From positions 1-59,297 of the forward strand of contig JAADVB010000102.1 of the NCBI GenBank assembly GCA_023334545.1: 59,297 nt of DNA, read 5' to 3'. The translations under genes were made by a program, and so were the position numbers. This DNA comes from Salisapilia sapeloensis CBS 127946 (taxonomy: Eukaryota > Protista > Oomycota). This document shows, one piece after another, positions 1 through 59,297 of this stretch; positions within the stretch are counted from its first letter, which is position 1; each line of letters starts with the position of its first letter. The notes beneath the pieces were generated by a model. The model was not told where the DNA came from. It was given only the letters and a program-made list of their open reading frames with translations, and searched no databases.

Positions 1-710
1 ATCATCAGATAAAACATTGGCATACTTTGTTGGTCAATGTACAATTAAACTTAAATAGTGCATTTTGCTTTACATCCTATATGTCTATATGTCTGGGTTG
101 TATCGAATATTCTGACGTCATGATTAGATACAAACTAATTGTGCATTAACAAACATTTTCAAGATATTAGCTGAAACACGCATTATGTCTGTAATTGTGC
201 ACTAATAAATCATATGCGCACAGATAGGTGTACTGGTTGTTACATGATTAAAGACGCTATAATAAACTATATGTGTACTGACAGCTTATTTGGGTTGATA
301 TGGACTCGCTGTTCAGCGAACTAGTTAAAGCGTTATTGCTTAAAATTGTGCTCTGCCCAAGGTATGTAGCACGGGTAAATACAAATATCAGATACAAGTT
401 TCCTGCGCACAAATAACTATTCAGTGTACTAACAAACTGTTATTCGAAATATATCTACTTATATGCCATTCATGCTTATTAATGCGTTGCATACTTGTAA
501 TTGTATTTGGGGTCTAATCCTCGATAGTCCTGGATCCATCTTAGGTCTAGGACTATGTTCTGTCCTGGACAACAGCACCCACCCTTTTAATATTTCGATA
601 TCATATCAATGGCAATTTATGGATAACTAGATTTCATTTTTAGCGAATCAGGGGCGGAATCCAGCGAAATCTAGCACACTTCATCTTATAGTCAAGCCAG
701 CGGACACGTA

Positions 711-719
711 GCTCACTCG
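711..719 (+). promoter_or_regulatory. Possible oomycete-type initiator (INR, YCAYTY) upstream of SERP1
   Basis: GCTCACTCG about 24 nt before the ATG at 735. Motif match only; no TSS data. Confidence 0.3.
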
Positions 720-734
720 CCGACTCTAGTAACC

Positions 735-1053
735 ATGGTACGTTCAGTTCCTCCAATCCTCCATCCATTCTTCCATTCTAATATGACTTGTGTTGCAGCC
801 GACTCCTGCCAAGATGCGCTTGCGAAATGAAAAGCACGAAGCGAATATCACGAAACGTGGCAAAGTCTCGCAGCCCGAGCAGGTAGCACGATCCGCATCG
901 CATGTACACTTTTTACTTACTAATACTCTACATGCTGCACAGATTAAGGAAACTGGTTACTCTGTCGGGCCCATGCTGATGGGATTCTTCCTCTTCATTC
1001 TCGTCGGCTCTTCGCTCGTCCAAATCCTGCGCACTGCCCAGCTCGGCATGTAG
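735..1053 (+). CDS. SERP1: Stress-associated ER protein SERP1/RAMP4 (3 exons: 735-737, 799-882, 943-1053; 65 aa)
   Basis: Spliced product MPTPAKMRLRNEKHEANITKRGKV...YSVGPMLMGFFLFILVGSSLVQILRTAQLGM matches the RAMP4 pattern (basic N-terminus, KRG.V, C-terminal TM). GT-AG introns of 61 and 60 nt. Confidence 0.9.
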
Positions 1054-1216
1054 CCGTCTATCCACTTTCAGAGCTAAGTTGAAATTCTAATACGTTTGCA
1101 TTCGTCTAATACATGTTTTCAATCTAAAGCTTGATTGTATTTGCGTTATGTGGTTGTAAAATTCAAAGCAAAGTAGACTGAGTCCAATCGAAGAATTCAC
1201 AGCTCTCAATTACCAC

Positions 1217-1842
1217 TTACAGCTCCTCATGCAAGTGGGCCGTCTCCTTGATTTTGGCGATAAACTCGTCCTTCTCGACACATCCGACACAGTCGACGCC
1301 TCGGCCCGCCAGAATCTTCCTTAGCTGCTTGACACGTAGTTTCGAGTAGTCCGTGTTCTCATCCGTCTTGACGGCTGTACATGTCGTCAGCTTAGTCCTT
1401 CGTGAATATTTAAATATAGTACGTACGGTAGCGCATGGAGCAAAAGTCCGGGTTCTTCTTCTCCAGGTTCTTGCAGATCTTAAGCGGAGCTTTGCCGTAG
1501 CTCACTTGGCGAGCCACATCCTTTTTCAACGGCTCTAAAAAGTAGCACAGCTTGTTGTCCTTGGAAGACACCTTGGACGAGCAGTGTTTGTTCAGGGCCT
1601 TTTCAGCCAAGTCCTGTTTGTTTCCCTTTTCGGTGGCAGTCAGCTCCTTATACACGCTCGAGACGTCCGACACGACCTTGATGCACACTGTCATCACGTC
1701 ATGTTAATCACTACATCGAAACGTGTTTGCATGTATAGCACCAACCTTCGCATTCGGTCGAGTCCTCTGCAGCCACAGACCAGGTGGACGACAGGAGCAC
1801 CAGGAGCGCCGTGAAGAGCAGCGTGCGTGTAAGCAGGTGCAT
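1217..1842 (-). CDS. MANF: MANF/ARMET/CDNF-family ER protein (3 exons; introns 1688-1745, 1375-1426)
   Basis: Signal peptide MHLLTRTLLFTALLVLLSSTWSVAA. Eight Cys in MANF spacing (CEVC ... C ... LCY ... KIC ... FC ... CVGC). SAP-like SKLRVKQLRKIL. C-terminal ER-retention HEEL. Confidence 0.9.
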
Positions 1843-1977
1843 CGTATCTGCGGATAGATCTGGATTTGGCAAAAGTCGGAGGCATACTCAAGACAAGACA
1901 GTCCAGGAGGTGCCACGCGTCACGAAAGAAAAGAAAATCCTACTACAGTTGTATTTCTTTTGTATATGCTGCCAAGC

Positions 1978-3538
1978 CTACGAGTAGCGCGACTGGAGGT
2001 CCGTGAAGAACCCAGACGTCATTTGCTTGAGCTGTGGCACCCTTGTTAGTACTTTATAAAATACTAGTCACTACAAGTAAACATACCTTGGTCGCTCGGT
2101 CCGACACATTCGTTTTTAACTGCTGAAGCTGGTACGCAGCCTCATCCGCCACTGTTTAAACCCAAAAGTTAACGCCAAATATCACCAGCATACACGCACA
2201 AGATACGCACTCTCATTGGAACTGGATCGAGGTCGGTCATTTCCATAGTACGCGTCAGACGAAATGGACTGGGAGCCCTGGAACTTGTTCATGGCCATGG
2301 GGTCGGCCTGTGCTCCAGCCTCTCCACCAAAGAAATTGTCAGACGAGATAGACTTGGAGTTCTTGTACTTGTCCAGTGTCGTAGATGCCATGTTGGAAGA
2401 CGTATTGTAGGAAGCACTGGCTGCTGTAGTTGCCGGAGCGCTGCTTCGATCACTACAACATCCGACTGTCAGTCTCTACACTACGCTACCAGTGCATATC
2501 AGCATACTTTTCAGCTTCCTGTAGCGCTCGAGCTAGAGCCTCATCCTCGTCAATCTGCTTCGTCGTGTCCTTTGCTGTCTCCACTTTTGGAGCAGGTGGG
2601 TTCTGTATCATAGCCCACAAAGCTCTTTAGTATGCTGCAACAAAAGATAATACAAGCAACCGTACATCAAATCCGAAGTCGTCAAAGTCATCAAAGTCGC
2701 CTCCTCCGCTTTTCAGCTTTGTGGCGCCCAATCGCGTTGCTTTCTTCGCTGTCGACTTCTACTCGACACCAATTCAGCAAACGTACACAGAGCAAACGAC
2801 TCAATAAACATACCTTGGTAGTCGTCTGCGTGCTGGAAGCAGGAGTGCTGTCTCCATTCGACTTGCCTAGCATGACCATCGGTCGATTCACCTGGAGTTT
2901 ACCTGCAGGTGCCGGTGGAGGTGCCATCGGAGTAGCAACTGTAGGCTTCGACCTCTGAAGGTACTCGGAAGTGCTGCTTCCCCCACTGGTCTCTGCGTGT
3001 TTCACTAGCTCCTCCAATCCGTCGGTATCTGCCTCTTTCTTCTCCTCTTTTTCATCCGAAGTCGCTACCATGACCGGAAGCTCCGAGTTCTTTACTTTCT
3101 TCGCCAAAGCGTTCTTGTATAACTGGGCTCCTTTCGAATTATACTTGGCTTCAATCTACATTCTACATCAATACTCGTATCAATTGCCTTCTCGAGAATA
3201 AAAGCGCCTACGCTGGTCATCTCGTGTACACCGTATTCTTTGAAGAACTTTCGAGCCTCGTTGTTCCCACTAAGAGCCATGGCACGCAGCTGATCCTCCG
3301 TCCACTCGTCCATATCGACGGAGCGAACGAATGACAAGTGCACACCTAGGCGACGATGGTAGCCAGAACAGTCGAGGCAGATAAAGACGCCGTACGTGAC
3401 GGTGGCCCACATCGGATTCCGCTTGTTGCAGTCAAAGCAGCCTTTGTTCGCTGCGACTGAACGTAGCTTGTGGAACCACGCATCTCGCACCTGCGCCGGC
3501 ACGTACGTCGCTCTGGTGCCGCTTGTAGCCGTACTCAT
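1978..3538 (-). CDS. ARFGAP2/3: ARF GTPase-activating protein, ArfGAP2/3-Glo3 type (7 exons)
   Basis: [40 protein letters not shown] zinc finger. Tandem Glo3 motifs SISSDNFFG and [10 protein letters not shown]-terminal amphipathic [17 protein letters not shown]. Six GT-AG introns restore the frame. Confidence 0.92.
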
Positions 3539-4041
3539 GATCAGTTTCGGTCTTTTGTCTTCCTGGGCTGTGTACAAGATTTTGATCAGTCGAGGTATCC
3601 TGTCATAGAAAATACAGTATAGTTCAAGGGGTGGTAAATCGACTTTCTCGAGGGCATGTAGTCAACATCAAATGCACATTTCGTGAAGGTCATCTAGCTA
3701 GGAAGCGTCACGCACGTAGGACAAGTCAAATAGGAAGCATCTCTATTGATGCTAAGACATGTACAGGTAGTATAGCTTTCGGAACTGATTTTATGGGCTA
3801 GGCAAACTTCAGGTCAATATTGCAGTAACCTCCTATCGTCAGCATCCCCCAAAAGATCACTTTCCATCGCAATCACTTCCTTCCCTTTGCAACTCTATCA
3901 ATTCCATCTCCAAGGAGAGCTCCTGCTATAAAAGTTCCTTTCCAACAGCCACTTTATCACTCTTCCAGAACTGTCGACAACACTAAACGCCTCTGACAAG
4001 AAGACAAGGAAATAGTCAAAGAGAACGCGTCCTATATTTGC

Positions 4042-4266
4042 TTACTCTTCCGCCTCACGCTTTGCAAGGTAGCCACGGGCGGGACGCATGGACTCTGGGA
4101 TGATCGGACCGTCGTACTGGTCCGTTGGAAGACCCATGGAACGGCGAATGGGCACGACGACGAGAGGCATTGCGAGTGAGACCGCGCCGATGCCTGCGCA
4201 GATCACGACTGTCGGCTCACGGTCCATGTAGTAGCGCATAAACTTGGAAAAGCTGCCGAACGCCAT
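4042..4266 (-). CDS. Small single-TM protein resembling mitochondrial complex I subunit B9/NDUFA3 (NI9M)
   Basis: 74-aa ORF with ATG start: YYMDREP, then a hydrophobic helix, then VVPIRRSMG. This resembles the recalled B9/NI9M pattern (basic-aromatic-xEP-TM-P-I-R-R). Confidence 0.55.
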   Translation of the reverse strand: MAFGSFSKFMRYYMDREPTVVICAGIGAVSLAMPLVVVPIRRSMGLPTDQYDGPIIPESMRPARGYLAKREAEE

Positions 4267-4412
4267 TGCTGTCGGTGTGGTTTGCGGTTTGCGGCTTGGA
4301 GCCCTTGGCTTAATTCGCTCTTTATACGTATATTTTATACTATTTCCTTACGTTTTACCAGGTGACCGTTGGATCTTCAAACGTCGCGTCCACTACTAAC
4401 TGCACCACCGCA

Positions 4413-5810
4413 ATGAACGACGGTATTCTCCATACCCGCAGGTCGGATCGGAAGCGCGCCAATGGACTTCAGGCTATGTTGAATGATCCAAGGATGCGTG
4501 AGATTGCCAAGCAAATGGGCCTCAATGCAAAGGATCTTGGAGCAGACGCACAACAGATGTGGCAGACACTAGATAGTATGGCGACGAATGACCCCGACAG
4601 GTACCAAAGCTTTATCGCGGACCAGCTTTCCACCGGTCCACCAACGATGCAAGGATCTAATGAGCAGCAAGGACCAAAATATATTACTCCGAATGCAGGC
4701 TTTGTCCTTAAATGCCTCATGTACAAGACCATCAAGTGCGAAAGAAGGCAGACCAAGCTCTTTATCAATTGCTGTGGTCACGAGATTGTCGACGCGCCAA
4801 AGAATCCAAACTCCAACAGAGAAGTACCGGAAGACACAAGGGCTGTCCCGAGCACAAACAACCTCCAGATTCCTCTTGTCGTTGGAAAACTTAAATCCAT
4901 CAAGGACGCGAACGGCGCCCCATGCTGCGCAATCGATGTCATCTTTCACCCATGGGTGCTCCGCCGCAGTGAATGGGATGCGACCTTCAAGCAAGAAATA
5001 ATGAAGCTCGCCATTGAATGGGTCCAACGCGATGCTCAAATATCTCTCGTTTCCACTCTAGGTAAGTTTATCAAGAGCAGATACAAGGGTGGTGTTGCTT
5101 TCGCAGGAGATATCATTACGTCCAAGTTCTGTGTTGATCCTGGTCAACACGAAACGAAGACTGCCACCATCAATTCTCCACAAGATGTGCTCCAACAACG
5201 TGTGGCTGAGCAAGAGAGCGGTGACGTAGATGACGAGGAAGTTCTACACACAAACTTCCCAACAAAAGCATCCACTTTTTCTTCTCAAGTCATCATTCCA
5301 GGCATGACGAGTACATCTACCGAGAAGGAAAACGATGAACAGCCTTCAAAGTCAAAGAAAAAGCTGATCGAAGTCATTGGTGAGGAAACGACCAAATTGA
5401 ATGCCAAAGATGCAGACGTAGCAATGAAGACCTCCAAGAGCAAGGCAACTCCAAGTAAAAAGCAGCAAGCAGTGAAGCGAGGGTTTCTCAACAAATCCAC
5501 AAGCAAACTGTATCCGACTGGGTCAAGTGAGGGACACAAAGCTTCTTCCTTCGTCCGATTAATGGACCGAAGCAAAGTCATCGATATGAATGACCCTGCC
5601 ACCAAGTCAAGCAGCGTAAAGTTTCCTGTGCCTGCTAGTAACCATGCGAACAATGACGAAAGAGACGGTGGCGACTTTGAGTTTGATCAACTGTGCTCAT
5701 TAGTCGATCCAGAATACCAGGTTGGAGATAAGAGCACGAGCAACGAGGATCCGATGAAGGAAGTGTTTGGGGACAACTTGGACCAACTCTCTAGCTTTCT
5801 TAAGTTCTAA
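4413..5810 (+). CDS. PIH1-domain protein (PIH1D2-like) with a low-complexity C-terminal half
   Basis: WQTLDSMATNDPDRYQSFI, PNAGFVLK, KLFINCC, IPLVVG and AIDVIFHPWVL follow the PIH1 N-domain pattern. First ATG at 4413; single exon. Confidence 0.75.
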   Translation: MNDGILHTRRSDRKRANGLQAMLNDPRMREIAKQMGLNAKDLGADAQQMWQTLDSMATNDPDRYQSFIADQLSTGPPTMQGSNEQQGPKYITPNAGFVLKCLMYKTIKCERRQTKLFINCCGHEIVDAPKNPNSNREVPEDTRAVPSTNNLQIPLVVGKLKSIKDANGAPCCAIDVIFHPWVLRRSEWDATFKQEIMKLAIEWVQRDAQISLVSTLGKFIKSRYKGGVAFAGDIITSKFCVDPGQHETKTATINSPQDVLQQRVAEQESGDVDDEEVLHTNFPTKASTFSSQVIIPGMTSTSTEKENDEQPSKSKKKLIEVIGEETTKLNAKDADVAMKTSKSKATPSKKQQAVKRGFLNKSTSKLYPTGSSEGHKASSFVRLMDRSKVIDMNDPATKSSSVKFPVPASNHANNDERDGGDFEFDQLCSLVDPEYQVGDKSTSNEDPMKEVFGDNLDQLSSFLKF

Positions 5811-5838
5811 ATGAACATTCTACCCATACAAATCAAAT

Positions 5839-7725
5839 TCACACTTTGCTCTTCTCTTCCTCATTGCTTTCCGACTGGCCTTGCACCAATACCTTCTTTT
5901 CTTCTTCCATCGCATTGCGCACTCTCTGATAGCTGATCTTGGTGAACACATTGAGCAGATTAAGACTAGGCGCAGTTGCTGGATATTCTTCTAGCCTCTT
6001 AAGAAGCTCCACCGTGTTGTACTTGACACTGTTCCAAGGATGAAAGATACCTTGAGCCACAACGTGCAAGCCACCACGAAGCAATGGCAAGTAGCTTAAG
6101 AACTCCTGCAGCTCGTCTTCCGTGTGGAGCAGAGTCACAAAATCAGCATAGACCTGTTCCACGTATTCATTGTCTAAGCGGACATCATCTGCTTGGAGTG
6201 AGCGTATATGCTTCAGCAGGTCCACACCAGTATCCTCTACACATATCAAAATCGGAGTCAACCTTGAATAAGTAGCAAAAAGAGTGCAATAAGACAGAGC
6301 TTACGTATTTGAAAAGCCTTGGAAAAAGGCTTCTGTTGCTCTTGATAGGCCGCGTAGAGCTTGTAGTTTTCCGTTCGTGCCCACTGCGTAATACGAACAT
6401 TGTTCACGGCCATCTTCTCAGCATTCGCTTCCAAAAGCGCAGGGTTTTCGTCGTTCATGGCCAGGTCTGTGACATTCTACCATCAACAACATCGTCAGTG
6501 CCATTGGGCATTCACGCGTAGTGTAAAAAGTCAAAGAGGCACCTCTCGGGTGTACTCTTCAAACATGCATCGAACCCAGTCTTCTGATTGACCGGTCTGC
6601 AAGCCATCCAATACCTAGACGATAAAAACGTAAGCATCGCAAGCCGATGAGAATAACAACGATACCATGTACCTCAAGAATAAACTGACGGTCGCATGAC
6701 TCATACTGCTCTTTGTCTCCTGGAGTCGTCATGATTTCACCTGTCGACAAGTCACACAGAACATCCCACCAGTCGTGCTTGGATGCAAACATCGGATTCG
6801 TCACGCCAGCAATGTACCCTGGCGTCTCCAAGAAGGCAAGATGCGTCAGATTCGCATACGGATACTGACGTCGAATGAGTCCAAACATGGGTGGGCAGAC
6901 GAGATGACTGGTCGCCAGAACGTAGTTGCACAGCTCTCCAGCAGAGCACTCGTGCCCGAGGAAGAGCAGCCTCTGTCCAGTAACAATTGCGTTATAAATG
7001 ACCATCGATTGCTCACCAAAGATTTCGAGGAGATCAGATATTCGAGCATCGTCGTACTGGTCATCCGAGCTGCAGCGATTCAGTACGATCCGAAGATCTT
7101 CGTCTCCCCATTTCAAGCTAGTATGCAAGTACATCGAGTCACGCGTCGCGTCCTGATCTAGAGCCGACAAATTCCCATTGTCCATACAGATTTTACACTT
7201 TGCTAAGCGTCTTTCGGTCTGGGATAGCGCGTCGGCAGCTTGAACGTCGAGTGAATTGACCATGCTATAGAGCTCCGATAGCACACTTGCAGCTTCTTCT
7301 TCCGTCATAGTCGTGGCAATGCGTGTAACTGCATCGTAGAGTACGTTTTTCAAGGCGAGACAGTGCTTGGACGGAGAACAGATCGCAACAGCTCGCACAG
7401 TAGCTCCTCGACGAACGCTCGGGTCGTGGCAAGTAAGTACGACATTCAGGCAGTACATGAACCTTTTGTCACCCTCCGCTATCTTTGAATCACCAGGACT
7501 AGCCGAAAGTAGATTATTAAAAGCCTTATCTCGGTTCAGAAAGAAAATGGTAAAGTCTTGATCTCGATTATGCACTCCCTCCGGAAGCATCGCATCGGCG
7601 AAAAACTCTCTCGAGTAGCTGGACGGTAGATCTGGGTACGATCCCCTCAGCGTACTACCCTTGTCGATATCAAACTCACTGTAGAGCACATACTCGGCCA
7701 CTTTGGTCGGTAGCTCCGATGCCAT
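5839..7725 (-). CDS. Afi1/MesA-like DENN-related protein (Afi1 N-domain + SPA domain; 4 exons)
   Basis: YVLYSEFDIDKGS, AMLPEGVHNRDQDFTIFFLNR, YPYANLT and PGYIAGVTNPMF match the Afi1/SPA pattern. Three introns between about 6270 and 6670 join the ORF pieces in frame. Confidence 0.8.
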
Positions 7726-7911
7726 GCTATCTCCTGTTGCTATGTTTACAGCTACTTGTCCTAAATATATATAATGCCACAAACTTCAACACCAAAGACA
7801 CGAAATGCATGCCAAGCACTCCATTTCGGATTGAATAACGTGTACTGTTCATCCATATCGCTCTCAACTCTTCCTTCTCCAGTCCAGGACGAAGGAATTG
7901 TATGCAACCAT

Positions 7912-9215
7912 CTAACTGGCCTGCTGCACGTACTCCTCAAAGACCGGACGAGCCGACTTGATGTTCAGATGGATCGCCGCTGGTTCTATAGATTGCGTCT
8001 AGTTAATACAGATATCACGACGTATCTTTACAATAAACGTACGGATCTCTTGGTCGGACATGATCACCATGATGTACGTGTTGGTGGTGAAAAAGTCGAT
8101 AAAGGCAGTAAAGTTCGAGTTCCGGACCTCCATGCCTTGGAACTGCGCCTGCGTCTTGCTGCAGCTGAGCTTGAACTGCTTGATGATGTTACTGATCTTT
8201 TCAAAGCGATGCATGTCTCGGTGCTCGGCGTGTGTCGCGTGGGCGATCACGAGGAACGTCGCGCGTTCGAACAGGACCACTTCATCGGCATTGCAAATGG
8301 AGCAAAAGCCGTTCAGGTGCTTCTCCAGGTCCTGCATGTTCGGAATGAGCGAGTACACGATGGACGACCATGCTCGGTACAGCGTTTCGTCCCAAATGGA
8401 TGTGGCAAAGCACACGGTCGGCAAAGACCCTGTGCGTGCCTCAATCATTTCCTTGCGCTGGTTGAACACCTGCATTCGAAACATTTAGCAATCCTGCGTC
8501 TATCTACTTTGTAGCTAGATACGACGTACGCGATCACGCTGGTCTTCTGGGACGAGATCCATCTTGTGGATGAGGACAAAGACCTTGGCGTTGGATGAGT
8601 TCTGGTCGATGGCTTCGAGGCATCCGTCAAAGTGAGCAAAGTCTTTCTACAATTGTCATTTAGAGGTTAGAGGTTAGTACATCTTTATAGTGATGGGAAA
8701 AGTAGAGCGTACGTCCAGCTCTCGACTTTCAATATCAAAGACGTAGATCAGGAGCTCGACGCTTCGGAAGATATGGTCCCGCTGGCTTTCAAAGTAGTTC
8801 TCATAAAACGCATCTTGTCTATTGTATGAGCATATATCAATAATAGGCACGGGTATATCCTACGGAAGAGACGTACCCGCCGCAATCCCACAAGTTCAAG
8901 ACCAAATTGCCCAGGAATCGGACATGCGAGTGCTCCACGTCCACTACTAGCTATTAATCTCTACTCCCCACATTAAGAACCACCTATAGACATACATGTA
9001 GGTCCAAGACGCATCGTATCACGAGCTACAAAGTCATTAGTCAAATTCGCCGTTCAAAAGATAGGCCATGCACTCCGCACCGAGGTAGTTGGCAAAGATG
9101 ATGGACCGCATCGAGGTCTTGCCGGACCCCGATTTGCCCATGAGTAGCACCTATCTCCCTCCATCAGTACAAAAGTCCATGTACGACGGTAAAAAAAGAA
9201 TACCTTCTTCTTCAT
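7912..9215 (-). CDS. RRAGA: Ras-related GTP-binding protein RagA/Gtr1 (8 exons)
   Basis: [52 protein letters not shown] and [16 protein letters not shown]. Seven GT-AG introns. Confidence 0.97.
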
Positions 9216-9348
9216 CTCGTGTCTTTATCTTGTTGGAAAAACCGATCGGAGTATAGTCGGCGCAAGTGAAAAATTAAAAACCAAACAAATCGCCGCCAAC
9301 GCACACACCAAGCACGCACCAGCGCAAGTACGAAGGATCTCGAGCAGC

Positions 9349-12300
9349 ATGCAGCGCCAGGACCCAGAAAACGAGTTCGTCACCAAGACCCCGCGACACC
9401 AGCGGAAGAAGCAGCAGCAGCAGGCTCGCACGCCCGCCGACGACGAACCCGTCGCCGCCACACCTACCACGGACGACCAGGGCATATCACTGCGGCCGCG
9501 CAACATGTTCGCGACCAAAGGCCGGACGTCGAACGAGACTGCCGGACCATCCGCCTATCGTCCGCAGTGGTCCAAGAGCGGCGACGGCTTCGTCTCGTCC
9601 AAAGATGCGAATGAGACAGCGGACGCTAGTCGACGTAAGAGCAAAGGTGCTGCTTATCTACTCATAGGATCCTTGTTGTTTCATGAAAAACTGAATGCTT
9701 TTTTCCTCAAGTGCTGCGTTACTCCAAGGAAGAGCTCTTAGCCTTCCACGCGCCGACATCGAGCCCACCGGACTTTCCGCCAGACACGGTCGTCGTCTCC
9801 CAGCACAGCCTCCCGCCCGTCAGCAGCCTTCCCTTTGATTACGAAGAGATCTACAAGCAGTGGGCAGCCAATCGTAATCGAGGTCGAGGTCGCGGACGAG
9901 GCAACGGCAACGAGCGCCAGAACAAGTGGGACGACAAAAACGCCAAAGTACACTTGTCTGCATTTAACTCTTTATCCCAATGCCTTAATCTATCTCTGCT
10001 AGCGTGATGACGAAGGAAAGTCATGGAAAAGAGGTGACAAGCCGGAAGATCACGAGGGAGACGGTAACGTCGAATGGGACGACGTCGGAAGTCTTGGCGA
10101 AGGAGGAGGATTGGTATGCTATCATATCACCTCCCAACTTTTCCCTATCTAACTCTTGTATGTGGTAGGATCTCATGTCGATGGCAGAAGCGACGGAAAA
10201 GTTCCGTCAGGAGATGGACGCCATGCGTGCTGAGATCGCCGAATCCACGACCAGAGTCCCGGAAGGCAACTTGGACGAGTTTGATGAAAAGCTGGAAAAT
10301 GCTGCTGCGTCTGGTCAGTTCGAGGATAGTGACGAAGATGAACCGGAGGCGCAGTGGGATGACCCGATCGAACCTAGTCCTGACGCTGGCTTGGAGTCTC
10401 TCAGTGCGCCACTGGAACTTCCGACGCAGGAGCAGCCGAAAGAGCAACTTTTAGAACAGCTTCCACAGCCGACAGCAGTGCAGGTAGAGGACGTGTGGTT
10501 CTATATGGATCCGCATGGTAGGCAGCAAGGTCCGTTCAAGACGATGGACATGCGCGAGTGGTTTGAAGCAGGATACTTTAAACCCCACCTGCCCATCCGA
10601 TTCGGTAGAGAAGGAACGTTCGTACCGTTGGCAAACTACTTCCCTCAAAGCGAACGGCCGTTCGTGTCCATTCCTCAGCCTGCGCCGAAGCGACAGGAGA
10701 GGGATCCAAGGGACATGGAGCTCGCTGCGATGCTCAATCTACGTCCAGAGATGCCGCAGCACCACGGCCCGCCACAGTTCCAGCAGCAACAAGACCCGAT
10801 GATGCACTTGAGCCACGAAGACAAGATGCGCATGGACATGCAGCGTCTGGGCTTGGCGCAGCACGCGCACTTGTTCCAGCAACAGCATCCGCAGCACCCA
10901 CAGCAGCAGCGTCCCATGCCCTTCCCTCCTCAGCAACAGCAGCATCAGCATCAGCATCAGCACCACATGCTCCTGCAGCACCAGAACTCTTGGCAACAGA
11001 ATCAGAGAGACCAGGCCATGCCCAACATGTTCCCGAACAACTACCGTCCAGACATGCCATTCCCTCCTGCCAACATGCCTAGACAAGAGGTGCAGGAGCA
11101 GCCGAGACAAGGGGTTCAAGAGCAGCCGAGACAAGAACCTCTAGAGCAGTCAAAGCACGAGGTTCATGTTCAGGAAGAAACGAATGGTGTCCAGCCTCCA
11201 AAGAAGGAAAAGTCTTCTGAAGTGGAGACTCAGCCGAAGAAACAGCCAAAGGAGGACAAGCCTGCGTGGACCAACAGTCCTGCAGTGGAGAAGAAACCAT
11301 CGTTGAAGGAAATTCAGGAAGAAGAGCAAAAGCAGCGTCGACAGGAGATGGCTCAAGGACAGTCGAATCTAGCTGACATGGGTGCCCATCTCAAGATGAT
11401 GCTAGGCGTCCAGGCCTCCTCCCCTGAAGCACAGCAGCCAGCGCAGCCAGAGCCAAAGCAGGAAGCCCCACAGCCAAAGCAGGTAACAAAGCAGGCAACG
11501 CCAGAGCCAAAGCCGAAGCAGGTGTCCCCGAAACCAAAGCAGGCACCTCAGGCACAAAAGCAACAAATTCCTACTCAGAAGCAGCCAACGCCTGCTCAAC
11601 AGAAGCAGTCTGCTCCGCAAGCACCCAAACCGTCGACGCCTCAGACGCCCAAGCAGCCAACACCGGCGGAGGCGAATCAAACGCCACCTGCTCCTGCACC
11701 TGCTCCGTCTCGACCGGCAACGTCTCCATGGGGCGCAACGGCAGCACCGAGCAAGCCGCAGAGTCAGAAGTCCATGCGGGACATTCTGGCAGAAGAAGAG
11801 CGTATTGCGCAGGAAAGAGCCAAGAGCCAGCAGCAGCAACAAGGCAGCGGCTCGCACTGGATGAACGTCGTGGCTGGCGTGTCGAACGCTCCTGTCCCCA
11901 AGGCCAACCGACAACTTGGTCCAGTCCCTGTGTCTGTCCTCAAGAGCCGACCACAGCAAAAGACGCAGGCACAGTCGTCTCCTCCAGCGCCGAAAAAAGA
12001 GACGGACGAGTCTTTCTGGAACTTTGGCGCAGCGCAGACGCCCAAGAACGAGTCTCCTTCCCAGGGCGTTGGTCCGTTTGGATCCGCGGAGCTCATGGCG
12101 TGGTGTGCCAAGCAGCTGAAGAACATCACCGGTAAAGACGACTTGACTCTGCTTGAATATTGCGCCACACTGGAGGATCCAGGCGAGATCCGAGAGTACC
12201 TTGCAGCCTACCTCGGCTCGACGCCTCGCGTGTCGGCGTTCGCGACCGAGTTCATCCAGCGAAAGAAGCAGGTGAAGAACGTCAAGAAGGACGGTAAGAG

Positions 12301-12367
12301 GAGCAAGAGGCGTAGCAAAGGACAGCGCGTGGACCCTTCCATGCTCAACTACTCTGTCGGCAGTTAA
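9349..12367 (+). CDS. GIGYF: GYF-domain protein, GIGYF/Smy2/EXA1 type (4 exons)
   Basis: GYF domain WFYMDPHGRQQGPF...EWFEAGYF. YSKEELL eIF4E/4EHP-binding motif. KKPSLKEIQEEE repeat. C-terminal WCAKQL...EIREYLAAYLG...FATEFI domain. Introns at 9635-9711, about 9948-10002 and about 10115-10169. Confidence 0.88.
10940..10963 (+). repeat. Coding microsatellite (CAGCAT)3-CAGCAC encoding a QH repeat
   Basis: Read directly from the sequence within the GIGYF ORF. Confidence 0.9.
11084..11131 (+). repeat. Imperfect 24-bp tandem duplication encoding QEVQEQPR-QGVQEQPR
   Basis: caagaggtgcaggagcagccgaga followed by caaggggttcaagagcagccgaga. Confidence 0.85.
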
Positions 12368-12513
12368 GTACGTACGCAATCGAAGCTCGTGTTATCCTTC
12401 CTACAAGCATCCTATACGCATCCTACAAATCCATCCTCTATGTCACAATTTACGTTAGTGACTAAATTCACCCCTAACAAGAACAACCCAAACAAAGAGA
12501 ACGAGATCGCAGG

Positions 12514-12986
<473 letters not shown>

Positions 12987-13097
12987 GTGCAATGGAAGGA
13001 TAAGAGCTTTTTCGTTGCCTAAATCTCAATCCTTATTTTCTACCGTTACCCTGTGATTGGCATCTACTAGCAACTTGATTCCTTTCTCTACAATCGT

Positions 13098-14087
13098 CTA
13101 TGCCCAGAGCGACAGGAGCGACATGGCGCCAAAGCCGATGCACAAGGCAAAGCATTTGGGTAGAAGCAACTGACGGTTCTGGAGTTCTTGCGGGATGATC
13201 TCCATCGCAGCTACGTACAAGAACGTTCCTCCTGCAAGTGCTGATGTAATACCACTGCCAACGGACTCACTACCTCCGGTGGTGATCGTCCAGCCGAGCA
13301 AGACACCGACTGGAGTCATAAAGGAAAACAAGGTGATGGAGATCAGCAGACGAGAGCGAGGTACGTCATGATGCGCCATCTCCAGCGACAAGGCAAAGGC
13401 AGAGAGCGCTTTGTGGGCCACAATGGCGATCAGAATATCCCACGCTTCCCGCTCCGAGGCACCGAGGCCCATGCCCTCCATGACCGAGTGGAAGGACAAG
13501 GCCGTGAAGACCACGAGTGCCAGCAAAGTCTTCTTGTCCGTCAAGCTGTATATGTGTGCATGGGCTACCTCGGAGGAAGAGCACATGTGCCGCTTGACTC
13601 TGTCGCCTTCGGAATACACATCCTCGAGCGACGTATTCTGCTGACCAGTCTCGTACTCATAGAACGGTCCACGGTATTCCTTCCGGTCTACGCTTTGGTC
13701 TCTATCTTGTCTAGTGTTCAAGATCAACGGCGTGCGCTCTTGCATCGTTCCGCTGTTCTCGCCATACGTTCTCTGGATGGAATGTGCCAGAACCTCGAGC
13801 ACAAGCACAACTAGGAATCCGACACCGTAGAAGAAATTCGCCCACATAAAGCACCCTTCTTCCTTTTCACACATCCATGCCGACAGCGCTTCATTTCCTT
13901 GTGCGTCCGGCAGTAGATGGATGCAGGAACCTGACAGAAAGATGCCTGCTGCAACACAATTGAGCACACTAGTGATACTTTCCGCTCGTTCACTTCTGTT
14001 GAATGCAAGCGGCAGTACGCCGCCTACAATGGCGAGTGCCCAGACGACTGCTGCGGCAGCTAGCTTGAATTCCTCGACGTCGTTCAT
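13098..14087 (-). CDS. ZIP-family (Zrt/Irt) zinc/iron transporter
   Basis: Multi-TM protein with GIFLSGSCIHLLPDA, LSFHSVMEGMGLG, AIVAHKALSAF and GGTFLYVA signatures. Single exon. Confidence 0.93.
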   Translation of the reverse strand: MNDVEEFKLAAAAVVWALAIVGGVLPLAFNRSERAESITSVLNCVAAGIFLSGSCIHLLPDAQGNEALSAWMCEKEEGCFMWANFFYGVGFLVVLVLEVLAHSIQRTYGENSGTMQERTPLILNTRQDRDQSVDRKEYRGPFYEYETGQQNTSLEDVYSEGDRVKRHMCSSSEVAHAHIYSLTDKKTLLALVVFTALSFHSVMEGMGLGASEREAWDILIAIVAHKALSAFALSLEMAHHDVPRSRLLISITLFSFMTPVGVLLGWTITTGGSESVGSGITSALAGGTFLYVAAMEIIPQELQNRQLLLPKCFALCIGFGAMSLLSLWA

Positions 14088-14199
14088 CTTTCTATCTAAA
14101 TTTTTTTATACGATTCTCCAGTGTCTAGTAGAGAACTTCAAAGACCGAGGGCAATCTGTGGGTTACTAGACACACCCGAGACACCCGAGCAGTCGGACG

Positions 14200-15724
14200 A
14201 TGGAGACACTGCGGCATAAAAAGCATAAGAGCAGACAGCGGATGAAGGAAACGAGTGTAAACGGACTGGAGCAAACGCAGGAGCAGGGTCATGGTAAATC
14301 GACTGCGGAAGCAGCGCAAAGTGATGCCGTCTTGCAGGAACTGCTGGCTGGCAAAATTGCGGAGCTACAGATTGGACCGAACGGTGACTTGGACAAACCT
14401 GTGGACTTGACAGGCATTTACAAAGACGCCAAATTGCCGGAAGAAATGCTTTCGTCTGGACGACGCATCCTTGATGATGAGTCCATGTCTGATGCTGACA
14501 AGCTGAGCAGTCTGGACCAACAGCTCCACCAATCCGTTCGATCTGTTATACGAATAACCTCCTGTACACCATTTAATGTCCTTCCTACAGAGTGATACAG
14601 TGAAGAAACTGCAGCAAAAGATCGAAGAGCTGGATGCGAGATCCGTGCTGCTAAAGCGACGACAAAACTCGAGTATGTAGAGATGGACATCTTCTATGAC
14701 TACTTGCAAATGACAAATGGCATAATGGCTATCTTTAAAGTGGGAAAGGAGCTGTCAAAAGCCATAGCTACCAAGAACAAGTTGGAAAAACTCTGTCGAG
14801 AGCTCCAGGCACACAACAAGAGCATACTCGTGCGTGATTTACTGCAACTTGTTTGGCTGTATACACTAATCTGTCGCGTTCATTTTCTGCGACTAGGCCG
14901 AAAGCCGTCGGATCGCAGACGAGGAAGACCAGAAACGGTAACCCTGCGACCATATCTAATATGCAAACATGTTCTGAGAATGCTATGTGAACAGGAAACA
15001 ACTTTCCAGTCAATTCCAAACGACAATGGATGACGTGAGCACCAAGATGGACAAACAGGCTAAAGACTACATTGCCTCATTACAGGAAAATGAATCGTAC
15101 AAGTCTATTCTATCCTTTTATCTTGTCTTTATCTCACTCTTGGATTGCACCTACAGACTCCAGGGAAAGTTGAAAAACCTTCTAGAACAAGTGCAGACGA
15201 GAGAAGAGCATTTCGAAAAGCAACTCAAAGCCAAGGACCTTGAGAAACAAATTGCTGAGGAGAAGCTGAAGCATCAGGAGCAGGTGACTGCACAAAAGTC
15301 CGACCAAGTGGACGCTACCATGGATAAAGTCAAGGAGTTTGCTGAAAGAGAAGAAAAGCTCCAGGCTCAACTAAATGCATATGCAGAGAAATTCAGTGGC
15401 GTCGAGGAAACGCTGACCAAGAGCAACGACATGTTCACGACTTTCCGAGACGAGTTGGCCAAGGTACCCTTCGTATACTCTTACTGCATTCTACTACTCA
15501 CAAGAGGACTCTAGATGAGCAAGTACTCGAAGAAGCTCGAGAAAGAGAATGCAGCGTTGAAGAAGAAATGTGCCGAGTACGACAACGGTGCGATAGCTTC
15601 GATCCAGACCAAGGTATCGGGAGACAGTGAGAAGCAGAAGCTTCAGGAACGAGTCAAGGTTCTCGAAGGTCTTTGTCGTCGCCTCCAAGCTGAACGCACA
15701 GAAGCTAACACTTCAACTGCCTAG
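14200..15724 (+). CDS. TXLN: Taxilin-family coiled-coil protein (6 exons)
   Basis: KNKLEKLCRELQAHNK, REEHFEKQLK, YAEKF...TLTKSNDMFTTFRDELAKMSK..KKLEKEN and LEGLCRRLQAER are taxilin hallmarks. The start codon choice is uncertain. Confidence 0.88.
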
Positions 15725-15813
15725 TCGAAAGCATAAGATTCTAGCTCTTCTCCAAAAATAGCACTCACATGTACACTTTGGTTGCCAAATCTCGATTTTC
15801 GTTCTCGTGTACA

Positions 15814-16688
15814 ATGGTCTGCTCCTATCTTCAAGCCCAGAAACGCATCGGATGTCGAGATGCTCCCCTCCAATATGCACAGGAAGAGCGCGTGTTCTCA
15901 GTGGCAGACACACCGGAGAACAAGGCTGTTGCGAAGCAGCAAGTGATCGAGTCTCTTCAGTCTAGGATCTTGTCGAACGAGAGAGAGAACTGGAATGCTT
16001 CGAGCTACTATGTAGAGCAATCTCGCCAACGATTGAATCTCAACGGAGAGGTAAGTCTGCCATTACCAAGTCTCGTACGAGTCTTATCGATCACATTTCT
16101 TGACTTCTTTGCAGCGCAATCGAACGAATGTCTACCAGTATAACTTTCGCGCAGAAAAGTTGCCTCGAAAGTGGCCGACATCCAAGCCAAAGGCTAATCG
16201 GTTCAATATTGGCATAATCGAAGCAGCTCTAAAAGACGAAGATATTGGTGAAGCATTCGGAGATGAACGTGTTGCCAAGGTATCTCTCCTGTTTGTCATT
16301 TCGATTCATCATAGCTCACTCGGAGTCATCACGTCATAGGGCTTCGCGAAACGGATTGAAGAGATCCCAGTGCATCCTGATCTGGTGCACAAAGAACCTT
16401 GGCATATATCGACCGAACTTCCGCTTGCAGTCAACAGACAGCGCGTACGTTTCCTTTATATCGCACATGCGAGTCTTATCGTAACTTTATTTGCATGTCC
16501 AGCTCCAGAACATAAAAGACCAGCGTGGAGCATGTAGTGAAAAATGGTCGAAAAAGATTCAAGAAAGCTACAAAACTCCACTTGAGTTGGCCAGAGCTGA
16601 AGAGGAACGTATTCGAGAGCGAAAGCGACAGGAGCGAGCTCAAGCCTCCTGTCTTGACCCGTCGTCCGTTTCAGGAAGTAGAATCTAA
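15814..16688 (+). CDS. Hypothetical protein (4 exons, about 230 aa), family not recognised
   Basis: Three phase-0 GT-AG introns (gtaagt..gcag, gtatct..atag, gtacgt..ccag) join four ORF pieces into one open frame. Confidence 0.7.
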
Positions 16689-16768
16689 GCTCAGGAATAT
16701 AATTCATCATTTTGCTGCATTCTTGCTGAAAGCTACCTACTAATATCATCGCACCGCCCAGGTTTCTC

Positions 16769-17581
16769 ATGGCATCGACAGAACCGAATCCGCCTGAATC
16801 TCTCGTCAACTATGGTGAACCGATATTTACAGGGGATACTGTCGACCCTGGAAAGAAGTCTGCACAGCCACCGCCAACCGACTTTAACACAGCCCAGCGA
16901 ATCGAGTCTTTACAGAGAGTAGAGGATAGTTTGAATGCAATGCTACCTCCGCAGTAAGTTTGGTTGCTTGTCTATCGTTCGATGTAGTCATTATATGCTC
17001 ACTCTATCCATGGCAGAATATGGCATGATGAAGACTCTGGTTACTGGATCAGATATCCGTCGCCAACACCTTCCTCCCGTCACGATGTAATCAAGTTACA
17101 GGAAGCAATGGATGCAAAATTACTATCTCGCCAAGCACGTGACAGTGGTATCTGTGCCGTGCGTGAAGACTTGTACTCTCAGTGTTTCGATGAGCTCATT
17201 CGACAAGTGACACTGAACTCACCAGAACGTGGGCTCTTGCTTCTTCGTGTCCGAGATGAATTGCGCCTGACGACAGAAGCATACAAGACGCTGTATGACA
17301 GCAGCACGATCTTTGCCATCCGAAAGCAGCTTCAGGCAGAAGAAGGCATGGACGATCTTCAAGCTCATATAAACCTTTTGAAGGAAGAGAAGAAGGAGAA
17401 TGAGCTAAAGGTCCAGGTACTCACTAACAAGCTCGAACTTGTTGAGAAGAGAGCAGCGGAGAAGAAAGCAATCCAGGATAAGAAGTTTAAGGAAGAGATT
17501 GAATTCCTCAAGTACCAGGGGCAGCATTTAGATGCATTCTACAAATCGGTAGGTGGAAACACCTCTGTAGGCAGCAAGTAG
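16769..17581 (+). CDS. DNALI1: Axonemal inner-arm dynein light intermediate chain p28 (2 exons)
   Basis: LNAMLPP, SRHDVIKLQEAMD..L..RQARDSGICAVREDLYSQCFDELIRQVTLNSPERGLLLLRVRDE. Confidence 0.95.
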
Positions 17582-17632
17582 TGAGAGATGGGAAATACAA
17601 TGATCGATGGCAAACTAATTGATATCAACAAG

Positions 17633-19764
17633 TTACGACGTTGGATTTTCACTTTGCATCTGAGAAGCCATGTCTACTAAGGTCGCGTACACCGCAATAG
17701 AATACTTCCGGCTCGCCTCCTTGGTCTTTGTTTGTCGACTCTGTCGCTGGACACTTGGGAACAACGTCATCTTAATGAAGTCCTCTACGACCTGCGCATC
17801 CGAACTTTGCTCCTTTTCTAATTGCTCTACAATGCCTCCAACAACATCCGTTGCCACTCGCAGCAGCTCCCATGCTTTCGTAAAGGTATCTTCTTCCAAC
17901 ACTTCTTCAATAAGATCGTCCACATAATGATCTCCTGTTTCTTTATGCACTTGTGCAATCTGTATGTACATAGCTTCCTCACGTTGACGAAGCAGTTCTT
18001 CTGCTTGTCGACGACTGCCTTCCAGAACTTCACGTCGCTGTCGCTCATCTCTGGCACCAGATACATACTCTTCGAGCCTCGCCAGTTCCTCTGTCCGGTC
18101 GAGCTCCTTATAGAGAAAGTCGAGCGTATTCGACACCACCTCGCCCTCAATCTTCGCCAACGTCATGTCCACCACAGGCTGCTCCTCATCCTGGAACATG
18201 GTTACGACACCAGCATATGACTCGGCCTTGGCGTCGTCGCTCGCGCGTAGCTCGTCAATGAGCTCTATCCGTCGCTCCTTTGCCTCGAACATCATGTTCT
18301 GGACAGCTCGTCCACGAATCAACTGCTGCAGTAGTCGAACCGCTGACTCGACGTCTTCTTCTTTTGATGATAATACGCCGGATATCGAGTGCGAATAATC
18401 TGGCGTTGGTGGACGAACGATGCTCATGTGGCTTAAGTTACTTCGTCTGCGTTTCGATGGAGACGTTATCGACATAATATCTTCGTCCCGTGCTGCGTGG
18501 TCCATCGATATCTCGGTCACCGTATCGTCTGCATTATCTCGCTGCAGTAGAGCTTCCATCTTGAGTAAATGACCTTCCACATCTGCTTGCTTTCTGTCCT
18601 TAACAGTCTTGATCTTCTTCTTCGGAGGCTTTTGCTTTGCAGAAGCAAGCATTCGAGCTGGAATGCATGCCTCAAGAGCACATACCTCTTCTACATCTCT
18701 CAGCTCTTCCCGATTCATCTGAGGCCCTTTGTTTACCGGACCAGGTTTCCCATCTCGAGTTATCGACGCATACACTTTGGATCCGTAGTCGGCGTACTCT
18801 TGAATAATCTCCCGACGGAGATCTTTGCGGACAGTCGTCTCCTTTCCTTCTTGTCTCCTTTTCGTGAGTTTTCGCAAGGCTGTTACACGATCCTGCTGAA
18901 TCCGTTCCAACGCGTTCTCTTTCTCATACACAAGTTGCTGACGTAAATTTTCGACACGCTGCTCTGCTAGTATCTCGTTCTCTCGATCACGTTCAAACAG
19001 CGCTTGACGGAGTTTCTCCAAGCGCTCTGCATGCACTTCATCAATCTCTTCCTCTCTTAGAGACCACTCGTACAGCTCCTGTGTTTCCAGCATAGACTTT
19101 CGAAGTAAGAAAGATGCTTCATCCGTCATTGGTGGCAATACGGACTCAAACGCTCGTTTCTTGCGGTTCCTACTGATTAGCTCCAGCTCATTCGGGCCGA
19201 TTGGAAGGCCTTGGCGGAACTTGAGGTGTTGGAGTGTCGCGATCTCCGGCATGCGACTAGAGTTGATAGCTTCCGCCACACCGCCATCGTTCTTGATCGT
19301 GTAATCTGGCGTGTATGGATCCGTCTGGACTTCCGACTCACGGTACATGGTCTGGATACCAATGGTCCGTTGATCTCCGTCGTCAGCTACAACCCCAACA
19401 TTTTCATGGGCTTTCTGAGCATGACGAAGCTCTGAACTTGGAGCTAACAGAACTTCTGGTCGTTCCGCCTGTAAGTGAGGCAGAATGGGACGTTTGAAGT
19501 ACTTGTGTCTCTCCGTTCCGCTCACATAGTTACTTCCATCAGGTGTGTTGTTACTTGCAGCAGCTACAGAGGCATCTCGAAGTCTCGCAACAACCTTTGG
19601 CAACTTTGATGGCGGTCGATACTGTCCTCGGCGAAAGCTGCCACCTGAATTGGACACCGAGTACACTGGATCTAGAGACAACATTAGATCGAGATGGAGT
19701 CATAGGCTTAGATTTGCCCACCATAGACAGAGTCAAGAGGTCGAGACGGTGTCGAATTGGACAT
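17633..19764 (-). CDS. CFAP91: Cilia- and flagella-associated protein 91 (MAATS1/AAT1; 2 exons)
   Basis: SVYDPVYSVS after splicing, KYFKRPI, QTMYRESEVQTDPYTPDY, GLPIG..ELELI.R.RKKRAFE..LPP and LQQLIRGRAVQNMMFE. Confidence 0.92.
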
Positions 19765-19931
19765 GGCTTCGACTTCACTAAGACGCTTCGTGCGCAATCA
19801 AAACACCTACAAGCTCGTAACGGATACTCGTGTCGGGTTATCTATTCCTGAGCGATGAAACCGGCACTAGCACTTCTTTTGAACACCAGGACGCGTACAA
19901 GTCTTTTCAATAATGTGTATGAAGAGGTAGC

Positions 19932-20645
19932 TTAAGCACTCGTAGTGTTCATATCAAAGTATCGGTCCTGTGCGTCCTGGTTGATCTGTTCGTCGTCATC
20001 CAGCGACTCGTCTTTGTCGATCTTGTCATAGTCAACGTACTCGTTGTCTTCTCCGTGTAAAAACCGCATGCTCATGACGTCAATGAGTTCCTGTCGCTGC
20101 TTGTCAATCCATGCAGGAGAGCGCTGCGGTCGTATGGTATCCTCCTGATCCATCTCATCTTCTTCTTCTTCTTCCACCTCGTCTTCTTCAAGCAGTCTCT
20201 GCATCCGCCGTCGCTCTGCCGCTTCATCCTCACCGACAAAATTGTCTCCCCAAGCACGCTGTTCAGCTTGTCTTTGAGCCTCCAATCGATGCCGGTCTTG
20301 TGTGACAAGCAGGAAAGAGGAGAAGCCTCCAAGCTCACCACTGGAGCCTTGCTCATATAAATACTGGCCCAAGTGGAAGTGGAAGAGACCAGGAGCACGT
20401 CGCTTCATGCTGTCGTCAGAGAAATAGTGCGCTCCATCGTTCGCTTGGGTTTGTAAAAGCTGCTGGAGGTATCGGTACCGACGATTCTTCACCGCCGTAC
20501 TCTCTCCATTCGTTTGGACGTCTCTCGTACCAACATGGTGCGTCCAGTCCGCTCGTGCATCCGCTGGCGGAGGTGCATTGTCCGGTACATGCAGACTGTC
20601 CATAAAGACCTCCAGCGAGTCCATTTCTTCGTCTTCGGCAGCCAT
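19932..20645 (-). CDS. CCDC97: CCDC97/DUF2052 family protein
   Basis: VKNRRYRYL, YFSDDSMKRRAP.LF...LGQY, MSMRFLHGEDNEYVDY and DAQDRYFD. ATG at 20645. Confidence 0.85.
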   Translation of the reverse strand: MAAEDEEMDSLEVFMDSLHVPDNAPPPADARADWTHHVGTRDVQTNGESTAVKNRRYRYLQQLLQTQANDGAHYFSDDSMKRRAPGLFHFHLGQYLYEQGSSGELGGFSSFLLVTQDRHRLEAQRQAEQRAWGDNFVGEDEAAERRRMQRLLEEDEVEEEEEDEMDQEDTIRPQRSPAWIDKQRQELIDVMSMRFLHGEDNEYVDYDKIDKDESLDDDEQINQDAQDRYFDMNTTSA

Positions 20646-20894
20646 TGGGATGTGTGGCGAGAAGATTCTTCGTATGAAATGATAATAATCGGCGTATACA
20701 AAAAGAAAAGCATTCCGAACGGGCAAATGGAACTAAGAAAGCAAACAACGAAAGGAGGGAAGCTTTGAATTCTTGCATTGGAATACTCTACTCTCGTCCA
20801 ACTTTTTCATATGCGCAAAGCAGCGTCATCTCTAAACTACCATGCATTCTGTGGTCCAGAGTTGGCACTCCAACAAGGTATTTTAGCCACTTTC

Positions 20895-21529
20895 CTACTC
20901 TTGCTTGACCTCCGCCAGGATCTCGGCCAATTCGCCAGACTTGTGCATGTCCGTCAAAATATCACAACCGCCCACGAACTCGCCATTGACGTAGAGCTGC
21001 GGAATCGTCGGCCATTCCCTACAATTGCAAATGGCGAAAACCACCGGAACGAGTTAGATACTGCTATAAATCACTCTGCCAATACAAAATATTCGCGGTC
21101 TACTGGATAAAGCACGTACGAGTATTCCTTGATGCCCTCACGGATCTCGGGGTGGTCCAAGACGTTGACACTGTCGAAACTCACGCCCTGGTTGTGCAAG
21201 ATGCGCACCACCTGCATGCTAAAGCCACACTGCGGCGCCGACGGCGTGCCCTTCATGTACAACAAGATTGGGTACGTGTTCACATGGCTGTCGATCATCT
21301 TAAGAATGTCGTCCTTATCAGACGTGGCAGCCGCGTGATACTTGGGCTTAAAGTCCGAGTGCGTGTCGGCATCGTCGTCGCCACCGTTTGCAGACGTAGC
21401 CAATTGGCGCGCACCCAATTGGCTGACCACCACCTGCGAACGCAGCAAGTTGCCATTCTGCGCAGAGCGCTTGGCAACCGTCGTAACGGCCGCTCGACGG
21501 CTCACAGTTCTCGCGACTCGGCTTAACAT
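20895..21529 (-). CDS. GRX5: Mitochondrial monothiol glutaredoxin (CGFS type; 2 exons)
   Basis: Arg/Ser-rich presequence, then [14 protein letters not shown] and [19 protein letters not shown] after one intron of about 100 nt. Confidence 0.96.
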
Positions 21530-21579
21530 GGTCCGTTCCTCGTAGCGTTTCGATTTATTACGCTAGAGAAAGAGTTTAT

Positions 21580-21609
21580 ATTGGCTAAAAAGAGTTTCTT
21601 TTAACCAAT
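21580..21609. promoter_or_regulatory. Two oppositely oriented CCAAT boxes in the GRX5/LENG8 divergent promoter
   Basis: ATTGG at 21580-21584 and CCAAT at 21605-21609 within a 185-bp head-to-head spacer. Motif match only. Confidence 0.35.
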
Positions 21610-21714
21610 TACACTGGGGAAATCCCATTCACCTCTTCTCCATCCAGCGCAGAAGAGCATCTACTTTAGCTTGAGACGGTAGCACAGGTGCTTTGGATCT
21701 TGTATACATCCATT

Positions 21715-23541
21715 ATGAACTCCGAGAACGCCCAAAAGAACATGTCAAAATTTGCAGGCTATTCCCAATTCTACTCCACTCCTACGGTACGTCTCGTCCT
21801 TCCTGCGACCGTCGTAATGATACTCATGACATGTGCATAGCAATCTCAGCAATATAATTCTGTTTCAAGACCCATGCAAGTGCCTCCTCGTCCTTCTAAT
21901 CCTTCTTTACGCCCTCCTCCACCTCCTCCACCGTCCAAAGCAGCCATGGTTGCTGCCAGAGGAACTGCTCCTCCGCCTCCTCCGCCTCGACCGGCTCATG
22001 TAGCTCCTCGAGGTCCTCCGCCTCCACCGACAGCTATGCGTCCAGGTCCACCTCCTCGTCCTCAAATGTCTTCTTCGTCCTGGCAGTGGAGCAACGGACG
22101 GTCGGATAGTGCAAACGTACGACAACAAATGCCGACGAATCCTCCACGTCCGACCGCACCGCCTGCTCCTCCCGTCGCTCGTCCAGCTATGACTGGGATG
22201 TCAGCCGAAAAGTGGCCAGACTCTCTTCATGACTACGTCCGACGAGCGTTCTCTCGATGCACCACCAAGACGGACGAAGCGTTGACGCAAAACACCCTTA
22301 AAAGCTTAATCACGAATGCCATTACGTCGAACAACCTGTGGACGCGTAATTGGGCCGCAGAGCCTCTTCCGTCTTTGGTGCGTGATCGACCTGCTACGAC
22401 TGCTGCGCCCAGTACGTCCGTATCTCCTCACTTTGGTAGCATGTCGATCGGATCATTCAACGCAATGAATCCGTCGACCAAGTTCCAAGGTGCGAATGGG
22501 AAAAAGAGAAAAGCAGAGGCTTGGGAAAGTCAGAGTAAGAAGAACCAGAGAAGGCAACGATTTGAGAAAGAGAAGGCTGGACTGGCGCAGTACGTCACGC
22601 CAACAGTGGATACGAAGAACCTGCGCGTGCTAACGGAGGAAGGAGACTTGGACCTAGAGGCCATGACCATTCGAGGTACGTGTCAGACGGTGGAGAAGGA
22701 GTACCTGCGTCTGACGTCAGCTCCCCACCCGTCCACCGTTCGTCCAGAGCCAGTGCTTCATCAAGCGCTGGAACTGGTCAAGGCCAAGTGGAAGCGTGGC
22801 GAGGCAGACTACAAGTACGCCTGTAGCCAGCTCAAGTCCATCCGTCAGGACTGCACAGTGCAGCACATTAAAAACGAGTTTACTGTCCAGGTGTACGAGA
22901 CTCACGCACGCATCGCTCTCGAGTCTCGCGACATTAACGAGTTCAATCAGTGCCAGACGCAGTTGCACGAGCTGTACGAGCGTGGCGTGACTGGCCAAGC
23001 GCTTGAATTCCTTTCCTACCGAATCTTATACTGCGTCTACGTCCTCCTGCAGGCTAAAAAGGCTGACTCTGGCGGACAGCTTGGTATGTACAGCGTGCTG
23101 TCGGTCGTTACGCCAAAGCTGCGGCAGCACGAGGCGATTGCCCACGCACTCGCAGTCCGAGAAGCTGTGGCTATGAATAACTATCACCGATTCTTCCTTT
23201 TATATGCAGATGCGCCGAACATGGCAGGATACTTGATGGATCCAATGATCTCAACCGTACGACTCCGAGCGCTCCGGGCGATGTGCAAAGCGTATTTATC
23301 TCTTTCCTATCTCTACCTATGTCGTGTATGCTCATATGATATTTGTGGCTATAGATATCGTCCGTCGCTATCGCTTGAGTTCGTAAAGGACGAGTTGCAG
23401 TTGGACGGAGACGGAGGCGATCAGTTCTTACACGACTGCGGCGTCGTGGTACAGAAGGGTGGTGACAGCAGCGCACATACGATTGACGTGAAGAACTCGA
23501 ATATCGTATGGACAATCGGCGCTCAGTCCTCTCTCATATAA
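21715..23541 (+). CDS. LENG8: SAC3/GANP/THP3-family protein, LENG8-like (3 exons)
   Basis: LHDYVRRAF..C, GTCQTVEKEYLRLTSAPHPSTVRP, QLKSIRQD, YETHARIALE..D..EFNQCQTQL. Upstream exon 21715-21786 is joined by a 54-nt intron. A 63-nt intron lies at 23292-23354. Confidence 0.92.
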
Positions 23542-23696
23542 CACTTTTCAGTAAGACCTTCGAAATAATCACGTAAATAAAGTCTCGTATTAGCTCTGGT
23601 CCAAACGCACGTACATTTCATTTTAGATTAGCTTTAACAACATTTGATCAAGTCCAGAATAGCATTATATCAAAGTACAGATGCATCTTAGTAGGC

Positions 23697-25776
23697 CTAG
23701 TCGATGGTGAATCCGTAGAGCTCCGTGTCCAGCGCCGTGTACAATGCCGTCTTAAGCTCTTGGTACACTACATGGAGAGGGAGGTCAAGTCGGTTGAAGC
23801 ATGCGTGGCTCTGGATATATCCTTCGCCAACAAGAGCTACGCCCTTGAGTGTAAATGGACACAACTTCCCGTCGTAGCTGGTAAGCGCAGCAAAGCCAGC
23901 CAAGGGTGGACGAGAGGAGCCCGTTGCGAAGTGTAGGAGACGACGACGGTACTCGGTCGGCATCTCTCGAACGAGTTTCCAGAACCACTCATAGGCAGGA
24001 TGCTTATAAAGATCTGTGCTGTGCTTGGTGTTACGTTCCCAGTCATCCACATCGATCTCATCAGACCCACACAAGAGGTAGTCAAACTCCTCCGGGTCGA
24101 ATATCAAAAGTAGATGACGTGGAAGGACTTCATAGAAACCCTTCAGAAGAGCATGCAGCTGCGGTTTGACACTGTCTACGAGCAAGTATTCCATCTTCTT
24201 CTGCAAGTACTCATGTTTATTCTCATCCGTCACGACGATATTGCGACCATTCGGGATCATATCTCGCACGACCATCTTGTCCCCAACCTTCTCCATCACG
24301 GAGAAGTCAAGGCCGAGGTCTTCAACGCTACTATTGTCTCGAATCCACACCATGCTCTTATATACATCCGGATCAAAGTACTGCAAATCATCGAACGTGA
24401 CAGGGATGCCGAGTATAATTTTGATAAGAGGTAGCGCCAAGTGAAAGCCAAGCGTGTAGCCTTCCAGTGGCAGACGACCGATGAGGCGTCCAATAGCAAA
24501 GTAGTACAGCAAGTGCTCTTCTCCGACCTCTTCTGCCGAGGCTGGATTCAAGTAAAAGCTCTGCTCGTCCCGGTTGGCGCAGCAGAACAGACCATTCGAT
24601 GGGTCGACCAGCATCTCGTTCAAGAGTGCAAACCACTCTCGATAGAGAGCACCGGCGTCCACACCACTCTCATTCGTGAAGTTGATGCGAACGACGGAAT
24701 GTACATGGGACTTTGGAACGACGCTAAATGTCTCCATCGAGTCATCAAACAAAGTCTCTCTCGTCAGGTTGAATCGCAGATGCTCTACCTCTGCAGGCAC
24801 GAGGAGAGAGGCGGACGCACTCACGAAGTGTGCGTACTTGGCTGGAAAGTTGGTGGCAGCAGACGTTAATATCTGATCGTCTGGAACGAAATGCTCTTCC
24901 TTTTCCTTCATATCTAGTGTTAATTGCATCGGATCAGCTTCCGCCGCTTTAATAAATTCTGTCTCAAGATGCTTCGCTTCCTCTCGTAGTTCCTCTGCTC
25001 TCTCTGGCCTTGGCTTCATTCCCGACGGTCTCACACTCTCTCCCTCGTCTACTACTGTGCCCGAGATACGCACGACGTACCCTGTAACGTCCGGGCATTG
25101 TGTATATCTATGGTCTCGATACCAGTAGACATTTCCATTCACATCTACTTTTCGCACCCACTCCTTCCTCGCCCTATATTCAATCCAAATCTCTCAGTCT
25201 CATGCATTATCGTGCAGAACTCGGAAAACACTACATGGCTCGCTGCTGTCGATGATTTGTGCTTGTCGAGGACTCTGCAGGCCTAGTCACGAGCTCCACG
25301 GAACTCTTCTTCTCAAAGAGTAAATGCCATTTAGCTCTCCGCTTTTCCCTCTTTTCAGCCTTTTCCTTCTCTTCTGGCGACACGTACGCTTCAATCTTGG
25401 TGCCGCATACGTTACAGAATTGGAGCCGTTTGAAGTTCTCGAAGCCACACAAAGAGCATGCATTATAGCCTTCTTCCGCTTCTCTAGAATGCAGCAAGAC
25501 ACTATGGGTCGATGCAATCTAGTAAAATACAAAAGAAGATGAACCTCATGGCAGCATCGAGACGATGGAGACCGGACCTGTCATGCAAGCGCAAGTTAGA
25601 ACGAGACGAAGTCCACAGCGAGACCGCACATACTCTGGCAGCAACGGCGCTCGAAGCTCTATCTCGGCTTGCTTTCGCATGAAATTACGACGTGCCCAGA
25701 ACCAAAAGGCCCCAAGCATCAACACCAACATGATAATGGCGATGATGAAACCATGCTCGTCTTTAAACGTAGCCAT
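23697..25776 (-). CDS. Membrane-anchored HECT E3 ubiquitin ligase: N-terminal TM + RanBP2/NZF-type zinc finger + HECT (4 exons)
   Basis: Exon 1 TM FIIAIIMLVLMLGAFWFWA-RR. C-x2-C-x3-N-x6-C-x2-C finger (CSLCGFENFKRLQFCNVC). HECT motifs GVDAGALYREWF, LLHFATGSSR and catalytic SHACFNRLDLP. Three GT-AG introns keep the frame. Confidence 0.9.
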
Positions 25777-26711
25777 TCTCCCTGACTTGTTTATTAAAAA
25801 TGTGAGCTCTATTGCTATTAAGTCGTGCCTACCGCATGTCAGGCATGGATTCATCGGACGTGTAACGCACCTATCAAAGCATCGGCATGGAAAAATCCAT
25901 CCGGACAGAGACGAGGAAGGTTGATGAGTGGTACCACTTTGAAGCTTCCTTGAAGCCCATTTGGAAGCTTGCCTTGGGTGGAAGGGATAGCCGAGAATGC
26001 GCTTTGACTTGCATTTCAGCTGGTAAGAAGGTGTACATGTAGTTGTTAAGCCCTGTATTGAGAGAATCATAGAGGATTTTCCGACGACGAATAAAGTCTT
26101 ATTCAAGTGGAGCATCTCCTTAGTTTTCTTTCGGACTTGTCTTCGACACACATTTGCAAGCGCGTGTTCCATCCAAACAGTCTTTTCGCAAGTATTCTCA
26201 AACAAAATGCACAGAACGAAGGCACTATCTATCTGCGGGAAAGCATGTTGAAACACAAGATGCAACTGGATGCAGTCGCGTACGACGTTTTCATACTGCT
26301 TTTGCCTTTCAAATGCGCACCGATTTGCCCATCGGATTTGAACGATCGACGCTCGCCTAAAGTTCATCTTGCACAAGTCTCGTGGTTGCGCAATAGCACA
26401 TAGCTCTAGGTTTCTACCAATAGCCCTCTTTTCTCTTTTCTTTCATTAGATATGGAAACCTCAACTTCCTACGTCAGTAAAGAACAGAGACGAGCCATGG
26501 CCACACGTCTTGGTCAAGCAAGCTTCCAATCCCTTCCCAATGCAATCCCTTCTCTCAATCCAATCTAGCAAAAGGTATTACCGTCTTAATCGGACCAGGA
26601 CAAGAGCAGCATTTATGACATCCACGATTTAAAGACCACCAGAATCACTTGGCTCCATACATGCGATTTGCGGCTGAAAAGCACTAATTCCTACCCTAGA
26701 TCTAAATCAGA

Positions 26712-26716
26712 CCAAT
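26712..26716 (+). promoter_or_regulatory. CCAAT box upstream of the desaturase
   Basis: AGACCAATCA about 60 nt before the ATG at 26776. Motif match only. Confidence 0.3.
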
Positions 26717-26775
26717 CACGGCCACCCAAGCCTGATCTCCAAGTCACTTGAGAATAGGAGCGTTTGGCTACAAAG

Positions 26776-28345
26776 ATGTCTCCGATCGCCGAGACGAGTG
26801 GTGAGCAGGAGCTCCGCCAGCGCACGGTCAACGCCTCCACGGACGGCAAGACCAAGGTCAACGACAATGCTAAGGAGTTCACGTGGGAAGAAGTCGCGAA
26901 ACACAACCACGCACAAAGCGCCTGGGTCATTATCCGCGGAGACGTCTTTGACGTCACAGGTACGACAAGGTATCTTTTGCCAACAATCAACGGAAATAGC
27001 TAAATACATGCACAGAATGGGCAGACCGTCATCCTGGTGGACGTGAGCTCTTGCTACTGCACGCTGGTCGCGAGTGCACTGGCACCTTTGACTCGTACCA
27101 TCCATTTTCGACGCGTGCAGACAAGGTGCTGGCCAAGTATCGCATCGGAAAGCTCGTTGGCAACACCGAGTTCCCCGTCTACAAGCCAGACTCTGGCTTC
27201 TACAAGGAATGCAGCGAACGTGTTGCTGCGTACTTCAAAGAAAACAAGTTGGACCCGAAGGATGCCTTCGCCGGGCTCTGGCGTATGGCCATCGTCTTCT
27301 CCGTTGCGGCAGTGTCCTACGCTGGCATGAACTTCCTTCTTCCAGTCGGAAAGGAGTCATCCTGGGCCCCATACGCCTGGGCAGTCGTCTTTGGCGTCTG
27401 CCAAGCCCTGCCTTTGCTGCACGTCATGCACGATTCGTCCCACGCTGCTTGCTCCAACAACCCCATGTGGTGGTCGCTCATCGGCCGTGGTGCCATGGAC
27501 TGGTTCGCTGGTGCCAACCTCACTTCCTGGCTGAACCAGCATGTCGTCGGCCACCACATCTACACGAACGTGGCTGGTGCTGATCCGGATCTTCCGGAGA
27601 ACTTCCAAAGCGACATCCGCCGCATCGTCGAGCGTCAGGTGATGCGACCCATGTACAAGTACCAGCACCTGTACCTGCCGCCATTGTACGGCATCCTCGG
27701 CCTCAAGTTCCGTGTGCAGGACATCATGGAAACATTCTGGCTCCAGACGAACGGCCCGCAGCGAGTGAACCCTCACTCGGCCATGGACTGGACGCTCATG
27801 CTTTTGTCCAAGGTCTTCTGGGCCTTCTACCGCATCTGGATCCCACTGCAAGTGCTCGAAGTGCCGCCAGCCACCTTCTGGACCGTCTTCCTCTTGGCCG
27901 AGTGGGTCACGGGATGGTACCTCGCCTTTAACTTCCAGGTACATACATTGTCATATATAGAAGCTTATAAGGATGTAGACTGATAGTGAACTAGGTGAGT
28001 CACGTGTCGACCGAGTGCGACTATCCGAATGGCGAGACGGTGGACACGGAGCTGGAGGATGAGTGGGCTATTTCCCAGGTCAAGTCTTCTGTCGACTATG
28101 CACACAATGCGCCTCTGACGACTTTCTTTGCTGGAGCGCTCAACTACCAGGTGACGCACCACCTCTTCCCTGGCATCTCGCAGTACCACTACCCGGCCAT
28201 CGCCCCCATCATCCAGGACGTGTGCCGCAAGTACGGCGTCAAGTACACGGTGCTTCCGACCTTTTCGCAAGCGATCATGGCCCACTTTGAACACTTGCGC
28301 ATCATGGGTGAAGCTGGAAAGCCCGTCAGCGTCCACATGGGCTAA
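26776..28345 (+). CDS. Front-end (delta-5-type) fatty acid desaturase with N-terminal cytochrome b5 domain (3 exons)
   Basis: HPGG heme motif after splicing. His boxes HDSSH, QHVVGHH and QVTHHLFP. Overall pattern (EFPVYKPDSGFY, AISQVKSSVDY) resembles oomycete/Mortierella delta-5 desaturases. Regiospecificity is inferred. Confidence 0.9.
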
Positions 28346-28429
28346 TCCGTCCATTGTTTTCTCTACAAATGCAATACAACGAGTTTGACCATTGCTATTG
28401 TGCTTTTCGTTCTTTTGGTTTTGGTTTAA

Positions 28430-28724
28430 CTACTCTCTCATCGCAGGGCATACATGCTTTGAGAATGGTCTCGTATCTCGATCATGGCATCGTTGATACT
28501 TTTCCTGAGCTTTAGCTCTTCGTGGTAGACGTAACATCTTCACATCTGCAGCCTCTTGCTCTTACCGAGTGCCATGTCGTGTACATCAACGTGAAACTGT
28601 ATGCATAAGTCGCATCCTTCCACATCCTTTTCGTCTTAAGTCAATACAATTGTCTTGGTGTAAGCTATCTGTAGCACATGAAGGCATGAATAAATACGTA
28701 TCCATCGAAGGTAGAATCGAGCAT
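28430..28724 (-). CDS. Putative 56-aa spliced microprotein (exons 28724-28698, 28634-28566, 28504-28430)
   Basis: Two phase-0 GT-AG introns of 63 and 61 nt with branch-like TTGAC/CTAAA motifs. Product MLDSTFDGYTKRMWKDATYAYSFTLMYTTWHSEKYQRCHDRDTRPFSKHVCPAMRE. INR-like CTCACTCT about 55 nt upstream. No homology recognised. Confidence 0.45.
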
Positions 28725-28832
28725 CCCTTCTGGCGCTTCAAGATGCGTTGGGAGTTGAGACAGACGTGATAACACTGAGAGTGAGTATGCAGAGGACAGA
28801 GCTGTCGAAAGCTAACGAGTATCGCGACTACG

Positions 28833-29625
28833 ATGCGAAAAGCCGAGAACCGAGTACTGCTCAATGTGTACGACCTATCCGGAGCTAACGACATAACTTC
28901 GTGTAAATACAGATATCTTCTACTCAATTATGCAGCTCATCTTACTCTGTCTACCCCACAGTCTTCGGTATCGGGTTCTATCACAGTGGCGTCGAAGTAG
29001 CTGGAGAAGAGTTCTCCTTCGCCAAAGGCGCTGGTGTCTACTCTTCTGCACCCAAAGACGTCGCAGGTACATCTCATTATATCCTTTTGCCTAATAAACC
29101 TCACAACAAATAACTTAGATGCCAAGTTTCGCGAATCCATCGACATGGGCGTCTTCCACGGATCCTACCGCGAAGCAAGAAACCTCGCGTACTCACTTAG
29201 CTCTGACTTCGGTCCCGACAGCTACCACCTGATATCACAGAACTGCAACCACTTTGCTGAAGCATTCTGTCAGCTCCTGCTACAAAAGTCCATTCCAGGC
29301 TTTGTCAATCGCGCTGCCTACCTCGGTTCCTGCTGCAGCTGCCTCGTGCCAGACTCGACAGACTCTCCTGTCACGGCGCCTTCATCCACTCACACGGCCC
29401 AGGACAAGTCTGGTCCAGCCTACACGGCCTTTGCAGGTCTTTATCTTAATATAAGCTCTCTTAAACTCTTGTAACGAACGATATATAGGCTCTGGGCGGT
29501 CTCTCGGATCCTCCACGACGTCCTCTCGAAGCGAAAGCAATGGCGACTCGGTCACGGACCGCCGAGAGAAGATGCGTCTGGCAGCTCTCCGTCGCGTCAA
29601 CGCTGGCTCTAGCGATCAGACGTAG
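28833..29625 (+). CDS. DESI2: PPPDE/DeSI-family deubiquitinating/desumoylating peptidase (4 exons)
   Basis: VLLNVYDL, catalytic His in GFYHSGVEV, catalytic Cys in SQNCNHFAEAF, and PGFVNRAA. Three GT-AG introns. Confidence 0.92.
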
Positions 29626-29735
29626 ACGTGGAGCACAGCAAAGCACCTGAGATGAAAAAAGTCATAAACAGTAGAAATCACATCATGTCATGCCACTCTG
29701 CAAGTGTATTTTAGCCACATCTGCCATCTCCTGGC

Positions 29736-30487
29736 TTACACCGTTCCTTCATCTTCATCGTCGTCGTGCTCCTCCACCTCGTCATCTTCGTACTGATGGT
29801 CGTAGACGAACGTCTCTACTGGAGGCGCCTCCGGAACGGCGAACACGATGCCGTCCATGGACTTGTCCAGCACAATCTCCGTGCCTAGTCGAGAGCTATA
29901 TCCGTCTGTCAGTCAAGTATACCTCACAGGAGACTAAAAGCAGCATACTATTCCGTCCGGTCTTCCTCCGGGACGTAGTCGAGCACCTGAAGCTCCTGCT
30001 CGTTCGGAGGTGGCAGGACCGATGCCCACGCGTTGGACACGACCACGTGCGACTGGGCCGACGTGGCTCCTACTCACTCCATTAATTCCCATACTCTACC
30101 TCTATCCCCTTAAGCAGACCAACCTTCGCCAAAGAGGCTCTCAGTGTAGTAGTCGTCGCGAGGAGCGTCGTAGGCTCCGCCACCGCCGTACGAGTCGTCC
30201 TGGATAAAGTCGTTGCCGGACATCTGGCATGCCTGACGGAGCGTCTGTCCAACCCGGCCTTCGATCGTGTGTCGGTTACCCTCAAAGTCCACCAGCACTA
30301 CGTTCACACTAGGTCCACAATAAGTCTACAGCGACGAGGTATTTAAACAGGTTTAGTACATTTTCTCGGCCACTGTCGGGCCGTCGTTCGCTTCAGCAGC
30401 GAGGCCGCCGACCCACCTCCGTCCGAGGTTGCTCGAGACGGTCTTGGGCGCCACCGTGCGCGCGTGTCGGACTACTCGACTCAGCAT
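29736..30487 (-). CDS. Mitochondrial adrenodoxin-fold protein lacking Fe-S cysteine ligands (4 exons)
   Basis: Presequence MLSRVVRHAR. VNVVLVDFEGNRHTIEGRVGQTL (adrenodoxin-like start), SAQSHVVV (in place of CSTCHV) and YSRLGTEIVLDKSMDGIVFAVP (in place of SRLGCQI). Three GT-AG introns. Confidence 0.8.
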
Positions 30488-30614
30488 CTCTAAGCTCTTC
30501 CTTTCCGATGGTCTTGTAGCCGCACACGCGTGGCTAAATGTACACCTATTGATTGACTATATTGGGTGGAAGCTATATCGCACCCGTTTTATTTCCTTTC
30601 TTTCGACAGACAAA

Positions 30615-32636
30615 ATGTACACGAAAATGAGCGCCAGCGGGTCGGCGCTGATCTCGAACCCGAGGACGATCTCCAAGTCACTTGAGAGCAAGATATCTGC
30701 TGCTATTGCAGGTGTGATTGCTCGACATGATATGAGCCAACTTTCGACGAAAATCGTACGACAGGCAGTCGAGAGAGAGGTGAAAGTTAGTCTGAGCAAC
30801 CACAAGGAGGTGCTCAAGCGACTGATGCACCAAGAGTTCCGCAAGTACAAGGCTCAAAAGGTTTCTTATCTTAGGAGTGTACAGAAAGTATGAATTCTGA
30901 CCATGGTAACTTGGACATGTAGCTAGCCGCCAAGAGTGTTCCCGAGCCATGGAGATACAAGCTTCGCCAGGAAACCATTCGTAAAGGTTAGCAAGATATG
31001 TACGACTTTCCAATACAACCACCCTAAAGCGAACCGCAAATAGCTATGAAATGGACGTATGGGGTTGTGAAGCAGACGGGAGTCTTCGCCGACGTCGGTG
31101 TCCACGCGATCCAGAACTTTTACCAGCTAGAGAACGCAGCCACCGGTGTGAACAGACAGATAGCCACCATGTATGCACGTCAGCTAGGTGCTATGTGGAT
31201 GCAGCAGCCTTCTCTACCGGAATGGCAGCCAAAGACGCTGCCGACGACAAGTCAAGTGGCAGACGCTTTGCTCTCAGTATACACCGTCGAGCAGTTGGGC
31301 ATATGCCACGATCGCAGAGCAGAATTACTTCAGTTCTTTGGTCGTAGTACTCCAGCATATAGTGTCATGGTAAAAGTTACCTTCGCCACTAGCTTCCTGA
31401 AATTATGGACTAACGTTAACACTACACAGGACTACTTTGGGTGGGATCCTACCGCTGAATCGACTTCAGACGATTCAACACCAGTAACTTCGAGTAAGCT
31501 CATGGCCAACGCCCTCCTCCTTGGCTACCTAGCGCATAAACTGAACGTCAGCCTCGGTTGCTCCTTCACACAAGTAGCCTTTACTTTCCGATTAGTTCCT
31601 CCGTTGGATACGCTCATGACTAATGCATTCTTTCCTGCGGATGATATAGATACTGCAGCATCTACCGTCCTTTTATCCATACAAGGGTCGAGATGAGTTA
31701 TCATCAGAAGAGTTTTACGACCAAACCCACTTGATCACGACTGTCGTGCTCGTCCTGTCAGACTTTGGTCGGTTATACTGTGAGCCAGTATGTATCCATC
31801 AATTGCAGACATCCACCACCTTAATGTATTAATAATGCGTTTGTGCAGGAGCTACTTCCTCATGAGTACATGTTCCTACGTCAGAACCTCATCCTTCATA
31901 TCATCCAACAAGACACGACACTCATCGGCGAGAGTCTTCGTGTAAGCACCTTCGTCAAAAAATAACAGCAAGCTATTCCTGACGCCATGTATTAGGCGCT
32001 CAAATGCTTTTCCAACGCGATGAACTTGACGATCGTCCGGCGTGGCATGGCTTTCCTGCTCAAGACACAACGTGAGGACGGAAGCTGGCATTCCGGTGTA
32101 GAAGAAACGGATGCACAGCAGTATTACACGACTATGAACGGTATCTGGGGCGTGGAAGGCCCTTGTGGCAGAGGCTTTGCTCCGTTTGCACCAGAGCTAC
32201 TGCCGATCCTGGAGCTCCAGGCCAACGCCGTCTTCGAAGCAAACGTACGCTTAGCGAATAGCACCAAGTAGTATAGACATAACGAAACATTTTGATCATG
32301 TAGATTTCTGCTTCTGAAAAGGTGGAAACGACGACTACTACTCCTGTGAAGAGTGAAGAGACGACTTACCCTGCACCACCTGCAGAAGAGAGTTTGGAAA
32401 ACCAGATCAAGTTTCTACAAGGTCTGTTGGAAAAGAAGGATGGAAATGTGAAGAATGCGAGCGCTGGGATGGCAACCCATGTGCTGTCGACATTGTCTTC
32501 AATGAAATTTTCTGTGGAAGTGCTCAAGTCGACAGGCATAGGCAAAGTCATCTACAAGCTCAGAAAGCACTCGGACGCGCAGGTGGCAAAGACAGCCAGT
32601 CAGCTTGTCACGACGTGGAAGAAAGACTTTCTCTAG
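30615..32636 (+). CDS. Multidomain protein: DEK-C + helical QW-motif (terpene cyclase/prenyltransferase-like) region + TFIIS N-terminal (LW) domain (8 exons, 530 aa)
   Basis: Exons 30615-30860, 30923-30986, 31044-31369, 31430-31573, 31650-31787, 31849-31941, 31996-32244 and 32304-32636 total 1593 nt with no internal stop. DEK-C pattern IAGVIARHDMSQLSTKIVRQAVEREVKVSLSNHKEVLKRLM. FLLKTQREDGSW. TFIIS-N LKSTGIGKVIYKLRKH...ASQLVTTWK. Confidence 0.8.
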
Positions 32637-33307
32637 GTAGTTATAAGAAAATAAGTTTGCATTGGAGGTAAGGAAATCATAGCTTTATCGATCTTTTTAG
32701 CTACGGCTCAAGTAGTGTGAATATCAGCGCAATACAAAGCCCAATCAGGAATCTTATGACGTTTTAATTAATCAAAAGTAGTGAGACATTCATTAGATGG
32801 CTGAAGCAGAACTAGGACAAAGCTAGCGAGGACGAGCCGTTCCTGGAACAAAGATGATTTTAGTATGCTTTACTGCTTCAAGGAGATGATGCCACGTTCC
32901 TTCATCGGTCCAGAGCAACAATGCTGTAAGGTCATATCACTCTTAAAAATAAAATTATTGACCGGGCATAAGAAATCGTATCAGCCTTGAATATCTAGTC
33001 GGCATCTTGCCTGTCTAAAGTTGCTTACTCTTTCCGAAGATACTGCAATCTATCATCGTTTCCATCGTACTTGTCTTGCAGACTTGGTAACATTATGCTA
33101 GTCATACTTTTCACCATGAACTAGGAAGAGATGCCATCATGTTTGGGTGCACCAACGTCGACACAACTATCACGAAATGCCCATGCAAGTAGAATGGTCC
33201 GTTGCCAGAGTTTCCAAGTATCTTCAAGTTAAAGTAGTTCCATCGCTTCGATTGTCACTTTAATGTGTCGACACATCACATACACAAGAGTGCATCAATC
33301 GACCAAA

Positions 33308-33653
33308 ATGATTGACAAGCGCTTCCATCGCTCGTTGCAGCTAGCTTCATATGCCTTCTGTGCCGCCATGACAGCAAAGCTTGTGCTTTTCACAGACTAT
33401 AACTCTCGACGTGGACGAGAGCAACCGCATGTATTCACTCCAGTACGTACTTGCAAACTACTATACCCTAGGAATTATTTATCCATGAATACTTACGTGT
33501 TTACATTCCTAGATCCAGCAATTCGCCGAGAGGAAGATGGACGACTTCTTTGGGGTGAATGAAATTGGCGAGAAAGCAGCACAGGACCAATCTACACAGT
33601 CGAACAATACAGCCGACTTGAAAGCTGCCAAAGAAGACAGTGCCAGAGCATAG
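33308..33653 (+). CDS. Small single-TM hypothetical protein (2 exons, about 90 aa), possibly mitochondrial
   Basis: MIDKRFHRSLQLASYAFCAAMTAKLVLFTDYN..EQPHVFTP|IQQFAERKMDDFFG, with a phase-0 intron gtacgt..cctag. Confidence 0.6.
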
Positions 33654-33702
33654 TGGTTATAACAAAAAGGAACAAGTTGTTTCATATCTTCAGAGACCTC
33701 TA

Positions 33703-35813
33703 TCAGCCACAGATTGCTATCAGAAGGATGACTACAAACCCGACAAACCCTCCAACCTTGACGAATTGCCAGTTCCGCTTCTTGGATTGATACAATCGCT
33801 CCATACTCTCGTCTTTCGATGTAATCACAAGCGTATGTGTGGCACAGTCATTGCTGTGGGAGTACCGGATGATATCCCATCCATCTCGATCCGACTGGAC
33901 TTGGTACTGACCGTCCGACACGAACACATTGTACCCATGGCTATAGTGAATATGTGGGACCGCCACTTCTGTTGATGCTCGAGGCGTAACGTCGCCCCAC
34001 TTGCCATTCTCACACACGTACTGAAGCTCATAACGTCCTCTCTGCAGCTCAAAAGTAGACTTCAATGGCAACCCAGCCACTTTCGTTGCGTGTGGTCGTA
34101 CGAACGCCAAAAGAGCTCTCCCTCCATCGTCGAGTCCAGACGTCTCGACATCCTTTTCGCCATCTTTACTTAGAATACTCAAGTCCTCTAGATTCCACAG
34201 GTCGCCATACTCGTTGTCGTTCTCTGGCGTGTAGCACCATAATGTATATGACAGCAAGTTGTGCTCCAGACACGAGATCGTGTTGTCCAGTGCAGCCACT
34301 TGGGCACTGTAGTCTCCACTCGAAAAGGCGCGTTTGTCGTTCATACTAAAGGGGATACCCGTCTCGCCGATTAAAGTCGGTGCATTATGCATCTGATCAC
34401 GTCCAAATCCTGCGATATTCGCCAGTTGCTGCTTGTGCGTCTGCTGCACTGCTGAAAAGCCAAAAGCAGGGCGTTTCGTCTTCGGATCGACCGTAAAGTA
34501 TGGCCTCCACGCGCCAAGGAAGAGTGTCACACCATCATACCAATGGGAAGCATTGACTGCATTCGGGAAGCGTTGAGGATCCACCTCTGGGAACTCTTCC
34601 GAGCTAAACTCGACTGGAGGCAGCTCTACAAACAGCATCGGGTCTTCCAGAATACTCCGCATTCGTTGGCAGAATTTCTAGTACACATAAAGCTAAGCAC
34701 GTCGTTCTAATAAATACAGGAAAGGAAGAGTACGTCTGCGAATGGGAGGTAACAGTCTCGTCCGAAGTTGGCGTTGGCAAAGTAATCTGGCTGTAGGAGT
34801 CGCGGCTGGCCGCTCGAGTCGATCTTCCACACTTCCTCCATGCGCCAGATGCAGTGATGCCCTTCTTTCCACGCACGCTTGCCCAAGGGGTCCACCGTCA
34901 CCCTCTTATCCGGTCGACCAAGCACATGCTGATTAAATCCATTCGACCAGACGCTGACTGTCTCCTTGAATCCTTCACCCAAACACATACCTTGGAATGG
35001 CGTCGGGGCATACTCCGCCTTTAGCTCATGACTGGAAAAGCAATCCGACAGATCCTTCACGCCAATGTACCCTGTCATGGGTTCGTTCATAGACCCAAAG
35101 CCAACCACATTCGATAGGCCTTGCAATGCTTTGGCCAATTCGGTCATTGCATCAAGATAATGGCTTTGAAGATACTCTTGCACCTGCACGCCGTTTACAT
35201 AGCACTTTGGCGCGTACTTGGCGCCACCCCAGAAAAGCGTGAACATGGTGGCACAAGCCAGCTTAAAGTAGTTTGTCGGCCAGGTCATTTTAGGAAACTC
35301 AGACGCTTTGTATCCACTCGTCTCGAGGCATAATGCAGCTTTCGTCGCTTCGAAATGACGAGGTTCAAATCCGACGCACTCGAGCGTCCACATTGGAGCG
35401 CCATCGCCGCCCGTCCAACGACTCCACACATCCTGGTGTGGATCCACGTATATTTGCAAACCATATTCCTCGGCTTTCGTCACGATATCACGAATGTACT
35501 GTAAATACTCTCGGTCGTACACGCCTGGACCAGCATGTTCGACGGCTTCCCAGGTTACCACGAACCGAATAAACGTAAGTCCCCACCGCCGAAGCCTGCC
35601 AAAGTGCTCATCTGCTTGGTCTAGTGGAAATGGACGGTTCACAAACGACACAGAGGCCGCATGATCGAAAAGTCCGTCCGTGTCGATGGAGTCATAATGG
35701 CCGTAGCCCCACGGGTGCTTGGACGACCCTGCGACGTTCACACCTCGTAGCAGCAGCACGCGTCCGTCGCTGTCGACAAATTGTCCATTGCGAGCTCTGA
35801 TATCTGGCGGCAT
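33703..35813 (-). CDS. GH5 endoglycoceramidase-related protein (EGCrP / steryl-beta-glucosidase-like) with C-terminal TM (2 exons)
   Basis: LLRGVNVAGSSKHP, FVNRPFPLDQADEHFGRLRRWG, HQDVWSRWTGGDGAPMW, acid/base MNEP, nucleophile IGETGIPF, and WNLEDLSI. Confidence 0.9.
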
Positions 35814-36111
35814 GTCAAGTGATATATCTCAAGAGGTGTGGTGGAGAGAGGTGGAATAAGGACGTCGACGAATGTCTTATTAGAGAAGTTTCGAAGTATT
35901 TGAAAAATGCCAACACATCATTCCAGTTCTTCTGAATTTACAATCGAGATTTTTATGTGGGATCATTCCGAATGGGACATGTATACTTGATCGATGGAGA
36001 ATCAGCTTTACTTGCAGATACTTGAAGCCGACTAGCTCCGTATCTCACTGTTGGGATGGAGCTTTCAGATACTTTGAACCTAGGTCGCTTGTAAAATGAG
36101 GTGGAAGGATC

Positions 36112-36134
36112 GATGCTAGTCATTGACTAGCATC
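36112..36134. repeat. Perfect inverted repeat, 11-bp arms with 1-nt spacer
   Basis: GATGCTAGTCA-T-TGACTAGCATC read directly from the sequence. Confidence 0.95.
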
Positions 36135-36383
36135 ACTAGAAACGAGAGGATGCTGTTGACATCATATAGAGTTGATCGATGTTTTATGACAATACTCACA
36201 AGCGAGAAGGCAGTAGGTGGGTCGCTACACAGCATGCATTTACCTTGTCCTCTACAAGTTTTCGCAATGCACATCTAGTCAATCCACAAAGGTATAGGAA
36301 GGAACACTTGACAAGGTGGATATAAATGCAAATGATGATATTCGTGGCATCTTGATCACACGAAGTTACCGCTCCAATTACGT

Positions 36384-36985
36384 CTACTCTTTCTTCTCAT
36401 CCGTTTCCTTCTTTTCCAGTAGATTGGAGGGCACCATGTACCCACGTCGACGAAGCGCTCGCATCACCATGGGCGTAACTGCGAATGTCATCGGCCATCG
36501 AATAGGTGCAGCGAGCTTGTAGATGGCATACGTGAGGACAAACGATCCAGCAGACGCTGCGTCCGAGACTGGGGCCAATGCTGCCGTAGATGACATGCCA
36601 GTAACCTCCAGAATATGATTTACATCGACGCCACTGACGACGCCAGCGTAGAGGATTGATAGATTAATCGTAGACAGCACTGTATGGGTAACCAATCCGA
36701 CTCTTCCGTACTCCACTGCAAACGTCTTCGCTCGTCCTCTCCACGATCTATCCTCCTTTGCCTTGTTCACATAAATATAGTTGACACTATAGAATCTCTT
36801 GTGTCCAAGGATCGACGACATACCGTTTGATCCGTGCTTTTATCCTCATCATCCACCTTTTGAGAAAACTGTCTTGCCCATGTCATTCGGCCCATTGATG
36901 CATTCTCATGACCAAGTTGGTTTACATCCTTCCACAAGACACAGCGAGCTAGTAGCCTCGACGGAGCTGTCCACGTCCGGCGCAT
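36384..36985 (-). CDS. FAM210: FAM210/DUF1279 mitochondrial membrane protein (2 exons)
   Basis: Presequence-like exon 1 (MRRTWTAPSRLLAR). EYGRVGLVTHTVLS, GVDV and FVLTYAIYKLAAPIRWPMTFAVTP match DUF1279. Confidence 0.8.
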
Positions 36986-37065
36986 GATGTCTACCAGTGA
37001 TCGGCTTATTAAATATCGTACATTTCGATACGCCAGTATTGTGGGTTTATCAGGCAGCTCCGACC

Positions 37066-39080
37066 ATGCTCAAGTGCATCCAGTCCGTCGCGAGATATGG
37101 TCGCTTGAGCCGATATGCTATTGGCAATGCAAAGATTGCATGGAATAGTTTTGCAACGAAAGATTCGTCTATCCAGACACCACACTTGGATGTCAAAACG
37201 CCGGCAGATAGAAAGCAAATGGCTGCTCTCATGTCCGAAGCGGTGCGTACGGAGAACCACACCTCTGGTGCGTACAATACTTGCAGACTTTTAGTACCTA
37301 GTGTCGAGCTGACGAGTTGTCGATGCGAATGATACGAACTAGACTTTGTACCGAGTGTGCTCATCCGACAATTGTGCAGTCGGTTCCAAGACATGAATAT
37401 CGATGACAAGAAGGAATTCCTTTTGATCCTCGCTCGTGACTTGCACGTGGATACGAACCAAGTAGGCAGCAATTAAAGTATTCAATGCTCTAGTGTTAAT
37501 GTAAAATGCAATGTTCATTAGGTGCAGCAAGGGATTCGCTACTTTCAAGCTGAGCTCGATGCGATGCAGTCAGGTAGCGTCGAGTGGGAGAAAGATGAAG
37601 TAGAGCGGTATCTGCGCACTTTTAGAAGCCTCCGACAGTCTCTGACGCCATTGTATGAGGTATTAATCCACCATTAAGCTAAACTTGTAAATACTAACCT
37701 TAATGACTTTGCCAGACATTCTTCCAGCAAGTCTTGTCACAGCATGGAAATGGAATGCTTTTCCTAGTTCACATGCGAGCTGATATGCTACAGATTCTCC
37801 GCAAGCGCATTGCAGTTGGTAGTGAGGCGTCTGCGCTTCGATCCATGGATGCAAGCCTAAAGGTACACCTCTTCCATCCTCATGTACTTTGTCTTGAGCT
37901 GACAGAAACACAAGAGCTTCCTAGCTTCATGGTTTAGTGTCGGTTTCCTAAAGCTCGAGCGAGTGACGTATGAAAAGTCCTCCGGTGAGCTACTAGAAAA
38001 GATCATTCGATATGAAGCTGTCCATCCAGTTGGAACAATTGCCGAGCTCAAGCGCCGATTAGGTACGTCGTGTTTTTGATGAGAAACATACCTATCGCAC
38101 CAGTTAACTCACCTGTGTCGCTCTTGTAGGCAGTGGCAGACGTTGTTTTGCATTTTTCCACCCAAGGTACTATATACTTAATCATGATTATCTGCATGCT
38201 CCTCATACTGCCGTATCTACAGTATCCCGGATGAACCACTAGTGTTCGTGCACGTGGCGCTTGTCTCCGAACTAGCATCCAGCATGGATTACATTCGAGA
38301 GGGCACAGAGCAACTACCAGATAGCACAAAAGCCTCTGCTGCCATCTTTTACTCCATCTCATCCACGCAAAAGGGACTGCAGGTACCTCCTACCATCTCT
38401 TCCATTCTTTCCACAAAGGATTTAATAACTCTTGAATTTCCGTAGGGCATCGATCTGGGCAACTTCTTGATTAAAGAAGTGGCCAAGGCGCTGCAGACAG
38501 ACCTACCTCAGCTCTCAACGTTTGCTACACTGAGCCCCATGCCACAGTTTATGCCTTGGCTAGAAAGCCAACGCCACACGTTAGATCGAGATCTCATCAA
38601 GAAGGAAGATATGGACGTCTTGCGAAAGATGTGCGAGGAAGAAGGTGTATTTAGTACAAACGAATCAGACGTTGGCGTCGTGTTGGATCTTTTGCAAGTG
38701 GACGGTTGGGAGAAGAATCCGTTACTAGAGCAAGCGCTTCGACCGGTTCTTCTCCGTTTAGGTGCACATTACATCTACTTGGAAAAGAAGCGGAGCAAAG
38801 CTTTGTGTCCAGTTGCCAACTTCCACATCCGCAACGGAGCCATCTTTGAACGTCTCAACTGGTTGGCCGATCTGTCACCAAAGGTATCTAACTCTATTGT
38901 CTACCCACAACGTTCATATCTGACGTGTGAATACTGTAGGGACTAAGTCAAAGCGGAGGGATGATGGTCAATTACAAGTACGACTTGGCAGCAGTGGAAG
39001 AGAATAATGAGCAGTACTTGTTGGCGAATCGTATTCCTATTGGGAAGCAGCCGAGAGAATTGTTGGAAATGGAAAAGTAG
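37066..39080 (+). CDS. MLYCD: Malonyl-CoA decarboxylase (multi-exon)
   Basis: LFLVHMRAD, WFSVGFLKLERVTY, LLEKIIRYEAVHP, RRCFAFFHP, AIFYSISSTQKGLQGIDLGNFLIK, FATLSP, PVANFHIRNGA and GMMVNYKY. Confidence 0.95.
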
Positions 39081-39169
39081 GATGGGCATTCAGAAGAATC
39101 GGTTTCAATTTCAGTTGCATGTGGATTGTTTTCACCCGTCGCGATTGAATTGTTCGTCCTACGTGTATC

Positions 39170-39926
39170 ATGGTACTTGCGCAAGACGAAATTGATGCTT
39201 GTCGAGAAGCTTTCCTGGCTTTTGATAAAGATCGGTAGGAGCTAAATGAACTCTTCTTTCCTCTATTAACTTGAGTCAAAGCTCTAATTCGTCTGATGCA
39301 GGAGTGGGACGATCGATGTGTGGGAACTTCGTCAGGTACTAGAAGGTATGGTCTATCCAGATACCAACGATACGGTATCTAATGAGCTATACATCAACAG
39401 CGATGGGACAGCAACCGACAGAGGAAGAGTTGTTCCAAATGATCAGTGAAGTGGATGAAGACATGAGTGGAGCGATCGGTTCATATTATTTTCTATCTCT
39501 TGTCAGAGTCAGTCCATTTACCCACGTATGCATCTTTCCATACTAGACTTTGCCGAGTTCCTTCAAGTCATCGACAACCAGAAAGATCGAGCAGCAATGT
39601 ACGAAGATGATACAGATATGAGTACGTGCAGCCAAGTTTATTATAGCATAGAACACTGAGGATACCATTTTAGTTGATAGTTGACGCTTTTGTCGCTTGT
39701 GGAGGCCAGTCCGACAAGGGCGGAGTTGTGCGGAAAGATACACTAGTAAAGATCATCAAGGGCGACTTCGGCCTCACGATTAACATCGAGGTACTTCTGC
39801 ATAAAGCCTAGACCAACTCGGTAACCCGACGCTAAACCTCATGCCTTATAGGAGATGATCAACAAGCTTGACGTCGATGGCAGTGGCGAGATAGAGTTCG
39901 ATGAGTTCAAAGCGATCCTGACTTAA
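39170..39926 (+). CDS. Calmodulin-like EF-hand protein resembling outer-arm dynein light chain LC4 (6 exons, about 148 aa)
   Basis: CREAFLAFDKDRSGTIDVWELRQVLEAMGQQPTEEELFQMISEVD, DMIDAFVACGG..DK.G, and terminal EF-hand DVDGSGEIEFDEF. The DAFVAxGG motif matches the recalled LC4 pattern rather than calmodulin. Confidence 0.8.
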
Positions 39927-40073
39927 GTTGGCAAGTAAAACAATTTCTTTCCTCCATTTCTTCCTATAAGTGTTTCGCAATAACAAGCAGAAGCAGTCGC
40001 GTCTACACTAGCTCTTCGATCAAGCTGTCTGCGCCAAATCTCCCTCGTTCCAGCCACCCTACCGTCCTACCTC

Positions 40074-41651
40074 CTAGGCGTTGTAGACGCATAAACTGTT
40101 CCTAACAGCGACAGCAACTTCCTTCCGCAGTGGATGCCATCTCGCCTGCATGATCTTTCTCGTCAAGTCCAGCGGAGCTTGCTCTGGCATTTGAGCAGGA
40201 GCAGCAACCGCCTGCGGAGCAAGTATGCCTTGAGGAAGCGAGTGGCGACGAGACGATGATGCTGTCCTTGGGTTGGGTGAGATACAAGTTTCACTGCGTC
40301 CGAGGCTATCGTAGATGTGGAATTGACTGTTGTACGAGCCTGTGACAAAGTGGCTTCCGTCTCCACTCACATCACACTCGAACTTGTCAAAGATACAATC
40401 GCTTTCGTACAAGTCGCCAAGCCTTGAACGCAAGTGTTCATGGATCTACACACGAGTCAATTACTATAAATAGAGCTCAGAAGAAGAGTAAGAAAGCGTA
40501 CATTGATAGTCGTCACAGGTCGAGAGTCCATGTTGATATCCCAGACCTTCAGCGTCATGCAGTCTCGAGAAAGAATGTACCTGCCGTCTGGAGAAAACTT
40601 AACATCCGAGATAGATGCGATGATTTCGGAAAAGAAGTTTCGAGGTTCGTTCTGTTCCCGATCTTCAAACACTATTTAAGAGCTCATTAGCTCCATGCAA
40701 CTAGCCACATACCTCTAAGGGAATACCTATGGTGTTGTTATCGCAGACGGCAGCCTGCCTCATGTCACCTAGCTTAATCGCACCTCGACTCGTGCTGTAC
40801 ATCATGACGTTGCAATGGGATGGGTGGAAATCTGCGGCCGTAATCACTTCCATCAGGTCCTCCATATTGTCCGGCTTGACGTCTACGATAGCTAGATCAT
40901 GTCGAAACGTTAGATTACCATTTGTAGTATCTTAAAAGGCAAAAGTACTAAAGCTTTGGTCGGAGTAGTTGAGATTCCAGAGGTTCACTCGCAAGTCATC
41001 AGCCGATATGAACGTCTCTCCGTCACTATTGAGAGCTATGGAGTTGATATGATATGCATGGGCATTCGCAAAGATCCTTTTGGCAGTCGATGTACGTTCG
41101 TGCTGGAGGACATGCCACTCAGGCAGCTTGATGTTAACAGGTGTTGCTCTTCCCATGGAGGCAGTCGATCCTGGAGAGTTGTACCGCGTGACTTCCCACA
41201 CGCTCCGCTCATGGACCTTCCACAGTTTCACCGTCTTATCGTTGGTAGAGATCAAGTAGAGTGCATTGTTGGACGGTCGGCACCAACGTATTTGATTGAT
41301 CTTCTCTTCAATGTCCAGACTTCGGAGGTAGTCGAACTCGGCCGTGTGGCTCTGAAAGGAACTGTACAGCGTGTAGGGAGCATCGGACGTTGGATCCTAC
41401 GAAATGTCCATGAATACAAAAACCTTTCGGACGCGAGATAGAAAGATAAAATATACCGAGTGACTCGAATCTTTGCCAGCATACACGTTAATCTGTCCTC
41501 CTTTGTTCCCGGTCGCTAGAAACTCCCCGGAACGGTCATACTCGATGGCTGAAATAACTTCGTTTTCTACGAGACTTTTCGATCGATCACCAGTAGTAAA
41601 GTTCATGCTCCAGCCATTTTGCTGTTGCGTTGGAGGAGTAACTCTCGCCAT
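40074..41651 (-). CDS. PPP2R2: Protein phosphatase 2A regulatory B subunit (B55/PR55/Cdc55; 5 exons)
   Basis: [67 protein letters not shown] and [13 protein letters not shown]. Confidence 0.96.
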
Positions 41652-41931
41652 GCTCCGTGCTTGAGGAATCGACGCCAGAGCGAGCACTGAAACGACTTAG
41701 ACTAACTTTAGCCAAATGCCCAGCTGTGGGCCAGTTCGATTTCTTCTAAAAAAACGGGATCGCACGGGCAGACGAAGCGCCTTTGCACCCTTCGCCTTGG
41801 TAGAAAGCTCGGATCCTTTGCTTACGATCACTATCAAGTCGAGCGTCACCCGGCCCGACCTGGGTCGCTCACCAGTTATTTTGACCTAGGTGGGAAGACT
41901 TTTGTGGTCGATCCACAAAAGCAAGACTACG

Positions 41932-44049
41932 ATGGGCAGGAAGGCAGGACGGAGGAAAGCGACTTCCGAGTCGGACGATGAAGACAAAGTGCTTGCCGAT
42001 GCACAGAAGGAAGTAGCTAAGAACAAGTATTCAGTCTATTTCAGTAGTTTCAGCAGCATGCTAACGATGTGTAGGCAGCGAGCGCCACGGAAGAAGGTTG
42101 CGAGGATTATGACGCTAGATGAGCTCGTCGAAGAGCACGAAGCGGATGTGAAGAAAAAAGCGTACTATAAAAGCAAGAGGGAGGAGAGACTTGCAGCGAA
42201 GACAAATAGAGACGAGAAAGGTTCGCAAAGCACTGCCTTGGGCAGCATGATTGACGCCATGGATCGTAATCTGGAAACGCTGGACGCAGACAGCCACTTT
42301 TTTGAAAGAAAAGATGAAAGCATATCCGAGGCCTTCGGATTCGTCTTCACACCGATGACAGAGGTATCATCTCGAAGTTTCCTCGGTAGTAATTGCAGGA
42401 TTGAATCGTTAATGGAGTAGCCGCTGTCCTACATTCCGTTCAAAGCGACTGCGTCGGAGCTTAATGGACCACTTGGCATGCTGTACAAAGCCCTCCAAAC
42501 TACGGATGAAGAGGAGTTGAAGCAGTTGCTATGGAGTAAAGCCCTTCTCCAGTTTCTAATGCTGCAAAAGTGTCCGAATGGATGTGTCAATGACTCTCAA
42601 GACAGCATACTTGCTGCAAAGAGGGTAGTCCGCCTTCCAACGAGGATCGCTAGGTGGTTATTCACGACTAGTATGCCTTTGTCTTGCATGTAAAACGAAT
42701 AGTATATTAAATTTTGCGTCTAGTGTCGAAACATTCCAGCACGGACGTCGTCGCCGGGTGTTTCTACATTCTCTTCATCTCCCTCCAGTCTTCCATGCAG
42801 ACAGTCAACAAAGCACCATTCGTACGTTTCTTTTCTCTGCCCGCAGCAATAGATGATGACGATGAGCGGTAATAGGAAGTAGCAATGGGTCTCCCGACAG
42901 CACAGACGTCTTTACCCATCGGAGACTTAAGTTCACTCTTTGATGACTCGGCGCTCTTCGGCATGGAATGGGAGCCTGCATTTATAGACTTTCTCTCAAT
43001 CTTCCGTCAGTACGGATTCAACGACAGCAAGCGCAGCATGGCTATGAAGAGCAAGATCATGTCGGAAGCTCCTGCACCTCCAAGTGGAGAAGACGTTGCG
43101 TTCCCAAAGACAAACATGATCTTTGTGCTGTCCTACCTGATAGCTTGTCTCCGTACCAAGTACGTATTCCCTCTCCCTCTTCTCTGCCTACAGCTAACAT
43201 GTACGACCTAGATCACTGCATCTGAGCGGATATGATGCACATCAGTACACCATCTTCTTCCTCCGCATGCAGTTTGAGAACCATCTAGGCAAGCAGATCG
43301 TCAACCTCGCTTCACGCTGCATTGAAGAGCTGCTCGAAGCCTTCCCTAGGAGAGAATGGAGAAAAGACTATGCGCCGTCGCTTGTGCTAAAGATCGCTGG
43401 CGCAAAGGAAGGTATGTTTAGCACAACGACAGGATGGCTAGCTGTCGCTCGTCGACTACCGTGCACACCGCGTGGTGCTGAACTCGTCACGGCCCTAGCA
43501 GTCTACGTCCTCCAGCACCGCATCGACCAGGCAGCTGACGACAGGGTACGTCCTGCTTATCCAGTAATAAACCACAGCAAGTAGTGAGAGCATGTGCATA
43601 CAGAAGCAAGTGAATGCGATGCGTTTCCCGCCATCCAGTAAGCTTGTACTCGATATCATTGTCCGAATGGTAGATGATCTGGAGGAAACGTACGGTCGGA
43701 ATAGCTCGACTGTGAAGAAGACGCACATTCCGTTTGGTGAAATCGGACATAAAGTGGCGTTCATGGACCACGCGCTAGAGCTCTATCTGAACCAAGTGAA
43801 GCCTCAGATGGTCAAGCCTCTCCTCGACAAGCTCGACACCTTTGTCAAGGCCCACAGGTCCATGATGGCGCTCAAGTGGCACGAGGTACTTATATATACA
43901 TCAGCCACCCATACCACTACTAACAATCACTACGTCCTCGACAGCTCAAGACGGTGGTCACATTGATGCGTCGCAAGTACGCTGCAGGCAACCTCCGTGT
44001 GGACAAGATAGATGCATCCACCAACATCAACACTGTAGTCATCGACTAA
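41932..44049 (+). CDS. Hypothetical protein with FAM178/SLF2 (CANIN)-like C-terminal region (8 exons)
   Basis: Seven GT-AG introns give one open frame. Segments WLFTTMSKH, WEPAFIDFLSIFRQYG, FPKTNMIFVLSYL and RLPCTPRGAELVTAL occur in the order recalled for the SLF2 C-terminus. The gene model is firmer than the family call. Confidence 0.55.
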
Positions 44050-44088
44050 AACTTCAAGTACAAGCGTATGTAGCAAAGCAAATGAGAT

Positions 44089-46362
44089 TTATTTCCTGTC
44101 GACAAGCGCCGCGTAGTCCTTCTGTAGCTTGGCCTCGACAGCCTGTTGGATATTCACATCAGACGCCAGCTGCGATATGCGCGACTGCAGTGCCTTGGCC
44201 TCCATCTCTGACAAAGACGCAAAGCACGAGCGTTCAATCAGTGCGTCCTGAAGCTGCACTGCCATCGTATTCAGACTCGAGTGGCTTTGCTCAGCACGTT
44301 TGCTGTAGCCTCCATGCAGGATCTGTATCTTACTGGAAAACTTCTTCACGCGTTTCTTCAGCGTCTCCTGCGTCTGCTTGAGTTCATCAAACTCTGCTTT
44401 CATCGCTCGAATACGATCCGTCGAGTTATCTGCAAAGGCAAACTGCAAGTCCTCGCCTTCAGCACGACAAAGTTGCTTGGACTGGAGAGAACTCCATGTG
44501 TTATTCATTGCCTCTTTGTCCAGGGACGACCACATATCCCCGTCTGAATGGAGACTTGCCTCGAGACGCACCATGTTCCTCGCCTTCTCCATCGCATCGT
44601 CATCAAATGCCTCGAGAGACGGTGCTGCCTTGCTCTTCTTTCGCTTCTTACTCTTCTTCCCTGTCTCCATCGGATGCTTGGCAATGTCGTACTCGATCAG
44701 CTTGTACATCTCGTCCGAAACGACTGACAGACCCCCATCCACTAATTCCTTCTGTACCTTGGACGGACGAGGCAGTTCCTTCTGAATCGCTTGCGACTGT
44801 CGTTTAAACGCTTTCAGTCGCTCCAACTCCTTCTGGCGTTCCATCCGCGCTTCTCTGTCCGCTGCATCTTCCTCCAACTGCACCTCCTGCTCTTCCTCTT
44901 CTTCCTTTTCTGGAACTTGGACGCCATAGTCGTATTGAGGTTCTGGCAGATCGTCAAACGCCTTCTCGAGCTCACTCCGCTGACGTTTAACACGTATCTT
45001 CTCTTGCTTTTTATCCACCAAGGCAGTAGATTCTTCATTCCCTGTGTTAATACCTAGTTCATCACGCAACGGAGTGCGCGTAGACGAAAGAGGAGTCTTC
45101 TCCACATTACTCGCTCGCGTCACCGGCGTACGAGATGGCGTCACACCTTCGTACCCAGTTCCTTCCTGCAGCTCCACATTGTCACCTCCCAGCAACGGCG
45201 TTGTCTCTCTCGCAGACGCAGCCAAGTTCGCAGCTTCCTGTCGAATAGCGTCCTGCATCGACCGCTGAGATGCTTTCCCTCGTGCAGCCGTCGATGGCGT
45301 CCGCAACGGCGTTCGACCGTCCGTGAGCATCCGATCACCTGCTCCATCTGCGTCTTGTGCCAATGCAGCAGCTTGCTCTGGTCCCATGCCTAGCTTGGCT
45401 AGATCCGACAGCTCTTGCTCTGACACGACAGGTGCAGGAAGCTCCAAGGACGTTCGCTTCACGTCCTGCAGCGGATCGTTCCGCTCATTCACTTTCGACA
45501 GTGCCTCTGGTAAGTTCGACTTCATCATACTCTTCTGTCGCTTCTCGTCCTGTTGACGCAGCTTCTTCTCCTGCGCATCACGACGTTGGTTCTCGACACG
45601 ATTCAATTGCTGAGCGGCATCCTTCACACTTAATTTCGCAGCTGCAGACTGCTCTTCTTCGTCTCGCACGTCGTAAAAGCCTGCTGGAGCATCCTTTTGG
45701 AAAGGAATTTCATTTGCATAGTCGATAAACTTGCGTCGTTTGTTCGGATGAGGACCACTGCTGCTGTTGATACCTGCTGCCTTGAGCTCTCGTTTCTTCT
45801 GGAGCGACGCCAACCGTTTTGCTTCTTCCAACTGCTTCTCTCGAGCTTTACGTTTTGCCTTCTTACCTTTTGTGTTGGCTAGACGAGCACGAGCTTCCGA
45901 CAACATTTCCTTCTCGTCTTCATCCATGTCGACCGGATCTGGACGTGCTGGTTTCGTCTCGGGATTCGGATCAATCTCACCCGGACGAAGACGTCGAGGG
46001 TCATCTGCACCAGCTTCTCCAGACTCACCTTGCTGTTCACTCTGTGCTGCGTCCAATAGACGCTCATAGTGCTCCATGCATTGGCCGGCTGTACGTCCGA
46101 CCATGGGCGCAATGGTACGCCATTGAGACGGCATCAACTTGGCCAAGTGAAGCAGCTTTTCCTCTTCTTCTCGACTCCATTCCGTCTTTTTAATCGACGG
46201 ATCTAACCACTCGTACCATCGAGCCTTACACTGTTTGGCCGACTTGCGAGACAAGAGCGAGGCGACACGGTCCCACGAGTTCATGCCGTACTTCATGACG
46301 GCAGCCTTGAGGATCTCATCCTCCGTGTTCTTCCACACGCCTCCTTTGATCATAATACGCAT
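44089..46362 (-). CDS. CDC5L: Pre-mRNA splicing factor CDC5L/Cef1
   Basis: MRIMIKGGVWKNTEDEILKAAVMKYG...QCKARWYEWLDPSIKKTEWSREEEEKLLHLAKLMP, EMLSEARARLANTKGKKAKRKARE. Single exon. Confidence 0.98.
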   Translation of the reverse strand: MRIMIKGGVWKNTEDEILKAAVMKYGMNSWDRVASLLSRKSAKQCKARWYEWLDPSIKKTEWSREEEEKLLHLAKLMPSQWRTIAPMVGRTAGQCMEHYERLLDAAQSEQQGESGEAGADDPRRLRPGEIDPNPETKPARPDPVDMDEDEKEMLSEARARLANTKGKKAKRKAREKQLEEAKRLASLQKKRELKAAGINSSSGPHPNKRRKFIDYANEIPFQKDAPAGFYDVRDEEEQSAAAKLSVKDAAQQLNRVENQRRDAQEKKLRQQDEKRQKSMMKSNLPEALSKVNERNDPLQDVKRTSLELPAPVVSEQELSDLAKLGMGPEQAAALAQDADGAGDRMLTDGRTPLRTPSTAARGKASQRSMQDAIRQEAANLAASARETTPLLGGDNVELQEGTGYEGVTPSRTPVTRASNVEKTPLSSTRTPLRDELGINTGNEESTALVDKKQEKIRVKRQRSELEKAFDDLPEPQYDYGVQVPEKEEEEEQEVQLEEDAADREARMERQKELERLKAFKRQSQAIQKELPRPSKVQKELVDGGLSVVSDEMYKLIEYDIAKHPMETGKKSKKRKKSKAAPSLEAFDDDAMEKARNMVRLEASLHSDGDMWSSLDKEAMNNTWSSLQSKQLCRAEGEDLQFAFADNSTDRIRAMKAEFDELKQTQETLKKRVKKFSSKIQILHGGYSKRAEQSHSSLNTMAVQLQDALIERSCFASLSEMEAKALQSRISQLASDVNIQQAVEAKLQKDYAALVDRK

Positions 46363-46492
46363 CTTCCCTCGCTACTTCTGGAGAGGCCTAGTCGACCACT
46401 CTACTCGCCTCTGTTCCAATACTGTTTCTGGTTGTGTCCGAAAAACTATAGAATGCCATCAAGTGGATCTTGAGACGACGCATACTGGAAGT

Positions 46493-47385
46493 ATGGACGA
46501 ACGAGGCAGACAGCTCCAATCCCAGCTCCAGCTCATGGAGCGCAATGGAAAGGCGCTGGAAGAGTCCATGACACAGCTCCTGCATATGCGACAAGAGCAG
46601 AAGAAATTTTACGAGCAATTTGGAAGGCGCTGTCAAGAGCTCGGAGCACAAGAAGAATGGGAATCTACGTCGATTGGATTTAGTAGCTTGGGAATTGCAA
46701 GTGAAAAGCTTGCAAGTGACACGGAAAAGGTGCTACTTGAACGACCGGACAAGGAAGTGCTGCAGGCGATTGCCCATATCCAAGATTGGGGCATTATTCC
46801 CATTAAAGTATGCTTTAACATGATACATGCAAAGATACGATTCACATGATCTACTGCAGAAATTACTAGAAGACCGGGACAAGGCGTTAAAGATCGAAAG
46901 CACACTACAGCAGGAGTATGACGGATATGCTGTAAGCCATACTTCTAGGACAAACAACATCCAAAGCCTAATGAAAGTTAATTAGGGAGGGACTGCCAAA
47001 GCCAAGGAGAAGAAGCTGCGTATGTTGTCAGATCAAAAACGTCGCGTGGAGAATGTAAATGCGCTTCTTGACTACCACATGAAGGAATTTGAGTACTTTC
47101 GGACGGCAAAGATGAAGGTAAGGTCGTACACGCCCTACTGATAACACAACGTTCCGCTGATAAAGCATATACTCGTAGCAAGTACTCGGTGAAATCGCAC
47201 GCTCCCAAGCATTCATGTTCGCTAAAGGACTGGAACTCTACACAGCTCCTTGTCTTCAAGCAGCTGAGATCCAACCGACTCAAGTACGTCCTCGATTCCA
47301 TCCTTTCATAGCCCCATTTAACATCTTCTAAACGAAGGATGCGAGCACAAAGGAGAACCAAGTACCAAACCAACACACCAGTTAG
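46493..47385 (+). CDS. BAR-domain coiled-coil protein, FAM92/CIBAR-like (5 exons)
   Basis: Four GT-AG introns join a helical frame. C-terminal helix FEYFRTAKMKQVLGEIARSQAFMFAKGLELYT resembles the recalled FAM92 BAR helix 3 (FE..K..DIK..F...I..EM.FH.KALE.YT). Confidence 0.55.
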
Positions 47386-47497
47386 CTCCTTCCCCACACA
47401 ATCCAATACGCATGCCTAGTACTGTGTTTAAACCTGCAGAAGAGACTGAAAACAAGGAATCAAGTGCATTGTACGTCTATTTCTACTAGTTGCTAGG

Positions 47498-50272
47498 CTA
47501 TCGCTTTTCATTCTTCCCTCGTTCTCGCTTCTGCCGATGCTTCTCCTTTATCTTGCTAACGTTATTACGCAGCCTTCGCCATAGCGATGGCGACTCGAGC
47601 GCTTCATTGCTTCGTGGGCTTTCTTCATTCGAGAAATGTTGTGGCCGCCGTTTAGCACTAACTGGTGGCGTCCAGCTCATCGGAGAGTAGTTGAGCTCTT
47701 CATACAGCTTGTCCGTGTACAAGCATCTTTTCTATAAATGACACTGTAAATACAAATGGAGGTCTAATAAGGTAGCTCCTCCTCCTACCGCTTCAAACTC
47801 TTCATAGACGAGCATCGGTGGTAATCCCAGGTACTTTGCCAAGCCAAGCTGCAGACTAGATTCGAATAGACTAGGTTACCATACGACCATGGACGACTAC
47901 AGTAGTCCGCTATACCTCATCTGCACAGGTTCAATCGTTACGTCAGTAGGACGGAGGTGCGAAGGCGTTCGAGATGTCGTCATGTCCAGTTCGGACTGTG
48001 GATGAGACGGCAGTGCTAGAGATCGGTCATACAAGTGGCGGTGGACGGCATCTGCCAAGCTCCGCATCTCTTCCACCCGGTCTTCACACGCATTCATCTC
48101 TTGCGTAAAGCATACCCACTACACCAAAGCATTCATATCTTATGCACTACTTCTGTAGCTATCATGTATACCTCATGCAACGTCTCTTCCTCTGTATACT
48201 TGTGGATGAAAGGATGCTGCAGCAACATCTTTGCGGACGGTCTGTCCTCTGGACTAATCCGCACACACTATAAATCAAACCATTACCAAACACTCTACTC
48301 CTCTCCATGTCTTTCCTACTGTACCTGAGCAATGAACGCTCGACAGTCTTGTGAGAAATGGTCTTCCGGTAGTTCCAACCGTCTTTCGTTTTCCACCTAC
48401 AGCCATTCGATAAAGAAACTCCACCTTTATGCCAGCACAAACATACCGAGTCTACGAGCCCAAAGAAACCTTCATCCGTCGGTAGTGGGTACTTGCCAAG
48501 CGCGACGCAGATGAGGACAAGTCCACATGACCAAATGTCCGCAGCATATGAGTACTCTCCACCTGCAATCCGTTCCGGAGCCATGTACATCAACGTCCCG
48601 ACGAAACTACGAGGCTTGGTCGTCTTCTCACTCAACGTTCGCGCGAGGCCAAAGTCCGAGATCTTGATCTCCCCTTGACGATTCGTGAGGACGTTGTGAG
48701 GCTTAATATCTCGATGGATCATATTCTTATCGTGAATATGTGCCAAGCCCTGGAGCATCCCCACTGCCATTCGAGCAATGATCTTCTCGTTCTGACAGCC
48801 ACCGCGTGTTACCATATCCTGCAACGACCCTGCGTTCATATACTCCATCACAAGGCAGATGCTGCTCTTGGCGCGGTCTACAAATGCGTCGTAGAAGGAG
48901 ACTACGTACGGACATGGCCTGAGGTGTCGATTAGACATTAATAGCATCAACTAGTCAAGAGAACAGACGTACTTGGGTCGTGCTACTACTTTTCCACCAG
49001 ACCTTTTTCCCCAATTAAAGCTCGCATCGTTATCAACGATCGGAGACAGGTTCGTGTACAACGCATGGAGCTCTCTCACCATCTGCCGTCGCTGTCCTTT
49101 GCCATATACAGGTACATCCTACATGTCCAATGTTCCAGTATGTCTATCTCTTGAAGGTACAATAACAAGTATGGAGACGTGGGCGTACCTTGATGGCAAC
49201 CACCTTTAAACTAGGTACATGGATGGCTTTGTAGACGACGCCGGAAGAGCCACGTCCGATCTCCGTCACGCGTTCCAACTTTTCTTGTAGATGGAGCTCT
49301 GTCATATCTGGTGACGAGATGCCGCCTTCCGACACAGCCACGGTCTTTGTAGTCAACCTACCTCTATTGGGCGAGTATGCACTCCCCATACTCGGCCTAT
49401 TGGCATCTACACACAATGCACCAGTCATATAAATTTCTTTCCTCTGCTCTGTTCACTACGAATCTAGACCTACCTGATGGAGACCCAGGGTCGGAGCCTT
49501 CACCAAAGCTACAGATCCTCATGGCCATCATCGCTTTCTGCGTGGCGTTCGTCCCATCTCCATCGATAGCCTCACCTTGTTGTAAAGCCTTTTCCACAGC
49601 GTCTCGCTTTGCTATGAGATGGTTAGCAGCTCGCTGAGCTCTGGCCTCAGCTTGCTGCGATGTGGGCATGTCATCTAGCTGCAAATGAAGCTTCGGACGT
49701 TTGGAAGAGGACGTCGAAGGCGGTTTGTATGATTTGGACACTGCGCTGTTGCTAGATCGAGAAGAAGGAATCTTCTCCTCTAGAGACAAGTCTTTCGCAG
49801 TTTGTAGCAACTCACTTTCAACGTCCGTTTCCACATCATCCTTGGTCTGCCTGTAAACGTCCTGGGCATTATTCCTACGCTCGATCTCTGTCGTCGCTTT
49901 CTTAATGGTATGAACCGCTGAAAAGCTTTGGTTCATCCATGGGCAATGCCACATCCGGACTTCGGCGAGTCGGAGTTCCCGTGGATTCACATCGTCAAAG
50001 TAGACAATATCAGTGTCCTCCTGCTTCATCTGGAAACGCACAACATTCACATCAATGCTACTACCATATCAAAAGGAGACAAAATATACCGATGGCAATC
50101 GACCCGGCAAGGAATCAGCTCTCTTTCTAGACACACGACCATGTGATGCATAATAAACAGTCCGTCCAAACTGCCCGTCGGCACTTTCGACCCGTCCTCG
50201 CTTTCGAGCATAATTTGAAACCGTTGCATTCGCTTTATGACTTCCAGCTGCACTCTTCGGTCTTTCGTTCAT
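47498..50272 (-). CDS. MAP kinase kinase (STE7/MAP2K) with long N- and C-terminal extensions (about 10 exons)
   Basis: IGRGSSGVVYKA, VAIK, CPYVVSFYDAF, HRDIKPHNVL, KISDFGL, SFVGTLMYMAPERI and ADIWSCGL. Activation loop T-KPR-S (T-x3-S). Confidence 0.9.
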
Positions 50273-50437
50273 CCCCACTCCTTATGCTCTTCCACAACGT
50301 TCCAGTAGCTTAATTTCGCCTCCGACGCGCTGTCTACCTACCGGAATACCGACTTACTCGGTCCCGATCGCAAAGTGTACGATCGTTTTGCTTCCTCAAA
50401 AGTCTTTATCTAGCATTTCAACCTCCTCGACACGAAG

Positions 50438-52024
50438 ATGACACAGGCGCTCGTACTCGGTGGAGGTATCTCTGGACTCAGTCTCGCGCATTTCCTAAGG
50501 CGAGCTGGTGCTTCTTGTGGCGTGCGAGTGCTAGAAGCGAATGCAGACGTTGGTGGATGGGTGAAAACGGCGCACAAGGACCAGTTCTTGTTCGAGGAAG
50601 GGCCGAGAGGCTTTCGACCTTCTCGGAATGGCACCGAGATGCTACATCTCGTCGAAGAGTTAGGATTGCAAGAGGAGATGCTTGCTGTGGATCCACAAGC
50701 CTCTGCAAGATACATCCTTCGTAACGGAAAAGTCGAGGTACGCTATCCCACGTATCATGTGATTGCCGCGTCTCACGACTAAGATAACGCATGTAGAAAC
50801 TTCCGGACTCTATTCCGGAGTTTATCAAGTGGCCACTCGCACCACAAGCTTTCAAGGCAGGTCTACGTGATCTGGTGGTACCTCGAGCAACCGTATGCGC
50901 ACGTAGAATAACATCAAAGCGATTCCATTCTAACTTGTGTTTATATAGACTAAGGACGAGTCGATCTATGACTTTGCATCTCGTCGCCTAGGTCCTGTCT
51001 TGGCGGACCGTCTGCTGGATCCGATGGCGTCCGGCATCTTTGGTGGCAACATTCGCAATCTGTCCATCCATGCCTGCTTCCCTATGATGTCAAAGATGGA
51101 GCAAGAGTACGGATCTCTTGTACGTGCTGCCTTCACACCGTTCAAGAAAAAGAGTGACGAGAAATTGATGGACGGATCTGTCAAAAGCGATTTCATTCGA
51201 AAGCATGAAAAATCTGTGAGTGTCAGCTTCCGAAAGGGCATGCACACGCTCATCGACGCCTTAGCCACCAGCATTCAGGTACATTTGACCATGACATCCT
51301 AGCGTATGCCATCTTATAATAATTCTCTGCACAGGACGATGCTCTGTCTAGTTTAGATGTCAGTTCTCATGTCAGTCGGATCGAAGGTGACGGCGATAAC
51401 GCTTTCGCTGTCCACGTTTCGAACGGCATGAAAGACACGACTGAAACGATTCCTGCATCCCATATTTTTTCCACTCTCCCGGCAAACCACCTCGCATCTG
51501 CAGTGGAAGACACGTATCCGCAGCTAGCAGAAGCTCTACATCGCATCCAGTTCGTCCCGATGGCCATGGTCCACGTCGGTTTCAACTCACCTCAGCTACG
51601 ATCCGATGGCTTTGGATACCTCGTTCCAACGTGTGAGAACGAACGAGTACTAGGCGTCGTCTTTGACTCTAATACCTTCCCATCGCAGAACGTCGTGCCA
51701 GGACAGACGCGCATGAGTGTCATGTGCGGTGGCGCTCATCACCCAGAAGTCGAATCCATGTCGAATGAAGAAATTGAAGAGATTGCAATGGATGCAATCC
51801 GCCGCCATCTCGGTATCAAAGACAAACCGGACTTTATCCGGTCCATGGTCCTCTCCAAGTGCATTCCTCAGTACCATGTGAACTTTGCCGATACGCTGGA
51901 AGAGATCGAGAAAGCATTGCCAAAAGGACTTCAGCTTGGTGGAAACAGTTTCCATGGCGTAGGTGTAGCTGATGCAGTGACTCGCTCTAGACAACTAGCA
52001 TTGGACTTTGCTTCCTCCAAGTAA
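50438..52024 (+). CDS. PPOX: Protoporphyrinogen oxidase (HemY/PPOX; 4 exons)
   Basis: GGGISGLSLA, GGWVKT, FEEGPRGFRP, LLDPMASGIFGG, DGFGYLVP, LGVVFDS, IPQYHV and GVGVADAV. Confidence 0.95.
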
Positions 52025-52204
52025 CAAGTACCTTTTCAATCCATCACCTTGCTACTCATCCAGGTGTCCACTTCCATATTTATAGCCAATAACCACGTGA
52101 GAATCTCGAAAAGAGCACTTTGGATTGGATAATAACCTTGCTCATCCTGGCCCATCAAAAGCAGCTCTTTGGCATACTCGGTACGCTACCGCATCTACTC
52201 GATC

Positions 52205-53770
52205 ATGGCGTCTACGTTAGTACGAATGCGCTCTACTGCTGCAAATCGCATGCGAATGTCTTCTGTTAGGTATAATCTCAAGTTGTTATAGTTATATACG
52301 AGACAATTGGCTGATATGTAGATATGTCTATTGGTCATGTAGCATGCGCATGCAGCCAGCGACGTCGTCTAGACTGGGCATGAGCCAGCAAGCTCCGTTT
52401 GCAGCTCGATCCATTTCGTCCTCGTCGCCAATGATGGGGTAATTTATCCTCCTACTCATCATAAGTGCGTATAAAGGAACTCATGCGGGTGGTACGTCTG
52501 CAGATTCTTTGGTCGTGGCGAAGACTCGACGCCGGACTCGACTGCCGATGCCGTCCAGCAAGCTACTGATGCTGCCGGTAGGATCCAAACAGCTCTAGCT
52601 AACACTTCAAAGTACACTCACACTGTATGCTGTGTCTTATTAGGATCCGTCGACTACGCCAGCATCTCCGATCTGAGTACGTTCCAACCCTTCCTCTCTC
52701 AACTCTCTCGTAATTGACGCCTATTGCTACTATTCTAGGCTACAACTTGACCAACACGGCGATCCGTACCCTCGACATGGTGCACTCGACCACCGGCATG
52801 CCGTGGTGGGCCACCATCATCGCCAGTACCGTCTTCGCCCGTACGCTCATCCTTCCGATCACCATCAAGTCGGTCCGTACACACTCCAACTACGATTTAA
52901 ACAACTCGTACTCACAATCCATTCATGCTTACAGATGAAAAACACCGCCAAGATGAAAGCAATGCAGCCAGAGATGGAGAAGCTGCAGGAAGAGATGTCG
53001 AACTCGCCGAAAGACCCTGAATCGCTAAAGGGGTTCCGCGAAAAGCACAGAGCGCTCATGAAAAAGCACGACGTCAATCCTATCCGTGGATTCCTCGGAC
53101 CTTTAAGTCAGGTACTATTGTCCATCCCACTCTCCCACACATTCGTCTCACAGTCGTCCGTAGCTTCCAGTCTTCCTCGGCTTCTTCTGGGGTATCCGAG
53201 AGCTGCCAAAGTACGCTCCAGAGTACAAGACGGAAGGTGCCTTGTGGTTCCCCAACCTGTGCGAGGCAGACCCGTACATGGCTCTCCCCATCATCTCCTC
53301 CTCCCTCATGCTCGCATCGCTCGAGGTACACACCACTCCATACCCCATCCAACGTCTTGATCTCACAGTATTCTACAGCTCGGTGATGACGTTCTGCCGG
53401 CAGAAAACAAGGCCAAGTTTAAGATGATGATGCGTGGTATGGCCCTGATCATCATCCCAGTCACGATGAACTTTGAATCTGTACGTCTTTCGATCGAAAC
53501 TCGTCTTTCCTCCACTCACGCTTGTAATAGGGTCTCTTCGTCTACTGGGTCACGTCCAACTTCTTCACTCTCCTCCAGACAGGAGCGTTCCGTGTCCCGT
53601 TCATCAAGCGTGGACTTGGTATCCCGACGGCACCACAGACGAAGCGGATCTCGGGTGAAAGAGTAGGACCTGTATCTCCCTTCGAAGCCGCTGTTGCGAG
53701 TGCCAAGCAGAATGTGGATGTGTCGACGAATGTCAACCCGCCTTCGAAGCGCAAGAACAACAAGAAATAG
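52205..53770 (+). CDS. OXA1: Mitochondrial inner-membrane insertase Oxa1/YidC (9 exons)
   Basis: Presequence, then GMPWWATIIASTVFARTLILP, KMKAMQPEM, GALWFPNL..ADPY and GLFVYWVTSNFFTLLQ. Eight GT-AG introns. Confidence 0.93.
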
Positions 53771-53891
53771 ATGATGTCGATGGATGTAGAACGAGATCAT
53801 AGACGCTCTTGCTCCCAATCAAAGTTCTAATCCCATTTGTTTTATTCTCTTCGCCATCCTCTCCACGATTGTCATCAGGTCCTCGTGCCCA

Positions 53892-55320
53892 TCAAGCTTC
53901 TTCCTTTTCCACTTCCGTATTCAGTCCTTGACGCTCTTGACGATGGATAGAGTGGTGGTCAGGCAAGTCCTACACGCCATCAGGAACAATGTCAGAGCCT
54001 CATCGAGATGATACAAGGAGGAAATATGTACTTGAACGCTTGGACATAAGGTAGCTGGTAGGAAAGGTGCATGGGACTGGATAAAGTTGGTACGAGCAGC
54101 AGTCTCCTCCGTCTCCATCTTCCACAACTTCCTCTCCATCTCTTCCACCTAGTATAGAATACCTCCTAAGATGGTATCGATAGCAATGAAAGACGCGCGA
54201 GACGTACCATTTGCTTCATTCGCAGTTGGTACTGACGTCGTCGTTCATTCTCACGCGCGAGTTCCTTGTACGACGTGAGGAACTGATGGTAGAATTCATT
54301 TAAATTGCGCAGGTCTTCCAGCAGTGTCTCGGCTTCCGTGAATACAGGCTCATAGCTACCATCCCATTTTAATCTACTTGTATATAGATAAATGGATAGA
54401 GGCATACTTTGAAAAGACTTGATTAATCTTGGTAAAGTATCCCAAGAGGTATTCATCACACTGCTCCATGTCGACAAAGAAGCTCACCTATCGTCACCAA
54501 AGACACCATATACGTTAACTAGGTCAATCATCGTCACACTGCGTAGTGTTACTTGATTGTATAAAGTTGTACAGCTTCATGGTAGAGGTTCTCTGCTTCC
54601 TTCGCGTCCAGTTCACTATCAGTATCACCCACATCGCTTAGTACTTTTGTCGGAGAACACGCTATTAGACAGGTACGTTTGCGTGTCGTCATCCAAAGTA
54701 GCTAAGAGTTGGCTGTGCTCCTTTCGAAAGGAGCAAAAGTAGTTATAGATCGCTCGAATACGACTGAGAGCATGCTGATGCTCGTTCAAGAGCTCATTCA
54801 CTCTACACACATTCGCATGAATTACAAGTTTCCAAGAGAAAGAAGAATAATCAAGTCTATACTCTCTCGCTCGTTGTCGAGCATCTTGCTGTAGAGAATG
54901 CACCGATTCCGCATCAACAAAGTCGTATAGTGTCTTGTGAGCGTCTGCATCCTTCATGGATGCATCGACTGGCACCTCTTGAAGCTGCTCGAAGACGTTA
55001 TTCATCGACTCGATGAGCTACAGAGCCCACAAAACGCTCGTCAGACCTGTCCACACAGCACAAGCTACACATCTCCTACCGGCAGTTGCTGGAACACAAT
55101 TTCATCTGCAGCTTGATGTATCTCATCAAACTTGGCTCGAGACGTCTCGAGTACTTTGCCCAGTAGCTACATCCCGAAATCCATTCCGATCATACTCAAG
55201 TCAGTACTCCATCCTACTCTCCTACTTCCTACCAAACAACTATTGCACCTGGCACTTTTCATCAATAGTCCGAGCGACTTGTTCGACAGCAACGCGATGA
55301 TACTCGTCGTGGCTGCTCAT
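53892..55320 (-). CDS. Autophagy scaffold ATG17-like protein (multi-exon)
   Basis: LNEFYHQFLTSYKELARENERRRQY...KLWKMETEETAARTNFIQSHAPFLPATLCP matches the APG17 C-terminal pattern. One internal intron boundary is uncertain. Confidence 0.7.
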
Positions 55321-55403
55321 ACGTCTTCCCTCGGAACACAATTCCGATCTGGTCATACTAAAGTCAAGTGAATTCGATCCGTCGACACCACAAAGCGCAT
55401 CAA

Positions 55404-56525
55404 ATGGGGAAAAAGAAGAGCGATATCGCTAACGACTCGTCCGTCGAGGCTCGTAGTCGGAAGAATTGGCACAAAGATGCAGCAGAAGAAGGTATGCCTT
55501 CTTCATCCCAAGTCGTCGTTGAATGGCTGCGATCACCGGGGAATGCTGCGAAATGGAGGCAGGCGTTGACAAAAAAGGACCTGATCAAGGAAATTCAGGC
55601 CGCTCTGCACTACCACCAGATCACGTACCGATCGAATGCTAGTGTAAAGCATCGAGTGAATTTTCTCGAGAAGCAGTACAAGGCTGCAGAGGCGTGGCTG
55701 CAGGAAGCTGGTATGCTGGATGCCATCACGGATGGCACGGCGGACGACGAAATCGTGAAAAGCGTACAGAAGCAGTATCCGCACTTCCTGGAACTTCGAA
55801 ATGTCTTCGGATCCGACGTTTTAGAGAATGAAAAGCTGAACAAGTCGGTCGATATGGAAGAAGAGGAGGATGCAGGTAGTGAAGATGCTGATATGCTCGA
55901 AAGCGAACCAGTGCAAACGAATGGAAAGGCAAAGTCAAAGAAAAAGAAGAGTAGTGTAAAGAAGGCTGCATCGGGTACTAAAGACGTTAGTGTGCTCGAG
56001 AAGAAAAAGGTGGAAACGAAACCAAAGGCAAAGACGAAGAGGAAGAAAAGCATTGAAGAGGTAGCTGCTTTAGGTAGTGAAAACGACTTTGACTTTGCCG
56101 GCGTCCCAGCGACCACGAAGGAAGAAGAGCACTCATTCCTAACTCCATCAGCGTCCAAGGAGTCGAAGAAGAAGGCTCGAACGGAATCCGACAAGACGAT
56201 GAATGGTAGCAAGAAGAAGAAGAAGACGAAAGCCAAGGAGACTCCTGCGACGATCGTGAAACCAGCAAAGCCGGAGACTGTGGCAGAGAAAACGATGCCA
56301 CTGAGCGATATTCCAATGGAATATGACGAGAAGAAAGTCAAGGAGGAGCACGAGCAAGCGCTGTTCGAGTTACGACGAGACATTTTGCTGGAAGAGATGA
56401 AGACCAAGCGTATTAGCAAGGTATGTGAGACTGCGTTGGCACGGAAGAAGATGCTAGATGCTGGTATCTCCCAGCAGCAGGTCGACGTCATTTTACCCAT
56501 GGGCCCTGCTGCTTTGGATATCTAA
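55404..56525 (+). CDS. Lys-rich protein with N-terminal Myb/SANT-like domain of the type associated with Harbinger/PIF transposons
   Basis: VVEWLRSPGNAAKWR...KKDLIKEI...SVKHRVNFLEKQYKAAEAWL...G...VQKQYPHFLEL and C-terminal LARKKMLDAGISQQQVDVILP resemble a recalled oomycete/fungal hypothetical family. Single exon. Confidence 0.6.
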   Translation: MGKKKSDIANDSSVEARSRKNWHKDAAEEGMPSSSQVVVEWLRSPGNAAKWRQALTKKDLIKEIQAALHYHQITYRSNASVKHRVNFLEKQYKAAEAWLQEAGMLDAITDGTADDEIVKSVQKQYPHFLELRNVFGSDVLENEKLNKSVDMEEEEDAGSEDADMLESEPVQTNGKAKSKKKKSSVKKAASGTKDVSVLEKKKVETKPKAKTKRKKSIEEVAALGSENDFDFAGVPATTKEEEHSFLTPSASKESKKKARTESDKTMNGSKKKKKTKAKETPATIVKPAKPETVAEKTMPLSDIPMEYDEKKVKEEHEQALFELRRDILLEEMKTKRISKVCETALARKKMLDAGISQQQVDVILPMGPAALDI

Positions 56526-56662
56526 GACATATGGAGTGGTAAACGTCAATCACCAGGATGGCACGTGTAACCAAATAAGTGTATCAATCCATTTTCCTTC
56601 GTCCATTGGACGGTCAAAGCAGTCTACGCTCCACCTTACATGCATTATATACTCTTGTCTAT

Positions 56663-58756
56663 CTACTGGATGGAAAATCCACACACGTCCGTCTGTGTTA
56701 GTAGATCCAGTGCCTCTGCTACTTCCTTCTCACTCTTGTACACTGGTAGATCCAAACGGTTAAAGCACGTATACGCTCTCAAGTACTCGCACTCGCTCTT
56801 TGGTAGACAGTTGATCGTAAAGGGACACAGTCGTCCTTCACTCGTGGTCAGAGCTTTGAATCCTTGGACAGGCACTCGACCTGAACCAGTGGCAAAGCGA
56901 AGGATGAGCGACTGCTGCTCCTGTGTCATGTTCTCCAACGTCCTCCAGAACCATCGGAGCAACTTGGACTGGCGCGACTTGCGACCAGTAACCAACGTAT
57001 GCTTCTCCCAGTCGCTTACATCCAGCACTGGTGTGCCACTTAGGAGTAGTCGTAGTTCCTGATGATCAAACGGAGCTAACATGTGCATCGGAAGTACATC
57101 GTAGACACCACTCACGAGCGCAGCTATCTCTTTTCTAGTCTTATCGGCCAACTGCCACTGGACAAAGAGCCGTATGTATTCTCGCTTGTTTGTTTCAGTC
57201 ACAGCTTCATGTCGTCCATTGGGCTTTAGATCCACGATCCCATGCGCTGTCTCGTAGACGGAAAAGTCGAGTGCATAAGGATCATCTTCATCGTCATTTT
57301 CTGCAAGTGGCATCGACCACAAGAGCTCGAGGCTGTGTCCTAGCTTATGATCAGAAGCCATCACGTCGCTGAATGACAGTGGAGCGCTAAGGATGTGCTT
57401 GTACAGTGCATCGGTGAGTGGCACGGGCACGAGCTGTCCTTCCAAAAGCGCCTTGCCAATCAACCGACCGAATGCACGATAATATGGTAAATGGTCTTGG
57501 ACTCCAATGCAAGCACTCGGGTTGATATCGTAGCGAAGACCATCGTCTGAAGTATTGATAGGTGTAAACAGCCCTGTAGTCGGATCTAGGAAGCTCATGA
57601 CCGCCAGGTCGAACCACTCTCGTACGATCCCACCAGCGTCGATACCAGGTTCATTGGCAAACCGTACACGAAGTGGGTTCTGCAGTTGCGTCTTAGTCAG
57701 ACTTGATATTTGGTTCATAGTCGTCCCGACAATATTGTTTCTATCCACTCGTATAAAGTCTCTTCCGGCGCTTGATAGAGCAGTGCTTTCCCATCTCGAA
57801 TGCAATACGGACGAAGTTTCTTGCATGAACCAACGATGTTTCTGTGGAAACGAAAGTCCTCGGATAGATTCAATCGCCAACGAGTCGATGGCAAGTGCAC
57901 TAGGATGATCCTTCCGGGTTGGAACATACACTGGTGTCTGAAGCGCAGGTCCGACCGTCATTAAGCCGAAAGGATTATGAGAGGAAGTGTGCACTCGACT
58001 AACAAAGGCTGTGGCGGGTGTCAACATAGAAGACTTGGTCTCGACATCAAAGCTTGGCATGTGCCATGACCAGACGATTGACTTATCCGCCTGCAGCGCA
58101 GGTCGCCACTCATGTCGATTTGACTGCTCGTGGTGCTCCAAGATGGATATCGGCGTCGAAGCACTACCTGCATCTGCGTCTGGGATGAAAAAAGGAGAGG
58201 ACGTTGGACCTTGCTCTGGCGGTGGAGACTGTGGCATACTCCGCCATGAGGGAAAGGCGGACTCAATCGTCGCTGTCGTATCGTACGAACCAGCCAGAAC
58301 GTTTGGATCTGTTTCTTTCGGACTATTGAACCCCGCAGGCGGCAAGATCGTCGCGCGGTTCAGTCGTTCATGTCCGCATAAAGTACAGTGTGTCTTCTGC
58401 TCATAGTTTGCAAAGTCGCAGTTCCCACATGTCCACAGGCGCATCATCTCTTCGTCGTCCAGTAAGTCCTGTCGGAAGGCGCCATTGGATCGCACGAACT
58501 CGCTGCCAGGTCGATGGTGTTCAGAGGGACAGCACGTGATATAGTTCGATACCATCGTGTACGCTGCTGCGCATATACCGAGTATTAGGATGGCGAAAAA
58601 GACACCAAGAACGATCGTGACTTTCAGGGCAGATTCAGCATCCGATTCATGCGATGAGGATGACTTGCTGTCGCTATCGAACGCATTGACGCTCGTCAAG
58701 AAGCACGATACCAAGGTAAGTACAACGTAAACTGCGGACCAGTCGCACGCTTTCAT
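56663..58756 (-). CDS. Type-I membrane HECT E3 ligase: signal peptide + short ectodomain + TM + RanBP2/NZF finger + HECT (intronless)
   Basis: MKACDWSAVYVVLTLVSCFLTSVNA signal. TM VTIVLGVFFAILILGICAAAY. Exact W-x-C-x2-C-x3-N-x6-C-x2-C finger (WTCGNCDFANYEQKTHCTLC). PGIDAGGIVREWF and catalytic YTCFNRLDLP. The start could alternatively be at 58909. Confidence 0.9.
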   Translation of the reverse strand: MKACDWSAVYVVLTLVSCFLTSVNAFDSDSKSSSSHESDAESALKVTIVLGVFFAILILGICAAAYTMVSNYITCCPSEHHRPGSEFVRSNGAFRQDLLDDEEMMRLWTCGNCDFANYEQKTHCTLCGHERLNRATILPPAGFNSPKETDPNVLAGSYDTTATIESAFPSWRSMPQSPPPEQGPTSSPFFIPDADAGSASTPISILEHHEQSNRHEWRPALQADKSIVWSWHMPSFDVETKSSMLTPATAFVSRVHTSSHNPFGLMTVGPALQTPVYVPTRKDHPSALAIDSLAIESIRGLSFPQKHRWFMQETSSVLHSRWESTALSSAGRDFIRVDRNNIVGTTMNQISSLTKTQLQNPLRVRFANEPGIDAGGIVREWFDLAVMSFLDPTTGLFTPINTSDDGLRYDINPSACIGVQDHLPYYRAFGRLIGKALLEGQLVPVPLTDALYKHILSAPLSFSDVMASDHKLGHSLELLWSMPLAENDDEDDPYALDFSVYETAHGIVDLKPNGRHEAVTETNKREYIRLFVQWQLADKTRKEIAALVSGVYDVLPMHMLAPFDHQELRLLLSGTPVLDVSDWEKHTLVTGRKSRQSKLLRWFWRTLENMTQEQQSLILRFATGSGRVPVQGFKALTTSEGRLCPFTINCLPKSECEYLRAYTCFNRLDLPVYKSEKEVAEALDLLTQTDVCGFSIQ

Positions 58757-59297
58757 CTCACTAACTAATTGATGCTGACAATCAGTCGAGACGTGCGGAT
58801 GGCAAAGTGCTGCCAGAGTGAAACAAACGCATTGCCAAAGAGTCGGGCTTAGATCCCAAGGTCCCTTCCAGCCAAAACTTAGGCAAGATGCTGCGAATGT
58901 GCTCACCAAGCGCGCCGAGTATGGACAGCAGAGAGGCGGAAGCGACGGTCGGAGGTTCTGGGCATGTTCCGAGCTCTATGAATCGATTGCCTAATGATGA
59001 TGTAGCGGTCAGCGATGTGATTTGATGATCAAAGGCGAAACCGTCGGTCCGCGTCCGTCGTGTCCGCCAAGGTAATTATTGCGTGTGGTAGACTGTCTGT
59101 AACAAAGTAATAGAGCACATCCAGATATTCGCATGTACCATTGCCTTTCGTTTATGAAGTTCATCCATGCAGGTAAATCGAATCTTAGTAGATAATAGAC
59201 GAGTATGTATAGACTAGTAGTGAAAAGCCAATACAAGGAGTTCAAGAGAAATAAAAGTCTATTGATGGATACTTGTTCTAGGTTACCATGAGATCAC

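What the first reader, a model, noticed from the sequence alone, without database searches (positions are those of the whole stretch)
30615..32636. DEK-C + enzyme-like alpha/alpha-barrel + TFIIS-N fusion: possible chromatin- or Pol II-associated enzyme
Five apparently unrelated ORF-track fragments splice into one 530-aa protein via seven phase-consistent introns. The ends are nuclear interaction modules: DEK-C (chromatin) and TFIIS N-terminal/LW (binds transcription-elongation TIM motifs). The about 330-aa middle is helical, with FYDQTHLITTVVLVLSDFG, DTTLIGESLRALKCF, a QW-type FLLKTQREDGSW and YYTT..GIW. That resembles terpene-cyclase/prenyltransferase-fold barrels and related uncharacterised bacterial proteins. 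I see no DxDD cyclase motif. I know of no described system with this architecture. It could be a lineage-specific nuclear modifying enzyme or scaffold.
Basis: partly seen in the sequence, partly recalled or inferred. Interest (0 to 1): 0.75.

Follow-up and report, generated by a model that had tools for sequence, protein, structure and literature searches.

The report
Nuclear protein with bacterial-type helical barrel
A real, expressed water-mould gene joins a DNA-binding module and a docking module for transcription factors to a helical barrel; one bacterial relative of that barrel is reported to modify small peptides, but this copy lacks the barrel's best-conserved residues, so it is more likely a nuclear adaptor than an enzyme.

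Summary
Transcript-like contigs from two public runs carry the stretch 30575-32806 with all seven GT..AG introns removed exactly at the predicted junctions, including 32245-32303. The locus is therefore one 8-exon, 530-codon gene. Exon 1 is DEK_C (7.5e-10) and exon 8 is a TFIIS N-terminal domain (3e-16).

The middle is an (alpha/alpha)6 toroid, and more precisely a divergent DUF6895 domain:
- Pfam PF21836 is hit above its cutoff by ochrophyte relatives.
- hhalign against bacterial DUF6895 gives 95% probability.
- The AlphaFold model of the Pythium orthologue (pLDDT 90) matches bacterial DUF6895 models at TM 0.86-0.87.
- It matches terpene cyclases only generically (Z 13-14).

The family spans the stramenopiles rather than one lineage. 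Oomycetes carry DEK_C, many ochrophytes carry an HMG box instead, and Blastocystis has the barrel alone.

By title, a 2026 paper reports a DUF6895 protein as a lasso-peptide epimerase. Three positions are His/Asp/His in bacteria and His/His/His in ochrophytes and Blastocystis. In this gene they are Thr/Thr/Tyr.

Most likely the protein is a non-catalytic chromatin and elongation-factor adaptor, but an active enzyme is not excluded.

The parts
30575..32806 (+). Extent of the spliced transcript seen in public contigs. The 5' UTR starts at or before 30575 and the 3' UTR reaches at least 32806.
   Evidence: table 8: X1 contig covers 30575-32748 and X3 contig covers 30606-32806, both 100% identical
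30615..30860 (+). Exon 1 (82 codons). It holds the start ATG and the DEK_C domain (about 30684-30839).
   Evidence: Pfam DEK_C 7.5e-10. There is no ATG between 30575 and 30614. Orthologues start with the same MYTKM.
30861..30922 (+). Intron 1, 62 nt, GT..AG
   Evidence: joint, seen in X1, X3, X5 and X6
30923..30986 (+). Exon 2 (64 nt, ends in phase 1). It is the link from DEK_C into the first barrel helix and carries the conserved PW..R motif.
30987..31043 (+). Intron 2, 57 nt, GT..AG
31044..31369 (+). Exon 3, the N-terminal helices of the toroid
   Evidence: phmmer with this piece found 27 relatives.
31370..31429 (+). Intron 3, 60 nt. It is in frame and free of stops, yet it is removed.
   Evidence: Orthologues have no matching 20 residues.
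31430..31573 (+). Exon 4, with the family-wide DYFGWDP motif
31574..31649 (+). Intron 4, 76 nt, GT..AG
   Evidence: The acceptor at 31649 is used, not the alternative AG at 31658.
31650..31787 (+). Exon 5, with motif A (PYK..YDQ..LITT..DFG). Thr at 31740-31742 sits where bacteria and ochrophytes have the conserved His. A His lies one helical turn earlier, at 31728-31730.
31788..31848 (+). Intron 5, 61 nt, GTATGT..CAG
31849..31941 (+). Exon 6, with ELLPHEY and motif B (DTTLIGE). Thr at 31918-31920 sits where bacteria have Asp and ochrophytes have His. The conserved Glu at 31930-31932 is kept.
31942..31995 (+). Intron 6, 54 nt, GT..AG
   Evidence: seen in X1, X3 and X5
31996..32244 (+). Exon 7, with the QW-like repeat (32038-32088) and motif C (YYTTM). 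Tyr at 32125-32127 sits where bacteria and ochrophytes have the conserved His. The toroid ends in this exon.
32245..32303 (+). Intron 7, 59 nt, GTACGC..TAG. It contains the in-frame TAG at 32269-32271.
   Evidence: removed in both full-length contigs, with 249 nt on the shorter side of the joint
32304..32636 (+). Exon 8. It holds a Thr/Glu/Pro-rich linker, then the TFIIS N-terminal domain (about 32391-32633) and the stop TAG at 32634-32636.
   Evidence: Pfam Med26 3e-16. In the full-length orthologue model the linker has pLDDT below 50 and the TND scores 80-94.

Best explanation
Shown. The locus is one expressed 8-exon gene of an oomycete. It encodes a 530-residue protein of three folded modules:
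1. An N-terminal DEK_C domain, a DNA/chromatin-binding module.
2. A roughly 330-residue (alpha/alpha)6 toroid that is a divergent member of the bacterial DUF6895 family.
3. After a disordered acidic/Thr-rich linker, a C-terminal TFIIS N-terminal domain (TND). This five-helix bundle has no known enzymatic activity and reads short disordered motifs in other proteins.
The gene belongs to a family found across stramenopiles. The barrel and (usually) the TND are constant, while the N-terminal DNA-binding module is exchanged: DEK_C in oomycetes, HMG box in many ochrophytes.

Inferred. The protein is nuclear. It bridges DNA or chromatin (through DEK_C) to motif-bearing elongation or chromatin factors (through the TND), and so brings the barrel to transcribed chromatin. 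The barrel's ancestral job was probably to bind, and possibly to modify, a peptide segment. This is suggested by the bacterial members, which sit next to small peptide genes, and by one member reported as a lasso-peptide epimerase.

In this gene, the three positions conserved as His/Asp/His in bacteria and His/His/His in ochrophytes and Blastocystis are Thr/Thr/Tyr. I therefore think this barrel now works as a non-catalytic binding or adaptor module (a pseudoenzyme) that stays under purifying selection.

Confidence by layer: about 0.95 for gene model and architecture, about 0.85 for DUF6895 kinship, about 0.5 for 'adaptor, not enzyme'.
For: Gene model and expression:
- Full-length spliced contigs match the model exactly.
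- 26 synonymous against 8 non-synonymous codon changes versus a close relative.
- Exons align collinearly to full-length orthologues, with nothing missing or extra at the junctions.

End domains: Pfam DEK_C 7.5e-10 and Med26/TFIIS-N 3e-16.

DUF6895 kinship of the middle:
- PF21836 is hit above its cutoff by family members: P0024 3.5e-10 at 40 bits, plus P0014, P0021 and precomputed hits on P0049-51 and P0063.
- hhalign of the family against six bacterial DUF6895 proteins gives probability 95%, E 3e-8.
- The AF2 model of the Pythium orthologue's barrel (pLDDT 90.2, pTM 0.89) matches bacterial DUF6895 cluster models at TM 0.86-0.87, rmsd 2.3 over 316 residues.
- Protein-language-model features score 0.94, and 20 of the 30 nearest clusters are DUF6895.

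Fold class: VIA-align Z 12-14 to oxidosqualene and squalene-hopene cyclases, MstE, GH105 and LanC-like proteins.

Family range and module swap.

Module layout: in the full-length orthologue model, residues 439-469 have pLDDT below 50 between the barrel and the TND.

Conserved-position analysis:
- Bacterial conserved positions across Actinomycetota, Bacillota and Pseudomonadota.
- Their equivalents in stramenopiles.
- The loss is nested: Aphanomyces R/H/H; Pythium T/(S or A)/H; oom_lgn (P0044) T/P/H; Phytophthora-like T/(A or V)/F, with P0046 S/V/F; this window T/T/Y.

Bacterial context: a small peptide gene, then one or two DUF6895 genes, then a beta-lactamase-type serine hydrolase.

Literature: the TND reads disordered sequences and has no known enzymatic activity (PMC9987994, abstract). 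A DUF6895 lasso-peptide epimerase is known to me by title only (Shi et al., ACS Catal 2026, cited in PMC13352647).
Against: - The catalytic residues of DUF6895 are not known to me, because the paper is not held. 'Loss of the active site' therefore rests on conservation alone.
- I could not get model coordinates, so I have not shown that the three positions cluster in a pocket.
- Five of the eight oomycete sequences, this one included, carry a His four residues before the lost one. That is one helical turn, so the side chain may simply have moved. An exon-only hhalign even prefers to pair that His with the bacterial one, though weakly (probability 13%).
- The conserved Glu of motif B and many family-specific motifs (YxDQ, ELLPHEY, DYFGWDP, PYK) are intact. 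They could form a different active site.
- Nuclear localisation, DNA binding and TND partners are inferred from domain families and were not tested.
- The window's own joined protein was not folded. The fold evidence comes from an orthologue that is 49% identical overall and 41% in the barrel.
Confidence: 0.55

Rival explanations
1. Active nuclear enzyme. The barrel still catalyses a DUF6895-type reaction (peptide epimerisation or a related change) on a nuclear substrate such as a histone tail, a disordered elongation-factor segment or the Pol II CTD. DEK_C and the TND deliver it to that substrate.
For: - Kinship to DUF6895, with one member reported as a lasso-peptide epimerase.
- Strong purifying selection on the barrel exons.
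- Many conserved polar motifs are kept: YxDQ, PHEY, and the Glu of motif B.
- A His lies one helical turn before the lost His in most oomycetes.
- Tethering an enzyme through a TND has a precedent in PNUTS-PP1 (titles and abstracts).
Against: - Three positions that are conserved in bacteria from three phyla and are His in 18 ochrophyte and Blastocystis sequences are Thr/Thr/Tyr here.
- They decay stepwise across oomycetes, the pattern expected after loss of the ancestral activity.
- Aphanomyces has also lost the QW repeat.
Confidence: 0.25
2. Ligand sensor. The barrel binds a small molecule (a lipid, isoprenoid or cofactor, as transcobalamin-type and prenyl-binding toroids do) and couples its presence to transcription.
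For: - (alpha/alpha)6 toroids include non-enzymatic ligand carriers. Transcobalamin, haptocorrin and intrinsic factor appear at Z 10-11 and in the Foldseek list.
- Loss of the conserved His positions is compatible with a binding-only role.
Against: - No specific similarity to any carrier family; all such matches are generic fold hits.
- The nearest relatives (DUF6895) sit next to peptide genes, not small-molecule pathways.
Confidence: 0.12
3. Terpene-cyclase or prenyltransferase-type enzyme acting on an isoprenoid substrate in the nucleus.
For: - One QW-like repeat matches squalene-hopene cyclase repeats (6.5e-6, but only 20 residues).
- Weak SQHop_cyclase_C hits.
- Fold Z 13-14 to OSC, SHC and MstE.
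Against: - No DxDD.
- One repeat rather than several; a single domain rather than a beta-gamma pair.
- All Pfam and NCBIfam cyclase scores are far below their cutoffs.
- TM is only 0.43-0.45 to cyclase structures, against 0.86-0.87 to DUF6895 models.
- GH105 and LanC-like proteins score equally well, so the match is at fold level only.
Confidence: 0.03
4. Gene-model artefact: two or three neighbouring genes wrongly joined, with the TFIIS-N part made separately.
For: An in-frame TAG lies inside intron 7. Several public orthologue models are truncated or split (P0001 392 aa; Aphanomyces entries of 289-475 aa).
Against: - Two independent full-length contigs join all eight exons.
- The same three-module order appears in Pythium, Phytophthora and Aphanomyces, and in 62 oomycete members of one Atlas cluster.
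Confidence: 0.01

Closest known systems
Bacterial DUF6895 proteins (Pfam PF21836). One member is reported, by paper title, as a lasso-peptide epimerase (Shi et al., ACS Catal 2026, 16:1757).
   Same: - Same single-domain (alpha/alpha)6 toroid: TM 0.86-0.87.
- Profile-profile homology over the C-terminal third.
- Shared motif skeleton: Y..T[H]..F.L..WG, then ..L..E.., then Q..DG, then Y[H].T.
   Different: - This protein is eukaryotic, intron-containing and flanked by DEK_C and a TND.
- The His/Asp/His positions are Thr/Thr/Tyr.
- It has family-specific motifs absent from bacteria (ELLPHEY, DYFGWDP, PYK).
- The window's exons, and the Pythium barrel, do not reach the Pfam threshold on their own.
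Stramenopile orthologues annotated 'TFIIS N-terminal domain-containing protein', 'HMG box domain-containing protein' or 'hypothetical' (e.g. Pythium oligandrum TMW57451.1, Phytophthora cinnamomi, Aphanomyces euteiches, Tribonema minus, Chrysophaeum taylorii, Blastocystis sp.)
   Same: Same family. Oomycete members have the same DEK_C + barrel + TND order and are 46-51% identical to this protein (36% for Aphanomyces).
   Different: - Ochrophyte members replace DEK_C with an HMG box or have no N-terminal module.
- Blastocystis has the barrel alone.
- Ochrophytes and Blastocystis keep all three His.
TND-containing transcription scaffolds (TFIIS, Elongin A, IWS1, MED26, PNUTS/PPP1R10, LEDGF)
   Same: C-terminal five-helix TND, Pfam Med26 3e-16. 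Like PNUTS-PP1, it couples a TND to an enzyme-type module.
   Different: The TND is C-terminal and fused in cis to a toroid. In the review abstract I read (PMC9987994), no TND protein with such a domain is mentioned.
Single-domain class II terpene cyclases (MstE 6sbb; 8pak/8paj; 6ij1) and the squalene-hopene cyclase gamma/beta domains
   Same: (alpha/alpha)6 toroid and one QW-like repeat.
   Different: No DxDD, TM only about 0.43, and no family-level sequence match.
Chlorophyte DUF6895 + Nse4_C proteins (ESM Atlas cluster, 56 members)
   Same: Another eukaryotic DUF6895 barrel (TM 0.79) fused to a chromosome-associated module.
   Different: The partner is the C-terminal domain of Nse4, the SMC5/6 kleisin (my own knowledge). 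There is no DEK_C or TND, and the lineage is different. I did not fetch these sequences.

Membership tests
DUF6895 (PF21836) | Match to the Pfam HMM above the gathering score (23.8 bits) | tested here: inconclusive
   The window's exons scanned singly gave no hit at E<=1. The Pythium orthologue's barrel gave none at 0.01. Ochrophyte and Blastocystis members of the same family pass: P0024 40.2 bits, P0014 and P0021 about 26 bits, and precomputed hits on P0049-51 and P0063. The joined window protein was not scanned, by rule.
DUF6895 (PF21836) | Same fold as bacterial members | tested here: met
   The AF2 model of orthologue P0004:90-425 (pLDDT 90.2) matches two bacterial DUF6895 clusters at TM 0.87 and 0.86, rmsd 2.3 A, over 316-317 residues. 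This was tested on the orthologue, not on the window protein.
DUF6895 (PF21836) | Profile-level sequence homology to bona fide bacterial members | tested here: met
   hhalign of family alignment A2 against six bacterial proteins (each 1e-84 to PF21836) gives probability 95.1%, E 3.3e-8 over 104 columns.
DUF6895 (PF21836) | Conserved His (TH..F.LTDWG), Asp (WDL..ELL) and His (YH.TL) | tested here: not met
   These positions do not vary in the Streptomyces, Kitasatospora, Pseudalkalibacillus and Cupriavidus proteins. The window has Thr (31740-42), Thr (31918-20) and Tyr (32125-27). The Glu of the second motif is kept.
DUF6895 lasso-peptide epimerase (function) | Published catalytic residues and substrate | not testable with these tools
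   The paper is not held. Only its title is known, from the reference lists of PMC13352647 and PMC13453073.
Class II terpene cyclase / squalene-hopene cyclase | DxDD proton-donor motif | tested here: not met
   No DxDD in any middle exon.
Class II terpene cyclase / squalene-hopene cyclase | Family HMM above cutoff and several QW repeats | tested here: not met
   SQHop_cyclase_C scores 14.4 bits against a cutoff of 26.1. TIGR01787 scores 15.5 against 322.7. There is one repeat only.
TFIIS N-terminal domain (PF08711, Med26) | HMM match above cutoff | tested here: met
   59.4 bits against a cutoff of 20.6, E 3e-16. The orthologue model shows a helical bundle with pLDDT 80-94.
TFIIS N-terminal domain (PF08711, Med26) | Binding of TND-interacting motifs | not testable with these tools
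   Needs binding assays or AP-MS.
DEK_C (PF08766) | HMM match above cutoff | tested here: met
   39 bits against a cutoff of 24.8, E 7.5e-10, profile positions 3-54 of 54.

The most novel reading that the evidence does not exclude
The stramenopile family is a chromatin-tethered peptide-modifying system. In ochrophytes and Blastocystis, where the His triad is intact, the DUF6895 barrel would epimerise or otherwise modify residues in nuclear disordered segments (histone tails, elongation-factor motifs, the Pol II CTD). That would be a post-translational mark not known on chromatin. The oomycete protein, this one included, would either keep that activity with a His shifted by one helical turn, or have become a reader of the same segment.
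Probability: 0.12. Interest if true: 0.9.

Novelty: new variant of a known kind. Interest (0 to 1): 0.6.

Why it matters
All three domains are known families. However, the searchable literature does not describe a bacterial RiPP-type DUF6895 barrel built into a nuclear protein between a DNA-binding module and a TND. The family is conserved from Blastocystis to brown-algal relatives and oomycetes.

Two observations argue that the barrel has a real job on chromatin:
- The N-terminal DNA-binding module has been swapped (DEK_C or HMG box).
- Green algae appear to have fused the same barrel independently to Nse4_C.

If the members with an intact triad are active, this would be a route to a new kind of protein modification on the transcription machinery. 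The oomycete members offer a natural series of stepwise active-site decay, which makes the enzyme-versus-adaptor question directly testable.

For annotation, the work also shows that several public oomycete gene models of this family are truncated or split.

Tried and rejected
- Word-index search with the 216-residue ORF and the Atlas feature search with exons 3-4 found nothing. Exon-sized queries are too short, and the length filter hides the 530-residue relatives.
- phmmer of exons 3-4 against PDB found nothing.
- The PDB hit of exon 7 to the 'CV39L lectin' (6gxs) comes from a repeated W-Q-D-x-G-x-W-H string in a repeat protein. I discarded it as a motif-level coincidence.
- Foldseek against PDB gave no match at E<=0.001. 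The VIA-align matches tie at Z 12-14 across unrelated toroid families, so they give the fold only.
- The genome-contig scan with the stramenopile alignment (pattern ELLPHEYxF) found no bacterial relative. The second scan, with the bacterial alignment, returned only near-identical Streptomyces loci and added no diversity.
- Bacterial DUF6895 sequences were reached instead through a weak tblastn hit (E 0.9) on a Streptomyces plasmid. Pfam then confirmed that hit at 1e-85.
- hhalign of single window exons against the bacterial profile is too weak to stand alone.
- The sigma-70 promoter and terminator scan is irrelevant for a eukaryote.
- The ACS Catalysis paper could not be read.
- I could not obtain model coordinates, so clustering of the three positions in space is untested.
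Full report
**1. The observation.** Three-frame translation of 30600-32700 shows coding segments in changing frames, separated by short GT..AG stretches. Worked out by hand, the model has eight exons:
- 30615-30860
- 30923-30986
- 31044-31369
- 31430-31573
- 31650-31787
- 31849-31941
- 31996-32244
- 32304-32636

They total 1593 nt, which is 530 codons plus the stop (checked).

Public runs were searched with the stretch. Four small runs of one organism held 0.67-0.68 of its sampled words, close to the exonic share. Laid on the window, one contig of X1 (1745 nt) and one of X3 (1772 nt) are 100% identical to it. They cover 30575-32748 and 30606-32806 and skip exactly the seven predicted introns (62, 57, 60, 76, 61, 54 and 59 nt, all GT..AG). 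Three points are worth noting:
- Intron 3 is in frame and stop-free, yet it is removed.
- Intron 4 uses the acceptor at 31649.

The runs are labelled RNA only as a guess. A contig lacking seven GT-AG introns is spliced RNA by content. A relative at about 93-95% identity (X5, X6) also shows introns 1, 2, 3 and 6 removed. Its differences from the window fall into 26 synonymous and 8 non-synonymous codon changes, so the frame is under purifying selection, the barrel exons included.

There is no ATG between 30575 and 30614. Orthologues start with the same residues and end with the same WKK motif.

**2. The two ends.** Pfam gives DEK_C for exon 1 (E 7.5e-10, 39 bits against a cutoff of 24.8, full profile length). 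It gives Med26/TFIIS helical bundle for exon 8 (E 3e-16, 59 bits against 20.6). According to the review PMC9987994 (abstract), the TND is a five-helix bundle with no known enzymatic activity that reads disordered sequences of other proteins. That DEK_C binds DNA is from my own knowledge of the DEK literature and was not tested here.

**3. Relatives.** All searches used exon references or proteins that the tools returned.
- The word-index search with the longest stop-free piece was blank, as its length filter would predict.
- The exhaustive phmmer search with exons 3-4 found 27 proteins, the best at 42% identity.
- Pfam scans and cluster look-ups of these and two further word searches define one family.

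The family's architectures are:
- **Oomycetes** (Pythium oligandrum, P. insidiosum, Phytophthora cinnamomi and P. boehmeriae, Aphanomyces euteiches and A. cochlioides): DEK_C + middle + TND.
- **Ochrophytes** (Tribonema, Chrysophaeum, Discosporangium, Chrysoparadoxa and many metagenomic proteins): HMG box or no N-terminal module + middle + TND.
- **Blastocystis**: the middle alone.

All are named 'hypothetical', 'TFIIS N-terminal domain-containing' or 'HMG box domain-containing'. An Atlas cluster of 62 oomycete proteins has Med26 in 95% and DEK_C in 85% of its members.

The window's exons align collinearly to the full-length orthologues with no gap or overlap at any junction. Identity is 46-51% to Pythium and Phytophthora, 36% to Aphanomyces and 25-32% to ochrophytes. 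The family is therefore old and spans the stramenopiles. It is not lineage-specific.

**4. What the middle is.** Singly, the window's middle exons hit no Pfam or NCBIfam family above cutoff. Only the QW-like repeat in exon 7 gives weak cyclase hits and a 20-residue match to each QW repeat of squalene-hopene cyclase. Four lines of evidence identify the domain as DUF6895 (PF21836):
- **(a) Pfam.** Ochrophyte and Blastocystis members hit PF21836 above its gathering score.
- **(b) Profile homology.** A weak tblastn hit on a Streptomyces plasmid led to genuine bacterial DUF6895 genes, confirmed by Pfam at 1e-84 to 1e-85. More followed in Kitasatospora, Pseudalkalibacillus and Cupriavidus. hhalign of the stramenopile alignment against six of them gives 95% probability, E 3e-8.
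- **(c) Fold.** The barrel of the Pythium orthologue, folded with the family alignment, gives a confident model (pLDDT 90.2, pTM 0.89). It matches bacterial DUF6895 cluster models at TM 0.86-0.87, rmsd 2.3 A over 316 residues, and the oomycete cluster at TM 0.93.
- **(d) Language-model features.** 20 of the 30 nearest clusters are DUF6895, with a score of 0.94.

Against solved structures there is only fold-level similarity. Foldseek E is at best 0.016 with TM 0.43-0.45. VIA-align Z is 12-14, tied among oxidosqualene and squalene-hopene cyclases, MstE-type single-domain cyclases, GH105/GH88, LanC-like cyclases and sugar epimerases.

The cyclase/prenyltransferase link is remote, and there is no DxDD. 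A full-length orthologue model shows DEK_C (pLDDT about 85), the barrel (above 90), a disordered linker (residues 439-469, below 50) and the TND (80-94).

**5. What DUF6895 does.** Only two held papers mention the family. [quoted passage not shown] The paper itself is not held, so I know the title only.

The bacterial loci I fetched fit a peptide-directed role. In Streptomyces fungicidicus and Kitasatospora fiedleri the gene order is:
1. A 62- or 68-codon gene with a similar C-terminal Gly/Leu-rich, then Pro/Lys-rich tail.
2. A protein of about 240 residues with no family match.
3. One or two DUF6895 genes.
4. A beta-lactamase-family serine hydrolase.

At least 550 Streptomyces loci encode close relatives.

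**6. The conserved positions.** In the bacterial proteins, which come from three phyla, the most conserved stretches are TH..F.LTDWG, WDL..ELL and YH.TL. A His, an Asp (with a Glu four residues later) and a His are the same in all of them. The confident part of the hhalign alignment pairs these with DQCYLVTH..F.L..WG, DVHLVGE and YHATM of the stramenopile family.

All 18 ochrophyte and Blastocystis sequences examined have His at all three positions. Oomycetes do not:

| Lineage | Position 1 | Position 2 | Position 3 |
|---|---|---|---|
| Aphanomyces | R | H | H |
| Pythium | T | S or A | H |
| oom_lgn (P0044) | T | P | H |
| Phytophthora-like | T or S | A or V | F |
| This window | T | T | Y |

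The loss is nested and appears to follow oomycete branching (the branching order is from my own knowledge), as expected when a site decays after its function is lost. The Glu is kept.

Four caveats apply:
- I do not know the published catalytic residues.
- I have no coordinates, so clustering in a pocket is an inference.
- Five of the eight oomycete sequences, this one included, have a His four residues earlier, which is one helical turn. An exon-only alignment weakly prefers pairing that His with the bacterial one (probability 13%).
- Many family-specific polar motifs remain intact.

**7. How it most likely works.**
- **Shown:** one expressed gene, three modules, DUF6895 kinship, family-wide conservation, exchange of the N-terminal DNA-binding module, and degenerate conserved positions.
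- **Inferred:** the protein is nuclear; DEK_C holds it on DNA or chromatin; the TND docks on motif-bearing elongation or chromatin factors; and the barrel, once probably a peptide-binding or peptide-modifying domain, now serves as a non-catalytic binding module in this lineage.

I put about 0.5 on 'adaptor, not enzyme', 0.25 on a still-active enzyme, about 0.1 on a small-molecule sensor, and very little on a terpene-type enzyme or a mis-joined model.

**8. Novelty.** All three domains are known, and the protein family is already in the databases, unnamed. I found no description of the architecture in the searchable literature: searches returned nothing, and the TND review's abstract mentions none. 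Green algae appear to have fused the same barrel to Nse4_C. That is a second, independent link between DUF6895 and chromosome proteins, but I did not fetch those sequences. I rate this a new variant of a known kind.

**9. Rule-bound omissions.** The joined 530-residue protein was not built for any search, family scan, fold or look-up. Fold evidence therefore comes from an orthologue, and family evidence from exons and relatives.

Noticed in passing
window 30400-30487 (- strand gene ending upstream) and 30487-30575: The upstream neighbour on the minus strand is covered by contigs of much higher word depth (898-1279 in X3) than this gene (92-151). About 90 nt separate its transcript end from this gene's first transcribed base, which suggests a very short divergent promoter region.
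   Followed up: no
L002:6148-10003 and L003:4950-7945: In Streptomyces and Kitasatospora, the gene order is a 62-68-codon peptide gene with a conserved Gly/Leu then Pro/Lys tail, a protein of about 240 residues with no family, one or two DUF6895 genes, and a beta-lactamase-type serine hydrolase. It looks like an undescribed RiPP-like operon. At least 550 Streptomyces loci encode close relatives of the DUF6895 gene.
   Followed up: partly
ESM Atlas cluster, row 4 (no locus fetched): A chlorophyte cluster of 56 proteins of about 856 residues carries DUF6895 (96%) together with Nse4_C (95%). This is another eukaryotic fusion of the barrel to a chromosome-associated module.
   Followed up: no
P0001 (Phytophthora boehmeriae, 392 aa), P0047 (P. 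cinnamomi, 516 aa), P0028-P0038 (Aphanomyces, 289-475 aa): Several public gene models of this family lack barrel segments that are present in their relatives. P0001 jumps from the exon-3 region to the QW repeat, and P0047 lacks the QW repeat. These are probably skipped exons or split models rather than real deletions.
   Followed up: partly
P0026 residues about 405-432; P0024 residues about 330-385; P0012: Some ochrophyte members carry inserts in one barrel loop, just before or after the DYxGWDP motif. P0026 has a zinc ribbon (PF13240/PF13248), P0024 a long Gly-rich run, and P0012 a further domain (PF18359).
   Followed up: no
P0007 (Aphanomyces euteiches), barrel region aligned to window 32038-32088: Aphanomyces has lost the QW-like repeat (Q..DGSW is replaced by P..FVQT) while keeping two of the three conserved His. 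This is the reverse of the pattern in the window.
   Followed up: no
If real, DEK_C paired with TNDs is a recurring oomycete theme.
   Followed up: no
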